Positions 1 through 64,000 of a DNA stretch of 64,000 nucleotides are shown one piece after another (the stretch's first letter is position 1; each line of letters starts with the position of its first letter). The notes under the pieces were generated by a model, which was given only the letters and a program-made list of their open reading frames with translations, made no database searches and was not told the DNA's origin. Source of the stretch: a bacterium. GTDB taxonomy: Bacteria; Bdellovibrionota_C; UBA2361; CALJRW01. The stretch spans positions 1 to 64,000 of the forward strand of contig JANNBC010000054.1 in assembly GCA_031385045.1 (NCBI GenBank), in the 5' to 3' direction. The translations under genes and the position numbers were made by a program.

Positions 1-140
1 CAGGTGTCACGGACACTGCCTCCTGCCTCAACTTCTTGTAAGATTTTTACAATTTGTTCTTCCGTATATCGCTTTTTCATAGGTCCTCCAGTTAAAATAG
101 TCTATCATTTTAACTGGCTCTATTCACGCAGGGCAGACCC
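1..140 (-). mobile_element. Left end of an IS3-family (IS407-group-like) insertion sequence, truncated by the window edge
   Basis: Minus-strand ATG at 80 reads MKKRYTEEQIVKILQEVEAGGSVRDT..., a typical IS3 OrfA HTH start, preceded by a GGAGG RBS. The element end reads GGTCTGCCC at about 139-131, resembling TG(A/G)(C/T)CTGCCCC IS407-type ends. There is an 11-bp inverted repeat CCAGTTAAAAT/ATTTTAACTGG at 88-117. Confidence 0.85.
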
Positions 141-349
141 CCCCGTAACCACAAATACAAGAAAAAATAACCTAAATATTATCCGCATTAATATTACATT
201 ACCACATCATCATAAGCATGCTAGATATTATTTGGATTCTATTCTACTGACTTAGAAGCAGATTCTTTAGAATTTAGAATAGTCATTTTGAATAAGGACC
301 AAAAATATAACCAATTGGATATTCTTAACAATAATTAGCTGTTTTTCAT

Positions 350-1477
350 ATGAATAAAACTTCCCTCTTAGGTTCATTACTTTTGGCATTTTTAATTTGG
401 CGAGTCATTACGCTCCTAATCTTTAGTTCTGCTGGCCTTTATAGCCCTGTCCATCCGGAACATCTTCGATTTTCCTATGCTCGAGCTCTCCCAGTACTAG
501 CAAAAGTCTTTTCAACGGGAGATGCCTCTTGGTATCTTGATATTGCTGCAAATGGTTATAAACAGGAACAATTTAGTAATAAAGATCAAAGCAATTGGGC
601 CTTCTTCCCTGTATTGCCAATCCTAATTCACGGTGCAAGCTATCTGACAGCAGATAATTATATCTTAGCAGGAGCAATAATTGCCAATATCGCATTATTA
701 GCTGCTCTCATTTTATTATTTAAATTTATTCTTTCCTTAGGACGCGACATCGAGACGGCCTGGCGCGCAGCCTTATTTGTCTTAGTTTTCCCAACTAGCT
801 ATTTAATCGGTCTACCATTTACGGAGTCTCTTTTTCTCTTTTTAAGTATATTGGCTTTTAGTCTGGCCTTTAAAGATCGCTGGTTTTGGGCAAGTTTAAT
901 TATGAGTATTGCTGTTACTACCAGACCTACTGGCATTTTAATTCTCCCAGCATTTTTTTGGCACTTCATTCAATCTCGTGCTTATCAAAATAAGTATAAT
1001 ATACTAGCCTTAAGCATTACCCCTTTGGGAATTATTACTTTTGCTTGGCATCTTAATAATTTAACAGGAAATTACTTTGCTTTCCTTGATATCCAGAAGA
1101 ACTGGGGTAGAAACAACGGATTCTTCAACTTGCTTAACTTTACCTCCGAGAATCTAAATCTTGCGGGAACTTGCTGGAATTTTGTTTGGCTTAATCTAAT
1201 TGCTGCCCTTAGTGGACTAGCCATTACTATCTGGTTTCTAAAAAAGAAAGAATACGTTTGGGCTATCTATCTTTTCGTACCAATTGTCATTGCCCTAGCA
1301 ACAGGCAATCTAATTTCTTTCGCAAGAATTATTGGTGGCCTCTTTCCCATTTATTTAGCATTGGCCGATATCTTACGTCGACCAGCACTACTTTATCTTT
1401 TTCTATCAGTTAGTTCAGGCCTATTATTTATCCTAACGCTACTCTGTGGATTAGGAATTACATTTGCAATGACTTAA
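350..1477 (+). CDS. GT-C membrane glycosyltransferase, PIG-V/mannosyltransferase-like
   Basis: Polytopic membrane protein with GDASWYLDIAANGY, WAFFP, TESLF, RPTG and QKNWGR motifs. Confidence 0.8.
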   Translation: MNKTSLLGSLLLAFLIWRVITLLIFSSAGLYSPVHPEHLRFSYARALPVLAKVFSTGDASWYLDIAANGYKQEQFSNKDQSNWAFFPVLPILIHGASYLTADNYILAGAIIANIALLAALILLFKFILSLGRDIETAWRAALFVLVFPTSYLIGLPFTESLFLFLSILAFSLAFKDRWFWASLIMSIAVTTRPTGILILPAFFWHFIQSRAYQNKYNILALSITPLGIITFAWHLNNLTGNYFAFLDIQKNWGRNNGFFNLLNFTSENLNLAGTCWNFVWLNLIAALSGLAITIWFLKKKEYVWAIYLFVPIVIALATGNLISFARIIGGLFPIYLALADILRRPALLYLFLSVSSGLLFILTLLCGLGITFAMT

Positions 1478-1484
1478 TTAATTG

Positions 1485-2474
1485 CTAATTAATATTTAAA
1501 TATTTACGAATCTCCTGCTCCAGGCGTTGCTCACTCCAAGACATACGATTGTTAATCGCTGTAAAAAAACTTTGTCCTTCTTTTTGATAATCATAAATAT
1601 CCATCAAGTGTGCCAGGCTTCCGCGGTTAACAATTGCTTGATAATACATAGATGCCCGAGCGTAATCACCAGCTGAACCTTCAAAAACAAAATTATTCGG
1701 CGAATAATAAATCGATTTAATTGCTAAGTCTTGATAAAATCTACGCACCTCTCCTTTGGGAATCGCTGGAGAATATTCAGCAGACTCTTGCTCAAACCAA
1801 CTAGCAAAGCCTTCCGCCCAAGATCTTTGCTGATTTTGTTTTTGCCCCAAAAGTTGGAACTCAACTACATGGCCCATTTCATGTAACAACACTTTCATTA
1901 AATCCGCATCAGCTACATAACCTGGTTTAAAAGTTTTACCACCACACCCATTTACAATCCGCTCGGCAACTATATAAATTTTAGCTGGTGGCAACATCCA
2001 TCCGGGGTGACAATTATCAACTAAGTACTGTGGGATTTGAGCTGTTGGTAGTTTCTCAGACATGAAGACTACCTGCCAATCTAAATCAATTGACCTAATC
2101 TCTGGTCGAAAGCCAGATAAGTTAACAAACATTTTAGCTGTTCGAGCGGCATCAGCCAAAGCTCTAACTGGCGTGCGCCCAAAAAGTTTTTCTACTTCCC
2201 TTGGCCAACGTAATTCCATTCGACCCAGGCTGGTACTAATACTTTCTGTTCGTAGATTTCCTTCTAGATCTAAATCTTGTGGATCGGCCATTACTTGTTG
2301 TGGCATAGATTTTTGCTCACAAACGGCAGTAGATAAAAATTGTTTGGGAATTAATTTTTGGCCTTCGACTTCACGCTTTTGACCCTGACTATTAATATAG
2401 ATACAACGTTCGGCAAGGGCTACTGTTGTTAGCAAAAAGCTAACTAACAGTAGCACAATGAATTTAGGCAACAT
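1485..2474 (-). CDS. Secreted putative zinc metallopeptidase (HExxH...E, gluzincin-like)
   Basis: Signal peptide from MLPKFIVLL (ATG 2474); LLHEMGH followed by WAEGFA; overlaps the lon stop. Confidence 0.6.
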   Translation of the reverse strand: MLPKFIVLLLVSFLLTTVALAERCIYINSQGQKREVEGQKLIPKQFLSTAVCEQKSMPQQVMADPQDLDLEGNLRTESISTSLGRMELRWPREVEKLFGRTPVRALADAARTAKMFVNLSGFRPEIRSIDLDWQVVFMSEKLPTAQIPQYLVDNCHPGWMLPPAKIYIVAERIVNGCGGKTFKPGYVADADLMKVLLHEMGHVVEFQLLGQKQNQQRSWAEGFASWFEQESAEYSPAIPKGEVRRFYQDLAIKSIYYSPNNFVFEGSAGDYARASMYYQAIVNRGSLAHLMDIYDYQKEGQSFFTAINNRMSWSEQRLEQEIRKYLNIN

Positions 2475-4950
2475 TTTTAATTGTAGCTTTTTTAACAATC
2501 TTTCTTCCTGATGTTTTCTTTTTAAGCTTGGAACCACTATTTCTCTTAACAGGCTCTAGGCTATATTTTAAAACTTCATGAATAGTTTTGACTGGAATAA
2601 ACTCAATCTCATCTCGTTGAGCAGTTGGGATTTCTGCCAGATCTTTTAAATTATCAGCAGGAATAATAATCCTTTTGATTCCATTCCGAAGTGCTGCCAA
2701 AGCTTTCTCTTTTAAACCACCAATTGCTAGGACATTTCCTCGTAAAGTAATCTCGCCAGTCATTGCCACATTACTTTTAACTTTTCTTCCCGCAACAGCT
2801 GATACCAATCCTGTAATTAGTGTCACACCAGCAGAAGGTCCATCTTTAGGAGTTGCCCCTTCTGGTAAGTGGATATGGATATCCAATGTTTCATTAAAGC
2901 GATCGGCAAGGCCAAGCTCTTTAGCGTTAGCACGTGCATAAAAAACTGCTGCTTGTGCTGACTCTTGAAGAATATTCCCCAATTGCCCTGTAAGAGTTAA
3001 GTCACCTTTTCCTGGAGCGACAGAAACTTCTACTGGCATAATTTCACCGCCATAGATTGTCCAAGCTAAACCATTGGCTAATCCAACTTGATCTTCCTTT
3101 AAATAAAAATCAGGCTGAAACTTAGTTGGCCCTAAGCAATCCGTAATAAACTTACCAGAGATATTATGCGGAATATTTTTCTTACCAACAATTTCTCGAG
3201 CTAGCTTACGACAAACAGCTGCAATTTCTCGTTCTAGTCCTCGCACCCCAGACTCTTTAGTATAATCTTCAATTAAGGCCAGTGTCGCTTCTTTGGAAAA
3301 TTTAATTTTTTGTTTTTCCAAACCATTTTCTTTAATCTGTCTAGGAATCAAATACTTTTCGGCGATTTGAACTTTCTCCGTTGTTGTATAACCAGGAATT
3401 GAAATCACCTCCAGTCGATCTAACAAAGCATCTGGAATTGTATCTAAAGTATTAGCAGTAGCAATAAAGAAACAATCCGATAAATCATAAGAAATATTCA
3501 GATAATGATCACTAAAATTCTTATTCTGTTGTGGATCTAAAACTTCCAATAAGGCAGAAGAAGGATCTCCTCGATAATCAGAACCAATCTTATCTAACTC
3601 ATCCAAAACAAAGACAGGATTACTACTTCCGGCATCTTTAATCCCTTGAATAATTCTTCCAGGCAATGCACCGACATAAGTCCGACGATGCCCACGAATC
3701 TCCGCTTCATCCCGAACGCCACCAATTGATAAGCGAACAAAAGAACGGTTTAGTGCGGCCGCAATCGATTTACCTAATGAAGTCTTACCAACACCTGGAG
3801 GCCCAACAAAACAAAGAATCGGACCTTTAGAGTCTGACTTTAATTTACGAACGCTCAAGAATTCTAAAATTCGATCTTTAGTTTTTGATAATCCGTAATG
3901 ATCATTATCTAAGATTTTTTGAGCATTTTTTAAGTCAAATTTTTCTTTAGTAGTTTTGGCCCAAGGTAAATCCGCGATCCATTCTAAGTATGTTCGTAGC
4001 ATTCCATACTCAGAACTCTCCATCGACATTCGCTCTAAGCGTTTTAATTGCCGATCAGATTCATCCCGAGCATGTTTTGGTAAATTTGCCTTGGCTAAAG
4101 CCTTGCGAATTTCAGCAATATCTTCTGAGACGTAATCTTCTTCCCCTAATTCTTTGCGAATCTGCTTTAATTGCTCTCTAAGAAAATAATCTTTCTGTCC
4201 CTTACTCAGCTCATCTTGGGTCTTGGTACGAATATTTTCAGCAACAATGAAATTATTAAAATCATCTTCAATTAACTTGGCAGTAAGCTTTAATCTTTTT
4301 AAGGGATCAAGTTCTTCTAATAAATTCTGAGCATAGGTAACATCAAGCTTATAATGCGCAATCACCACATCGGCCAGAACAGCTGGATCTTTAATTTCTT
4401 CCGTAATTAACAGCATCTCTTCCGGTAGCAACTCTAGCTCAACTAAAGTCTGAAGCTTCTGTCTAATTGCTTCTACCAAAGCTTTAACCTCGGCTGTGGA
4501 TTTAAGTGGCTTACTTTCCAAGTACTCTACATCAGCTGAGAAATAATCTTTAACAGCAATATAGTTACTAACGCGAACTCGACTAATACCTTGTAGCAGA
4601 ACCTTAATTCGACCATCATTTAATTTAAAAACTTTGGAAATCTTGGCGGCAACACCAATCTTGGGAAGATCGGTTAACTTGAAGCGGTCGCCTGGTTGTT
4701 TATTAGTAGCAACCATTAGGATCAGATTTTTTTGTTCTGTTGCTTTTTGAATCGCGTTTTTATTTTTTTCATCAACGATATAAAGCGACATTAGGACCGT
4801 TGGAAAGGCAACCAAATCCCCAGCAGCTAAGACAGGAATATTTGTTGGCAAATCAGCAAAATCTACAGGATTATCTAAGCGCTCAGGTCCACCACTAATT
4901 TCTGTGGTTAGCTGATCCGACTTTTTAGTTTTCTTTTTTTTGTTCGTCAT
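2464..4950 (-). CDS. lon: ATP-dependent protease La
   Basis: LON N-domain, GPPGVGKTS, RRTYVGALPG, LDELDK, PKDGPSAG catalytic Ser, GGLKEK; probable start MTNKK at 4950. Confidence 0.97.
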   Translation of the reverse strand: MTNKKKKTKKSDQLTTEISGGPERLDNPVDFADLPTNIPVLAAGDLVAFPTVLMSLYIVDEKNKNAIQKATEQKNLILMVATNKQPGDRFKLTDLPKIGVAAKISKVFKLNDGRIKVLLQGISRVRVSNYIAVKDYFSADVEYLESKPLKSTAEVKALVEAIRQKLQTLVELELLPEEMLLITEEIKDPAVLADVVIAHYKLDVTYAQNLLEELDPLKRLKLTAKLIEDDFNNFIVAENIRTKTQDELSKGQKDYFLREQLKQIRKELGEEDYVSEDIAEIRKALAKANLPKHARDESDRQLKRLERMSMESSEYGMLRTYLEWIADLPWAKTTKEKFDLKNAQKILDNDHYGLSKTKDRILEFLSVRKLKSDSKGPILCFVGPPGVGKTSLGKSIAAALNRSFVRLSIGGVRDEAEIRGHRRTYVGALPGRIIQGIKDAGSSNPVFVLDELDKIGSDYRGDPSSALLEVLDPQQNKNFSDHYLNISYDLSDCFFIATANTLDTIPDALLDRLEVISIPGYTTTEKVQIAEKYLIPRQIKENGLEKQKIKFSKEATLALIEDYTKESGVRGLEREIAAVCRKLAREIVGKKNIPHNISGKFITDCLGPTKFQPDFYLKEDQVGLANGLAWTIYGGEIMPVEVSVAPGKGDLTLTGQLGNILQESAQAAVFYARANAKELGLADRFNETLDIHIHLPEGATPKDGPSAGVTLITGLVSAVAGRKVKSNVAMTGEITLRGNVLAIGGLKEKALAALRNGIKRIIIPADNLKDLAEIPTAQRDEIEFIPVKTIHEVLKYSLEPVKRNSGSKLKKKTSGRKIVKKATIKNVA

Positions 4951-6712
4951 TATTACCTCGGTAAACAAATTCTGGAGCAGAAGAGCGATTGATTTCTTGT
5001 AACCCACCGTTTGTAAATTCTACTACTTTTAAATTACGATGTAGTTTATCAGGTCCAGCAAATTGCACATGGCCAGTTAACCCATTATAACTACGAAAAC
5101 TGCTAATAATATTTTCCCACGTATTGCCCGCTTGCATTTGACCAACAATTGCTTTCACAACAGTGGCAGCGTCAAAGCCTTGCGCCGCTAAAAAATCAGG
5201 CTGTTTGCCATAGATTTTTTTATAGGAATTTACAAACTGCTGAGACAGGCCACTGGCATTCTCAAAAAAAGGTGATGGGAAAATAACACCTTCTAAAGAA
5301 TTAGCTGATTGCATTAATTTTGGCAGATCCGACCATTCCCCTGTACCAACTAATCTTGTTTGTTTTAAACGATCTGGCCCTAAGGCAACAGCAACTCTAT
5401 TGGCATTATCAATACTATCAACCAAAAATAATGCTTGGGGATTATAAATCCCTAATTCTCTTCCTAACTCCCGAAAATCTGGGATTGGATTGCGATAGTA
5501 GGAATATTCAGAAACCAACATTGCTCCATTTTGAGCAACCGCTTTCTTAAATTCTCGAACAAATTCTTGGGACGTTTCCTCTGCCGGATAAGCAATCGCA
5601 TATTTTTTAAATCCAAGATTTTCAGTCAAAGATTTTACGACGGAAGACATTTGTGACTCAGCATCCATTCCAAGACGATAGATCCCCTGACCTTCGGCAA
5701 ACTCCGCCTTTTTAGTGAAGGAAAACATTTTCAAATTATGACGCTTGGCACAATCTGCAACTACTTGTGAGGTTGTATAAAGTAAGGGTCCAATAATTGT
5801 GGAATAATTTTTTGTGAACGCTAGCTCGGAGCAAATAGCTGCGGCGATTGCTGGACTTGCTTGAGTATCACGATAAACAACCGGAATTGCCGTGGCATTT
5901 TCACCACCCAATGCCAGCTCAATCCCTTGCTTAACGGCTTGTCCAAAGGCAGCATATCTTCCAGTCATCGGAAGCAAGACCATAATTCCATTCTTATTTG
6001 GACTCTCGTTATTAATAACCTTTTGCTCCTTCTTCAGCTCCACTTCCCAAAACCGAGGGAATTCACTAATTGGAATGATGACAGCTCCGGGCTTGGAGCG
6101 ACGGCTTAACTCAATCTGAATTAAGCCTCTTAGATAATAATCCTTATCCCAATGCTCCCTTAGCTTACTTAGTTCGGGGTCAGGTATTCTAGCTAAGAGT
6201 AACAAGGTACCTTTTTCAATAACTGCTTTTAAACTTGGATGTTTTGCATCACGCAAGGCTTGAGAAAACCAAGCTAAACTCTGATGAAGATTGACTAAGC
6301 GTCCATATATAAATGCAAAAATTAAAGCTGATTCCGCCCGAACAGTATGTACCGACTTGCCATTTTTTTCATAAAAGGAACTTAAAGCATCCAGTGCTTT
6401 TTGCGGCTCATCAAGTGCTAATAGTGTGCTAGCAATTCTTAGTTGTAAAGATTCATTAAAATCAGAAATTCGAGCATTCCCTGCTCTTGTCGCATAAAAC
6501 TGCTCTAAGGCTTCAAAATACTTACCTTGATTAAATAATTTATCCCCGCGAGTAATAAAACGATCGTTTAAAAGATTTTTATCTAAACTATACCCATCAT
6601 CCCAAGTAATCCAAGGGATCGGATAAACTTTAACAGGTTGAACAATCGGCTCAGGCTGATGAGAAACACAGGCCGTAAATAAAACCAATAAAATTAAAAG
6701 CAATTTTTTCAT
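4925..6712 (-). CDS. Lipoprotein, penicillin-binding protein activator LpoA/LppC-like (TPR plus periplasmic binding fold)
   Basis: Lipobox FTAC; TPR-like N-terminus; VLLPMTG, IIGPL, AAQGFDA, YNGLTG motifs. Confidence 0.75.
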   Translation of the reverse strand: MKKLLLILLVLFTACVSHQPEPIVQPVKVYPIPWITWDDGYSLDKNLLNDRFITRGDKLFNQGKYFEALEQFYATRAGNARISDFNESLQLRIASTLLALDEPQKALDALSSFYEKNGKSVHTVRAESALIFAFIYGRLVNLHQSLAWFSQALRDAKHPSLKAVIEKGTLLLLARIPDPELSKLREHWDKDYYLRGLIQIELSRRSKPGAVIIPISEFPRFWEVELKKEQKVINNESPNKNGIMVLLPMTGRYAAFGQAVKQGIELALGGENATAIPVVYRDTQASPAIAAAICSELAFTKNYSTIIGPLLYTTSQVVADCAKRHNLKMFSFTKKAEFAEGQGIYRLGMDAESQMSSVVKSLTENLGFKKYAIAYPAEETSQEFVREFKKAVAQNGAMLVSEYSYYRNPIPDFRELGRELGIYNPQALFLVDSIDNANRVAVALGPDRLKQTRLVGTGEWSDLPKLMQSANSLEGVIFPSPFFENASGLSQQFVNSYKKIYGKQPDFLAAQGFDAATVVKAIVGQMQAGNTWENIISSFRSYNGLTGHVQFAGPDKLHRNLKVVEFTNGGLQEINRSSAPEFVYRGNNDEQKKEN

Positions 6713-7128
6713 ATCTTGAAATAACTAATAGAGGTATTTTTTAATACCATTTTGTAAAAATTTTATTTCCAACATTCCAGCAAGATTGTAGCGAAGGATT
6801 GAGTTGTGGGTGTAATTTGGAATTGCTTCACAACGTTAGTTTAAGACTAAACCAATGGATAATCAGATGCAATATCTAGTATTATCTATGCACCACTTTA
6901 GTTATCTTACTTAACTTTACTAATAGGTTAACTTATTTTCTTAGAAATAGCGTTTCGGATCGAATGAATCAGAGCTAAGTCAACCTAAACTTACTCTTTG
7001 CTTACAAATTTAAATTACTGTGATTGATCAGAAAAAAAGGTTTTAGATCAAAATGCGCCCCATTCTTTTCTTTGCAAACGAGAAAACTTCCGCTAAAACT
7101 ACCCAAACACACTTCATTCTTAAAAGTT

Positions 7129-9492
7129 ATGAGTACTAAAAGCCGTTTCCTGCTCTGGATATTAATATTCACAATCATCTGCTGGAGAACCTTACCCTTT
7201 CTAACTGCTGAAATTCCAGCAGGATGGGATACTCTTGGTCATTACTACTTAAGCCACTTAATGCTAAAATACTTAAGTGAATTCCACTTATCTGGGTACG
7301 ATCTACAATGGCTAGGAGGCTACCCGGCATTTACTCTTTATCCACCACTATTTTATATCATCGTTGCTAGCATTCACCTTGTAAGCTTTGGCCTAATTTC
7401 ATTAACTAAGGCTTTTCAAATTTTTATTTTCATCCAACCCTTTCTATTCTTAGTCTCTACATTTCTTGTTACGCGTACGTTCTTTAGCCAAAGAGAAGCT
7501 TACTATGCCTTACTCAGTGGTTTCATTTTTCTTTTTCTGGGGCTTGATTACTCCTTCTTTAAGATCGGACTAGTTGGCAATTACTTTATAGGCGTTAACC
7601 CCTGTATTTTTGGATTAAATTTATTTCTATTGTTCCTAGGAAGTTTAGGGCAGATGAACAAGTGCCCATCTTGGAAAATTACAATCCCGAATATCTGCTT
7701 ACTAACCGCAATTATCCTGACTCATACCTTAACAACAATTTTTACTTTCTGGACAATCTTAATCTTCGGTTTATGTTACTTCAGAACTTGTTGGAAACGA
7801 ATTCTCTCATCGTGCATTATCTCTTTAACTATAACTGCCTTTTGGTGGATTCCTTTCTTAGAACATCTCGCATTTAGTTCTTCTGATACAATTAGCTTAT
7901 CCAGTATTTCACCACTCTATGTAATCCTACCTGAGATTAAAATCAGTTCCCTTCGTGCAATTTTCTCATATCCACTTGTTCCGATAGAGGTGCATATTCC
8001 ACTTTTTAATGATCAATATCTAAGTCTAAACATTAGAGGTATTTTTGTGGCATTTCCACTCTCCGGAATACTTTTTGGAATTTCCCTGCTAGTTGCCTCC
8101 TTAAATTTAGTTCAAAAAAGGCAGATCTTCATAGTCCTTTTATTTATAATCTCACTACTTTTTTTACCTAATAGTTATTTTTCAGAAATATTTAATCTTG
8201 GCATTCATTACTACCGTTTTGTTGAATATATTGTGGCGATCGAAGCCATTTTACTAGGAGTAGGTTTTGTAATTATTCAAGACTTTTGTCATCAACGATT
8301 TTCAAAATTTAAAAATATTTTCTCACTACTGATACTTTTATCTTTAATCCAAACAATCCTCTTTAAGTTAGATTGGCACTCACCAAACAAACTTAGAATC
8401 AGTCAATCAACTGAAAATCCAAAATTTCAATTTGATATTACCAAATACAAGAGTTTTCCGGATACCTATCGTGTAATTCAATATTTTCAAAAACCAATCA
8501 ATGGTCGGATAGCAATTGAAGCTAACGCTAATGGAATTACAAAAGATGGTTCGCCGCACTTATTATCAAGCTTGATTCCGATCATGACAAAAGCTGAAGT
8601 AATACCCGGATTAATTGTGGAGTCTTCACTAGCATCTGTTTTTATTAATTCGACTTTAGGAGTTGGAAGCAATCACCTAGTCTGGGGTAAAAATAATATT
8701 TACCACTCAGAATTATTCAGAAGCCATCCCCCCAAAACAATTTTAAAATGGCTAAAATTATATAATGTGGAATATTTAATTAGTAATTCCAAAGAATACT
8801 TTGATTTTCTACAAAAGATCTCTCTAGAAACAAAGCAACTAGAACTAGTGCTTCAAACTGGAGATTATGGTGTTTTTAAATTAACGAACCTAGTTGATAA
8901 AATTTATCATACAAAATATCTACCTTGGTTATTCTATAGTGACGATCTAGATCACTTTAGACTTTTTTCAGAATTTTGGTTCTCTGGTGCAAAAGGCTTA
9001 GATTTAAACATCATCTACGATACGAGCAAGGAAATAATTCAAGATCTCCTACAACTTAAGCAAATTTCCTCTGATCTGTCTGGTTTGATAATATTTGCTG
9101 ATCGCTACTCTGAAAGTGATTGGATCAAAAAAATTGCTGATTTACATTCAATCACTGACAAACCAATAGTTGTCTTAACAGAACGAGATAATTTATTCTT
9201 ACCTGAAGAATTAAAAAACCAATTTCAAGTGATGAACATCAAGATTAACAAAAATGACAAGATTTTTAATTTGATTAAAAAGCTATCTAGGCCACAAAAT
9301 ATTAATCAGCCTGTTGTGATCAAAGAACTTTTAGGAAATAAAATTTCTTATCAATCGCTTGGTGCTACTGTGATTGGAATTAATTTTGCACCAAAGTGGA
9401 GATTTAAAGAATTAGATACAAAAATTTTCTTGGTTGCACCTAGTCAAATGTTAACTTTATCCGCTGGTAATATAAACCTAGAATATGATTAA
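7129..9492 (+). CDS. Large polytopic membrane protein, PTPS-related/GT-C glycosyltransferase-like
   Basis: GWDTLGH, WLGGYPAFTLYPPL, LTHTLT, AFWWIP, YYRF, YNVEY motifs; probable start MSTKSR at 7129. Confidence 0.7.
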   Translation: MSTKSRFLLWILIFTIICWRTLPFLTAEIPAGWDTLGHYYLSHLMLKYLSEFHLSGYDLQWLGGYPAFTLYPPLFYIIVASIHLVSFGLISLTKAFQIFIFIQPFLFLVSTFLVTRTFFSQREAYYALLSGFIFLFLGLDYSFFKIGLVGNYFIGVNPCIFGLNLFLLFLGSLGQMNKCPSWKITIPNICLLTAIILTHTLTTIFTFWTILIFGLCYFRTCWKRILSSCIISLTITAFWWIPFLEHLAFSSSDTISLSSISPLYVILPEIKISSLRAIFSYPLVPIEVHIPLFNDQYLSLNIRGIFVAFPLSGILFGISLLVASLNLVQKRQIFIVLLFIISLLFLPNSYFSEIFNLGIHYYRFVEYIVAIEAILLGVGFVIIQDFCHQRFSKFKNIFSLLILLSLIQTILFKLDWHSPNKLRISQSTENPKFQFDITKYKSFPDTYRVIQYFQKPINGRIAIEANANGITKDGSPHLLSSLIPIMTKAEVIPGLIVESSLASVFINSTLGVGSNHLVWGKNNIYHSELFRSHPPKTILKWLKLYNVEYLISNSKEYFDFLQKISLETKQLELVLQTGDYGVFKLTNLVDKIYHTKYLPWLFYSDDLDHFRLFSEFWFSGAKGLDLNIIYDTSKEIIQDLLQLKQISSDLSGLIIFADRYSESDWIKKIADLHSITDKPIVVLTERDNLFLPEELKNQFQVMNIKINKNDKIFNLIKKLSRPQNINQPVVIKELLGNKISYQSLGATVIGINFAPKWRFKELDTKIFLVAPSQMLTLSAGNINLEYD

Positions 9493-9495
9493 ATA

Positions 9496-9975
9496 TTAAT
9501 AACATAGTCCAGCTGGGCTAAAAGCTTCATTTAAACCTGGCAGTGCACCATTATTAGTTGGAGCGGATCCAAATGATAATCCATAACCATTCTTATTAAT
9601 ACTTAACTTACAGCTAAACATAAAAAAGTAGAATCCTGGGGTAACAGATATCCCCATGCCAAAGTTATTCATGGCTCCATTAAATTTAATATAGCTGGGC
9701 AATTTTAGTCCAGGAAATTTGAGTTCATACTCATATTGCGGATCAGGTACAGCTGCGGCTGGAGCACTAAAGATACCATAACGTCCATCGCCTAATCCAG
9801 CTTGACCAGCGGTAATGGCGTTATGTGCGAAGCTTACTAATTCAGCTTTATAAACAGTATCTTTATAAACACTAAAATTAGCTATAGCTAAAGATGCTAA
9901 GACCCCTAAGATTGCCACTGTCACCAGTAATTCTACTAGAGTGAATCCACTATTTCCCTTGAAAAATCTTTGCAT
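9496..9975 (-). CDS. Type IV pilin-like protein
   Basis: Prepilin cleavage motif G|FTLVELLVTVAILGVLASLA; C-terminal Cys pair. Confidence 0.9.
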   Translation of the reverse strand: MQRFFKGNSGFTLVELLVTVAILGVLASLAIANFSVYKDTVYKAELVSFAHNAITAGQAGLGDGRYGIFSAPAAAVPDPQYEYELKFPGLKLPSYIKFNGAMNNFGMGISVTPGFYFFMFSCKLSINKNGYGLSFGSAPTNNGALPGLNEAFSPAGLCY

Positions 9976-10091
9976 GATTAATTATCAGAGAAGTAGCTCA
10001 ATATTTCAAGTAGAAAAGAATATTCAATTGATTACTTGCACACCATCTGTATTTATCTTGCTTAATTTGACTAATAAGCTAGCCTCTTGAA

Positions 10092-10688
10092 ATGGCATTA
10101 CCACTTCCCACCAATCCTTCAAGATTAACAAAGCAACCAGCCTGGGAATGGCTTAATAGTTTAACTTTAACTGAGAAAGGATTATTTCTATCTCCAATAC
10201 TTGTGCAACCAAAAATATTTATCAGCTGCTTACATTCTGCTGGCAAGGAAGAATTGTTGAAATCAGAACAAATCACCCATGTTTTTTCCTTTGCACAGCA
10301 ACCTAATGAAATCTACTCCTATCCGAATAAAGAGCTTTCCGGACTTCCTGGATTAGAAATATCCTCCCCGAATTCCGTTTATACGAAATTGGGCATAAAG
10401 CGTTATCTTTTTCAACTTCAGGACAATGATAAAAATTCTGATTCACAAATCCAAACAGCATTTCAATGCTTCGAGGAACTCTGCCGAGAAAACTATCATC
10501 AAAATATTTTAATTCACTGCCAATTAGGTGCTTCACGCTCGGTCTCATTTGTAGCAGCACTAATTGCTAAATCTGAAAATTGGAGTTTTAAAAAAGCCGT
10601 TTTGGAAATTCGAAAACATCGTGAAGTGGGTATCGATCAGGGATTTGCCGAACATCTCTGTCGAATTTTAAGAATTACATTTGAGTAA
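10092..10688 (+). CDS. Dual-specificity protein phosphatase
   Basis: ILIHCQLGASRS (HCx5R) active site; upstream LQD acid loop. Confidence 0.85.
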   Translation: MALPLPTNPSRLTKQPAWEWLNSLTLTEKGLFLSPILVQPKIFISCLHSAGKEELLKSEQITHVFSFAQQPNEIYSYPNKELSGLPGLEISSPNSVYTKLGIKRYLFQLQDNDKNSDSQIQTAFQCFEELCRENYHQNILIHCQLGASRSVSFVAALIAKSENWSFKKAVLEIRKHREVGIDQGFAEHLCRILRITFE

Positions 10689-11849
10689 TTAAAATACATT
10701 AGGCTTTCTTGGGCAATCATTCACTAAGACACCCGGTAGTTGCATAAAATTAAAATATTCCGAGGTAGCCGCAAGATCCTGCATCAGTGTTCGATCGTGA
10801 GTAGCAAGAATAATTTGAATTCGACCGGGATATTTTTCTAACAACCCTAATAGTTCTTTAGTAAAGTGATCTGCGGATAACCAATCTAAATATGGAGTTG
10901 GTTCATCGATAATCAAAACTAACTTGCTATCTGCCGGTACACTATAAAATACTTCCTGCCCTACCACTGGCAAACTAAAACCACGCTCCAGAAAGGTTTT
11001 ATTACAAGGAAAAGAAATTTCTTGCTTCTGAAAAAATTGTTCGACTTTTTGATAAGTTATTTTCCAATCTAAAAAAGCATTCTGGCCAGCAGACAAGGCT
11101 CGTTCTCGTAACTTAATTTCTTCTTTTCCAGGTGTGAAGGTAAAATTTTCCAGCTGAACACCATTTATATATTTAGCATGTTGTAAGTTCTCAACACCAC
11201 GAAGATCTCGACCATCATAGTGATGATTAAATAAACCAACTTCTGGAAGAGTTTTAATTTTTTTGGTAGAATCGTCAGGTGTAACTGTCGCCTGATAAAT
11301 TGGAAAAACAGCAGGCGTAGTAGTTTGTAAATCTAAATAGAAAAATCGATTAATAGGGGTATCTTGTTTTAAATTATTAAATAATTTTTGCAGACTTGTG
11401 GCACTTAACAAGTAACTCTGTCCTGTCCTAATTCTTTCTGTCGCCACAGGATCCACTTGCTGGAGGTGCGTCAAAAATAAAAAATTATTAGAGTTTTCTA
11501 AAGCAAAATTAGCAATTAGATTTCGATCCCGAGAACCTAATTGTCCTTTAGATAACTTTGTAAATAAATCTGGATAGGGCCGAAAGTCCTCTGCTAAACT
11601 AGAACAATGATTTTCTTGGAAATAATTATTATTGCGAATGGAGGAATAAAGCATGTGCATTAAACCACTTTTGCCAACTCCATTTAAACCTACAACAACT
11701 TGCGAGGCTTTGTTAAAAGAATAACTTTGACCAATTGGAACTAAACTATCGACACCAGAAATATTAGTATTTAGGGCAACTACCTTTTGGATTACAGGTA
11801 AAGTTGCCAGTTTTTGATAATTTGAAACAGCAGGTAAAGTCACGAGCAT
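10689..11849 (-). CDS. ABC/AAA-type ATPase of unknown function
   Basis: Walker A GLNGVGKS, signature LSAGQ, Walker B LIIDEP, H-loop ATHD. Confidence 0.75.
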   Translation of the reverse strand: MLVTLPAVSNYQKLATLPVIQKVVALNTNISGVDSLVPIGQSYSFNKASQVVVGLNGVGKSGLMHMLYSSIRNNNYFQENHCSSLAEDFRPYPDLFTKLSKGQLGSRDRNLIANFALENSNNFLFLTHLQQVDPVATERIRTGQSYLLSATSLQKLFNNLKQDTPINRFFYLDLQTTTPAVFPIYQATVTPDDSTKKIKTLPEVGLFNHHYDGRDLRGVENLQHAKYINGVQLENFTFTPGKEEIKLRERALSAGQNAFLDWKITYQKVEQFFQKQEISFPCNKTFLERGFSLPVVGQEVFYSVPADSKLVLIIDEPTPYLDWLSADHFTKELLGLLEKYPGRIQIILATHDRTLMQDLAATSEYFNFMQLPGVLVNDCPRKPNVF

Positions 11850-11889
11850 AAATTACCGCAAGTGCTTAGCCTAATCAAACCATTGAAAA

Positions 11890-13023
11890 TTAGCTAAAAA
11901 TATTCTTGAAGCGATCAAAAAGGCCTTCTGGCTCCTCACTAACTTTTAGCTTAAACTCTTCTTCTTCGATTCTTTGCAATTCTTCAATTAACTTTAAGTG
12001 CTTATCAGATAACTTCTTGGGAATATGCACGTCGATTTTTACATGTTGATCTCCCCGACGAGTAGTTCCAAGGATTTGAATCCCTTTATTTTTTAACCTA
12101 AAAACTTTTCCTGATTTAGTTCCAGCAGGAATTTTTAATTTCACTTTTCCTTCAATTGTTGGAACTTCAATCTCCCCACCTAGAACTGCCATAGTATAAG
12201 CAATCGGCATTTCACAGATAATATCAGCCTCATGTCTTTGAAAATACTTATGAGCTTTAATTCCAATCACGACATAAAGATCGCCTGCTGGTCCACCTTG
12301 CAAACCGGATTCCCCTTCACCGCGTAATTTCAATCTTTGATTTTCATCTATTCCAGCTGGAATATTAACTTTTAATTTACTAGAAATTGGTTCTAAAGCT
12401 GCACCACGACATACATGGCAAGGCTTCTCGATTACCTGCCCACGACCTTGGCAAGTTGGACAAGGACGACTAACAGCGAAAAAACCTTGTTGCATCCGAA
12501 TCTGTCCAGCGCCATGACAATCGGTACAAGTCTTAGCACTACTTCCTTTGGCCGCCCCTGTTCCTGTACATTCACGACAAGTACGACGACGACGAACTTC
12601 AATTTCTTTCTCTGCTCCAAAAGCAGCTTCTTCAAAAGTAATTTCTAAATCATAGCGAAGATCGGCACCAGGTTGTCCAGTAGATTGACGTCCTCCTCCC
12701 GAGCCACCAAAAAAGGAACTAAAAATATCTCCGAAGACATCTTCAAAACCTTGAAAATTATTAAAATCAAATCCACCAGCTCCGCCTTGAAAAGCTGAGT
12801 GACCGAACTGATCATACTTAGAACGTTTGTCCGCATCACTTAAAACAGAATAAGCTTCACTTGCTTCTTTAAATTTTGTTTCTGCTTCTTTATTGTCGGG
12901 GTTTTTATCAGGGTGATACTGCATGGCCAGCTTGCGATAAGCTTTCTTAATATCAGCATCACTAGCTGTCTTACTAACACCTAATATTTCGTAATAATCT
13001 CTTTTAGACAAGGCACTACTCAA
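11890..13023 (-). CDS. dnaJ: Chaperone DnaJ
   Basis: J domain with HPD, G/F region, CxxCxGxG zinc repeats; TTG start. Confidence 0.97.
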
Positions 13024-13038
13024 AAATCAAACTGTAAA

Positions 13039-13076
13039 AATGAAAAAGGCAGATTCGGAGATCTGCCTTTTTCATT
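13039..13076 (-). terminator. Intrinsic terminator/attenuator hairpin between dnaK and dnaJ
   Basis: Perfect 16-bp inverted repeat AATGAAAAAGGCAGAT-N6-ATCTGCCTTTTTCATT with T-runs. Confidence 0.8.
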
Positions 13077-13089
13077 AACTCGAAGTTCC

Positions 13090-15006
13090 TTATTTAACTT
13101 CTTCAAAGTCAGCATCGACAACGTCTTCGCCGTCTTTTGCTTGAGCCTTAGTTTCCGCAGAAGCTTGCTCAGCAGTGCCATTTTTATCAGCTTGTTCAGC
13201 AGAGGCTCGCTTATACATTTCTTCAGAAAGCTTATGACTTGCCGCGATTAGTTTTTGTGTCGCAGCATCAATTTTTTCTTTATCTTTTGCATCCAAGGCA
13301 GCGCGTGCTTCAATCACTGCTTCATCTACATTTTTCTTCTCATCAGCACTTAACTTATCGCCGATGTCTTTTAGTGATGTTTCTGAAGAATAAATTAAGT
13401 TCTCCAACTGATTAACAGCTTCAGCCAAAGCTTTCTTTTTCTTATCTTCTTCAGCATGCTCTTCAGCATCTTTCACCATTTGATTAATCTCAGCATCAGA
13501 AAGTCCGCTACTAGAAGTAATCTTAATCGATTGCTCCTTGTTAGTAGCTTTATCTTTTGCAGATACATGAACAATACCGTTACTATCAATATCAAAAGTA
13601 ACTTCAATTTGCGGAACACCTTTTGGCGCAGTTGGAATACCAACTAAGTCAAAACGACCAAGTGTTTTATTATCAGTCGCCATCTCGCGCTCTCCTTGAA
13701 GGACGTGAATAGAAACTGCTGGTTGATTATCACTAGCCGTAGAAAACACCTCTGATTTTCTATGAGGAATTGTTGTATTACGCTCAATTAACTTTGTGAA
13801 CACTCCACCAAGAGTTTCAATCCCCAAACTAAGCGGAGTAACATCTAGCAATAGAACATCCTTCACTTCACCTTGCAACACACCACCTTGAACAGCAGCA
13901 CCAATTGCCACAGCTTCGTCTGGGTTAACACCCTTAGATGGCTCTTTACCAAAAATTTCTTTTACTTTCTGTTGAACAATCGGCATTCTGGTCATACCAC
14001 CAACCAGAATTACTTCCGAAATCTCTGATGCTTTTAGTCCAGCTTCTTTGATTGCTTCCAAGCAAGGGCCTGATAGACGATCAATTAAGTCGGCACAAAG
14101 CTGTTCTAATTTAGAACGAGTCAGTTTAATATTTAAATGTTTTGGACCACTAGCATCAGCTGTAATGTAAGGAATGTTGATATCCGTTTCCACAGAAGAA
14201 GATAAAGCGTGTTTAGCTTTTTCAGCAGCTTCTTTTAATCTTTGTAGGGCTGGAATATCTTTTCTTAAATCAATTCCTTGATCTTTCTTAAACTCATCCG
14301 CTAGGTATTCCACAATTCTGATATCAAAATCTTCACCACCAAGAAAAGTATCACCACTTGTTGATTTAACTTCAAAAACACCTTCGCCTAGATCCAAGAT
14401 GGAAACGTCAAAAGTACCACCACCTAAGTCAAACACAGCGATTGTGCGATCACCAGTTTTATCTAAACCATAAGCAAGCGCCGCCGCTGTTGGTTCGTTA
14501 ATAATTCTTTGAACATTTAAACCAGCAATCTTACCAGCATCCTTAGTTGCTTGACGTTGAGCATCATTAAAATAAGCCGGAACAGTAATGACGGCATCAG
14601 TTACTTCTTGACCTAAATAATCTTCCGCAGCTTGTTTTAAATTAGCTAAGATCATTGCTGAAATTTCTTGAGGGCTTTTCTTTTCGCCTTTTAACTCTAC
14701 CCAAGCAGCATTCGTATCGGAACTAACAATTTTATAAGGAAGCACCTGTTGAGCCTTTTGAACCTCAGGGGCATCAAAATTTCTTCCGATCAAACGCTTT
14801 ACAGCGAAAATTGTATCAGTTGGGTTAGTTACCGCTTGACGCTTGGCAATCTGACCAACAAGACGTGCGCCTGTGCTATCAATAGCTACGATTGACGGAG
14901 TAGTGCGATTCCCCTCGCTATTTGCAATTACGACAGGAGTAGAACCTTCCATTACAGCAACGCAGGAGTTGGTTGTTCCTAAGTCTATTCCAATTGTTTT
15001 TCCCAT
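13090..15006 (-). CDS. dnaK: Chaperone DnaK
   Basis: [26 protein letters not shown]-terminal VDADFEEV. Confidence 0.99.
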
Positions 15007-15099
15007 TATAATATCTCCAAATTCATCAAAAAAATCTTTGTTCCAATCTTGTAAGCACTAAAAAGTTACTTTTCAAGGTGACTAAGTCTGTTTTTACAA

Positions 15100-15687
15100 T
15101 TATTCCGCCTCTTTACTGACAATTACTTGCCCAGGGCGAATCAGTTTATCCTTATACGTATAGGATTTGCGAATCTCTTGAATTACGGTGTTCGGCTGAC
15201 TTGTAGGATCCGGAATTAAAGACAGGGCCTCTTGGATCTGTGGGTCAAATTGCTGACCTAAAGTATCATTTGAAACCACGCCCCATTTTACTAGAATCTC
15301 ATTAAATTTCTTATGAATTAAACTTAATCCAGTTTGCAAATCTTCTAAGGTAGTTTCCTTCTGAGCAACCGCTAAGTCTAAATTATCCATGACTTCTAGC
15401 AAATCAATAATAACTCTTTCCCCTTGATACTTGAGTAGGTCACTTCGATCCTTTGCTGCTCGCTTCTTAACATTCTCTAAATCTGCTAAGGAGCGAAGAT
15501 AATTCTGTTGAGCCTCTGCTAATTGCATCTTAGCTTGCACTAACTGAAACTCAGGGCTATCTAATTGGCTTAAATCAACTTCACGCTCAACAAACTCTTG
15601 CTCTTGCTCGCTTTGTAGATCACTTGTTGGCTTTCCTTTGGCAAAACTTTCGCTTTCCAAGTCGTCTGGAATATTATTATCGTTCAT
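15100..15687 (-). CDS. grpE: Nucleotide exchange factor GrpE
   Basis: LRSLADLENVKKR, FDPQIQEA, LIRPGQVIV; directly upstream of dnaK; probable start 15687. Confidence 0.93.
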   Translation of the reverse strand: MNDNNIPDDLESESFAKGKPTSDLQSEQEQEFVEREVDLSQLDSPEFQLVQAKMQLAEAQQNYLRSLADLENVKKRAAKDRSDLLKYQGERVIIDLLEVMDNLDLAVAQKETTLEDLQTGLSLIHKKFNEILVKWGVVSNDTLGQQFDPQIQEALSLIPDPTSQPNTVIQEIRKSYTYKDKLIRPGQVIVSKEAE

Positions 15688-15817
15688 TGTAGGGTTATAT
15701 CTAAAGATCTCAACCTTATTGAATAAGGCTTTAATTGACGGACAGACAATGCGGAGTGCGCAATTCAAACGTCCGAGCATAATATAATAACTTTTTTTAA
15801 TTTTTCAAGCTAAGTAG

Positions 15818-16408
15818 GTGGTAAAAAACCAAGAAACAGAAGGAATTATCCTTAAAATTCATGAAACCACCAATAATGCCTATATCCTTAAGGTCATCAC
15901 AGAAGATTACTCATTATTAACGATTTATGCTCCGCATGCCAAAAATAGTAAAAAACGATACGGACAGCTTGATCTTTTTGACTGGGGCATCTTTACAATT
16001 AAAGATAACCAGCAGGGTATCTATAGGCTTCAAGAATTTTCAGCTAAATCTTCCTTTCCAGCAGTGCGTGATTCACTAGATAAAATTATCGTTGTTAGCT
16101 GTGTTGCTGAAATATTAGAACAAACTACACCGGAAAATGACCCGAGCTCCCTGCCGAGTTTTAAGACTTTTAAAGAATACTTACTATCCTTAGAGCACCT
16201 TAGTGAGCTAAGGGAGATTTTAAAATCAACACATCTATGTCTAGTTGAACTACTAGTTGATTCTGGGATTATTGATTCTGAGCAACTAGCCATACCAAGC
16301 AGTAAAAATCTAATTAAATTAATACAAGCAACAGAACATTACTTAGGAAGGCAACTCCGATTAAGATTGGAGATCGAAAAACTAATTAAAAGCTTAAAAA
16401 AGGAATAA
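15818..16408 (+). CDS. recO: DNA repair protein RecO (short form)
   Basis: TEGIILK...ILKVITEDYS...AKNSKKRYGQLDLF RecO OB-domain pattern. Confidence 0.7.
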   Translation: MVKNQETEGIILKIHETTNNAYILKVITEDYSLLTIYAPHAKNSKKRYGQLDLFDWGIFTIKDNQQGIYRLQEFSAKSSFPAVRDSLDKIIVVSCVAEILEQTTPENDPSSLPSFKTFKEYLLSLEHLSELREILKSTHLCLVELLVDSGIIDSEQLAIPSSKNLIKLIQATEHYLGRQLRLRLEIEKLIKSLKKE

Positions 16409-16461
16409 GATTATACTAGTATGGTTTAAAGTCTACCGAGCAAGCAAGCGAAGAACAAATT

Positions 16462-16887
16462 ATGAATATCCAAAAACTAATTATCCCAGTGACAGTCATC
16501 ATGGTGATGGCAATTATTGTTAAGGTTTTCATTCTCCCTGGAAATGACCAGAAACCAAAGCTGGCGGAGATTAAAGATCAGGTTTATGTGCTGATGGCTG
16601 ATTTATATTGCGAAGGAAAAGAAGTTACGATTAATCTAAAGAAAGCCGAAATCGATGAATTCACTAAGGGGCAAGCTAAGATAGAAATTAATGGCTGGCC
16701 AGTTAGAATCAACGCTAAAGTTATTTGCGATCAAGATGGATCTAAATATACCCAAAAATTCTCCTTAGATGATCCAGCTTTTTTTGTTAGAAAAACTCTT
16801 TGGGGATATGAAGTATTCCTACCAGAAGCACTTGTCGCTCTAAAAGATCAAGTTGAAGATCAGTTGAAAGGTGCCGCAAAATCTTAA
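16462..16887 (+). CDS. Hypothetical membrane-anchored protein
   Basis: 141-aa ORF with one N-terminal hydrophobic helix. Confidence 0.6.
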   Translation: MNIQKLIIPVTVIMVMAIIVKVFILPGNDQKPKLAEIKDQVYVLMADLYCEGKEVTINLKKAEIDEFTKGQAKIEINGWPVRINAKVICDQDGSKYTQKFSLDDPAFFVRKTLWGYEVFLPEALVALKDQVEDQLKGAAKS

Positions 16888-17156
16888 TGACATTTACAGC
16901 CAGTATTGCACTTGGCGGCTGGTGCCGGTGTTTCCGTACTTACACTTTCCGTTTTAGCTGAAGTATTATTGGATTTACTGTTACCATAATCAGACTTATA
17001 CCAACCACTACCTTTAAGATGAAAGGCTGAGGCTGAGACAATCTTTTGAGGATTATTAGATTTGCAAACAGGACAATTAGTCAGTGGCTGATCATCAAAC
17101 TTTTGAATCGCTTCAAATACTCCACACTTTTCACATTGATATTCATATATTGGCAT
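16884..17156 (-). CDS. FmdB-family zinc-ribbon protein
   Basis: MPIYEYQCEKCG...CPVC...FHLKGSGWYKSDY; GGAG RBS. Confidence 0.9.
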   Translation of the reverse strand: MPIYEYQCEKCGVFEAIQKFDDQPLTNCPVCKSNNPQKIVSASAFHLKGSGWYKSDYGNSKSNNTSAKTESVSTETPAPAAKCNTGCKCH

Positions 17157-17182
17157 AACTATTACTCCATTTTTTGCTTAAT

Positions 17183-17524
17183 TTATTCAGAAATTGAATG
17201 CACTTGGCTATAAGCATTATTCCGTTTAATTTCTACACTATATTCTAAAAGTGACTGCACCAAAAAAGATTGTAAAAACACAATTGCCACAACAATTAGA
17301 ATCGGCGCGAAATCCATTCCGCCCTGCACCAACCAGGGCATCCGTCGGCGAAGCCAATATAGTATCGGATCTGTAGTATTACTCAAGAAACGCACAATTG
17401 GGTTATAGGGATCAATATTAATCCAAGAAATCACAGCCCTTGCTAAGACTAATAAGAGCATAATATCTAATAAAATTTTAATCACTCCGGCTAAGCCAGA
17501 AATAAAATTTGCTAATAAAATCAT
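17183..17524 (-). CDS. yggT: YggT-family membrane protein
   Basis: ISWINIDPYNPIVRFL..TDP, GMDFAP. Confidence 0.9.
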   Translation of the reverse strand: MILLANFISGLAGVIKILLDIMLLLVLARAVISWINIDPYNPIVRFLSNTTDPILYWLRRRMPWLVQGGMDFAPILIVVAIVFLQSFLVQSLLEYSVEIKRNNAYSQVHSISE

Positions 17525-18225
17525 TAATTTTCCCTTGAACCAAAGATATCTGTACCAACGCGCACCAAATCAGCACCCGACTTAACAGCTAATAAATAAT
17601 CTGCGGACATCCCCATACTTAATCCTAAGCTTTCGAATTGACTATCCGCTATCAACAAATCTCGGAGTTTAGCCATTTGCTCAAAATCAGGAAGTACCTC
17701 TGTAACATTAGAATAGTATTTAGTAATAGTCATTAATCCGATAATTTCAAGTCCTGATAACTGCCGAAACTTCCCGATGCTTAACAACAACTCGCTTTCT
17801 AAAAATCCAGATTTATCCTGATCTTTAGAAATATTAACCTGCAAGTAAACTTTTTGAATTTTATTCATCTTCACTGCTTCCTTAGAAATCAACTCGGCAA
17901 TCTTCCAAGAGCTAACACTTTGAATTACATCAAAAAGTTGCACTGCTTTTTTAACTTTATTACTTTGCAAGGGTCCAATTAAGTGAACTTGAAAATCTCC
18001 TTTTAAGACTAGCGACTTTTCAGCATATTCTTGAACGTAATTTTCTCCCAATAACACACCTGGATAAGTATCAATAAGTAACTGAATCAGATCGGTAGAT
18101 TGCTTCTTAGATACTGCTAAGAGCTTAATTTTTTCAGGACTTAACATTTGCTCTTTGGCAACTGCTCGGATTTGATCCAAGACCCGCTGATAATTCTGAA
18201 GAACTATAAGATTATCTGACATCAC
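17524..18225 (-). CDS. yggS: Pyridoxal-phosphate homeostasis protein
   Basis: LAVSK, GENYVQE, HLIGPLQSNK, LSMGMS, VRVGTDIFG. Confidence 0.95.
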   Translation of the reverse strand: MMSDNLIVLQNYQRVLDQIRAVAKEQMLSPEKIKLLAVSKKQSTDLIQLLIDTYPGVLLGENYVQEYAEKSLVLKGDFQVHLIGPLQSNKVKKAVQLFDVIQSVSSWKIAELISKEAVKMNKIQKVYLQVNISKDQDKSGFLESELLLSIGKFRQLSGLEIIGLMTITKYYSNVTEVLPDFEQMAKLRDLLIADSQFESLGLSMGMSADYLLAVKSGADLVRVGTDIFGSREN

Positions 18226-19240
18226 TTAACTGCTGATAAATTTTCTGATAATCAAGAATCGCCTGTTCTATTTCAGAAATATAAATAAATTCTTGGTCGG
18301 TATGAGCTCGGCTGATATTTCCTGGCCCGTATAAAAATCCTTTTGCTCCAAGCATTAAGAGATTGGGTAGATCTGTGTAATAGGCAACCGACATGGTTTC
18401 AAAACCATCTAAGACATTTAAGCTGATTGGATTCTGAATATTATGAAATTTTAATTTACCTCGACTTCCTACAATTTTAATAATTTGATGCTGAACAACT
18501 TCTGCGCTAGTTGCTACCCTAATAATTGCCTGTAACTCTGCCTGATCGGCAATAATATTATGTGCTGTGCCACCAGCAATCACACCTAAATTAATAGTCG
18601 TTGGACCAAGATTTAGATCGGATCCAAAATCAGCCTGATATAACTCATTTGCAATTTCGATTAACTGCCGATTGGCATCGACACCTAACTCTGGATAACC
18701 AGAATGAGCATTAAGCCCGACACATGTTAACGTAAAGGAAACGATACCTTTATGCCCAACTGCAAGCTTACCTTCAGTCGGCTCACCATTTACTAAATAC
18801 TTAATCCCTCGATTTTTTAAAACTCTCCCAGCCAGCTCTGATCCTGCGGAGCTTGTCTCCTCTTCAAAAACAACAAGCAACCCAAAGTTATTCATCCCGG
18901 CCAATTCTAACTGCCGACAAGCTGCAATCATTGAAACTAGGATTCCCTTGGCATCGTTTGCCCCTCTACCAAAAATTTGATCATTAATAATCCTAGCTTG
19001 GAATTGTTCTGACTTGGCAGGAACAACATCAACATGAGTTGTAAAAATGATTTCAGGCTGACCAAAAGAAACTAAGATTAAATAATTTTGGATACTATTG
19101 GGATTAGGAATGATTTCACTCCTCCAATTGAATTTCTCAAAAAGATTAACTAAAAAATCTAACGCCTGCTTCTCTTCCCCTGAATAAGATTGGATTTCAA
19201 TTAAATCTTGCAGTAACTTAACAGTCTCGTTAATTTTCAT
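18212..19240 (-). CDS. M20 metallo-amidohydrolase (ArgE/DapE-like)
   Basis: THVDVVP, GRGANDAKG, EE, GEPT, AHS, AHTDQE. Confidence 0.88.
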   Translation of the reverse strand: MKINETVKLLQDLIEIQSYSGEEKQALDFLVNLFEKFNWRSEIIPNPNSIQNYLILVSFGQPEIIFTTHVDVVPAKSEQFQARIINDQIFGRGANDAKGILVSMIAACRQLELAGMNNFGLLVVFEEETSSAGSELAGRVLKNRGIKYLVNGEPTEGKLAVGHKGIVSFTLTCVGLNAHSGYPELGVDANRQLIEIANELYQADFGSDLNLGPTTINLGVIAGGTAHNIIADQAELQAIIRVATSAEVVQHQIIKIVGSRGKLKFHNIQNPISLNVLDGFETMSVAYYTDLPNLLMLGAKGFLYGPGNISRAHTDQEFIYISEIEQAILDYQKIYQQLSDVR

Positions 19241-19811
19241 TACTAAATATTTTCTCTAGATCAATTTTTAAACTAGCGATATCCAAACCAATCACATTAG
19301 TATGAGATCCACTGATCCTTCTAACAAACTTAGCGCCAATCCCTTGTAGTGCATAAGCTCCCGCCTTATCCATTGGCTCACCACTAGCAACATATTCGAT
19401 AATATCTTTATGAGTAATCAAGTTAAATTCAACTTCTGTAATACAGGTCTTTTGAATTAAAAATTTGTTCTGAAAACAAGTAACAGCATAACTACTAATC
19501 ACTTGATGAATTTGGCCTGATAATAATTCAAGAGTTTTTTCGGCATCGGCAATATCTTCGGGCTTTCCCAAGACATGATTATTAAGAACGACTATTGTAT
19601 CAGCACCAATTACATAACTAACGGGATTTAGCTCCGATATTTTTCGAGCTTTTTCCAATCCAAGCCTTGTTACATAATCCACAGGTCGCTCTGCCGCTAA
19701 TTGACTTTCATCAATATCCGCAGGAAGTACGCTAAATGGATAAGGCAAAAGCTTTAGTAGCTCCTGGCGACGGGGTGAAGACGAAGCTAAGATAAGTTTT
19801 AAATCTGTCAT
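19230..19811 (-). CDS. maf: Maf nucleoside triphosphate pyrophosphatase
   Basis: LILASSSPRR, GADTIV, LGKP, DKAGAY. Confidence 0.95.
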   Translation of the reverse strand: MTDLKLILASSSPRRQELLKLLPYPFSVLPADIDESQLAAERPVDYVTRLGLEKARKISELNPVSYVIGADTIVVLNNHVLGKPEDIADAEKTLELLSGQIHQVISSYAVTCFQNKFLIQKTCITEVEFNLITHKDIIEYVASGEPMDKAGAYALQGIGAKFVRRISGSHTNVIGLDIASLKIDLEKIFSNEN

Positions 19812-19996
19812 TCCGACAATTTACCACCATTTAGACATTTTGAGAAACGATTAGACTTGAATTTATCTGTAACGATCAAATTAATACTCAGCAATATCAG
19901 TGAGTTTCGCCTTAGAAGACTGATAAGCATGTATTTTAATTTAAGCATCCTGTATAACACGGAGTCTTGATTATTTTATTAAGTAGCAGAGATCAT

Positions 19997-20842
19997 ATGT
20001 TTCAAACCAATTATTCACGAAGAAAATCATTACTGTCTTTTTTCTTAGCAATCTTTTTTCTACAAAATAGCGCCATTGCTTGCCCACTGATCGAAGATAA
20101 ATTTGTCGATTATAATTGTGACCAAACATTTAAGATTAGCGTAGTTGGAGACAGTATTGTTTATGGACTTGGTGATGAAGATAACGGAAACCGCGGAGGC
20201 TACGTTAAACGGCTAGAAAGAATTGCGACTGTCAAGAATCTTGGTATTAGTGGCGCGACAACTCGCTCCCTACTCCTAGCTTTAAGTAGAAATACTCCCA
20301 GAATCAACAAAGCACTTCAAGGTTCAGATTTGATCATTGTTGACATTGGGCGAAATGATTATTTTAACTATTTTGCAGGCGAAATTACAATCGAACAAGT
20401 CGTTCGTAACATTAAACGAATTGGTAATGTAGTTGCTAAAAGAGTAGCAAATGGTGATTCTACTTTAAGACCATTTGTCTTAACTGGCCCACTAATTCGA
20501 GCAAATCGAACTGACCAAAATATTTATATTGGAGAGCTGAATGAAACTATTCGTCGCTTTCAAGCTAGAGGCCTTCCAGCATATTTACAGTTTGATGAAA
20601 ACTTTAGTAAATTAAATTTGACTGCTGACAATCTCCATCCAAACTCCGAAGGGTACCAACAAATCTTCAGATATTTGAAAGAATTCATTAATAACGATCT
20701 CCAAATTTTACTAAACGCCGCACGTCCTGATCTTGATGCCGATGGAATTTACGATCTATTTGAACCAGGCTATGGAATGGATCCAACAAAGCCAGATACT
20801 GATGAGGATGGAACACTAGATGGGGCAGAAGTTTTTTACTAG
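19997..20842 (+). CDS. Secreted SGNH/GDSL hydrolase with C-terminal acidic Ca-binding (TSP3-like) repeats
   Basis: GDSI, GRND, DNLHPN blocks; DLDADG...DPTKPDTDEDGTLDG tail. Confidence 0.82.
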   Translation: MFQTNYSRRKSLLSFFLAIFFLQNSAIACPLIEDKFVDYNCDQTFKISVVGDSIVYGLGDEDNGNRGGYVKRLERIATVKNLGISGATTRSLLLALSRNTPRINKALQGSDLIIVDIGRNDYFNYFAGEITIEQVVRNIKRIGNVVAKRVANGDSTLRPFVLTGPLIRANRTDQNIYIGELNETIRRFQARGLPAYLQFDENFSKLNLTADNLHPNSEGYQQIFRYLKEFINNDLQILLNAARPDLDADGIYDLFEPGYGMDPTKPDTDEDGTLDGAEVFY

Positions 20843-20926
20843 TCTTCCACGGAATAGATTTGATATTCCCTTGCGCGGACGCTTCAGCAAAATGGCAAGT
20901 GCTTATAGTTTCAGAAAAAAACCTGG

Positions 20927-21322
20927 TCACTTACCGTACAAAAAAATTAGGATTTCAATTAATAACAAATCAAACTCTGCATTTTCAAAACGAGTTTCTC
21001 TAGTTTGATGCGAGACTACTATAACCCAATCACGCTGATCTAGATATTGTACACTAACAATCTCTGCTTCTTTTAAGCTAATTTGATTTAAAAGGGAAAA
21101 CTGATCAGGAATAACAAAAAAGAATTTCTGGTGTACAGGCTGCCAATCGCTAACTTGTCCAGTAAAAAGTGAGACTGTTTTTTTAGTGTTAAGAAAATAA
21201 AATTCCTCGTATCCATAATCAGCAAAACCACGCCCCAAGCGAACTCCAGGCTCAATAGTAAACTCACAACCTAAGTTATGAAGTTGCTGACATTTATCTA
21301 AAAAAGAATTTTGATTTAACAA
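20927..21322 (-). CDS. Hypothetical protein
   Basis: 131-aa ORF starting 3 bp after the guaB stop on the same strand. Confidence 0.55.
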   Translation of the reverse strand: MLNQNSFLDKCQQLHNLGCEFTIEPGVRLGRGFADYGYEEFYFLNTKKTVSLFTGQVSDWQPVHQKFFFVIPDQFSLLNQISLKEAEIVSVQYLDQRDWVIVVSHQTRETRFENAEFDLLLIEILIFLYGK

Positions 21323-21325
21323 GTT

Positions 21326-22840
21326 TTAATTAGAAGTATCAATTCGATCCAGACTCTCAACGCTAGATGTGCCACTCTCGACTAAGGTCATCTCAGAGAC
21401 ACGAGTAATCTTAGCATCTTGGTGAAGCTCTTTAATGTTTAAAACGCCAACGTTACACATCGTTGATTTAATCTTTGCAACAGTGATATCAACTTTTTCT
21501 GCTAATGGTCCACTATAAGGAACATAAGCATCGACACCCTCTTCGAAAATTAATTTATTTTGCTCAGACTGTTTGTAGCGTTGCCAGTTACGTGCGCGGT
21601 TAGAACCTTCACCCCAATATGGCTTATAGGCAACACCTTTATAAGTAATTCTTGGTGTAGGACTCTCTGCTGTCATAGCAAAATATTTACCCATCATCAC
21701 AAAATCAGCGCCCATGGCTAAAGCCATAATAATATCAGTATCCGAATTTAAACCACCATCAGAACAAACTGGAACATAAATTCCGGTCTTCTGATAATAC
21801 TGATCACGTGCTTCGCAAACCTCTTGCACAGCCGAGGCTTGTCCTCGACCGATACCTTTTTGACCACGAGTAATACAGATCGAACCTCCACCGATACCTA
21901 CTTTTACAAAATCAACATCTGCTTCTTCCACCAAATAATGAAAGCCTTCTGCCGTCACAACATTACCTCCACCAAGGGTAACTTTATCACCATAAGTAGC
22001 TCTTAGCTTTTGAGTAGCAATCTTTTGCCACTCAGTAAAACCATCTGATGAATCCAAGCAAAGACAATCTACACCAGCTTCAACTAAGGCAGCAGCTCTC
22101 TCTTCATAATCAAAAGTATTTAGTCCGGCAGCGACAAAGAGTCGCTTATCAGGATCAGTTAGCTCATCGGGATTAGTTTTATGATCGTAATAATCTCTTC
22201 TAAAAACTAAAGCTTTTAAATGTCCTTGGCTATCAATAATAGGCAGGCATTCTTTTTTATGTTCCCAGAGTTTTAGCGTAGCGTCTTTTAAGCTAATACC
22301 TTCAATGCCATAAACAAGCTTATTCATTGGAGTGTAGAACTCACTAATCGGGCGACTAAGGTCATCATGAAATTCCCAGAAGTCCTTACTAGTTAAAATT
22401 CCTAGAAGCTTAGAATTCTTTTTGCCATCTTCAGTCACTGCAATCGTAGAATGCCCTGTGAGATCTCTTAATTTAATGGCATCTGATAAAAGATGATAGG
22501 GCGCAAGATTAGAATCAGAATCAACAAACCCAGCTTTATGTTCTTTAACCTGGCGAATCATCTCCGTTTGTTGCTCAATTGATTGTGAACAAAAAATAAA
22601 AGCCGCTCCACCTTTGCGAGCTAAGGCGATTGCTAAATCGCTTCCCGAAACAGATTGCATCGCGGCTGAAACTAAAGGGACATTGAGTACCTGCGATGGG
22701 CCATCAGATTTATGAAATTTTTTAATGGGAACCTGTAAATTAACATTTGCCGGAGTGTGTTTAACTGTCGTTAAACCAGGCAACAATAGGAATTCTTTGA
22801 ATGTGCGGGAGATTTCGGAAATTATTTGAGCCATGCTCAT
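21326..22840 (-). CDS. guaB: IMP dehydrogenase
   Basis: PLVSAAM, CBS pair, KVGIGGGSICIT, CSDGG, EEGVD. Confidence 0.96.
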   Translation of the reverse strand: MSMAQIISEISRTFKEFLLLPGLTTVKHTPANVNLQVPIKKFHKSDGPSQVLNVPLVSAAMQSVSGSDLAIALARKGGAAFIFCSQSIEQQTEMIRQVKEHKAGFVDSDSNLAPYHLLSDAIKLRDLTGHSTIAVTEDGKKNSKLLGILTSKDFWEFHDDLSRPISEFYTPMNKLVYGIEGISLKDATLKLWEHKKECLPIIDSQGHLKALVFRRDYYDHKTNPDELTDPDKRLFVAAGLNTFDYEERAAALVEAGVDCLCLDSSDGFTEWQKIATQKLRATYGDKVTLGGGNVVTAEGFHYLVEEADVDFVKVGIGGGSICITRGQKGIGRGQASAVQEVCEARDQYYQKTGIYVPVCSDGGLNSDTDIIMALAMGADFVMMGKYFAMTAESPTPRITYKGVAYKPYWGEGSNRARNWQRYKQSEQNKLIFEEGVDAYVPYSGPLAEKVDITVAKIKSTMCNVGVLNIKELHQDAKITRVSEMTLVESGTSSVESLDRIDTSN

Positions 22841-23079
22841 TTATAGCAAAACTAAAAACTGATGACAAATTTCCTAGTTTAATTAATGTAATTAAAGGTT
22901 TTTAAAGAAGAAATAGTCCTAAATGCTCTCTACTACAAGCAAAACTCGCAAAACTAAGGACTGTTGATTAGTTGTTTATTTAATGGTTCTTATGGATTTA
23001 GAGATATTACTTACTTCCGCTAATATCAAGCAGATCCTGTATCAGCCAATCACTTTTTGGCTGTAATTTTAACAACTGA

Positions 23080-24315
23080 CTAAATAGAAAACTTAGCAAG
23101 TAATTCAAGGTGCGCCGTCTGCGGAAACATGTCGACTAACTCAATAAACTCAAGTTTATAACCTCTAGTCATTATCTGCTTGGCATCCCGCGCAAAAGTT
23201 GCCGGATTACAGCTAATATAGATAATCTCTTTAGTCTTAGTCAGATCCGCTTTTTGTAAAGCATCTTTTGCTCCGGCACGGGGTGGATCTAAGACTAAGG
23301 ATTCTTGAATTTTATTCCTAGCAACAAAATCTTCAGCAGTCGAACGTATAAAATGTAAATTCTTTAGCTGCAACTTCTTAATTTGATCTTGGGCAAAACC
23401 AACTAACTCCCGATCTAATTCCACAGCTACAACTTTTTCCACTTGCTGATGAATCGGAAAAGTGAAATTTCCTCCTCCCGCATAAAGCTCAGTAACTAAT
23501 TTTCCTTTTAGGTTTTTAAGTAATAATTGTTGCAAATATTTATTGCCCGCAGGATTCACCTGTGAGAAATGACCTAAGGAATTTTCTTCCTTAATGTTGG
23601 AAAATATAACTTGGCGTCCATGAATAATTTGCAGACGATCAAACTTAGATTTTAATTTAGTTAAGGCACTAACAGCCTCCACTGGACAGTTTCGTATTTT
23701 AGGATCCATTTTGAACAAAACAAGCGGAACTCCTTGATCAACATCTTCAATTGTCACCCCAATCAGCGACTCTGGAAATGACGCTTGTTGATCAATTAAA
23801 ACTCTTAATGTTTGATTAATTTTGTCTTGTGCCAGCATACAATAATCAATCGCTATAATCTTATTAGAATCAACTTGAAAAAATCCTAATATTCCATCTT
23901 TCCAATGTAAGTTAATTCGCTGGCGATAATGATATGCTGGTAAATTATGCTCAAAGGCGCGAAGTTTTCCTTGATATTCGTCCCCAGTTATTTTTTTATA
24001 AGTCTGTAGAAATAAATCTTTCTTTAATCTTCTTTGTTCAGCAATTTCTAAATGCTGCAAGTTACAGCCACCACATTCACCAAAATATTTACAAGGAGCT
24101 TCGATTCTATTGGCTGCCGGCTCCCCAATTTTAATTAGCTGGGCATCAAGGAATTGCTTTTGTTGCTTTAGGACCTCTAACTCTACAACCTCTTTTGGTA
24201 AGACATTGGGAACAAAGACCGTCATCCCTAAAATTGTGGAATCCTCAGCCTTGGTAACGGTTCCCGCAAAACGTCCATCAGAACAGAGCGCGCGGATTGT
24301 AGCAGTAATTTTCAT
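23080..24315 (-). CDS. 23S rRNA m5U methyltransferase, RlmD/TrmA family
   Basis: TRAM domain, CKYFGECGGC cluster, FSQVN, LDPPRAG, YISCNP, DMFPQT. Confidence 0.9.
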   Translation of the reverse strand: MKITATIRALCSDGRFAGTVTKAEDSTILGMTVFVPNVLPKEVVELEVLKQQKQFLDAQLIKIGEPAANRIEAPCKYFGECGGCNLQHLEIAEQRRLKKDLFLQTYKKITGDEYQGKLRAFEHNLPAYHYRQRINLHWKDGILGFFQVDSNKIIAIDYCMLAQDKINQTLRVLIDQQASFPESLIGVTIEDVDQGVPLVLFKMDPKIRNCPVEAVSALTKLKSKFDRLQIIHGRQVIFSNIKEENSLGHFSQVNPAGNKYLQQLLLKNLKGKLVTELYAGGGNFTFPIHQQVEKVVAVELDRELVGFAQDQIKKLQLKNLHFIRSTAEDFVARNKIQESLVLDPPRAGAKDALQKADLTKTKEIIYISCNPATFARDAKQIMTRGYKLEFIELVDMFPQTAHLELLAKFSI

Positions 24316-25445
24316 AGACGATGAGTATCATAACTAATGCTTAAAGCAATGCCTGAAAGAAACATCACATTAAACATCGCAGAGCCACCGTAGCTGATAT
24401 AAGGTAGCGGAATTCCAACAACTGGCAGAATTCCAATCACCATACCAACATTCACAAAAACATGAACTAACAGATAAAAGCCAAAGCCAATACAAAAATA
24501 TGACTGAAAAAGATGTTTTGCCTTGGGAGCGATACTCATCAGTTTTAAAATCAAAACTAGATATAAGACTAATAAAATACTACAACCAAAGAACCCCCAT
24601 TCTTCTGCCAATGCTGAAAAAATAAAATCCGTAGTATGCTCAGGTAAGAATTCTAATTGCGTTTGGGTTCCCTTTAGAAAACCCTTACCGAAAATCTCTC
24701 CCGATCCAATGGCAATTTTTGATTGAATCGTATGATATCCTTGACCTAGCGGATCAGCTTCAGGATTAAATAACGTTAGAACGCGATTTTGTTGATAAGG
24801 CTTAAGTATAAAACTCCAAGCAACAGGCAAAAAGAATAGACCTAAGAGTCCCAGCGTTGCTAAAACTTTAAATCTAATTCCAGAAACCAAATAAATCCCA
24901 GAAACTATTCCTAAAAAAGCTAAAGAAGTACCTAGGTCAGGCTGAATAAGAATCAGAGCTAGAGGAATAATTGTAATAATAAAAGGTATGATTAATTCTT
25001 TCCAGCTAGCGAGCTTACTTAGATCTTTATAAGTAGAAAGATACCAAGAGAAAAAAACAATCCCTGCAATCTTAGCTAATTCTGAAGGTTGAAAATGAAT
25101 TGGTCCAATTGGAATCCAGCGCGAAGAACCCTTAGCACTATGTCCAGCAAAGATTACGATCAGCAATAAAACAATGGTTACCAAATAAAGTGGAATGGCA
25201 ATTTTTGCTAAACGCTTGGTCCCAAAGAAAAATCCAATTGCCAGTGGAATCAGTCCTAGTAACATGTTTTGTAGTTGCTTGATAAAATAACTACTAGAAA
25301 TTTCCAGTGGGAGCCAGGTGAAAAGTCGAATACTATGGTCAGGATTATATCCAGCACTATAAAGTAGTAGTAAGCCTAAAGACATTAAACCTAAGATTGG
25401 TAATATCAAGAATAGATCAATTTTTTGGGATAGGCGGTGAAACAT
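24312..25445 (-). CDS. rodA: Rod shape-determining SEDS protein RodA
   Basis: FQPSELAK, QPDLGT, LPEHTTDFIF, PYISYGGS; in mre operon. Confidence 0.95.
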   Translation of the reverse strand: MFHRLSQKIDLFLILPILGLMSLGLLLLYSAGYNPDHSIRLFTWLPLEISSSYFIKQLQNMLLGLIPLAIGFFFGTKRLAKIAIPLYLVTIVLLLIVIFAGHSAKGSSRWIPIGPIHFQPSELAKIAGIVFFSWYLSTYKDLSKLASWKELIIPFIITIIPLALILIQPDLGTSLAFLGIVSGIYLVSGIRFKVLATLGLLGLFFLPVAWSFILKPYQQNRVLTLFNPEADPLGQGYHTIQSKIAIGSGEIFGKGFLKGTQTQLEFLPEHTTDFIFSALAEEWGFFGCSILLVLYLVLILKLMSIAPKAKHLFQSYFCIGFGFYLLVHVFVNVGMVIGILPVVGIPLPYISYGGSAMFNVMFLSGIALSISYDTHRL

Positions 25446-25492
25446 TTTTTAATAAAAATTTGAAAATAAATATTGTAAACCCAAGAAGTAAT

Positions 25493-26344
25493 TTATGAAC
25501 AATTCTCTGCTCTGACCTTCATAGCTTCTTCTTGCCAGCCAACAAGTTTTCTAATTCTAGTCTCTGTAGCTGGATGCGTTGATAGAAATTCAGCTGGTTG
25601 GTTAGTCTTAGCTTGTCCCATTCTCTCCCAAAGTCTTGGAGCCTCTGCTGGATCAAGACAAGCTTTAGCTAATAATATTAATCCGATATAATCAGCTTCC
25701 GACTCGTGTTTCCTGGAAAATGGTAGTTGTAATCCAAACTGTGAACCTAAACCAAGTGCTCCCATAATCATTCTCTGCTGATCGTAATCCATATCTCCCA
25801 CAGACATCCCAACCGCCATTGTTCCCAACTGCACAAATTTTTCATGAGTCATCCGCTCAGCACCATGACGAGCGATAACGTGAGCAACTTCATGACCGAT
25901 GACTGTCGCCAAGCCAGATTCATTTTTAGCAATTGGCAATAATCCAGAATAAACAGCAATTTTTCCTCCTGGCAAAGCAAAAGCATTTGCTTCTTCTGAT
26001 TCAATCAGATTAAGTTCCCATTCCAAATCATCACGACCAGTAACAGTAATAATTTTTTGCGCTACATTGCGCACAAACTCTAAATCCTTTCCAGAATTAA
26101 TAATTTTTGATTGAGCTAATATTCGTTGATAAGAAGAAAAAGCTAAAGGCTTAATTTCTTCTTCGCTAACAGCAACTAATTGGGTACGACCGCTAAAGGG
26201 AACAACTTCTTGGCTACTTTTATAATAGTAAACCATCACCACAGCGAAAATTAATAGTGGCCAAATCTTAAATTTACCATTACCACCGCGACCCCCAGGC
26301 AGGCGAAAATTGAAATTACTTAACGGATTTTGAGAGTAGGCCAT
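25493..26344 (-). CDS. M48 family zinc metallopeptidase (Oma1/YfgC-like)
   Basis: NAFALPGG, GHEVAH, FSRKHESEAD, FLSTHP. Confidence 0.92.
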   Translation of the reverse strand: MAYSQNPLSNFNFRLPGGRGGNGKFKIWPLLIFAVVMVYYYKSSQEVVPFSGRTQLVAVSEEEIKPLAFSSYQRILAQSKIINSGKDLEFVRNVAQKIITVTGRDDLEWELNLIESEEANAFALPGGKIAVYSGLLPIAKNESGLATVIGHEVAHVIARHGAERMTHEKFVQLGTMAVGMSVGDMDYDQQRMIMGALGLGSQFGLQLPFSRKHESEADYIGLILLAKACLDPAEAPRLWERMGQAKTNQPAEFLSTHPATETRIRKLVGWQEEAMKVRAENCS

Positions 26345-28151
26345 CTTTTTCCTTAATTTGATTACGATAATAACTTAACAGAACATCACGAGCGATTGGT
26401 GCCGCTGCGACTCCACCATGTCCACCATGCTCAACCAAAACAAAAACTGCGATATCTGGATTTTCATGCGGTGCATAGCCAATAAACATAGCATGATTTT
26501 CACTATCTTTACCTAATAAATTCTTTGACGATTTAGTCTGCGAAGTAGCAGTTTTTCCAGCAACAATGATTCCAGTTTCCTTTTCAATACTAGCTTTTTT
26601 TCCTGTTCCGCGTGGTGAATTAACTACCGACCAAAGACCTAACTTAATCGCTGCTAGTTGCTCTTGATTAATAGGTACATTACGAATTAGGCGATCGGGC
26701 TCTAGCGGCGTATCTTTAATTAAAGTTGGTTTAATTAGGTGTCCACCATTTAAAAGAGTCGCAAGGCCCCGAATAATTTGAATTGGCGTAACGGACAAGG
26801 CTCCCTGACCAATTGCTACCGAGGGCGTTTCTCCCGGATACCAAATCTGATCCTCTGGTTTTTTAAAGGCACTTTTCTTCCACTCGGTAGAAGGGACAAG
26901 TCCCTTAGCTTCACCGCTCAGATCAATTCCCGTAGCTTCTCCTAATCCAAGTTCAGAGGCATGGTTATGAATACCATCAATTCCCAGCTTCACACCAAGT
27001 TCATAGAAATAAACATTACAGGACATGGCTAAGGCTGACTCTAAGTTCACAATACCATGCCCACCTTTTTTGTGACAATTAAATCTAGTTCGGCCATTAA
27101 GCATAAAGTAACCTGGGCAATTAACTTTTTGCTCAGGATCAATTAGCCCTTCAGCTAAGCCAGCATAACTCATAAAAATTTTAAAGATCGATCCTGGTGG
27201 ATAGGCTCCAGCAGTTGCTTTGTTACTTAATGGTCTCTCTGGATTCAATCCCAGCTCCTGCCACTGTTTTGTATTTAATGGATAGTTAAAAATATTGGGA
27301 TCAAAAGAAGGTTTGGAGACTAAAGTTAAAATCTCTCCATTATGAATATTCATAGCAATCACTGCACCATTACTATCTCCCAAACCTTGGTAAGCAGCTT
27401 GCTGCATTAAAAGGTCAACGCTTGTCACTAACTTCTTACCATCGCGATCGGGGCGAATTAATTTTTCAGCTCGTTTTTGTCCTTGAGCATTTACAGTGAC
27501 AGAACGAACACCACGTTTTCCGTGTAATCTTTTCTCATAAACCTTTTCCAAGCCTTGTTGCCCAATTCGATCTCCCGCAAGATAACCACGATAATCAGGA
27601 CTATCTAACTGTGCTTGGCCAATCTCTCTTAAATAACCTAAAAGATGGGCATTAACCTCTGGGTAAAGATACTCCCTGCGGGGAATAATATTAATTTGAA
27701 TATTTGGGAAGCGATAAATAGTTGCAGAAATTAAGGCCAATTGATCCCGAGATAAATTAGAATACAACAAGCGATTATGAAAACCACGTCTTCCTTTGTT
27801 TAAGGTTTGATACTTTTCCTCAATAGTATTCTGATCTTCTCCTAGAACTTCACTCAAATAAGCAAAAATCTCGGATAAGGAATTATTCTTATCTGGTAAT
27901 AACTCTAAATCAAAAGAAGGACGACTTTTGGCTAACAACTCGCCTGTTCGATCATAAATCATTCCACGCGCTGCCGTTAAGTACTCCAATCGAATTCGAT
28001 TATTCTCAGATAGATGAGAAAAATGTCTCCCTTTGATAATTTGCAAATAGACTAGACGACAAAACAATAGCGTAAATAATCCAATAAAGATCCAACTAAA
28101 GATTTTCAGTCGTGAATTTAAAATCTGTTGTGTCGCTGGAGCTAAAGCCAT
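26316..28151 (-). CDS. mrdA: Penicillin-binding protein 2
   Basis: PGSIFK (SxxK), SCN, KTA motifs; N-terminal TM; follows mreD. Confidence 0.95.
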   Translation of the reverse strand: MALAPATQQILNSRLKIFSWIFIGLFTLLFCRLVYLQIIKGRHFSHLSENNRIRLEYLTAARGMIYDRTGELLAKSRPSFDLELLPDKNNSLSEIFAYLSEVLGEDQNTIEEKYQTLNKGRRGFHNRLLYSNLSRDQLALISATIYRFPNIQINIIPRREYLYPEVNAHLLGYLREIGQAQLDSPDYRGYLAGDRIGQQGLEKVYEKRLHGKRGVRSVTVNAQGQKRAEKLIRPDRDGKKLVTSVDLLMQQAAYQGLGDSNGAVIAMNIHNGEILTLVSKPSFDPNIFNYPLNTKQWQELGLNPERPLSNKATAGAYPPGSIFKIFMSYAGLAEGLIDPEQKVNCPGYFMLNGRTRFNCHKKGGHGIVNLESALAMSCNVYFYELGVKLGIDGIHNHASELGLGEATGIDLSGEAKGLVPSTEWKKSAFKKPEDQIWYPGETPSVAIGQGALSVTPIQIIRGLATLLNGGHLIKPTLIKDTPLEPDRLIRNVPINQEQLAAIKLGLWSVVNSPRGTGKKASIEKETGIIVAGKTATSQTKSSKNLLGKDSENHAMFIGYAPHENPDIAVFVLVEHGGHGGVAAAPIARDVLLSYYRNQIKEKDGLLSKSVK

Positions 28152-28155
28152 CTTG

Positions 28156-28668
28156 TTATATTTTAGATGAAGTTAAAAACCAACGTGATAAGAGTGGAAA
28201 AATCAAAGGAGCAATTAGTGCTGTGGCCAAGGCATCTTTCATTAAAGCTAATAAATTACTAAGCCCGACATCAATGAAAATATTCTGGATAATTTGCTGA
28301 ATAAAAATTAGTAGGAATGCACCCACCGCCCCAGAAAGAACCAAAACAAATTGTGAGTTAATGTAAAGATTATTGGCAATTGTCGAAAATATAAAAAAGA
28401 TCATAATACTGGCAATCATTGAAGGCCCCAGCAAAACAGCGATTTGAAAATCAAGCAAAAGTCCTAGGAGCCAACAAAAGATTAAACCCCCAGTGGTTCT
28501 CCAATAAAAAGCTAAAAACATAATCACAATTGCCATTAATTGAGGAACATACTGACCGGCAAAAAGATTACTAAAAATTGCTGTTTGAAGAATCAGCAAT
28601 AAGATCGTTAAACAAATAAACGCCACTAATCTTTTGCTATCAGTCCGAAAACTTCGATTAACTTTCAT
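28156..28668 (-). CDS. mreD: Rod shape-determining protein MreD
   Basis: Hydrophobic 170-aa ORF between mreC and mrdA; GLLLD motif. Confidence 0.8.
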   Translation of the reverse strand: MKVNRSFRTDSKRLVAFICLTILLLILQTAIFSNLFAGQYVPQLMAIVIMFLAFYWRTTGGLIFCWLLGLLLDFQIAVLLGPSMIASIMIFFIFSTIANNLYINSQFVLVLSGAVGAFLLIFIQQIIQNIFIDVGLSNLLALMKDALATALIAPLIFPLLSRWFLTSSKI

Positions 28669-29473
28669 CGATTTTATTATTTAAAAGATAAACCGTTTCA
28701 ATGCGACTCAAATTCGTGGCCGGTTTGATATAAATCTCTTGAAACATTCCTGGTTGAGTATCATCAACCTGAATCACAACCCCAACGGAAAGGCCATGCG
28801 GAAAAATACCATCAGCGCCAGAAGTAATGATTCGGCTTCCAACAGCAACTTTGTCTTCCTTTGGAAGATAATTCCAAAGCAATAAATTTTCCTTGGCTCC
28901 TTGCACGACACCTCGTGCTCTAGTTTCTTGACTAATACTGTCGACACCACTTAATGGATCGCTAACCAAAAGAATTTTGGCACTACTTTTTGTTACAGCA
29001 ATCACCTGACCAATTAAGGCAATTCCATCAACGGCAACTTGTTTTAACTGCACTCCATCATTACTACCCCGGTCAATTGTAATTGTTTGTTGTTGAGACT
29101 TATTGGAATAAGCAATCACATTAGCAACTAAACCTGCCCGCTGCTCGATGACTGAAAATTTTAAAATCTGATGAAGTCTTTGGTTCTCAATTTCACTTTC
29201 ACGAAAGCGAGCATTCTCCGCCTGTAGAAACTTAACTTGATCTTGAAGCTTAGTATTCTGCTCTTGGACGTGAAATAAATTGATATAGTTATCAAAATAA
29301 TCGACTAGCGAGCTACGAGTGAAAACAAACGAACCAGAAAGCGGAGCAGTTAAATTGACTAGCACTTTACTACCAAACTGCCCCAACTCGCGATTACTAT
29401 TAGAGTATGCTGATAGTAACAGCGACAGAAAAATTAAGACTGCTGTTAAAATGAAATTGGCTCTTTTTTCCAC
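28658..29473 (-). CDS. mreC: Rod shape-determining protein MreC
   Basis: Coiled coil ENQRL, IDRGSNDGV, TSGADGIFP. Confidence 0.92.
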   Translation of the reverse strand: MEKRANFILTAVLIFLSLLLSAYSNSNRELGQFGSKVLVNLTAPLSGSFVFTRSSLVDYFDNYINLFHVQEQNTKLQDQVKFLQAENARFRESEIENQRLHQILKFSVIEQRAGLVANVIAYSNKSQQQTITIDRGSNDGVQLKQVAVDGIALIGQVIAVTKSSAKILLVSDPLSGVDSISQETRARGVVQGAKENLLLWNYLPKEDKVAVGSRIITSGADGIFPHGLSVGVVIQVDDTQPGMFQEIYIKPATNLSRIETVYLLNNKIDES

Positions 29474-29523
29474 TAACCTTCTAATAAAATAAAGTAATGA
29501 AATTACCTTTTGGAATCACGGTC

Positions 29524-30540
29524 TTAATCAAGCATTAATTCTTTGACTAGATCAAGGCGATCTAAAATTGCCCCAGCACCCATTACCACAGTAGTTAATG
29601 GATTTGGAGCTACTGCCACGGGCAGATTAGTTTTTTCAGAAATTAAGCGATCGATATTCTTCAGCAAAGATCCACCGCCAGTCATGGTAATACCATGATC
29701 ATAAATATCAACAGCTAGCTCGGGAGGAGTTTTTTCAAGTGCTAAGCGCACTGCTTCAATAATTTGATTAATTGGCTCCGCCAAGGCTTTGCGGACATGA
29801 GGTGTTCCAATCATGGTAGTCTTCGGCACGCCTTGCAACAAATCTCGACCACGAATCTCAATCTCTTTATCTTCACCATCGTCCATGGCGCTACCAATCT
29901 CAATTTTGATTTGCTCCGCGGTTCTTTCCCCAATTAACATATTAAAATGTCGGCGAACATAATTCTGAATAGCATCATCCATTACATCTCCTCCAATTCG
30001 CACTGATTGAGAATAAACGATTCCTTTCATTGAGATAATTGCAATCTCGGTTGTGCCACCACCAATATCAATAATCATATTTCCACAGGCCGCCGTTATT
30101 GGTAGTCCCGCTCCAATAGCTGCAGCGATCGGTTCTTCAATTAAATAGACTTCTCGAGCTCCAGCAGATTCTGCGGCTTCTTTTACAGCTCTTTTTTCAA
30201 CTTCCGTTACCCCATATGGTACACAAATAATAATCCGTGGTTTGAAAATACTGGTTAAACTAGATGTTTTTTTAATTACTTCACGTAACATGGCTTGAGC
30301 TAGCTCAAAGTCGGCAATCACTCCATTGCGAAGTGGTCGAATGGCCCGAATCTTTTCCGGAGTTCGACCAATCATTTTTTTGGCTTCATGACCAACAGCT
30401 AAAACCTTACGGCGTCCACTATTATTAAGTCCGACCGCTACTACACAGGGCTCATCATAGACAATTCCCTCACCTTGGGCATATACCAACAGATTAGCTG
30501 TCCCCAGATCGATTGCTAGATTTTTTGTAAAGAATTTCAA
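29524..30540 (-). CDS. mreB: Actin-like MreB
   Basis: AIDLGTAN, IEEPIAAAIGAG, DIGGGTTE. Confidence 0.97.
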   Translation of the reverse strand: MKFFTKNLAIDLGTANLLVYAQGEGIVYDEPCVVAVGLNNSGRRKVLAVGHEAKKMIGRTPEKIRAIRPLRNGVIADFELAQAMLREVIKKTSSLTSIFKPRIIICVPYGVTEVEKRAVKEAAESAGAREVYLIEEPIAAAIGAGLPITAACGNMIIDIGGGTTEIAIISMKGIVYSQSVRIGGDVMDDAIQNYVRRHFNMLIGERTAEQIKIEIGSAMDDGEDKEIEIRGRDLLQGVPKTTMIGTPHVRKALAEPINQIIEAVRLALEKTPPELAVDIYDHGITMTGGGSLLKNIDRLISEKTNLPVAVAPNPLTTVVMGAGAILDRLDLVKELMLD

Positions 30541-30888
30541 TTAGTTACGGATTTATAAAGTAAGCTAAGCGTTATATCATTGGGGTTTTGCAAAATCAAG
30601 GAGAGGCCCAAATGTAATTTAATAGCTATTTAAGTAGCATTTAGAAACCTTTAATCCCTCCTGAACATCAATATTAGAGAAGATCTGAATGTTAGATCAA
30701 CCGAAACAGGCTAATTTCTTAAATCTCAGGATTTTAGTGACTAGACTGATAAAATTACCCTCGGTGAGTCTATACTGGACTTACAAGGTTAAAAAACTCT
30801 TGGTTGAATTGATAAGCTCAGAAAATCATTAAAAATTATTTTTTGATGAAGGCTCAACATTTTTAATCTCCTAAACGATAAGTAATTT

Positions 30889-32265
30889 ATGTCGATTAAC
30901 CTACAATTAATTCAGAAGACTTCCCAGCAGTTACTCATGTCTCTGCAACTTAGACAAGCTATTCAACTCTTAAGTCTGAATAATGCTGAATTGCAAAATG
31001 AGATTCAAACTCAACTTAATGAGAACCCCTTCTTGGAACTACAAGAAGATCAACCTGTGAAGAAAGAGTCACCTGCTGAACAAAAAGAAACTGACTTTAT
31101 TTGGACGGACTTGAATTATAATGGTTCCGCAGAAGAACAAGATTCTGAACCAGGCTATCTCGGTGCATTATTAAATCAGGAGATTGATTTAACTGCTCAA
31201 ATTTTGGAACAAATAAATTATGCCGATCTGGAGTTAGAAGAAAGAGAAGCATTACTAGCACTGATTAATAACTTAGATGACGAAGGATATTTAAACGTCT
31301 CCTTAATTGAAGTCGCCAGCCAGGTTGGTTGCTCGATCTACTGTTTAGAAAAAATGCTCGATCTACTGAAGTCTTTAGAGCCAGTAGGTATCGGAGCTTG
31401 GGATCTAAGAGAATGTTTATTATTACAATTAGAAAGAAATCATCAAAATGAATGGTTAGCCTTTCAAATTGTCGCTGAAAGCTTACAATTGTTGGCTGAA
31501 AAAAAATATCAACAAATTGCTAGTAATTATTCCGTTGATTTAACGGCGGTGCTCCATGCCACTAAATTAATTCAATCATTGGAACCTCATCCAATGCAAA
31601 GAATTTCTAAAAGCACTGCGAAGTATATCATTCCTGATTTGAAATTAATTAGAGCAAACAACCAATGGTTGGTACAGATTAATGAAGAGAACTTACCTAA
31701 CATTGCCATTAGTGATTACTATTTGAATTTAATTAACAATAATCTTTATCAATCAAAAAATGAGAAATCATTTTTAAAGAAGAAGTATAAAGAGGCTGGA
31801 TTTTTTCTACAGGCTATTTTTCAAAGAAACCAAACTATTAAATTAGTTGCTGATTGTATTGTGCGCCATCAAGTAGCCTTCTTTGATGGTTCAGCTAATC
31901 TTAAGCCATTAATCTTAAAAAATATTGCCAAAGAGTTAGAGATTCATGAATCAACGGTGAGTCGCGCTGTTGCTGATAAGTTTATCTCTACACCTAAAGG
32001 TATTTATCCGTTAAAATATTTTTTTACGCAAAAGTCTTCTGACAAAGACAATGCTGTTTCGGCACAAGAAGTTCAAAATCAGATTAAAGAATTAATTAAG
32101 CAAGAAAGCCAATTAGATCCAATTAGTGATGCTGGACTTTCTGCTAAATTATCGGAACAAGGAATTAAAATTGCCAGACGAACTGTAGCTAAGTACCGTG
32201 AAGAACTAGGAATTCCATCCACTGTGATTCGCAAGAAAGATTATTCAGTTAAAGCTTCTCTTTGA
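30889..32265 (+). CDS. rpoN: RNA polymerase sigma-54 factor
   Basis: Q/L-rich region I, HESTVSRA, RpoN box ARRTVAKYRE. Confidence 0.97.
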   Translation: MSINLQLIQKTSQQLLMSLQLRQAIQLLSLNNAELQNEIQTQLNENPFLELQEDQPVKKESPAEQKETDFIWTDLNYNGSAEEQDSEPGYLGALLNQEIDLTAQILEQINYADLELEEREALLALINNLDDEGYLNVSLIEVASQVGCSIYCLEKMLDLLKSLEPVGIGAWDLRECLLLQLERNHQNEWLAFQIVAESLQLLAEKKYQQIASNYSVDLTAVLHATKLIQSLEPHPMQRISKSTAKYIIPDLKLIRANNQWLVQINEENLPNIAISDYYLNLINNNLYQSKNEKSFLKKKYKEAGFFLQAIFQRNQTIKLVADCIVRHQVAFFDGSANLKPLILKNIAKELEIHESTVSRAVADKFISTPKGIYPLKYFFTQKSSDKDNAVSAQEVQNQIKELIKQESQLDPISDAGLSAKLSEQGIKIARRTVAKYREELGIPSTVIRKKDYSVKASL

Positions 32266-32319
32266 AAATCAAATAAGCTAAAATTAGAACAAGATAGACT
32301 TTTAAACTAAACTTTTAAA

Positions 32320-32637
32320 ATGAAAACTATGAACGACCACAACGTAAACTTTAACTTTACATTTCGTAATACTGACGCCAGTGATGCAGTAAAAGACTAT
32401 GCGACAGAAAAGCTAACGATCAGCCTAAAAAAATTCATCCATCAGGATGTGGATGCTCACGTAATTTTAGATGTTGAAAAACGTCGTCAAATCGCTGAAT
32501 TATCAGTGCATTGCTATGGTCAGGACTTCAATTGCAAGGAAGAAAGTGAAAGTATGTATAAATCACTAGACGCTATTGTTGAGAAAATTTCTAAACAGCT
32601 AAGACGTCATAAAGATAAAGTTACCGACCATCATTAG
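32320..32637 (+). CDS. hpf: Ribosome hibernation promoting factor
   Basis: S30AE pattern (MYKSLD...KQLRRHKDK); canonical position after rpoN. Confidence 0.9.
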   Translation: MKTMNDHNVNFNFTFRNTDASDAVKDYATEKLTISLKKFIHQDVDAHVILDVEKRRQIAELSVHCYGQDFNCKEESESMYKSLDAIVEKISKQLRRHKDKVTDHH

Positions 32638-32667
32638 AATTAGCTTGATCCAATGATCAAATAGACT

Positions 32668-32706
32668 GGCGAAGTAGATAAGAACAATATCTATTTCGCC
32701 TTTATT
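32668..32706 (+). terminator. Intrinsic terminator after hpf
   Basis: GGCGAAGTAGATA-N7-TATCTATTTCGCC followed by TTTATT. Confidence 0.65.
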
Positions 32707-32847
32707 GCATCTAACACCTATAATTAAATGCTAATCCTTAGTCCGCAGTTAAAAATCCCCCAAACTGCCCTTTTCATAATTTGATTTCCACTATTCCTTA
32801 ACTTGTCGTATGATTTCGCAGAGTTTTAAATTCTTGCGAGTCGTAAT

Positions 32848-34551
32848 TTGAACACTGTTCTGAATAATAAAATCCTAGCTCTCGGTTTGCTAATCTTGCT
32901 ATACCTGCTGATTAATGTTCCAAGTTCGATCACTAAGCCTTTCTATTCTAAAGGTGAGCCAAGAGAGGCACTGTCTTCTCAGTACATGCTAAAAACTAAT
33001 AATTGGGTAATTGCTAAAAGATATGGCGATGAGATTCAAACTAAACCACCGTTTAGTCATTGGATTAGCGCAGTTAGTTCACTGCCAGCAGGCAAGGTAT
33101 CAGAATTTACCTCGCGCATCCCCTCGCTACTCTTTAGCTTTTTAGTGCTAGTTGGTTTCTATTGTTTTTTAAGCAAACAGACTAACCCACGAATCGCTTT
33201 TTACTCCTGCTTGTTTTTATTGCTAACTCCAGAATGGTTAAGAGCCTCGCAAACTAGCCGAGTAGATATGACGCTGGCCGGAGCCCAGACACTAGGAACC
33301 TTAGTTCTTTATCAATACTATTTAAGTAATTTTAAAAATAAAAAATTAGTCTTACTTGCCTCCCTCCTCTTCGGAATGGCCTTCCTAACAAAAGGACCAG
33401 TCGGCTTAGTCTTGCCACTTGCCAGCTTTGGAGGATTTTTATTAATCAAAAAAATCGCTTTTAAAAAGATCCTGTTAGAATCGATACTAATTGCCACCAT
33501 TGCTTCAATCCTACCCTTATGTTGGTACTTATTTGCTTATAAACAATTAGGAGATCAGTTTATTCAAGTTGTGTTCCTAGAAAACTTTCAGCGTCTTAGC
33601 TCGACAATGAGCGACGGAGAAGAACCGCATGAGCATTCGTTTATTTATCTTTACAGCACAGTAATACTGGGACTTCTGCCTTTTTCATTATATTTAATTG
33701 CTGGACTGAGCGAATTTAAATTCAAACAGTCTCTCCGAGAATTATATAAAAAAATCTTACAAAACGATCTTTATCTATACTTTGTAGTTTTTACTTTGGT
33801 AACAGCATTATTTTTTGCAATCCCAAGTTCTAAACGCAGTGTTTACCTACTACCAATCTACCCATACTTAGCTTTCTTTCTGACAATTTATTTTCAAGAA
33901 TTTAAGAACCTACGTTTTTGGAAAATTATTAATTACACCTTACTCTCACTAATAAGCTTTTTAGGTTTAGTTGTACTAATATTTTTATTACTAGACTTTA
34001 ATCATCTGCCCCTTAGCGAACGTAAATTACTGGAATTAAATTTTTACCAAACTCTCTTTAGAAAAGACTTTGGTCTTAATCTGCATGGACTAGTATTAGT
34101 AGCACTGACCTTAATTCCTTTAATTTTTAAATTAGTACTTAAGAGGTTCCCAAAAATTGAACTGCAATTCTTGACTGTCACTTACATTATATTATTAATT
34201 TTGATTAGTAACTTTGTTCTTCCACGACTTTCAGAAGGCTTAACAACGAAATATTTAGCAAAATCATTTGAAGCAAAAATCCTACATCCCGAATTACCAA
34301 TCTATAGTTATAATTTTAGAGATTATGGTCTTAACTTCTACCTGCATGGTCATATTCAGGAATTTCCTAAAACAGTCACTTCGGCAATACCCGAAGAGCA
34401 GTTTTATATGATTTGTAAAGAATTAGAATGTCAGGACGCAACAACTTCCTTGGCAGAAGAATATACAGCTCAAAAAATTGATTCTGGATACTTTAGTTTT
34501 GAATGGCCTTCTAAGCAGTATACGCTTTATTATCTTACTAAAAAGATTTAA
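32848..34551 (+). CDS. ArnT/PMT-family (GT-C) glycosyltransferase
   Basis: GEPRE, KPP, RIPS, LTKGPVG, KRSVYLLPIYP. Confidence 0.88.
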   Translation: MNTVLNNKILALGLLILLYLLINVPSSITKPFYSKGEPREALSSQYMLKTNNWVIAKRYGDEIQTKPPFSHWISAVSSLPAGKVSEFTSRIPSLLFSFLVLVGFYCFLSKQTNPRIAFYSCLFLLLTPEWLRASQTSRVDMTLAGAQTLGTLVLYQYYLSNFKNKKLVLLASLLFGMAFLTKGPVGLVLPLASFGGFLLIKKIAFKKILLESILIATIASILPLCWYLFAYKQLGDQFIQVVFLENFQRLSSTMSDGEEPHEHSFIYLYSTVILGLLPFSLYLIAGLSEFKFKQSLRELYKKILQNDLYLYFVVFTLVTALFFAIPSSKRSVYLLPIYPYLAFFLTIYFQEFKNLRFWKIINYTLLSLISFLGLVVLIFLLLDFNHLPLSERKLLELNFYQTLFRKDFGLNLHGLVLVALTLIPLIFKLVLKRFPKIELQFLTVTYIILLILISNFVLPRLSEGLTTKYLAKSFEAKILHPELPIYSYNFRDYGLNFYLHGHIQEFPKTVTSAIPEEQFYMICKELECQDATTSLAEEYTAQKIDSGYFSFEWPSKQYTLYYLTKKI

Positions 34552-34561
34552 TCATTTTAGC

Positions 34562-36382
34562 TTAAGAGTTCAAATAGAGCCGATCAATCTGTTCTTGATA
34601 ACCTTGATAAACCTTACCCACTTTAACTTTCATAGTTGGAGTAAGGTAACCATTTTCAATACTAAAGTCTTGATCAATTAAAGCAAATCTTTTGATTGCT
34701 TCATAACTAGCAAGTTGATTATTAACTTGGATAACTTCGCTCTCGATCAAATCTATGATAGGTTTTTGGCTTAAATAATCCGAGCCAAGAGTAACTCCTT
34801 GTCTCTGAAAATATTCCATCAGGGTATCTTTATTAATAACAATTAAGGCAACAATAAAAGGTCGATCGTTACCAAAAAGAACAGCATTATCAATAAACTT
34901 GGACTCTTTAATTTTATATTCAATTGGATTGGGAGCAATTTTCTTGCCATAAGAAGTCACAATAATTTCTTTCTTGCGTCCAGTAATTGTTAAATAACCT
35001 TCGGAATCAAGACTCCCTAAGTCTCCCGTATGAAACCAGCCATCCCCTTTCCAACTTTCGGTGGTAGCTGCTGGTCTACGCCAATAGCCCTGACAAACAT
35101 TTGGTCCACGAAAAATTATTTCCTGATCTTCGGCGACCTTCACTTCAATTGTGGAATCAAGGACTGGGCCAACAGTGCCAATCTTATTTTTACCGATACG
35201 ATTAATATTTGTAGCCACACAGGTCTCCGTTAAACCATAGCCTTGCAAGATGGAGATACCTAGTCTTTCAAAAAATAAATTTGTCTCGGCGTTTAATTTC
35301 GCTCCACCAGAAACGACAAAGAAAAAATTATCTCCAAAAATTCCTTGTTTTACCTTCTTACGAATTGGCTTGAGTAAGTTATGTAGAATTTTATATTTAA
35401 AAGAATTATTTTTTTCTTTAGCTACTTGAATAGCCAATGCTAATAACTTTGCTTGAAAACTTGCCCCCCTAGCGCGAGCTTTTAATTTATCTTCGACCTT
35501 CTCCAGAATCCGAGGAACAATTGGAAAAACATTAGCATTAGCATCTTTAATATCTTGAACTAATAACTCAGGGTCAAACTTAGAATTCTTTGGATCAATG
35601 GAAGGAAATTTTAAGGAACAATCCGTTAGCAAACCAAGATATGCCATCAGCTTAGCAAAAGAATGCGCCAAGGGTAAAAATAAAAACAATGAAGGATGCT
35701 CTACTAAGATGCCGCTATTTAGAACTTGGCTAATATTAGCTAAGTGATTGCCATGCGTCTGGACAACGCCTTTTGGTAGTCCAGTTGTCCCCGAGGTGTA
35801 GACGATGCTTGCTAAATCAGCTTCAGTTAATTTTTCAATTTCAAAATGGGCATAATTAGTATTTGGTGTTTTTAAGATCTCACTTAAATGCACGACAAGC
35901 GGATTAGCAGTTACTGCTTCTAATAAGATAAATTTCTTAAAGCTTAGCCTTGCTTGATGTGCTGGTCGATCCTCTACTTCAGGAACAGCAATCTCTTGAT
36001 CTACCAAGCTTAATAACTTATCTAACTGCTCTTGATTTTCAGCAATCACAACAGAGGCACTACTATCATAAAGTAAGTAAGCAATTTCGTTAGGAGTTAA
36101 GGTTTGATAAACCGAGACGGAGGCAGCCCCATTAAACATGATTGCAAAATCAGCAATTAACCACTCCGGCCTAGTATTAGATAAAATTGCTACATTATCA
36201 CCCTTACTAAGTCCAAGGTCATGAAGATAATTAGCCAAAGTAACTACTGAAGTAAAAAACTCCCTGTATGTTAGTGTCTGGAAGCATCTTGGAGTTGCGA
36301 TAACTTTTGGCAAAAGTTGCTGAGAAACAATTCGATCTGGGCAATTTTCAAATTGTTCAATTAATTTTTTTACTAAATTCAT
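34562..36382 (-). CDS. Long-chain fatty acid-CoA ligase
   Basis: YTSGTTGLPKG, GYGLTET, FHTGDLG, GRKKE, LTPTMK. Confidence 0.93.
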   Translation of the reverse strand: MNLVKKLIEQFENCPDRIVSQQLLPKVIATPRCFQTLTYREFFTSVVTLANYLHDLGLSKGDNVAILSNTRPEWLIADFAIMFNGAASVSVYQTLTPNEIAYLLYDSSASVVIAENQEQLDKLLSLVDQEIAVPEVEDRPAHQARLSFKKFILLEAVTANPLVVHLSEILKTPNTNYAHFEIEKLTEADLASIVYTSGTTGLPKGVVQTHGNHLANISQVLNSGILVEHPSLFLFLPLAHSFAKLMAYLGLLTDCSLKFPSIDPKNSKFDPELLVQDIKDANANVFPIVPRILEKVEDKLKARARGASFQAKLLALAIQVAKEKNNSFKYKILHNLLKPIRKKVKQGIFGDNFFFVVSGGAKLNAETNLFFERLGISILQGYGLTETCVATNINRIGKNKIGTVGPVLDSTIEVKVAEDQEIIFRGPNVCQGYWRRPAATTESWKGDGWFHTGDLGSLDSEGYLTITGRKKEIIVTSYGKKIAPNPIEYKIKESKFIDNAVLFGNDRPFIVALIVINKDTLMEYFQRQGVTLGSDYLSQKPIIDLIESEVIQVNNQLASYEAIKRFALIDQDFSIENGYLTPTMKVKVGKVYQGYQEQIDRLYLNS

Positions 36383-36533
36383 GGCAATTTTTTAAGATGA
36401 TGGTCTGTAAAGTTTATTTTACTTTGCTAGCGACAGATAGTCATTACAAAAAGTCTACTTTAACTGAAAAAAGAAGATCCCAACCTAAATCTTTTAGCTT
36501 GCCAACGAAAAACGATCCTAATTAGTATTAATT

Positions 36534-37088
36534 TTAGATCAAACTTGCTAAATCTACGGAGCGATAGGTTGATGGCTTACGAACCTTTCCAGAAATGTCT
36601 TTTCCAACACCGTAAAACTTACCCTGAATGGCAATGACTTCAACTGTTTTAACTTCTGCTGGCCAAGAAACATTTTGATCTAAATGCCACTGATGCTCAG
36701 CTAACAAATCGGCTGGCCCTGACCAATTATTTAATAAGACAAATTTCTCAAGATTATTATCGGCAACTAACTCAAAGGCTTCTTCTAATTTTAAATTAAA
36801 AGCTAGCATGTTCCAATACATGGTATAGGCAACATCGGCCAAACCATCTAACATTTCTTTCTTATCTATTTTACTTTCAGCAATCTCATAAGTTAGAGAG
36901 TTAGGATCGGCAATCACTTGTCCCTTAATTGATAATTCAATCCCTAAGCCCTGAATTACATACTCCAATGTTTCTGAAAGTAATAACTGCGCACCAAGCT
37001 TACGCAATGATTCCGATGCCTCAGCTGGATCCGCAATAAATTTTTGCCCAGCAAGTTGCATAAATAATTTTACTTTATCTGATTTCAT
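36534..37088 (-). CDS. MazG-like/PRA-PH all-alpha NTP pyrophosphohydrolase
   Basis: SETLEY, EMLDGLADVAY, NNLEK, GKVRKP. Confidence 0.72.
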   Translation of the reverse strand: MKSDKVKLFMQLAGQKFIADPAEASESLRKLGAQLLLSETLEYVIQGLGIELSIKGQVIADPNSLTYEIAESKIDKKEMLDGLADVAYTMYWNMLAFNLKLEEAFELVADNNLEKFVLLNNWSGPADLLAEHQWHLDQNVSWPAEVKTVEVIAIQGKFYGVGKDISGKVRKPSTYRSVDLASLI

Positions 37089-37093
37089 AGCGC

Positions 37094-39475
37094 TTAATTT
37101 TTTAAAACATTAATTAACTCTTCTTGAGTTGGGTAAATTTGCCGAAAATCAATTTCCTTGGCATCCATTACCTGATTTAATAGCTCTTGCTTTTTCTTTA
37201 AATTCTTAGAAATTATATAATCAATCGAACAGGCATTTAAAGAAATGATATTAACACTCTGAGTTTGTCCGATTCGGTAAATTCGGTCAATAGATTGCAA
37301 CCAGTGTTCCGCATTCCAAGTCTTATCTAAATAGACGGCGCAACTTGCAGCTGTAAGATTAATCCCTACTCCCCCTGCTGCCGGAATGGCAATTAAAATC
37401 TTAGTACTACCTGCCTCGGAGCTTTGAAATTCATTGACATATTTTTGTCGATCAATTGTTTTAACTTCCCCGTAATATGGACGGGTGTGATATGCTTGAT
37501 AGCGAATAACTAGCTCGCGCACATTTTCTGTAAAATTTGTCCAAATAACTAATTTTTGATCTTGAGCAATCACCTCCTCCACAATCTGATCTAATTCTTG
37601 AAATTTGATTGGCTCCCCCTTCCAAGTGGAATCAACGATTCTTGGATTTGAGGCAATCTGCACTGCTCGCAAGAATTGCTCTAAGATATTATCAATTGAT
37701 CGCTGATATGCTTCTCCCGCTAAAGTAGTTAATTGCACAAGTAATTCCTCGCGAATTTGATCGTAGCGGACTAATTGATCGCCAGTTAACTTTAAATCAC
37801 GCCGAATAAAGATCTTTGGGGGTAAATTAATTACTTCCGATTTCTTACGTCTTAATAACAGCTCTTGAAAGCGATACAAATATTCCTGGACGGCTTGTGG
37901 TTTAAAACTTTTAATACTAAAGCGACTCCACTTTGAACCAAGCTCGGCAACCTTTTCCAGCCATTCATAATAATTGGCTCCAAAACGCTCACCCTGATCT
38001 AAAAGAAATTGTTGCGACCAAAGATCTGAAAAATCTCGTGGTGAGGGGGTTCCACTTAAGAGCACACGCCTCGGGCAATACTTCGCTAATTTTACAATTG
38101 CTTTAAAAGTTATACTAAGAGGATTTTTTACCCGCTGTGATTCATCTAAACAAAGAAATGTTTTTTTACTGCTAGTTAGTTCGGCTAACTCTAGAGCAAC
38201 ATAACCAAGGCGCGCCTCCTCATAATTTATAACAAGAACATCTGGCTTGATAATCCCCTCTTTGATTTTTTTCAAAAATTTGATTCTAGTTACTTTAGTA
38301 TCTGGAGTAGTTGCAAATGTTAATTCTGGTAACCAGCGTTTAATTTCTTCTGTCCAGTTTAGAACTAATGAATTCGGACAGATTACTAGTAAAAGCTCGC
38401 AACCTTTATTTCGCTTCACTTCTTGATAGGCAGTCAAAACACTGAGGGTCTTTCCAAGTCCCATATCATCGGCAATAAAACAATTTTGCTGTTTTAAAAT
38501 CCAAGCGATTGCTACTCGTTGATGCGGATAGAGCTTACTAGCTAGGCTTTGATTTTGTATCTTCAGATCGAAGTCTTTTAACTGATTAAAGCGATCCCGC
38601 TCGCTTAGAATCTGAGAACGAAAACGAATTTTATTTAAATAATCAATAAAAACTTGAGATTTAGGAATTTGAGCAATTTCTACAGTCTCAAAAATTTCTA
38701 GTAATTTAGAATCATACAACGTCACAAGGGTTACTCCTTCACGTTCTTCAACTGTTTCCCAAAAAGGATCTTCTAAATAATCTGGAAAAATTCTAGCTAA
38801 ATCTTTAAAGCTAAATTGCCCCTTTAAAATTAAAACAGGTCGTCGATTCAAATCCAGCGTAAAGCAATTCTCTGGTGTCACCACACCTAACAGCCATTCA
38901 GAAAATCCATCAGTACATGATTCTAGGTATTTATTCCGAAGAGCCAACAAATCGGATCTCGCTTCTTTACTTAACCAAATGCGAACACTCGCTAGTCGCG
39001 CCTTCCAAATAATTTCTGATAAGTTTTGTAATTTTAATTTACTACTAAACTGCTTACGATCATTAAAATGAGCAATCTCTGGTAATAATGTTTTAAGCTT
39101 TTTAGTTGATGCTGACTTTAAACCATAAGTCTGATCTGTATTTTTTTGAACTAATGGAAATAATAAACAATTTTTTAAATCAGTAGCCGTTGGTTGATGT
39201 TCGCGATTAATAATCTTACTTCTTAACTCTTGAGTTTCTAGCAAATAGTCCTTGGTTTCCTGTTCTACAAGAACTACCTGATTCTTTTCCTGAAATTTCT
39301 TGATTAGTAAACTAATCTGCTCAACAGGTAAGGAGTACTCTTTTGCTTTGCTCTGATACTCAGCACCGGCAATTGATTTAATCAGTTTAACAGCCGGGCG
39401 ACTAGCTAAGACTTTTAAATGAATCGAATCCTTTGATTTATTAAATCTGATAATGGCGACAGGCTTTTCGGTCAT
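37094..39475 (-). CDS. SNF2-family helicase/translocase
   Basis: ADDMGLGKT, DESQ, LSGTP, LRRKK, GVGINL, QSIDRIYRIGQ. Confidence 0.92.
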   Translation of the reverse strand: MTEKPVAIIRFNKSKDSIHLKVLASRPAVKLIKSIAGAEYQSKAKEYSLPVEQISLLIKKFQEKNQVVLVEQETKDYLLETQELRSKIINREHQPTATDLKNCLLFPLVQKNTDQTYGLKSASTKKLKTLLPEIAHFNDRKQFSSKLKLQNLSEIIWKARLASVRIWLSKEARSDLLALRNKYLESCTDGFSEWLLGVVTPENCFTLDLNRRPVLILKGQFSFKDLARIFPDYLEDPFWETVEEREGVTLVTLYDSKLLEIFETVEIAQIPKSQVFIDYLNKIRFRSQILSERDRFNQLKDFDLKIQNQSLASKLYPHQRVAIAWILKQQNCFIADDMGLGKTLSVLTAYQEVKRNKGCELLLVICPNSLVLNWTEEIKRWLPELTFATTPDTKVTRIKFLKKIKEGIIKPDVLVINYEEARLGYVALELAELTSSKKTFLCLDESQRVKNPLSITFKAIVKLAKYCPRRVLLSGTPSPRDFSDLWSQQFLLDQGERFGANYYEWLEKVAELGSKWSRFSIKSFKPQAVQEYLYRFQELLLRRKKSEVINLPPKIFIRRDLKLTGDQLVRYDQIREELLVQLTTLAGEAYQRSIDNILEQFLRAVQIASNPRIVDSTWKGEPIKFQELDQIVEEVIAQDQKLVIWTNFTENVRELVIRYQAYHTRPYYGEVKTIDRQKYVNEFQSSEAGSTKILIAIPAAGGVGINLTAASCAVYLDKTWNAEHWLQSIDRIYRIGQTQSVNIISLNACSIDYIISKNLKKKQELLNQVMDAKEIDFRQIYPTQEELINVLKN

Positions 39476-39639
39476 GATTTCAGTGAAATTTGCATAATTG
39501 TTACGCTAGTAGCTCAAATAAGACTAGAATGATCATATTAATTTAGTACTAAATATTGTCTTAAAAAATCATTTGCTGATATTTATAATCTTAAGTAGTG
39601 GTGTTTTAAAAGGTTGTTAAGATGTTTTTTCAAGGGATA

Positions 39640-39840
39640 TAAACCCTCCGCAGATGAAATTTGCGGAGGGCGAGCGTAATCTTGGCTTTAGCTAAGTTAC
39701 GCCGTAAAAGACAAAACCAATACTCATCGCAGATGCGTAGGGTTTGGTTGTGTTTTCTACGGCACAACCTGTCTTCGACAGGATTTTGCTCGCTCACCTT
39801 TCTTTTCATTTTTTATCAAAAATGAAAAGCGGTGAGTATA
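39640..39840. repeat. About 200-bp structured repeat, copy 1 (MITE-like or structured RNA)
   Basis: Reverse-complement match to 41211-41413 (about 20 differences in 203 nt by hand alignment); ends TAAACCCTCCGC ... GCGGTGAGTATA; five internal hairpins. Confidence 0.9.
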
Positions 39841-39869
39841 ATTTTTTTACCCACTTTGCTTAAATTGCA

Positions 39870-40577
39870 ATGAACAACGAAAAACTTCAAATCAATACAC
39901 CTGCAACGGAGCAGAACCAATCCCAGATTAACCTTACTGGTGAATCCGTTCATTTAAGCTCTGGAGCTATTGCCTTTAAATCTACTGGTTTAATTAAGCA
40001 GACACCAGCTTTTAGAGTTATTTCTAATAAATTAGCCCCGTTTAACTATAATCCAGTACCAAGTTATAAAATTCAAGATACGATTTATGTAGTAGCCCTA
40101 GGCTCTGCTGGCTTTACAGCACAAAGAATTAAAACCGATAATCGTCAAGAAAGATTAAACCAAATCCACAGGGCTTGGAATATCCAAGTTTTGAAGGACT
40201 TTTGGAGTCATATGGTAGCTCATCCTCTGCCAGAAGAGGAGCTTTTTGCTGAATTTGGATTAATCATTGCTTGTCGTAAGTTTGTGATTCAAACAGCAGG
40301 TGAATCGAAGGAAGTTTGGGACACCACAATTTGGAAAGTTAATCAGGGAGAAATTAAAGCCTACCATCAGTTTATCTCGAAGCAAGAACCAGTTCCAATG
40401 TCACTACAACTAGACTCAGGACAAGTAGAACGAATTTTCTTGTTAAATGAGAAAGAGGCCTTGCACTTAAATTCAGAAACTAATGAAATTGAATTAATGC
40501 AAGTGACTGAAGGCGCAAAACTACTAGCCACAAACGAAGTCGAAAGCTTAGAGGCTTCTACAAAAAAAGTTGCTTAG
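39870..40577 (+). CDS. Hypothetical protein
   Basis: 235-aa ORF with no recognisable motif. Confidence 0.6.
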   Translation: MNNEKLQINTPATEQNQSQINLTGESVHLSSGAIAFKSTGLIKQTPAFRVISNKLAPFNYNPVPSYKIQDTIYVVALGSAGFTAQRIKTDNRQERLNQIHRAWNIQVLKDFWSHMVAHPLPEEELFAEFGLIIACRKFVIQTAGESKEVWDTTIWKVNQGEIKAYHQFISKQEPVPMSLQLDSGQVERIFLLNEKEALHLNSETNEIELMQVTEGAKLLATNEVESLEASTKKVA

Positions 40578-40580
40578 AGA

Positions 40581-41063
40581 TTAGTTAGCCTTACTACAAT
40601 CGACAAAGCTTATTGCTGCAGTCTTTAAATCAGCTACGCTACCTTCCGCTAAGGTTGGAGAATCTGATAATTCCAACGTTGCTACCAGCTCAATCTCAAT
40701 TAGAGACCCAAGTGGCAAGCCCGCGACTTGAACTGTTGAACGAGTCGGATAACCAGGCCCAGGCCCCATCCACTTTGCATAGATCTCATTTACAATACTA
40801 AAATCCCGAAGATTAATCATAAAGATTGTAGTTTTTAAGGTGTAAGAGAAATCTAATTGTAAAAAGTTAAGAATCGTCAAAAGATTTCGCATCACTTGTT
40901 CTGTTTGACCTTGAATTCCACCATCAACAATTTTATTGCTTATTGGATCTAAGGGAATCTGCCCAGAAAGATAGACTAAATTATCAATAATTGTAGCTTG
41001 GGAATACGGCCCTAAAGCTTCTGGAGTATTGGGAACACCATTGATATAACGAATTGTAGACAT
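40581..41063 (-). CDS. ridA: RidA/YjgF family imine deaminase
   Basis: GPYSQA, LSGQIP, KTTIF, PTRSTVQVAGLP, IEIE. Confidence 0.9.
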   Translation of the reverse strand: MSTIRYINGVPNTPEALGPYSQATIIDNLVYLSGQIPLDPISNKIVDGGIQGQTEQVMRNLLTILNFLQLDFSYTLKTTIFMINLRDFSIVNEIYAKWMGPGPGYPTRSTVQVAGLPLGSLIEIELVATLELSDSPTLAEGSVADLKTAAISFVDCSKAN

Positions 41064-41210
41064 AACTGATTTTTAAATTTAGTCAGAAGAAATTCTATCT
41101 AAAACCTAGTAGTTTTTTATAGTAATCATTTTTTATAGAATTACTCTAGACCTAGTATTATCAAAGAATCTCTAAAAAAGACAGTACTGTAAATAACAAA
41201 ACAAGGTACT

Positions 41211-41413
41211 TAAACTCACCGCTTTTCATTTTTGATAAAAAATGAAAAGAAAGGTGAGTGAGCAAAATTCTGACGCAGACAGGTTTTGCCGTAGAGAACA
41301 ATACTAAACCCTACGCAAATTAGCGGTGAGTATTGGTTTTGTCTTCTACGGTGTAACTTGGCTTAAGCCAAGATTACGCTCGCCCTCCACAAATTTCATC
41401 TGCGGAGGGTTTA
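41211..41413. repeat. About 200-bp structured repeat, copy 2 (inverted relative to copy 1)
   Basis: Ends TAAACTCACCGC ... GCGGAGGGTTTA; same hairpin set as copy 1. Confidence 0.9.
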
Positions 41414-41451
41414 AATAGATTTTTTATATCAACTATAGTACTTTTTCTCCC

Positions 41452-42984
41452 ATGGATTTCACTAATGGCCTTCGGGCATACGCTAGATTACGTAACGCAA
41501 AGTTTAAAAGCTCCCCAATTAAGCTTCAAGAAAGGCAACTGCACAAATTACTAAAGAAGGCTGAAAATACAAAATTTGGTCAGGATCACCACTTCTCTCA
41601 AATTAAATCAGTAAGTGATTATCAAAAACTAGTTCCACTTCGCAAGTATGAAGATTTCTGGAAAGAATATTGGCAAGCAAGTTTTCCAATCCTAGAAGAT
41701 ATTACCTGGCCTGGTCGTATTCCCTATTTCGCTGTCACCTCAGGAACAACTACTGGAGCGACAAAGTACATTCCTTTAACCAAGGAAATGGAAAAATCAA
41801 ACACTAAAGCGGGCTTAGACTTATTAGTTTATCACTTAAATAACTACCCAGAGAGTAAGCTACTTTCTGGTAAATCATTTTTCCTGGGAGGAAGTACGGA
41901 ATTAGTAGAACAAGCGGAAGGAGTATTCAGTGGTGACTTAAGTGGTATGGTCGCTAAGAACATGGCTTGGTTTGTTAAACCATTTTATTTTCCCCCAGCA
42001 GATTTAGCTTTGCTATCTAATTGGGAAGAGAAAATTGATACCTTTGCCCGAGAATCATTAAAGCAAAAATTAAAATTAATTTCTGGGGTTCCCTCATGGA
42101 TGTTAATTTTTTTTCAAAAGCTCTTTGACTTACGTCCCGATGCCCAAAATTTAATTCAAAACCTTTTCCCCGATTTAGAAGTGCTAGTACATGGAGGAGT
42201 TAACTTTGCTCCCTATGAAAAACAATTTCGAAAACTAATAGCGGGAAGCAATATTCAATTTCGAGAAGTTTATCCAGCGAGTGAAGGATTCATGGCAATT
42301 GCTGACCGAGGCTCAGGGGAAGGTTTAAAACTAAACTTAGATCACGACATTTTCTTTGAGTTTGTTCCACTAAGTGAGCTTGATTCCCCGAATCCTACTA
42401 GGCATTGGGTCGGAAATATTGAAAAAGAAATTAATTATGCGATTGTTCTAACTAGTTGCTCTGGAATGTGGAGCTATATTGTTGGTGATACTGTTAAATT
42501 TGTTGATACGAAAACTCCCCGACTCCTTGTTACAGGTAGAACTTCCTATACACTTTCAGCCTTTGGTGAACATTTAATTGAAGATGAAATCCAAGATGCG
42601 ATTAGTACCGCCAGTAATGATATTAATAAATCAGTCAGCGACTTTTCCGTTTCGCCAATCTTCCCAGAAACTCCAGCTGATCTTGGGGGACATATTTATA
42701 TTGTTGAGTTTAAGGAGGGAGATCTGACTACCCCTGAAATTGAAAGATTTGCTAAAGTGCTAGACCGCCGCTTATCAGAAAGAAATGAAGATTACGAAGC
42801 CCATCGCGCTAAAGGTTATGGACTAAACCCTCCTAAAATTATTGTTGCAACACCAGGGACTTTCTCTGGATGGATGAAAAGTCGAGGTAAATTAGGCGGA
42901 CAAAATAAAGTCCCAAGAATTATTAATGACCAAGAATTATTACAAAACTTACTTAGTTATCTAAAGGAAGTGCCTACTAAATAG
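41452..42984 (+). CDS. GH3 auxin-responsive-like acyl-amino acid ligase
   Basis: TSGTT.G..KYIP, GDLSG, YPASEGF, YIVGDTV, NEDYEAHR, GGQNKVPR. Confidence 0.92.
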   Translation: MDFTNGLRAYARLRNAKFKSSPIKLQERQLHKLLKKAENTKFGQDHHFSQIKSVSDYQKLVPLRKYEDFWKEYWQASFPILEDITWPGRIPYFAVTSGTTTGATKYIPLTKEMEKSNTKAGLDLLVYHLNNYPESKLLSGKSFFLGGSTELVEQAEGVFSGDLSGMVAKNMAWFVKPFYFPPADLALLSNWEEKIDTFARESLKQKLKLISGVPSWMLIFFQKLFDLRPDAQNLIQNLFPDLEVLVHGGVNFAPYEKQFRKLIAGSNIQFREVYPASEGFMAIADRGSGEGLKLNLDHDIFFEFVPLSELDSPNPTRHWVGNIEKEINYAIVLTSCSGMWSYIVGDTVKFVDTKTPRLLVTGRTSYTLSAFGEHLIEDEIQDAISTASNDINKSVSDFSVSPIFPETPADLGGHIYIVEFKEGDLTTPEIERFAKVLDRRLSERNEDYEAHRAKGYGLNPPKIIVATPGTFSGWMKSRGKLGGQNKVPRIINDQELLQNLLSYLKEVPTK

Positions 42985-43032
42985 CAACCTAGGCTCTTGT
43001 CCTGTAGAAAAAGTCCCATTATAATAACTACT

Positions 43033-43701
43033 ATGAAATATCTAATCACTCTACTACTCTTACTTACTTCCGCCTCAAATATCTTGGCAGAAAATCACCC
43101 CAGAACCAACGTCGAAATGGAGTTAGCTAAAGATGCTCCAGTAGCTAATGAACTAGCCATCGCCATGAACTACATGATGGAGATGCTTCCTAAGCTTAAA
43201 GCGCACCGTGATCAATTAGCTAAGGGAAATATTTCTACTTTTGAAATGGGAACAGTTGCCCGTGATTTCTATAAGCTTTATGCCTCAGGATATTTGATGT
43301 GTTCAATTATGCATGGAATCTGCCAAGAGTTTTTAGATACGATCTTAGAGATCGATCTAATAAATTCAAAAATTACTGGAAAAGTTTCCTGCTTAAATAC
43401 ATTAAAAATGTGGAAAGCCTGGCTAGATAATGATATGGAACAAAGACATAGCCACCAAACAAAAATTACTCATGTTAATTTAGTGAGTAAGTTTAACCAA
43501 GAAGAACGTCCGAAATATCACCACTGTAGCAAAACAATTGAAGATCTAATTGCTGATTCTACAATTAGTCCAGCAGCATTTTTTAAGAAGCGTTATGCCG
43601 GAGACCTAGAGACGCCCGATTACATTCAGAAGACTATGGATTTCTTTAATTTCGTCAAAGAGAAAAACTTAGATGTCTACACTTCTGTCGGAATGAAGTA
43701 A
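43033..43701 (+). CDS. Hypothetical secreted protein
   Basis: Signal peptide MKYLITLLLLLTSASNILA; several Cys. Confidence 0.6.
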   Translation: MKYLITLLLLLTSASNILAENHPRTNVEMELAKDAPVANELAIAMNYMMEMLPKLKAHRDQLAKGNISTFEMGTVARDFYKLYASGYLMCSIMHGICQEFLDTILEIDLINSKITGKVSCLNTLKMWKAWLDNDMEQRHSHQTKITHVNLVSKFNQEERPKYHHCSKTIEDLIADSTISPAAFFKKRYAGDLETPDYIQKTMDFFNFVKEKNLDVYTSVGMK

Positions 43702-43702
43702 G

Positions 43703-45214
43703 CTACTTGGGATCGGAAACTCGACGAGAGAAATCAGTGTGCATCCGGTAAAGAGGAATAAATCCTTGATATAATTGTTTAAAAAATTGATAGTGCTCCT
43801 GATACGCTTGCACTGTATCTAAATTAGGCTCTGCCACGGTGCCAATCTTAGTCATCTTATGACCTGCATCTTCTAGCGAAGAAAACTCTTTCAAATAAGT
43901 GAACCCTAAAATAGCATTGCCAATTAGACATGGTTCTTCATTCTGCGATCTTGAGAGTTTTAAATTTAAAACATTTGCTAGGATATCTACCCAAATATCT
44001 GCTTGTCGCACTCCTCCTCCACCAATCTGAACTTCGTTAATTTCAATTCCGCTCTCAGTCAAACTCTCCTTAATCATATTTAGATTAAAAGAAACTCCTT
44101 CTAAGACGGAACGAACAAAATCTGCTTGTTTATGATATTCTCTGAGACCAAAAAAACTGGCCGAGCAGATACTTCCAATATTAATATCTCGCTCACCAGT
44201 TAAGTACGGCATAAAAAATAAATTATTACTGCCAACAGGGCTTTCATGCGCTAAGCGATCTATTTGTTGATAATCAATCTCTAATAGATTTTCCTTGATC
44301 CACTTTAAAGCTAATGCCGCATTATTTGTAGCACCACCAATTAGATATTTTCCTTCCATTAAATAAAAGGGCTGATAGCGCATCAACTTACTATCATCTA
44401 AAATTAAACGATCACTTAAGACTCGCAACATCCCAGAAGTTCCAATATTAGAAACCGCCTTGGCCGTCTGTAAACAATTCATTCCTAAACAAATTGCTCC
44501 ACCATCATAAACACCAGGAATAATCCGACAGTCAGTACTAACTCCGATCAACTTACAAATTTCAGCTTTAATCAGAAAAGCTTCTCCCGCAGGCTCAATA
44601 ATTTCTGGCAATTGATTAGTTTTTAAACCAACTAAATCAAGAATATTTTGTGACCACTGCTGATCAGCAATCCTTAAAAACTGGGTAGGAGATTCGGTGC
44701 TGGCCTCACTAATCAATTTGCCTGTTAAGGAGAATAGTAGCCATGCTTTAGAAGATAAATAATATGCTCCACTTTTTAAAAGTTCAGGATTCTTCTGCTG
44801 AAAATAAAACAAGCGCGGCAAGATTGACTGCATGAAGCTCGGGCAGCCAGTTTCTTGATATAACAAAGAGGCATCAGTTGCTTTTAAGAATTCTTGATAT
44901 GTACGACGACTACGGGTATCTAATAAAGTCGACATGTTAGAAATTGGCTGGAAGTTTTTATCTAGTACTACTAAGCCATATTGATAGGTGGAAATTACAA
45001 TTAGTAGGACTTGTGATTCATAACCAATTACAGCCTCACGACAAACTGTTAGTACGGCATCCAATAGCTCGGAAGGAGAATGCTCCGCAGCTCGAGACTC
45101 AACTCTTAAAATATTTTGTGCTCGTCGAACAACTTTAATTAGCCGTCCCTCCGAAGTCACTAAACTAGCTTTAATATTACTAGTTCCAACATCGACACTT
45201 AAAACTAAGCTCAT
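43703..45214 (-). CDS. FGGY carbohydrate kinase, gluconokinase-like
   Basis: VDVGTSNIK, YQETGCP, DGG, GTSGMLR, GGATNN, PYLTGER, SVLEGV. Confidence 0.85.
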   Translation of the reverse strand: MSLVLSVDVGTSNIKASLVTSEGRLIKVVRRAQNILRVESRAAEHSPSELLDAVLTVCREAVIGYESQVLLIVISTYQYGLVVLDKNFQPISNMSTLLDTRSRRTYQEFLKATDASLLYQETGCPSFMQSILPRLFYFQQKNPELLKSGAYYLSSKAWLLFSLTGKLISEASTESPTQFLRIADQQWSQNILDLVGLKTNQLPEIIEPAGEAFLIKAEICKLIGVSTDCRIIPGVYDGGAICLGMNCLQTAKAVSNIGTSGMLRVLSDRLILDDSKLMRYQPFYLMEGKYLIGGATNNAALALKWIKENLLEIDYQQIDRLAHESPVGSNNLFFMPYLTGERDINIGSICSASFFGLREYHKQADFVRSVLEGVSFNLNMIKESLTESGIEINEVQIGGGGVRQADIWVDILANVLNLKLSRSQNEEPCLIGNAILGFTYLKEFSSLEDAGHKMTKIGTVAEPNLDTVQAYQEHYQFFKQLYQGFIPLYRMHTDFSRRVSDPK

Positions 45215-46218
45215 CAGCGAATAATATTTAAATTCAACCCAGGAACAAACGATTCCCTTGGTACTCGTTTCTCAACAAAGACTGCTCTAAGATTATTAAC
45301 CATAGTTTCACCCATTCCCTTTGAAGACTGATCACTATAACCACCTAAATGTGGAGTAACAATCACATTGTCTAATGATAACAAAGGATGACTAGAATCA
45401 ATTGGCTCACCTTCGACAACATCGGTAGCATAAACTTTAATTCGACCGTTTTTTAAATATTTGATAATTGCTTGGTCCTCAACTAATTCTCCTCGAGCCG
45501 CATTACTAATAATCACGCCTGGCTTCATTAGCGCACAAGATTTTTCATTAATCAGGTGATGAGTCTTATCGTTGTGTGAGCAATGAAGGGAAATAAAATC
45601 AGACCGCTGGAATAAATTTTCTAGGGTACTAACTTGATAACCAAAACCTTCAATCTCACGAGCAGATAAGTTCGGGTCATAAACTAATATTTTAGCATCA
45701 AATCCTCGCTTTAAGATTTCAGCTGTTCTTGTTCCAATATTTCCTAAACCAATAATACCGATAGTTTTTCCAGTAATTTCAGTGCCAATATAATTAGCTC
45801 GTTTAGCCCAATTATTTTGATGAGTTGCTAAATCACCTTGCGGAATCCAACGAGCCGCACTCATTAATAATCCGACAGCGTGTTCAGCTACAGAGTTACG
45901 CTCAATCGGTCCAGCAACTTTAGTAACAATAATCCCTTCCAGCTGTGCCGTTGGTATATCAATATTATTAAAGCCAATTCCATGTCGAGCAATGATTTTT
46001 AACTTTGGTAGTTGCTTTAGTAAGTCTGCTGGATAATCAGGATTTGTACTAGCAATAATTCCATCGAATTTACTAAGTAGTGGTTGAAATTCTGAAGTTG
46101 TAATTTCCTTACTAACTTTTAAGACCTCAACTTCAGCGAATTCTCTTAGGGCCATTAGATGCTCTGGGAAAACTTGTCCAAAACTACTCGAGTTAACAAT
46201 AGCTAAACGCACTGTCAT
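45214..46218 (-). CDS. D-2-hydroxyacid dehydrogenase
   Basis: RHGIGFNNID, GIIGLGNIG, NAARG, DV..EP, TPHLGG; probable start MTVR at 46218. Confidence 0.9.
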   Translation of the reverse strand: MTVRLAIVNSSSFGQVFPEHLMALREFAEVEVLKVSKEITTSEFQPLLSKFDGIIASTNPDYPADLLKQLPKLKIIARHGIGFNNIDIPTAQLEGIIVTKVAGPIERNSVAEHAVGLLMSAARWIPQGDLATHQNNWAKRANYIGTEITGKTIGIIGLGNIGTRTAEILKRGFDAKILVYDPNLSAREIEGFGYQVSTLENLFQRSDFISLHCSHNDKTHHLINEKSCALMKPGVIISNAARGELVEDQAIIKYLKNGRIKVYATDVVEGEPIDSSHPLLSLDNVIVTPHLGGYSDQSSKGMGETMVNNLRAVFVEKRVPRESFVPGLNLNIIR

Positions 46219-46220
46219 AC

Positions 46221-47702
46221 TTAGATCTTTTTCCAAGGGTTCATTAAATTAACGACTAGCTTACTAACCTCTTCTGGTCCTTCAGAACCAGGCGAATAGT
46301 GATAAAGTGGAATAGAATTATCTTGCTCCCAGGCCTTTAAAATTGGATCCAGTACATCCCAAGACTCCTCAACTTCATCATCACGAATAAATAGTGTTTG
46401 ATCACCTCGTAGAATATCTAAGATTAAACGCTCATAAGCATCAAACATAACCTCAGAGAAAGACTCATCATACTCAAAATCCATCTCCACTGGGCGCATT
46501 TGCATATCTAATCCTGGAGGCTTGGAATTAAATTGAATAGAAATCCCTTCATTCGGCTGAATTTGAAAAGACAAGACATTTGGAGCAATTTGAAAGTTCT
46601 TAAGATTTTTAAAAATTGCCGAAGGAGTCTTTTTGAAATAAACATTAATCTCAGAATGTCGCTTAGTTAAACACTTACCACTGCGAAGAAGGATTGGGAC
46701 TCCATTCCATCGCCAGTTATCAATTTCTAACTTAAGGGCGACATAAGTTTCAGTTTGACTATCAGGCTTTACACCAGGATGTGCTAAATAGGCTTCGACT
46801 TTTTTGCCATTAACTTCACCTGCACGATACTGAGCTCGAATAACATTCTCCGCAATTGACTCGGCATCAAATCTTTTAAGTGATCTTAAGACTTTAACTT
46901 TTTCATCTCGAATTGAACGAGAATCTCCAATTGTTGCAGGGGGCTCAATACAAATTAAGCTGAGTAGTTGAAACAAGTGATTTTGAATCATATCCCGTAA
47001 ACAACCTGATTGATCATAATATCCAGCACGACCAGCAACATCAACCGATTCCGCAACTGTAATCTCAATCTGATCAATATATTTATGATTCCAAATTGAT
47101 TCAAAAATAGCATTTGTAAATCTAAAGAGAAGAATATTTTGAACTGTCTCTTTTCCTAAATAATGATCAATCCGATAAATCTGTTGTTCATTTAAGTATT
47201 TAGAAAAAACACGATTAAGATTTTTAGCAGAAGACAAATCTTTTCCAATCGGTTTTTCAACAATAAGATCCGTTCGATACCCCTGATTATTATCAGAGAT
47301 AAATCCATTCTCTGTAAGTTTTATTAAAATCTGCTCATAAAGATTAGGAGACGTCGCCAGATAAAAGAAATTATTTGCTGGCTCTTTACTAACCTTAAAG
47401 GACTCTAATTTTTCACGTAGCTTGATGTAAGCGGAGATGTCATTAGCATCCATTGGTAAATAATTGATCTTGGTCGCAAAATCGGCCCAAGTTGATTCGT
47501 TATAGTTACTGTTATTAGTAATGAAATAATCTTGCAGATTTTTAGCGAACTCATCATCGCTATAAATAGTTCGGGAGATACCCAAAATCTTAAAATCTTC
47601 CGCCAAATGGCCATTTAAAAATAGATTATAGAGAGCAGGAAAAAGCTTCTTTAGCGCTAAGTCCCCGTTTGCTCCAAAGATAATGAAATTTGAGTTACGC
47701 AT
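46221..47702 (-). CDS. zwf: Glucose-6-phosphate 1-dehydrogenase
   Basis: GANGDLA, EKP, RIDHYLGKE, RDMIQNH, NWRWNGVP. Confidence 0.97.
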   Translation of the reverse strand: MRNSNFIIFGANGDLALKKLFPALYNLFLNGHLAEDFKILGISRTIYSDDEFAKNLQDYFITNNSNYNESTWADFATKINYLPMDANDISAYIKLREKLESFKVSKEPANNFFYLATSPNLYEQILIKLTENGFISDNNQGYRTDLIVEKPIGKDLSSAKNLNRVFSKYLNEQQIYRIDHYLGKETVQNILLFRFTNAIFESIWNHKYIDQIEITVAESVDVAGRAGYYDQSGCLRDMIQNHLFQLLSLICIEPPATIGDSRSIRDEKVKVLRSLKRFDAESIAENVIRAQYRAGEVNGKKVEAYLAHPGVKPDSQTETYVALKLEIDNWRWNGVPILLRSGKCLTKRHSEINVYFKKTPSAIFKNLKNFQIAPNVLSFQIQPNEGISIQFNSKPPGLDMQMRPVEMDFEYDESFSEVMFDAYERLILDILRGDQTLFIRDDEVEESWDVLDPILKAWEQDNSIPLYHYSPGSEGPEEVSKLVVNLMNPWKKI

Positions 47703-47787
47703 CTAGATTACAAAATAGTTAACCTTGGCAACTATAGCCAAAGTTATTAGGTTTTACCAGTTTAAAGGCGGGGCGAGATTTTGCTAT

Positions 47788-47840
47788 GAATTAGTATTGT
47801 ATACTAAAACAGCTTGAGTTTTAGTATACAATACTAATTC
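47788..47840. promoter_or_regulatory. Perfect 23-bp inverted repeat made of two palindromic operator-like boxes
   Basis: GAATTAGTATTGTATACTAAAAC-agcttga-GTTTTAGTATACAATACTAATTC between the divergent zwf and GH31 starts. Confidence 0.7.
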
Positions 47841-47868
47841 TAAAATCCTAATAAAATCCCAGAAAGAT

Positions 47869-50025
47869 ATGACCGAAACTAGACTTTACCGATTTGGAAG
47901 CCCTGATCAAACTGATTCCATCCGCCATCAGCCTCAACCTGAAAAATCTTGGAATTCATCGGTAAACCTCCAGTACTATCAAACTTTCAATCAAACAAAT
48001 TTTAGCTTAAGCCTTAATCCCGAAAGTTCTATTTATGGATTAGGGCAAAACATCGGTCCAATAAATCGTCGAGGAGCAACGTATCGCTTATTTAATATGC
48101 AAGCTCGTCCCCAAACTCCTGACTGCCGTGCCGTGAATGGTCCCTATGCCTTTAGCATTATAAAAAATAAAAATTCCTGCCAGGGAATATTAATAGACTG
48201 CCCTGCAGAAATTAATTTTGATTGCGGATTCACAAAGCCAGACTTGTTATCGATCTGTATTGAATCTTTAGATTTCGATCTATATTTAATCGAAGGAATT
48301 GATGTTAAGGATATCTTAAAAGAATATACTAGCCTGACAGGCAAATCCTACTTACCCCCCAAATGGGCCTTTGGTTTTCAACAATCAAGATATAGCTATA
48401 TGAATGCCAAAGAGGTTCAGGAAATTGCTCAGAACTTTCGTAGCCGGCAGATTCCTTGTGATGCAATCTATCTTGATATTGATTACATGGAAGACTACAA
48501 AGTATTTACTGTCGATCCAGAGCCTTTTCCAAACTTCGCTAACTTTACAAAAGAGATTCAAGGACAAGGATTTCACTTAATCCCGATTATTGATCCAGGT
48601 GTGAAAATTGAATCTGGTTATAGCGTATACGAAGAAGGAGTTAGCAAGGGATACTTCTGTAAGAACGCTGAGGGTCAGGACTATATAGCAGCCGTCTGGC
48701 CAAGCCTGATTCACTTTCCTGATTTTTTACGAGCAGAGGTTCGCGAGTGGTGGGGAAATTTATATAAATTCTTTACAGATCTAGGTATATCAGCTTTCTG
48801 GAATGATATGAATGAACCAGAAATTTTTTACTCCCCCGATTCAATTCAGCAGTTAAAAAAGAGAGTAACAGAGTTGGACTACACTGCTTGGCGAGATCTT
48901 GATCCAATCCATTATAAAATTAATTTAGATCGCTTCATGTTAAACAGTGAAACTTTCTACCCAGATTTTTTTCATCAAACCCCTACTGGTCTAGTTCCCC
49001 ACCAAGAACTACATAATTTATATGGATTTAAAATGCTACAAGCTGCAAGTGAGGGATTGCAAAAACTAAATCCAAATCAACGATATTTTCTAATTTCTAG
49101 AAGTAGCATGCTGGGTGTAAATCGTCTTGCTGGTGTTTGGACAGGAGATAATAGTAGTTGGTGGGAACACTTAAAGTTAAATATTCAAATGGTTATTTCC
49201 TTAAACCTCTGTGGTGTCCTCTATTCCGGAAGTGATATTGGAGGTCATTGTGGTAATGCTGACGAAGAACTGTTAATCCGCTGGACACAACTTGGCGCCT
49301 TCCTTCCGCTCTTTAGAAATCACACCGAAAAAAGTTCTCGTCGACAAGAGCCCTGGGCATACTCCTCTACTGCAACCGAAATCATCAAAGATGTAATTAC
49401 CCTTAGATATGCTTTGATTGATTACCTTTATTCTGAATTCCTAAAGGCCAGAGAGCAAAACCTACCTTTTATTCGTCCAGTATTCTTAGAATTTGCAGAA
49501 GCTGGCCTTGATGAAATTAATGATCAATTTCTCTGTGGCGCATCCCTAATGATTGCCCCAGTAATTGAACCCAATGCTCGTCACCGAACTATAATCTTAC
49601 CAGAGTTTAATTGGCTATACTGGTGTGCCAGTAAACATGATCAATATAACTTTCAAGTCTTAGCACCTGGGATTCATCGTCTACTTGTAGCTCTAAACCA
49701 AATTCCAATTTTTATAAAAGAAAATCATTTAATTTTATTAACTGAGCCAGAGCAATTTCAAGGCGAGAAGATTAAATCTGAAGCAATAATTATTGGATTA
49801 ATCAACCAAGAATCAAGCTTCACTTTTTATTATGATGATGGGGTAACAATTAATTCTGAGATCCAAAAAATTAAATTTAAAGTGAGCTTAAAAAATAAGA
49901 TTTTAGAAATCGAGCAACAGCTTTTACCAATAACAGCGAAACCTCCATATCAAAATTTTAATTTTATGATCTATGATTTAGCTGGCAATCAGTATTACAA
50001 GCAAATTAGTCTTAGCCTTACTTAA
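47869..50025 (+). CDS. GH31 alpha-glucosidase
   Basis: PPKWAFG, YLDIDYM, IIDPG, FWNDMNEP (nucleophile), WTGDN (acid/base), DIGG, FRNH. Confidence 0.93.
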   Translation: MTETRLYRFGSPDQTDSIRHQPQPEKSWNSSVNLQYYQTFNQTNFSLSLNPESSIYGLGQNIGPINRRGATYRLFNMQARPQTPDCRAVNGPYAFSIIKNKNSCQGILIDCPAEINFDCGFTKPDLLSICIESLDFDLYLIEGIDVKDILKEYTSLTGKSYLPPKWAFGFQQSRYSYMNAKEVQEIAQNFRSRQIPCDAIYLDIDYMEDYKVFTVDPEPFPNFANFTKEIQGQGFHLIPIIDPGVKIESGYSVYEEGVSKGYFCKNAEGQDYIAAVWPSLIHFPDFLRAEVREWWGNLYKFFTDLGISAFWNDMNEPEIFYSPDSIQQLKKRVTELDYTAWRDLDPIHYKINLDRFMLNSETFYPDFFHQTPTGLVPHQELHNLYGFKMLQAASEGLQKLNPNQRYFLISRSSMLGVNRLAGVWTGDNSSWWEHLKLNIQMVISLNLCGVLYSGSDIGGHCGNADEELLIRWTQLGAFLPLFRNHTEKSSRRQEPWAYSSTATEIIKDVITLRYALIDYLYSEFLKAREQNLPFIRPVFLEFAEAGLDEINDQFLCGASLMIAPVIEPNARHRTIILPEFNWLYWCASKHDQYNFQVLAPGIHRLLVALNQIPIFIKENHLILLTEPEQFQGEKIKSEAIIIGLINQESSFTFYYDDGVTINSEIQKIKFKVSLKNKILEIEQQLLPITAKPPYQNFNFMIYDLAGNQYYKQISLSLT

Positions 50026-51133
50026 TAAATTCCTGGGTAAGGCTTTGGACCGCTTCAGATAAGAGACTGCGAGTAGCTGAAATTGTCTCTGCCACGGTCA
50101 TCCCTGATTTTTGCAAACTAAAAACTTTAGCAATACCGAAGTTTTGTGCCTCTTGTTCCGAAATCTTGGAAGAACCAGCAATCACGGCAAATTTACAGGA
50201 CTCCATCTTTCTACTTAAAAGACCAGAGACAACTTTCCCAGAGAGTGATTGTTGATCGAAACAGCCTTCTCCAGTTAACACCCAATCAGCAGTAGCTAAT
50301 TCCCGATCTAGTCCAATCAAGTCCATAATCACTTGAATTCCAGACTTAAGATTGGCATTAAAAAAAGCAAGCGCACCACCAGCTAATCCACCGGCAGCAC
50401 CAGCACCAGGAATATTGATGATATCTTTTTGAAATTTATTTTTTAGTAACTCAGCAATATGATTTAGTGCTAAATCTAATTGCTGACAGTCCTCAGAGCT
50501 TGCTCCTTTTTGTGGGCCATAAATAAAAGAAGCTCCATTTGATCCACAAAGTGGATTATTGACATCACAAAGCACTGTAAGTTTTGGCATTACTTGATCT
50601 GGCGCTAAAATCTCTTTCACTTGAAGTAATTCCTCAGCACCAAGAGAAACGGGACTACCATCTTCTTTTAAAAATTTCCATCCAAGTGCAACGGCAGCTC
50701 CAGTTCCTAAATCATTTGTAGCACTTCCACCAACTGCTAAAAAAATTTCCTCTGGGTAAAGTTTTAAAGCATCAAGAATCACCTCCCCCACTCCATAGGT
50801 AGTAGTAACCCAAGGGTTTAACTGATCTTTTGCTAAATGAGTTATGCCAGCAGCTTGAGCCATCTCAATAAAGACAGATTTTTTTTCTGGTAAGTAGAGA
50901 TACTTAGCCATTAACTTTTGCTGAGGCAAAGGCCCCGATACCAGCACATTTCTTACCTCTACCCCAGGCAGACTTGCTAAAACTTCTAAGGTCCCTTCCC
51001 CACCATCAGCAATCGGGCACTCCTTGATCTCCAGAGCAGGATTTATTCTAGCTAATTCTTTAGCTACCAAGGAACAAACCTCAGAAGCAGATAAGGAACC
51101 TTTAAAACTATCAAATGCTAAAACTATTTTCAT
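50018..51133 (-). CDS. Glycerate kinase (GlxK/GarK family)
   Basis: DSFKGSL, ADGGEGT, GGSATND, YGPQKGA, GAGAAGG, TGEG. Confidence 0.95.
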   Translation of the reverse strand: MKIVLAFDSFKGSLSASEVCSLVAKELARINPALEIKECPIADGGEGTLEVLASLPGVEVRNVLVSGPLPQQKLMAKYLYLPEKKSVFIEMAQAAGITHLAKDQLNPWVTTTYGVGEVILDALKLYPEEIFLAVGGSATNDLGTGAAVALGWKFLKEDGSPVSLGAEELLQVKEILAPDQVMPKLTVLCDVNNPLCGSNGASFIYGPQKGASSEDCQQLDLALNHIAELLKNKFQKDIINIPGAGAAGGLAGGALAFFNANLKSGIQVIMDLIGLDRELATADWVLTGEGCFDQQSLSGKVVSGLLSRKMESCKFAVIAGSSKISEQEAQNFGIAKVFSLQKSGMTVAETISATRSLLSEAVQSLTQEFIK

Positions 51134-51140
51134 GACCTAC

Positions 51141-53024
51141 TTACGCTTTCGCAAACCAATAAACTTGATATGGAGCTAAGCTAATCACGGAATTCTTTGT
51201 TAATTCATGTTCTTGTTTAGTAATCAAATCAATCCACGAACCTTCTGTTAATTTAGTTTCGGCAAAAGAAACTTTTTGTGCTGACTGAGAAACATTGGTT
51301 AAAGCAAACAACTGATTGTCATCAGCCAAGTTACTTAACAAACAAGCAACCAAACTTTCCGAGTCTATTTCAACTGGAGAAATTTTGGCATTAGGATCAA
51401 AGGCACTACAATTAGAGCGAATTTTTAATAACTCTTTAACGCCAGCAAAAATCTTAGCCATTTCATTAGTTGGTGTATCTAACTTGGACTGTAATACTTG
51501 AAAATTAAAGACTTCTCGATTAACGGTGCGATTCTCATCTAATCCTTCAGTCGGAAGATAATTTTTAGCGCCAATTAAACCATTCCAATAAATGGCTGGT
51601 ATCCCAGGAATACATAAGCCCATCGCAGTTACTGCCAAATATTTTTTAAGACAAAGATCGAAATCTTGAGCTACGTTTGGATTATTAATTAAATCCCAAG
51701 GAGTTGCGCAAATTTCATAAATAATCTTTTTACCACCAGGTAAGATCGCAAAATTTGGTCGACCACCATGTTGCTCCACCAATAATTCAGAGAATTTTTC
51801 TAATTCTGATTCCGGCAAAATCCCCCTTGCTGGCTTTAAGCCTAATCCATCATGACTACCTAGGACCGTAGTAAATTGATGCCCTCCAAATTGCTTAATT
51901 GTGCCTAACCAACCCTGATAGTACTTGGCATTCTCAAAATGAACAGCATGGACCGCTAATGGAAAGTGAGAAAACTGGTAAGCCAAATCAGCTTCGGGAT
52001 TTTCTGGTGTTCCAATATAAGTAAAAGCTTTGTCTTGTGGTTCATTAACTTCAGAGATTGTTACTAACTCTGGTGCCACAATTTTTAAGATATAATTCCA
52101 AGCTTCTAATAACTGGTGACATTCCTTTTCATGTAAAGAAGTAGATCCTAAGCGCTTCCAAAGATATCCAATGGCATCAAGTCTCAATAACTTAGAACCA
52201 CACTCCATGTAAAAAAGTACAATTTTTAAAGCTTCTAAAAAGACTTTTGGATTTTGGTAATTTAGATCAACCTGCCTGGTATCTTCTTCACCACTTACAA
52301 GTTTAGCTCGTGAAAAAGTTGTCCAAACATATCCTTTCCCAACAACTTCCTCATTGGGCTTTACTTCGCCTAAAATTGCGGACAAGCCAGCATTCGTGGC
52401 AACTACACGATAAGCAGTTAAAACTGGAAATGCTCGAGGACGCGAAAGATTTTCTAGCTCCTTAGCCGTGGGTTGATTTGCTTCAGAGTATGTAACAACA
52501 TAATTTAAATATTCATGATACTTGGCAAAATCCGGATGATCACTTTTTAGATGCTCGGCAATTAATGCTTTTTGAACTAAGGGATTATCAATCGAAGCAT
52601 GATTAGCCACAAAATCAAACATTAGCTTTGTTTGCTCGCCAAGCTTAGCAATGTCATTCCAGTCACCATAATCTGGATCAACTTGATAATAATCTTTAAC
52701 TGAAAAACCACGATCTGTATCCCAAGGAAAGAATGGCAAAAGATGGGTAATTGGTAAGTAGTTAGGAATATTATTTTGTTTTAAAAATTTTCCAAGTGTT
52801 TGGATCGGATTTAGCTCGGCACTTTCAATTTGGTTAGCATAGCAAATTAAAGCCAAGTCTTTTTCGTTTAGATCGAGAAACGCCGAAGTAGTTTTAACAC
52901 CTTGTTTTTTTTCTTGAAAATTAGCAAAGAGTTTTTGAACATCTACAACTAATTTCTTAGAAGCTTCTGATCCATATACTGAATCAAGACAAACAGCGAC
53001 ATCATTCCAAGTAAACTCTCTCAT
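51141..53024 (-). CDS. GH13 sucrose-phosphorylase family enzyme, probably glucosylglycerate phosphorylase
   Basis: HLLPFFP, WTTFS, QVDLNY, LRLDAIGYLWK, SEVN, SHDG, YEIC; adjacent glycerate kinase. Confidence 0.8.
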   Translation of the reverse strand: MREFTWNDVAVCLDSVYGSEASKKLVVDVQKLFANFQEKKQGVKTTSAFLDLNEKDLALICYANQIESAELNPIQTLGKFLKQNNIPNYLPITHLLPFFPWDTDRGFSVKDYYQVDPDYGDWNDIAKLGEQTKLMFDFVANHASIDNPLVQKALIAEHLKSDHPDFAKYHEYLNYVVTYSEANQPTAKELENLSRPRAFPVLTAYRVVATNAGLSAILGEVKPNEEVVGKGYVWTTFSRAKLVSGEEDTRQVDLNYQNPKVFLEALKIVLFYMECGSKLLRLDAIGYLWKRLGSTSLHEKECHQLLEAWNYILKIVAPELVTISEVNEPQDKAFTYIGTPENPEADLAYQFSHFPLAVHAVHFENAKYYQGWLGTIKQFGGHQFTTVLGSHDGLGLKPARGILPESELEKFSELLVEQHGGRPNFAILPGGKKIIYEICATPWDLINNPNVAQDFDLCLKKYLAVTAMGLCIPGIPAIYWNGLIGAKNYLPTEGLDENRTVNREVFNFQVLQSKLDTPTNEMAKIFAGVKELLKIRSNCSAFDPNAKISPVEIDSESLVACLLSNLADDNQLFALTNVSQSAQKVSFAETKLTEGSWIDLITKQEHELTKNSVISLAPYQVYWFAKA

Positions 53025-53175
53025 TGGTAATTTATTATATTAAAATACGGACTATTGAACTTGATTTGCGAAGCAACTATTCAAGTAAATAAGACCGTAA
53101 TTAAATACTAAATGTCTAGAAATTTGTCTAAATTGATTTTACCTAGAATTCTTGGGAAAGTGACAGGCTCTACAA

Positions 53176-54324
53176 CTACTCTGTTAATTGATAACTCGTC
53201 ATTAAAGGCTTTAATTCACTACTAATTTGAGTGAGTCTCTTAGATGCCTGAGCTCCAAGACTATCAATCGTCTCACAAATGATCTCAGCTAAAGCTAGAG
53301 GAGCAGCAGATACTGACTGATATCGTCGGCAATTTTGCCCCTCGGCAACTCGAGCTAATTCACCATCATATTTACCTTGAGTATTGGGCAATTGAATAAA
53401 AGTGTCAGACTCACTTAATTCAGTAACAGCAGGAACATCATTCTTGGCATCCCCAGCAAAGATCAATTTGGAACTTGCTTCTCCCGCCTGACTAAGCAAA
53501 GATCTGGCTAAACGAATAGCTAGGCCTTTACCTTCTTGGCATGCCAGCGGGCAAACCGAAATTGCTTTGGAAGAACGACTGAGAAAAATATCTAATTTAG
53601 CAGCTTCCTGGTTTAACTGATCCCAATCTTGCTTAGAGATTAAATCTAAGCCACTAGGCATAAATGGCACTAGCTTTCCAGATACTTTATCTCTAATAAA
53701 AACAGGACTATTCCCTTCCCGATTGCAAGATCGTAAAGCCTCAGCTTCGTTTTTAAATCCTAGATAAGTAATAACATTTCTTAAGAGATCACTATCTTTA
53801 GCGGCCTCAGAAATCGCTCTTAGCTCCCAATTTGAAGAGAATTGTTCACTCCCAATTGCTTGATTAAGTATTTTTTGAAAGTGTGAACTATCACTTAAAA
53901 AATCTCGTGTCTTAGTAACAAGATCATCTAAAGTTACACCAAGTAAATATTTAACTGTGTCTGACTTCTGATCTAGAACCTTAATAACATCTACTGGTAA
54001 AATTGCTTCTAGCATTGTTGCTAGCTGGGAGTTATTATTAGCAATACTAATCACACAGCAATTCTCTGTTGCTGTAATCACAGGAACACTCAAATGCACC
54101 GCAGAAACTTCTGTCGCAGTTTTATTAGTAGCAATAATTGGGATGACCGGTGAGAGTAGACTAGCCGCCTCTACCACTAGTTGCATGATTGGTTGATAGA
54201 TTTCAGATCTACTTAACTCATGAGGAATTAATGTTCCATCAATGTCAAAGGTGAAAGCCGGCTGAGCAAGTAGCTCTTGAGTTAGGGCTAGTATATTTAA
54301 TCTTTTTGTAGCTACTGGATCCAT
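53176..54324 (-). CDS. HAD phosphatase, MpgP/GpgP-like (glycosyl-3-phosphoglycerate phosphatase)
   Basis: FDIDGTL, TNKT, EN, GKG, GDAKND; operon context. Confidence 0.72.
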   Translation of the reverse strand: MDPVATKRLNILALTQELLAQPAFTFDIDGTLIPHELSRSEIYQPIMQLVVEAASLLSPVIPIIATNKTATEVSAVHLSVPVITATENCCVISIANNNSQLATMLEAILPVDVIKVLDQKSDTVKYLLGVTLDDLVTKTRDFLSDSSHFQKILNQAIGSEQFSSNWELRAISEAAKDSDLLRNVITYLGFKNEAEALRSCNREGNSPVFIRDKVSGKLVPFMPSGLDLISKQDWDQLNQEAAKLDIFLSRSSKAISVCPLACQEGKGLAIRLARSLLSQAGEASSKLIFAGDAKNDVPAVTELSESDTFIQLPNTQGKYDGELARVAEGQNCRRYQSVSAAPLALAEIICETIDSLGAQASKRLTQISSELKPLMTSYQLTE

Positions 54325-54377
54325 TACACAACAAAACAATAAATCAAACAATCACTGACTTCGCCCCTAAGACCAAT

Positions 54378-55967
54378 TTAATTTTTGGAATTAACAAATG
54401 GTAATAACTCATCTGGAGTAATCCCTTGTTTGCTTCGATCAAGGATATCATTTACTTCACCAAACAAATCATCTGGATGCATTCCACGGTTAAGTAAATC
54501 ATTCAGAGTTAATCTGCTAGCATTTGAGATTGCTCCATTTCGCTTATCACTTGTAATTGCCTGATGTTCCGTAACAATTATAGAAGAGCAAAACTCTAAT
54601 AACTCCTGAAGCGCCTGCATGTTAGGTTTTTGTAAGCCAAGCTCTTTCGCCATATCGTATTTGCGAGAAATCATTAAACCACCTAAAGCCTCAGTAATAT
54701 TTTTAATATGATTAATCTCGCGATCAGAAATCCGAATATCCATTTCTACAATTACTGCCTTGAAAAAGCCTCTGAAGATCTCTCGAGCCATATCTTCTAA
54801 AGTATTTCCGGAAGTCTTCCCTTGCTCTTCTAACTCTTGCACGTTAGCAGGTTGGTTGTGATGGGCATAAGTACCAATTAGAACATTAGCAATCTGGGAG
54901 ATCTCAGCCTTACCATTTTGAACCAAAGAGGCCATGTGTAAGTTCTTGCTAGTCTCATCAAAGTACCCACCACCAATTGGCACATCTTTTAAGATATCCA
55001 TACGAAACTGACGCTCACCAGACAGTTGATAGGTAACTTCTTTTAAAACTTTGGATACAACGCCTAGCTTATCACCAAGAACATAATCAACTGCTTCAAT
55101 AAAAGGAGTCATAACTGCGTTAAGTCTTCCAGTTTCTACTCCAGCAGAATTAATTCGAAAAAAAGAAGCAATTGAAGCAACACAATCATGCAAAGCCGTA
55201 TGCATAAAGCCAGCAAGATAAGCAGAAGCTGGAAGCTTTAAATCTGTATCCATGGAAGAATAGAATCCATTATGATCAGATACACCATCGCGGAATTGTC
55301 TAGCTAAGACTGCAAGCGAGGCAACATACATTGCCGTTCCTTTTCCAGAGTGCTTTAACTCAGGAAGGTTCAATCTATCCCAAAGCTGATGAAAGCCGAT
55401 ATGGTTTGGATAAACAAACTCCAAATTGCCAATATGCCCTTTATCTAAATCGGGAGTGGTATATGCAGAAAGTCTTTCTCTCTCCAAAGCCAGCGCACTC
55501 GCATCACGAGTATATTTAAAATCATCTCCTGGATAATTTGGAGTAGCGAAGATTCGCAGATATAGACCGTTGTGACCTGGTATAGAAAGATTGGTATAGG
55601 CATTATTTAGCTGTGTTGCTGCCTCAGCAACCTTAACTCCAATTGATGTTAAAGGAGAATGCTCCCCTAGGGCATCCCTAGGCATTGTTGGACAACAAAT
55701 ACTTAAAGATAGTGGACGTTGCTCTACTGCAATTCGCTCCTGAAGTAATTTTTGGAAACCATGATCAAGCCTTAAATGTGCAAGACTATCAGAAAACTCC
55801 AGCTGCTGAGGTGTTAATTTTCCCTGCATCTTAGCAGTAGATAAAATATTTAAAATTTCATCAGTGGAAGGAGGAAGACCTTGGCCTAACGTAACATCTG
55901 GAAGCTTAGCTACGTGTCGAATAAACTCTACAGGCTTGGGCCCGAAGTTTTGAATTTTTTGTGACAT
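54378..55967 (-). CDS. Divergent GpgS-like GT-A glycosyltransferase, paralog 1
   Basis: GKG, DTD (DxD), FFR..GR, YQLSGE, GYFDE, YAHHNQ, LEDMA follow the GpgS motif order; start 55967 by alignment to paralog 2 (alternative 56009). Confidence 0.65.
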   Translation of the reverse strand: MSQKIQNFGPKPVEFIRHVAKLPDVTLGQGLPPSTDEILNILSTAKMQGKLTPQQLEFSDSLAHLRLDHGFQKLLQERIAVEQRPLSLSICCPTMPRDALGEHSPLTSIGVKVAEAATQLNNAYTNLSIPGHNGLYLRIFATPNYPGDDFKYTRDASALALERERLSAYTTPDLDKGHIGNLEFVYPNHIGFHQLWDRLNLPELKHSGKGTAMYVASLAVLARQFRDGVSDHNGFYSSMDTDLKLPASAYLAGFMHTALHDCVASIASFFRINSAGVETGRLNAVMTPFIEAVDYVLGDKLGVVSKVLKEVTYQLSGERQFRMDILKDVPIGGGYFDETSKNLHMASLVQNGKAEISQIANVLIGTYAHHNQPANVQELEEQGKTSGNTLEDMAREIFRGFFKAVIVEMDIRISDREINHIKNITEALGGLMISRKYDMAKELGLQKPNMQALQELLEFCSSIIVTEHQAITSDKRNGAISNASRLTLNDLLNRGMHPDDLFGEVNDILDRSKQGITPDELLPFVNSKN

Positions 55968-56264
55968 TATAGGAATTCTAGTTAAATCAAGTTTAGCGTC
56001 ATTCAACATATAGGTCTTATGAAATCAAAGCAATATTTAGAGCTTAAAGTAACAGTATGGTTATGACTACTAGGAGAATTATCGTGATTAAATAATCAAC
56101 AATTTTGGGCCAAACGTTAAGATATTTGAAATGTGTCGATTAAGGCTTATTCTAATAAAAATAATCTTTAATTTATCTAATTTAATATTAAAAATACTAT
56201 AAATTATTGTAATTTCTGAGTGAAATTAGCAGAAATTCAAGCAAGATAACTAGGCTATCTTTGT

Positions 56265-57881
56265 CTATTCAAAACGCCTTAAATCACTTGGCTTAATTCC
56301 ATCAGAGCTATCTTTTAAAATAGTATTAACTTCTCCAAAAAGCTGTCGACTACCAGCTCTTAATAAAACATCTTGCAATGTAAGGCGCGGAGAATCCGTA
56401 ATTTGACCAGCAGCATAAGCCGTATTTACATTGTTAAATTCAGTAATAATCGCTCCACAGAAATGAGTCAGTAAAGACTTCAAAGCTTTTTCATTAGGGG
56501 AATTTAAACCAACATCTTGAGCCAACTCACTTTTTTGCCCAATCATCATTGCGCCATACTTGTAAGTTAAATCAGAAACTTGGGCGATCTCTTCCGGATA
56601 AATTCTAAATTTCATTTCCGCAACAATAGCCCTAAAAAATCCTTGAAGAATTTCGGAAGCCATATGCTCCAATGTCCTTCCAGAAGAAGCATTGTTTTGA
56701 GCAACCAGCTCATCGCGATTTGCAGGCTGGTTATGATGCGCATAGGTACCAATTTGCACATTAGCAATATCACTTTCCCTTAATGGATAATTTGGATCGA
56801 TAACCTTACTTGCTAAATCCAGATTGATACTAGTTTCATAAAAATATCCTCCACCAATTGGAATATCTTTTAAAAGATCTGTGCGGAACTGTCGTTCACC
56901 GGATAACTGATAATTAATTTGTCTAATAACGCCCATCACCTCCCGAAGACCTGGTCTATGCTTTGTATTCTGACCAAGGACACGCTCAAATGCTTCCATA
57001 AAAGGTGTCATGATTGCATTTAATCTACCAGTCTCAACGCCCTGCGCATTAATTCGAAAGAAGGAGGCAATTGAAGCCACAGAATCATGCAGGGCAGAAT
57101 TCATAAATCCTGCTAAGTAAGCAGACGATGGAACTTTTAAATCAGTATCCATCGCAAAATAAAAACCATTTCGATCAGGTATTTGCGCTTCAAATTGACG
57201 CGCTAAAACTGCTAGAGAAGCCACAAACATTGCCGTTCCCTTCCCAGATTTCTTTAACTCAGGAAGCTCCAACTTGTCCCACAAATTAAAAAACCCAACA
57301 TGATTTGGATAAACAAACTCTAATTTTCCAATTTGATTTCCTCGCAGATCAGGATGTGTGTAAGCAGATAAACGAGTCCTTTCTAAATCTAAAGACCTTT
57401 GATCCGTAGCATAAACATCAAAATCTTTTCCTGGATAATTTGGTGTAGCAAAAATACTCATCAATACGGCAACTCGTTTTTCCGCATCAGGAACATTTGG
57501 GAAATTTGGAATCTGATGATACTCATCAAACAATTTTTTTGCTGCGTAAGCTACTTTTCCACCTATAGCTGGCAAAGTAGTATTCTCACCTAGACTATCT
57601 CTAGGCATCGTAGGACAGCAAACATTCACTGCCCAAGATCTACCATTTAAAATTCTTTGAGTGAGTGAATGACGAAAATCTGAACCAAAAGTTAAATGAG
57701 AAAGATCGGTGTAAAGTGATCTTTGCTCATTAGTTAAGGAACCTTCTTGAGACTTTTTTTCTAGGGTTTGTAAGATCTCATCAGTAGATGGAGGTAGGCC
57801 GTTAGCTAAGTGTCCCTTGGGGTATAAAGTAGCAACTGTACGGATGAATTGTTCCGGACTAACACCAAAGGTATTCAACAT
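56265..57881 (-). CDS. Divergent GpgS-like GT-A glycosyltransferase, paralog 2
   Basis: Same motifs (SGKGTAM, MDTDLK, ETGRLNA, YQLSGERQFR, GTYAHHNQPAN); probable start MLNTFG at 57881. Confidence 0.65.
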   Translation of the reverse strand: MLNTFGVSPEQFIRTVATLYPKGHLANGLPPSTDEILQTLEKKSQEGSLTNEQRSLYTDLSHLTFGSDFRHSLTQRILNGRSWAVNVCCPTMPRDSLGENTTLPAIGGKVAYAAKKLFDEYHQIPNFPNVPDAEKRVAVLMSIFATPNYPGKDFDVYATDQRSLDLERTRLSAYTHPDLRGNQIGKLEFVYPNHVGFFNLWDKLELPELKKSGKGTAMFVASLAVLARQFEAQIPDRNGFYFAMDTDLKVPSSAYLAGFMNSALHDSVASIASFFRINAQGVETGRLNAIMTPFMEAFERVLGQNTKHRPGLREVMGVIRQINYQLSGERQFRTDLLKDIPIGGGYFYETSINLDLASKVIDPNYPLRESDIANVQIGTYAHHNQPANRDELVAQNNASSGRTLEHMASEILQGFFRAIVAEMKFRIYPEEIAQVSDLTYKYGAMMIGQKSELAQDVGLNSPNEKALKSLLTHFCGAIITEFNNVNTAYAAGQITDSPRLTLQDVLLRAGSRQLFGEVNTILKDSSDGIKPSDLRRFE

Positions 57882-58220
57882 AGATAACCTGATATTAAAA
57901 AAGCACCGAACACCAGTTGATAACACAGCAAAGAAAGGTAAGCAAAGGCTAAAATGAACTAGTCTTTTTTATAATGTTTTCTCTCCCAGTTTTTTAATGG
58001 GATCACACTATGAGCTAACTAACAAAAAGTTAACTTACAGCTTGCTGATATTAGTCTTAATCCACTCATAACTGTACTAATTTCTATTGGATTTTCTATA
58101 ACTACTATGAGAAATGTACCCTCGGTAAAGCACATTACTGACAAGATTGACTAAGAACTGATACCAAATATATTAAGAAAAAGTGCTAATCCACTAAACT
58201 GTCTACAAGAAATTCGATCT

Positions 58221-59447
58221 ATGATAAATCAAGATGTAAAAAGTATGGCCGCTCTTCACTGGGCACAATTTCCTTTTGTAGGTGGAGTAGAGCGTCACCT
58301 AGAAACTATTCTTCCGCAAATTGCCAAAGCTGGTGTAAATATTTCTGCTCTTTCCGGACGTTATCCTGGTGAGCCATTAAGCGCAATTACTCAGGGTGTT
58401 AATCAACAGAGATCCGAATTATTACTACTACAACATATCAAAGAAAATCGAGATCAAATTCAGCCGGAGCAATTAGTTGCAATGTATCGCCAGTTTATTG
58501 ATACGACTAAACCAGAAGTCCTTTTTGCTCATAACCAACATTTTGGCTATCCAGAATATGCTGGCGCACTGTTAGATCTGACTAAAGAAAAAGGTATTCC
58601 GGCGGCAATTGTTTTGCACAATGATATCTTTGTAGGCAGAGATTATAGCGAGACAAAATCAATTGTTGCCATGCCCTGGGATCGAGTTGTCTCAATTAGT
58701 TTATACTTAACAGCAGTGACTATCCAAGAGCATCCTAACTTTTTAGGAAATCATATTGAAACCATCCCTCACGGAATTGATACTGACATGTTTCGTCCAT
58801 TAACTGCCGATGAAAGAAAAGCAGAAAGAGCTAAGCACGGCTGGGGAGACCGACCAATTGTGATTAATCATTCTAAAATGATTGAGAAAAAAGGAACATT
58901 AGAGACTGTCCTAGCAATTGCTCAAGTAAAAGAAAATCATCCAGAAGTTTTATTACTACTTTGTGGTGGCACTCCAGCAATAGCGGACTCCGGACAAGCT
59001 CAACAATATTGGGCAGAAATCCAATCAGCAATTCGCGAACATGGATTAGAAAAGAATATTTTAATCCAAAAATATCACCCCGATGAAATCCCAACAATTG
59101 TGGGACTTTGTGATGTAGCAATCCAATCGAGCATTAAACATGAAGAGCCCTTTGGCCTTTGTCCTGTAGAAGCAATGGCTTGCGCAGTTCCAGTTATTGC
59201 CACAAGAAGTGGTGGAATCCCCGAGTCGATTGTTGACCAACAAACTGGTTTCATTATCGAGAAAGAGCCTTTAGCTGATGTACCTCAAGCTATCGCTAGT
59301 CGGCTTGATCTTCTATTATCTAATGGCAATCTTAGAAATATGATGGGACAAGCTGGCCGAGCTCGGGTCATGGCAGATTTTACAAAAAAAATAATGGCTG
59401 ATAGATTTATTGAGTCTGCTAACGGCTTATTAAATGACGCAAGATAA
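58221..59447 (+). CDS. GT4 family retaining glycosyltransferase
   Basis: GGVERH, HGIDT, KG, EPFGLCPVEAMA (EX7E), GGIPE. Confidence 0.9.
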   Translation: MINQDVKSMAALHWAQFPFVGGVERHLETILPQIAKAGVNISALSGRYPGEPLSAITQGVNQQRSELLLLQHIKENRDQIQPEQLVAMYRQFIDTTKPEVLFAHNQHFGYPEYAGALLDLTKEKGIPAAIVLHNDIFVGRDYSETKSIVAMPWDRVVSISLYLTAVTIQEHPNFLGNHIETIPHGIDTDMFRPLTADERKAERAKHGWGDRPIVINHSKMIEKKGTLETVLAIAQVKENHPEVLLLLCGGTPAIADSGQAQQYWAEIQSAIREHGLEKNILIQKYHPDEIPTIVGLCDVAIQSSIKHEEPFGLCPVEAMACAVPVIATRSGGIPESIVDQQTGFIIEKEPLADVPQAIASRLDLLLSNGNLRNMMGQAGRARVMADFTKKIMADRFIESANGLLNDAR

Positions 59448-61800
59448 GATTGATAAAAACACTTTAGAAAATTATTTAAACCCTACAGAATGGAGGATTT
59501 CCGAGAAATCTTTTGATGTAGCTAAGATTAATTTTTACGAAACATTATTCACAATTGGCAATGGGTTTCTAGGAACTAGAGGAAGCCTAGAAGAAGGTCA
59601 CTCTGGTGCTCTTCCCGGGACATTCATCAATGGTATCTATGATCACTTCGATTCTTTTGTTGTTGAATTAGTTAATGCGCCTTCTTGGTTTGACCTAGCA
59701 ATTCTTGTCGATGGCCATCAACTAGATCTTGAGTCCTGCCAAATATTAGATTTTGAAAGATCACTTGATCTAAAAGCTGGCTTATTATTTCGTCGCACAC
59801 GTTTTCAAGATCAATCTGGAAAAATCACCCTACTAGAATCTCTCCGTTATGCCAGCATGGCAAATAGACATCTAATGGAGACTAAAGTTCGTCTAGTACC
59901 AGAGAACTATAGTGGTGAGATTGAAGTTATTAGTAAAACTTCCGCTAATTTTGAAAACCTTGGATTAAAAGATGCCTCCAAGCGAGAAATTCCGGTAATC
60001 CCAGCAACAAAATGGAAAAAATGGAATAAAAGTATTCACTTTGCTCCAACCGCAACAAAATTATCAGCCGATGGAATTGGATTCGAGTTTAAAACTCTAG
60101 AGCGACCATATAAATTTGCCTACGCATCTAAATTACAAATCTCTAAGGACTCGGCGATCAAGCAATATAGCCAGAGTCAAGAAATTTCTGAAGTTGCTAA
60201 ATGCACCTGCCAACAAGGTGAAGCATTAGTCATTGAAAAACTAACAGCAATTTTCACCAATCGTGAAACAAAAGAAACTTCCCTAATCGACGTAGCATTA
60301 GCCGCAATTAAAAATGCTAAAATAAATACATTCGAGGAAAGATTAAAGGCTCATCAAAAAGCTTGGGATCAAATTTGGGATTCTTCTGACTGTCTGATTG
60401 AGGGCAATGTTCAAGATCAAAATGCTCTCCGCTTTAATCTTTATCAGATGTTAATAGCAGCAAACCCAGAAGATCCAACAGTGAACATTCCCGCAAAAAG
60501 TCTATCGGGAGAGGGTTATAAAGGGCATATTTTTTGGGACACCGAAATATTTGCTCTGCCATTTTTCATCTACACCCAACCGGAATCAGCCAAGGCGTTA
60601 CTTCGCTATCGCTACAACACATTACCAGCTGCCAAAGCTTATGCTCAGGAATCTGGATGCCTAGGTGCAAGATATGCTTGGGAGTCAGCGGACACTGGAG
60701 AAGAAACTGCTCCGAAATGGTCCTCAGATGGACAACAAAGATTTTGGACAGGTGAAAAAGAAATCCATATTACAGCTGCTGTGGCCTTTGGCTTAGTTCA
60801 TTACTACCAAGTAACTGGAGACAATGATTTTTTAAATAATTATGGATTAGAAATCCTTCTTGAGACTGCCAGATTTTGGAATACTCGATTGGAACTTAAT
60901 GCTGAAAAAGATCACTATGAAATTAATGATATTATCGGACCGGACGAATTTCATGATGAAGTAAATAATAATGCTTATACGAATTACTTAGCTCGTTGGA
61001 ATCTACAACAAGCAATTAAGTTTTATCAGCAGCTAAAAAATAACGCCCCAGAGAAACTGGCGACAGTAGTTGCAAAGATCAATTTCAAAGAGACAGAGCT
61101 AGAAGATTTTAATCATAAAATTAATAAAATCTTTATTCCCTTTGATTCTAAAACAAATTTGATTGAACAGTTTGATGGCTACTTCAATCTAACAGAAGTC
61201 CCAATCGTAGAATTCGATCACAATAATATGCCAGTATACCCTAAAGGGTATGGTCGCTATACCTGTGGCACAACCACTTTAGTGAGACAGGCTGATGTGA
61301 TCATGCTGAACTACTTGTTACCAGAGTGCTTCTCCCCAGAAATCATTAAAACTAACTATGACTTCTATGATGAGCGCACAATGCACATCTCATCACTGAG
61401 CCCAAGTATTCACGCAGCACTAGGTGCTAGACTCGGAAGAGACGAACAAGCCTATAACAATTATACTCGTACAGTTTATCAAGACTTGCATGATAACATG
61501 GGTAATACAGATTTAGGAGTTCACTTAGCTTCTTGTGGCGGAACTTGGCAAGCAACAGTGAATGGTTTTGCTGGAATGGAATTCGTTGCTGGGAATTTAA
61601 AATTTAATCCAAACTTACCAAAATCTTGGACTTCCTTAAAATTCAATCTAAAAGTTCGCAATGGTAAAATTTCGGCAAAGTTTACTAACAAAACTGCTGA
61701 GTTTGAATACCAATCAGAAGAGAATCAACCAATTGAAATTACAATTGGCAATCAAAAGCTGACGATTACACCAAACACTACAAAATCAATTCAACTTTAA
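59434..61800 (+). CDS. GH65 phosphorylase, kojibiose-phosphorylase-like
   Basis: GNGFLGTRG, YKGHIFWDTE, YAWESA, WTG, GPDEFH (catalytic Glu), RQADV, SSLS. Confidence 0.9.
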   Translation: MTQDKIDKNTLENYLNPTEWRISEKSFDVAKINFYETLFTIGNGFLGTRGSLEEGHSGALPGTFINGIYDHFDSFVVELVNAPSWFDLAILVDGHQLDLESCQILDFERSLDLKAGLLFRRTRFQDQSGKITLLESLRYASMANRHLMETKVRLVPENYSGEIEVISKTSANFENLGLKDASKREIPVIPATKWKKWNKSIHFAPTATKLSADGIGFEFKTLERPYKFAYASKLQISKDSAIKQYSQSQEISEVAKCTCQQGEALVIEKLTAIFTNRETKETSLIDVALAAIKNAKINTFEERLKAHQKAWDQIWDSSDCLIEGNVQDQNALRFNLYQMLIAANPEDPTVNIPAKSLSGEGYKGHIFWDTEIFALPFFIYTQPESAKALLRYRYNTLPAAKAYAQESGCLGARYAWESADTGEETAPKWSSDGQQRFWTGEKEIHITAAVAFGLVHYYQVTGDNDFLNNYGLEILLETARFWNTRLELNAEKDHYEINDIIGPDEFHDEVNNNAYTNYLARWNLQQAIKFYQQLKNNAPEKLATVVAKINFKETELEDFNHKINKIFIPFDSKTNLIEQFDGYFNLTEVPIVEFDHNNMPVYPKGYGRYTCGTTTLVRQADVIMLNYLLPECFSPEIIKTNYDFYDERTMHISSLSPSIHAALGARLGRDEQAYNNYTRTVYQDLHDNMGNTDLGVHLASCGGTWQATVNGFAGMEFVAGNLKFNPNLPKSWTSLKFNLKVRNGKISAKFTNKTAEFEYQSEENQPIEITIGNQKLTITPNTTKSIQL

Positions 61801-61803
61801 TAA

Positions 61804-62466
61804 ATGACCATGAATAAATTTGCTTGTATCTTTGATCTTGATGGTGTCATTGTTGATACTGCTAAATACCATTACCTTGCTTGGAAAAGACTTGCCGAGG
61901 AACTAAAGATTGAAGGATTTGATGAAGCTAAAAATGAAGAATTAAAAGGCGTTAGTCGTGATAAGTCTTTAGATATTATCCTTGAGCTTGGCAACGTAAC
62001 TCTCTCCGCTGAAAAACGTAACCAAATGCTAGAAAGAAAAAATAATTGGTATATTGAATTTATTAGCACAATGGATGCTAGCGAAACCCTACCAGGAGCT
62101 AAAGAATTTCTAGAATTATTAAAAGCTAATCAGATTAAATTTGGCTTAGCTTCTGCTAGTAAGAATGCGGAACTAGTCCTAAATAAAATTGGCTTATTAT
62201 CGCTGTTTGATACAATTGTTGACGGCACAAAAGTTGCTAAGCCAAAACCAGATCCAGAAGTCTTTACAAAGTGTGCTGACAACCTTGGTATGTCCTATGA
62301 AAAATGCATTGTCTTTGAAGATGCTGTTGCCGGAGTTACTGCGGCTAATCAAGTAAAAATGAAAACTATTGGAATTGGTAATCCAATAGTCTTACATCAG
62401 GCAAACTTGGTAATTGATTCCCTAGCTCATTGCGATTTGAAAATATTAGCCCAATTACTCGGCTAA
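61804..62466 (+). CDS. pgmB: Beta-phosphoglucomutase
   Basis: FDLDGVIVDTAKYHYLAW, LKGVSR, SASKNA, KPDPEVF, FEDA. Confidence 0.93.
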   Translation: MTMNKFACIFDLDGVIVDTAKYHYLAWKRLAEELKIEGFDEAKNEELKGVSRDKSLDIILELGNVTLSAEKRNQMLERKNNWYIEFISTMDASETLPGAKEFLELLKANQIKFGLASASKNAELVLNKIGLLSLFDTIVDGTKVAKPKPDPEVFTKCADNLGMSYEKCIVFEDAVAGVTAANQVKMKTIGIGNPIVLHQANLVIDSLAHCDLKILAQLLG

Positions 62467-62491
62467 TTAATCTTAACTTAGAAAGGTATTT

Positions 62492-63853
62492 TCAACTAAG
62501 CTCTTCAACACCACGAGCTACTCCAATCATTGGAATAGAAATTTTCCCTGTTTTGACTTCCAGTGGTTTCATTAAATTTAAGGTAATTTTTTGCTCAAGA
62601 TTCTTTGATAAGGTAGCTAACTGAGCTTGCAGAGTAGTCCAAAAAATTGGCACCTCTCTTGAGAGCCTAGAATCAAGAGCAATGTTTAATACGTCTTTTG
62701 AGCCAACTAAATTAGCAACAGAACCATAGGCGACGGCCGAACAGAGCTCAGCACCCCTAACTAATAATTCACTAGAAAGCTCGCTGAGGAGTTGAAGAAC
62801 AATGTCATTATAAACTTGGCGATTACTACGTCGATTTAGAAAGAATTCTGGATCGGAAATAATTAATGATAAGTCGCGACTACGAAATTCAACCCATTTT
62901 TCACTACCCATATTCTTTAGTGACTCCGCTAGTGGTTGTAACTCAGTAATCTCCTCAGCCAAAACCAGAATGTAGCTACAAAAGATTCTTGGTAAAAAAT
63001 TACCCACAGAGATATGTTCAATTGTTAGAGCTGGTTGAAAATCGTCAATAAAATCAGCGGCAGTTTTGATCTGGCAATCATCTAAGTAAAATCTCCCCCC
63101 AATTTCTGAATTGCAAATCATATAATTACTACGATCGCTAATCCCTAAATCTTTTTCTGACTTAAGAATAGTTGCGTTAAGACCAGTAGAAGCGACCATT
63201 CCCGCATCAGCCTGAGGCAGTGATTTCATCGTGAGCGGAGTATCATTAGCAATTAGAAAAGTCTTAACTGGAATATTTCTTTTTCGCAAAGAGTCCACAA
63301 CTTCAACACCTAAATCTCTCCCATTCACCAAATCTTTTGTAAACCACTCTCCCTTAGTATATTCATCAACCTGAGTAACTAGTCCGCTAATTCCAGTACC
63401 GGGCCAAGGTTTATTATCCATGGCGTTGGACCAAACTAGGCCACAGCCTGTGACAGAATCTCTTGGTATCCCGGCAGTAACCAAGCTTCTCTCCACCTGA
63501 TTTCCTAACATTTTGCAAAATGCCGTGAAAGGATTATCACCAAGGGCAACATCTAACATTTCCAAGTTCTTATTTTCAAATAACATGCGCCATTCCACAG
63601 AACTACCATGATTAATCTTGACCGCTGCTTTGGTCGAAGTTCCCCCAATATCAATTGTTAAAATACTACTCGAATTGAGTTTTTGATTAGCAATAGTTAG
63701 ATAACTAGGAAGGGCTTCAAAGGCTGGCTTGAGATTTTTTCCAGCATTAGCGTTGGCTAACTTGGCATAATCATACAAGGAGTCTAAACTTAACCTTGCC
63801 GCATAAAAATTTAAGTTTTTTAAAGAAGATTGGATTTGGTTAGGGTTGCTCAT
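62492..63853 (-). CDS. Hexokinase-family sugar kinase (eukaryote-type fold)
   Basis: LTIDIGGTSTK, GLVWS, TKG, ANDT, STGLNA, NSEIG, EHISVGNFL follow the hexokinase motif order. Confidence 0.75.
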   Translation of the reverse strand: MSNPNQIQSSLKNLNFYAARLSLDSLYDYAKLANANAGKNLKPAFEALPSYLTIANQKLNSSSILTIDIGGTSTKAAVKINHGSSVEWRMLFENKNLEMLDVALGDNPFTAFCKMLGNQVERSLVTAGIPRDSVTGCGLVWSNAMDNKPWPGTGISGLVTQVDEYTKGEWFTKDLVNGRDLGVEVVDSLRKRNIPVKTFLIANDTPLTMKSLPQADAGMVASTGLNATILKSEKDLGISDRSNYMICNSEIGGRFYLDDCQIKTAADFIDDFQPALTIEHISVGNFLPRIFCSYILVLAEEITELQPLAESLKNMGSEKWVEFRSRDLSLIISDPEFFLNRRSNRQVYNDIVLQLLSELSSELLVRGAELCSAVAYGSVANLVGSKDVLNIALDSRLSREVPIFWTTLQAQLATLSKNLEQKITLNLMKPLEVKTGKISIPMIGVARGVEELS

Positions 63854-64000
63854 AAATCTTAAACACAGGTAAATTAAACTTTAAGCTTGCTAACTAATAA
63901 TAGTGAAAATAATTAAAGTTGTTAAGAGCAAAATATGAAATCGCCTTAAAGGCAAAGAGTCACTCTCTATTTCCGTACTCAAGCATTTTGACTGGAACAA

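Follow-up and report, generated by a model that had tools for sequence, protein, structure and literature searches.

Inverted 200-bp repeats around two resident genes are probable IS630-derived miniature elements

The window, a 64,000-nucleotide stretch of one contig from a draft bacterial genome (G000; 2.83 Mb, 61 contigs, 95% complete, in which repeats may be unassembled), contains two inverted repeats of about 200 bp that enclose an orphan ORF and a Rid-family gene. We conclude with high confidence that each repeat is a non-coding MITE derived from an IS630 element, and that the two copies, here called A and B, were likely inserted separately at TA dinucleotides and mobilised in trans by an IS630 transposase. 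A MITE family had been among the readings offered by the initial annotation of this DNA, and homology of the repeat ends to those of a full-length IS630 element (L199) now identifies the parent of that family.

The repeat pair and its neighbours

By BLASTN, copy A (39640-39841, forward strand) and copy B (41413-41210, reverse strand) are 90.2% identical over 204 columns (E 6e-75), and the alignment falls to background beyond the element ends, giving sharp boundaries. TA is found at both termini of each copy, and no ORF of 80 aa or more overlaps either, leaving short, non-coding elements. The outermost 12 bases of the terminal repeats, read from the sequence, agree at 9 of 12 and 10 of 12 positions. 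When the right end is reverse-complemented, the left end aligns with it, and the likeness reaches about 80–90 bases inward. Surrounding the pair are an SNF2 helicase gene (reverse), the orphan ORF (forward), the Rid-family gene (reverse) and a GH3 gene (forward). The initial annotation had described two reverse-complement copies about 90% identical, imperfect 12-bp terminal repeats with TA at their ends, and two convergent genes enclosed by copies that lie in divergent spacers (SNF2/orphan and ridA/GH3). Each of these observations was confirmed, the terminal likeness proving longer than described. Two further long copies and shorter family members lie elsewhere in the genome, beyond the view of that annotation. 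The features of the locus are as follows.

39640..39641, no strand: TA, presumed left target duplication of copy A (sequence; a single TA stands at the empty sites of other copies)
39642..39838, forward: copy A core, probable non-coding IS630-derived MITE, 197 bp (same TA filled in the sister species G001)
39642..39716, forward: copy A left end, in the order terminal motif, hairpin 1, conserved linker, hairpin 2, conserved inner motif (alignment to L199 left end, predicted fold)
39644-39670, forward: copy A left-end hairpin 1, shortened relative to the parent
39676-39700, forward: copy A left-end hairpin 2 (predicted fold)
39738..39838, forward: copy A right end, starting with the inner motif (alignment to L199 right end, predicted fold)
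39768-39782, forward: copy A right-end hairpin (predicted fold)
39793-39836, forward: copy A terminal hairpin (predicted fold)
39813..39842, forward: candidate sigma70-like match (10 of 12) made of right end, TA and two flank bases, 27 nt 5' of the orphan ATG
39839..39840, no strand: TA, presumed right target duplication of copy A (sequence)
39870..40577, forward: orphan ORF, 235 aa, a resident gene and not cargo (ortholog in G001)
40581..41063, reverse: Rid-family (ridA-like) gene, 160 aa, resident and not cargo (PF01042, TIGR00004)
41211..41212, no strand: TA, presumed target duplication at the right end of copy B (sequence)
41213..41411, reverse: copy B core, 199 bp, same MITE family as copy A (orthologous spacer empty in G001)
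41412..41413, no strand: TA, presumed target duplication at the left end of copy B (sequence)

A dispersed family in the source genome

Four long copies are present in G000, namely A, B and those at C27:66471 and C54:66556, with 90–92% identity to copy A. Five clear copies and a few decayed ones are about 150 nt long and consist only of the right end and the first left hairpin. Solo copies of about 50 nt (C54:298202-298253, C54:237922-237973 and C60:82063-82111) join the outer half of the left end to the outer half of the right end; since they hold only these half-ends, about 24 bp per end may suffice, and their sequence suggests a functional end of that length. Some element match was found in 15 of 61 genomes, while plasmid and phage collections yielded no detectable DNA relative of the element.

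Sixteen G000 sites comprise 5 divergent, 10 co-directional and 1 convergent spacers, to be set against 35%, 52% and 12%, respectively, of the available intergenic WTAW sites (by crude ORF calls). Divergent spacers are therefore not favoured, and the preference for divergent promoter regions suspected from the window pair is not supported for the family. Gene-context counts for G001 were dropped: the crude ORF caller placed 11 of 41 pieces 'inside' genes, most likely an artefact.

Several individual sites deserve mention. A short copy at C2:53863-54012 (L327, L346) lies in the ATP synthase operon a few bases before a start, between atpB-like and atpE-like genes (named from reading), and this site is empty in G001. 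Another TA-bounded inverted-repeat family, 81 nt long and unrelated inside, is found at C2:72790, C27:99 and C53:25851. Tandem or nested arrays of element ends were seen in L008 (from G055) and L301, an arrangement suggesting that elements inserted at a TA inside other copies or exchanged unequally at the terminal motif.

Filled and empty sites in a sister species

G001, a sister species in the same genus, contains at least 71 element matches (40 of 81 candidates were scored), and 41 full or partial pieces were extracted from it. A syntenic G000 region was found for 32 of the 41, and at 27 of these the G001 region is at least 130 nt longer. Copy A is the only one of the 32 comparable sites that is filled in both species. 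At the window locus the four genes of G001 keep their order and orientation, and copy A occupies the same TA. Copy B is absent: on the GH3 side of its orthologous spacer, the two genomes align again from the element boundary. G001 likewise lacks the long copy on C27 and the short ones found in the C6 and atpB-atpE spacers. No element was seen in the G001 counterparts of two C54 spacers, which are too diverged for a clean junction.

Among 35 scored G001 pieces (two of them partial), TA is found at the left in 29, at the right in 27 and on both sides in 23; in metagenomes TA precedes 103 of 113 scored ends. The target consensus is weak (W-TA-W). A single TA is left at clean empty sites, including L046, the atpB-atpE spacer and, by eye, L045, L050b and L055. 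In a strict test on nine empty sites with both flanks alignable, one retained exactly TA, six retained 3–7 bases including TA, and two did not fit. Such inexactness is expected for species so far apart, yet the result falls short of proof of TA duplication. The checks of copy number, empty sites and target duplication called for in the initial annotation thus returned dispersed copies, filled and empty sites and a TA, with only one exact site in nine. A 4-bp target duplication was considered and rejected by eye, as many copies have different four-base flanks at their two ends. Of note, one tRNA-gene spacer (Tyr by reading) holds a short copy in G000 (C27:6714-6863) and, about 30 nt away, a long copy in G001 (L066:1569-1793); these are two separate insertions in one spacer.

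An IS630-family parent

Matches to the element's left and right ends lie up- and downstream, respectively, of transposase pieces in four relatives (G046, G070, G079 and G081), and in G046 an element end adjoins all nine DDE_3 matches. A metagenome contig, L199, which is among the matches listed in a pattern scan of metagenomes, carries an end-to-end IS630-family element of 1,274 bp between two TAs, with one gene between imperfect inverted repeats. Its 309-aa frame scores 209 bits against NF033545 (cut-off 100) and has the triad D140, D221, E256 (DD34E). A 334-aa protein on record (P0001) is 97% identical to this frame, and homologs of the transposase carry PF13358 and HTH domains. From the phylum labels of close transposase relatives, the host is likely an uncultured bacterium of Bdellovibrionota-like affinity. 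The MITE matches the left ~77 and right ~105 bases of the L199 element. The left part of copy A scores 84 against the L199 left end (mean 23.6 and maximum 39 in 500 shuffles), and its right part scores 94.5 against the right end (mean 25.0 and maximum 53.5 in 500 shuffles). From the same parent, two-ended derivatives of 330–365 bp occur in metagenomes.

The L199 frame appears frameshifted near its start and another copy (L221) has an internal stop, so that no fully intact element was seen as DNA. Parent copies from several sources (L003, L141, L187 and L199) share a frame break near codon 25 relative to P0001, which may reflect the spread of a dead lineage or recoding. G000 itself, in its 95% complete, 61-contig assembly, gave no DDE_3 match and no match to the L199 protein, and G001 yielded a single IS630, which is distantly related (28% identity) and lacks such ends; the mobiliser may therefore have been lost or be unassembled. 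A transposase bounded by the same ends, which the initial annotation had proposed to look for, is thus found as an IS630 gene in relatives (L199, G046) and not in G000. A search for a closer autonomous partner covered 91 genomes from the order and 124 from the phylum and yielded nothing but broken pieces, in 4 and 5 genomes, respectively; two pieces from another order (G121) lack such ends. The L199-type parent was recovered from metagenomes or from a different family within the order and is therefore best regarded as a relative of the true mobiliser. Other relatives of the L199 transposase, among those listed, have short ends, and the end profiles had no match outside the L199 group among the relatives listed.

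By analogy with ISY100 and Tc1/mariner biochemistry, the IS630 transposase would bind the outer ~24 bp of each end, excise the element and join it to a TA that is duplicated on repair. The MITE copies would be cut and pasted in this way in trans. For ISY100, the transposase alone is described as binding a 24-bp repeat, excising the element and inserting it at TA (PMC2170065).

Folding of the ends

The predicted fold of copy A is very stable on both strands (z -10.6 and -10.1; none of 200 shuffles was as good). Much the same hairpins are predicted for the parent, whose ends resemble each other over about 90 bp (78 matches in the first 92 positions, including a 46-bp identical run). Each end is predicted to consist of the outer repeat, an inverted copy of itself and a second small hairpin. 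Within the first 44 bp of the parent ends, 12 of 13 differences form six mirrored pairs that keep the outer hairpin. These mirrored changes fit selection on the fold and would also fit template-switch copying between the arms. The strong folding of the MITE copies is inherited from the ends of the parent IS630.

In the terminal hairpin of the short family, 8 of 19 pairs change on both sides with 97.8% of cells paired; none of 500 shuffles showed covariation as high, in a shuffle that ignores relatedness, and slid controls were far lower. The long family gave no covariation support (covariation term +0.69; 6 of 55 pairs). An Rfam scan returned no family at gathering score, the best match being 21.8 bits against a cut-off of 42, and six further loci had no matches.

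Many G001 copies (L052-L068) contain a palindromic module of about 30 nt in their hairpin loops, even within itself; it is absent from the window copies. The module also occurs in other repeats and has no apparent target duplication, and 23 matches were found in G000 (including C2:124851, C6:28815, C55:18700-19560, C24:95370 and C24:111561). From the sequences, this looks like hairpin-loop targeting by some enzyme. Several G001 copies have a second module, also about 30 nt long, at a constant position ahead of the terminal hairpin.

Alternative origins of the repeats and of the pair

A hairpin-rich, intergenic element could also be of the REP/REPIN-like kind, with an HUH nuclease of the RAYT/IS200 type as its mobiliser, and all five genomes searched for Y1_Tnp genes contain them. 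None of the 17 Y1_Tnp loci, however, holds an element match within about 1.5 kb on each side, against nine of nine DDE_3 matches in G046, and a TA on both sides together with terminal repeats fits a DDE enzyme. The HUH nuclease with the same ends that the initial annotation had also suggested seeking was accordingly missing from these loci, and we regard such an origin as exceedingly improbable. The stable predicted fold and the covarying terminal hairpin of the short family would also suit a host-born, multi-copy structured RNA or leader, a reading that the initial annotation had entertained along with an Rfam scan as its check. Yet the scan yielded no known family at cut-off, the occupied sites differ between sister species, the long family lacks covariation support, and template switching in palindromes could also mirror changes. 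The same hairpins belong to IS630 ends, and the parent element largely overturns the structured-RNA origin, which we now consider highly improbable.

With the repeats taken as IS630-derived MITEs, the arrangement of the pair must still be accounted for. Inverted copies around two genes could represent a 1.8-kb cassette, composite or invertible, by which the orphan gene and ridA are carried or flipped, as had been suggested for this locus: homologous recombination between the copies would invert 1.4 kb, the geometry would in principle let a transposase use the two outer ends together, and MITE pairs that carry cargo have been described (the integron mobilization unit, IMU; PMC3184786). The sister species speaks against this, since G001 keeps the SNF2, orphan, ridA, GH3 order and orientation with copy A only, a synteny that does not support a cassette. 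Moreover, copies A and B are 8.9% apart whereas copy B and the C27 copy are 3.9% apart and group together with support of 94/87. The ends facing outward are the left ends in both cases, a separate pair of TAs bounds each copy, and the enclosed genes have diverged from G001 about as far as the neighbours outside. An IMU-like composite has identical copies that move foreign cargo as a unit, while here the copies differ and the genes are syntenic with one copy alone. A cassette is thus very unlikely. Because copy B is nearer to the C27 copy than to copy A and is absent from the orthologous G001 site, the bracket probably arose from a separate insertion, which agrees with the independent insertions also proposed in the initial annotation. 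The inverted arrangement around two host genes is likely a coincidence in which the second copy landed 1.4 kb away in the opposite orientation. Rare inversion by homologous recombination between the copies is possible; Logan unitigs of four runs break inside the repeats, list no joints and carry no orientation information.

As to the enclosed genes, the orphan ORF has an ortholog at the same place in G001 with 75% identity. It is likely a real gene, because this identity is retained between species despite near-saturated silent sites. Among 91 genomes of the order, two, each belonging to this genus, gave a match to its protein, and searches of Pfam, NCBIfam and Atlas gave none. The Rid-family protein matches PF01042 and TIGR00004 (124 bits, cut-off 106), and its gene is syntenic in G001 with 91% amino acid identity. 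About 30 residues of this protein (40581-41063) extend beyond the Pfam domain and are retained in G001. Elsewhere in the window, 54844-57460 contains direct repeats, 74–86% alike at a spacing of about 1.9 kb, likely a tandem gene duplication.

A TA site filled by copy A in both species

Occupation of the same TA by copy A in both species is not expected from a simple recent neutral insertion. Four-fold sites of four neighbouring genes differ by 63–69% between G000 and G001, whereas the two copies A differ by 9%. We tentatively propose, as an addition to the MITE origin and not in place of it, that copy A was co-opted by the host, its right end serving as promoter or 5' structure of the orphan gene and kept by selection. 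Neither copy A has any change from the family majority in the last ~58 columns, which hold 52 of the 236 changes of the other 14 copies (P about 0.004, with the boundary chosen post hoc), and the right end forms the 10-of-12 sigma70-like match 27 nt before the orphan ATG. A precedent exists in the Black promoter of Correia elements, described with the -35 inside the element and the -10 completed by the insertion site (PMC2649163).

Several observations weigh the other way and leave co-option somewhat unlikely in our estimation. No derived base is common to the two copies A. The 16 long copies make up a single star-like family, unsorted by species, which fits a recent burst; an old, constrained copy would imply that the entire family had ceased to change. 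Two hits on the same TA, or passage of the allele from one species to the other, would explain the sharing as well, although such a double hit is itself unlikely because the target consensus is so weak. Promoter-like matches are no commoner than chance in the region (5 against 6.0 expected), so the sigma70-like match is no evidence on its own.

Comparison with known elements

The MITE family is IS630-derived, TA-targeting and RUP-like, and as such is a known kind of element. RUP, the repeat unit of pneumococcus, has been proposed to be moved by IS630-Spn1 (PMC2229807, PMC3049150). Like the present MITE, it is described as short, non-coding and intergenic, bounded by TA on either side, with a predicted folded transcript and with terminal repeats that it has in common with an IS630-family element. 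However, RUP is given as about 107 bp long with a 9-bp paired terminus and about 110 copies, whereas the present MITE is about 200 bp long with four long copies and consists almost wholly of two ends of about 80–105 nt with their own hairpins. The parent resembles ISY100 (ISTcSa) and the IS630 family in having one IS630-family DDE transposase, flanking TA and imperfect terminal repeats (PMC2170065). The functional end of about 24 bp to which the solo copies point also compares with the 24-bp repeat of ISY100, yet the terminal repeats of the parent extend over about 90 bp rather than about 24 bp.

Correia repeat enclosed elements of Neisseria (CREE/NEMIS) are likewise reported as TA-bounded MITEs in which the end together with the flank can create a sigma70 promoter and the hairpins may influence mRNA (PMC2649163). 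Promoter activity and RNase III cleavage have been demonstrated for CREE, while the putative promoter of the present MITE is a sequence match only (PMC2649163). The likeness is one of architecture and implies no sequence relationship. In the IMU, too, two MITE copies flank other genes, but there the copies are described as identical and carrying cargo (PMC3184786); those in the window are 9% apart, differ in their presence in the sister species and enclose resident genes.

A search of the literature on IS630, MITEs, hairpin or subterminal ends and nested modules, with supplements and ISfinder outside its scope, found no description of the MITE family or of double-hairpin IS630 ends; absence of the family from print is not thereby established.

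Implications for the IS630 family

As a MITE the element is ordinary; what is unusual is its long ends, which are predicted to fold into hairpins. Together the sequences provide a readable series of a full IS630, internally deleted copies, derivatives of 330–365, 200, 150 and 50 bp, and empty sites. To our knowledge, few bacterial MITE families offer such a complete series.

A broader scheme, which is speculative and which we rate as unlikely, would place these sequences in a structured-end IS630 clade within one order of uncultured bacteria. Each ~90-bp end would fold the transposase-binding repeat into a hairpin with co-changing arms, the fold being under selection for transposition or as a built-in promoter/terminator module. 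The miniature derivatives would act as portable regulatory parts, copy A having been retained at one site, across a deep split between two species, as the driver of an orphan gene confined to the genus, and the hairpin loops would be landing sites of the 30-nt palindromic module.

If copy A does drive the orphan gene, the locus would offer a datable example of a host promoter that arose from a transposon end. For the IS630 family, about 24 bp of double-stranded repeat has been taken to suffice; should the mirrored hairpins be needed for transposition, they would add a DNA- or RNA-structure requirement to this family.
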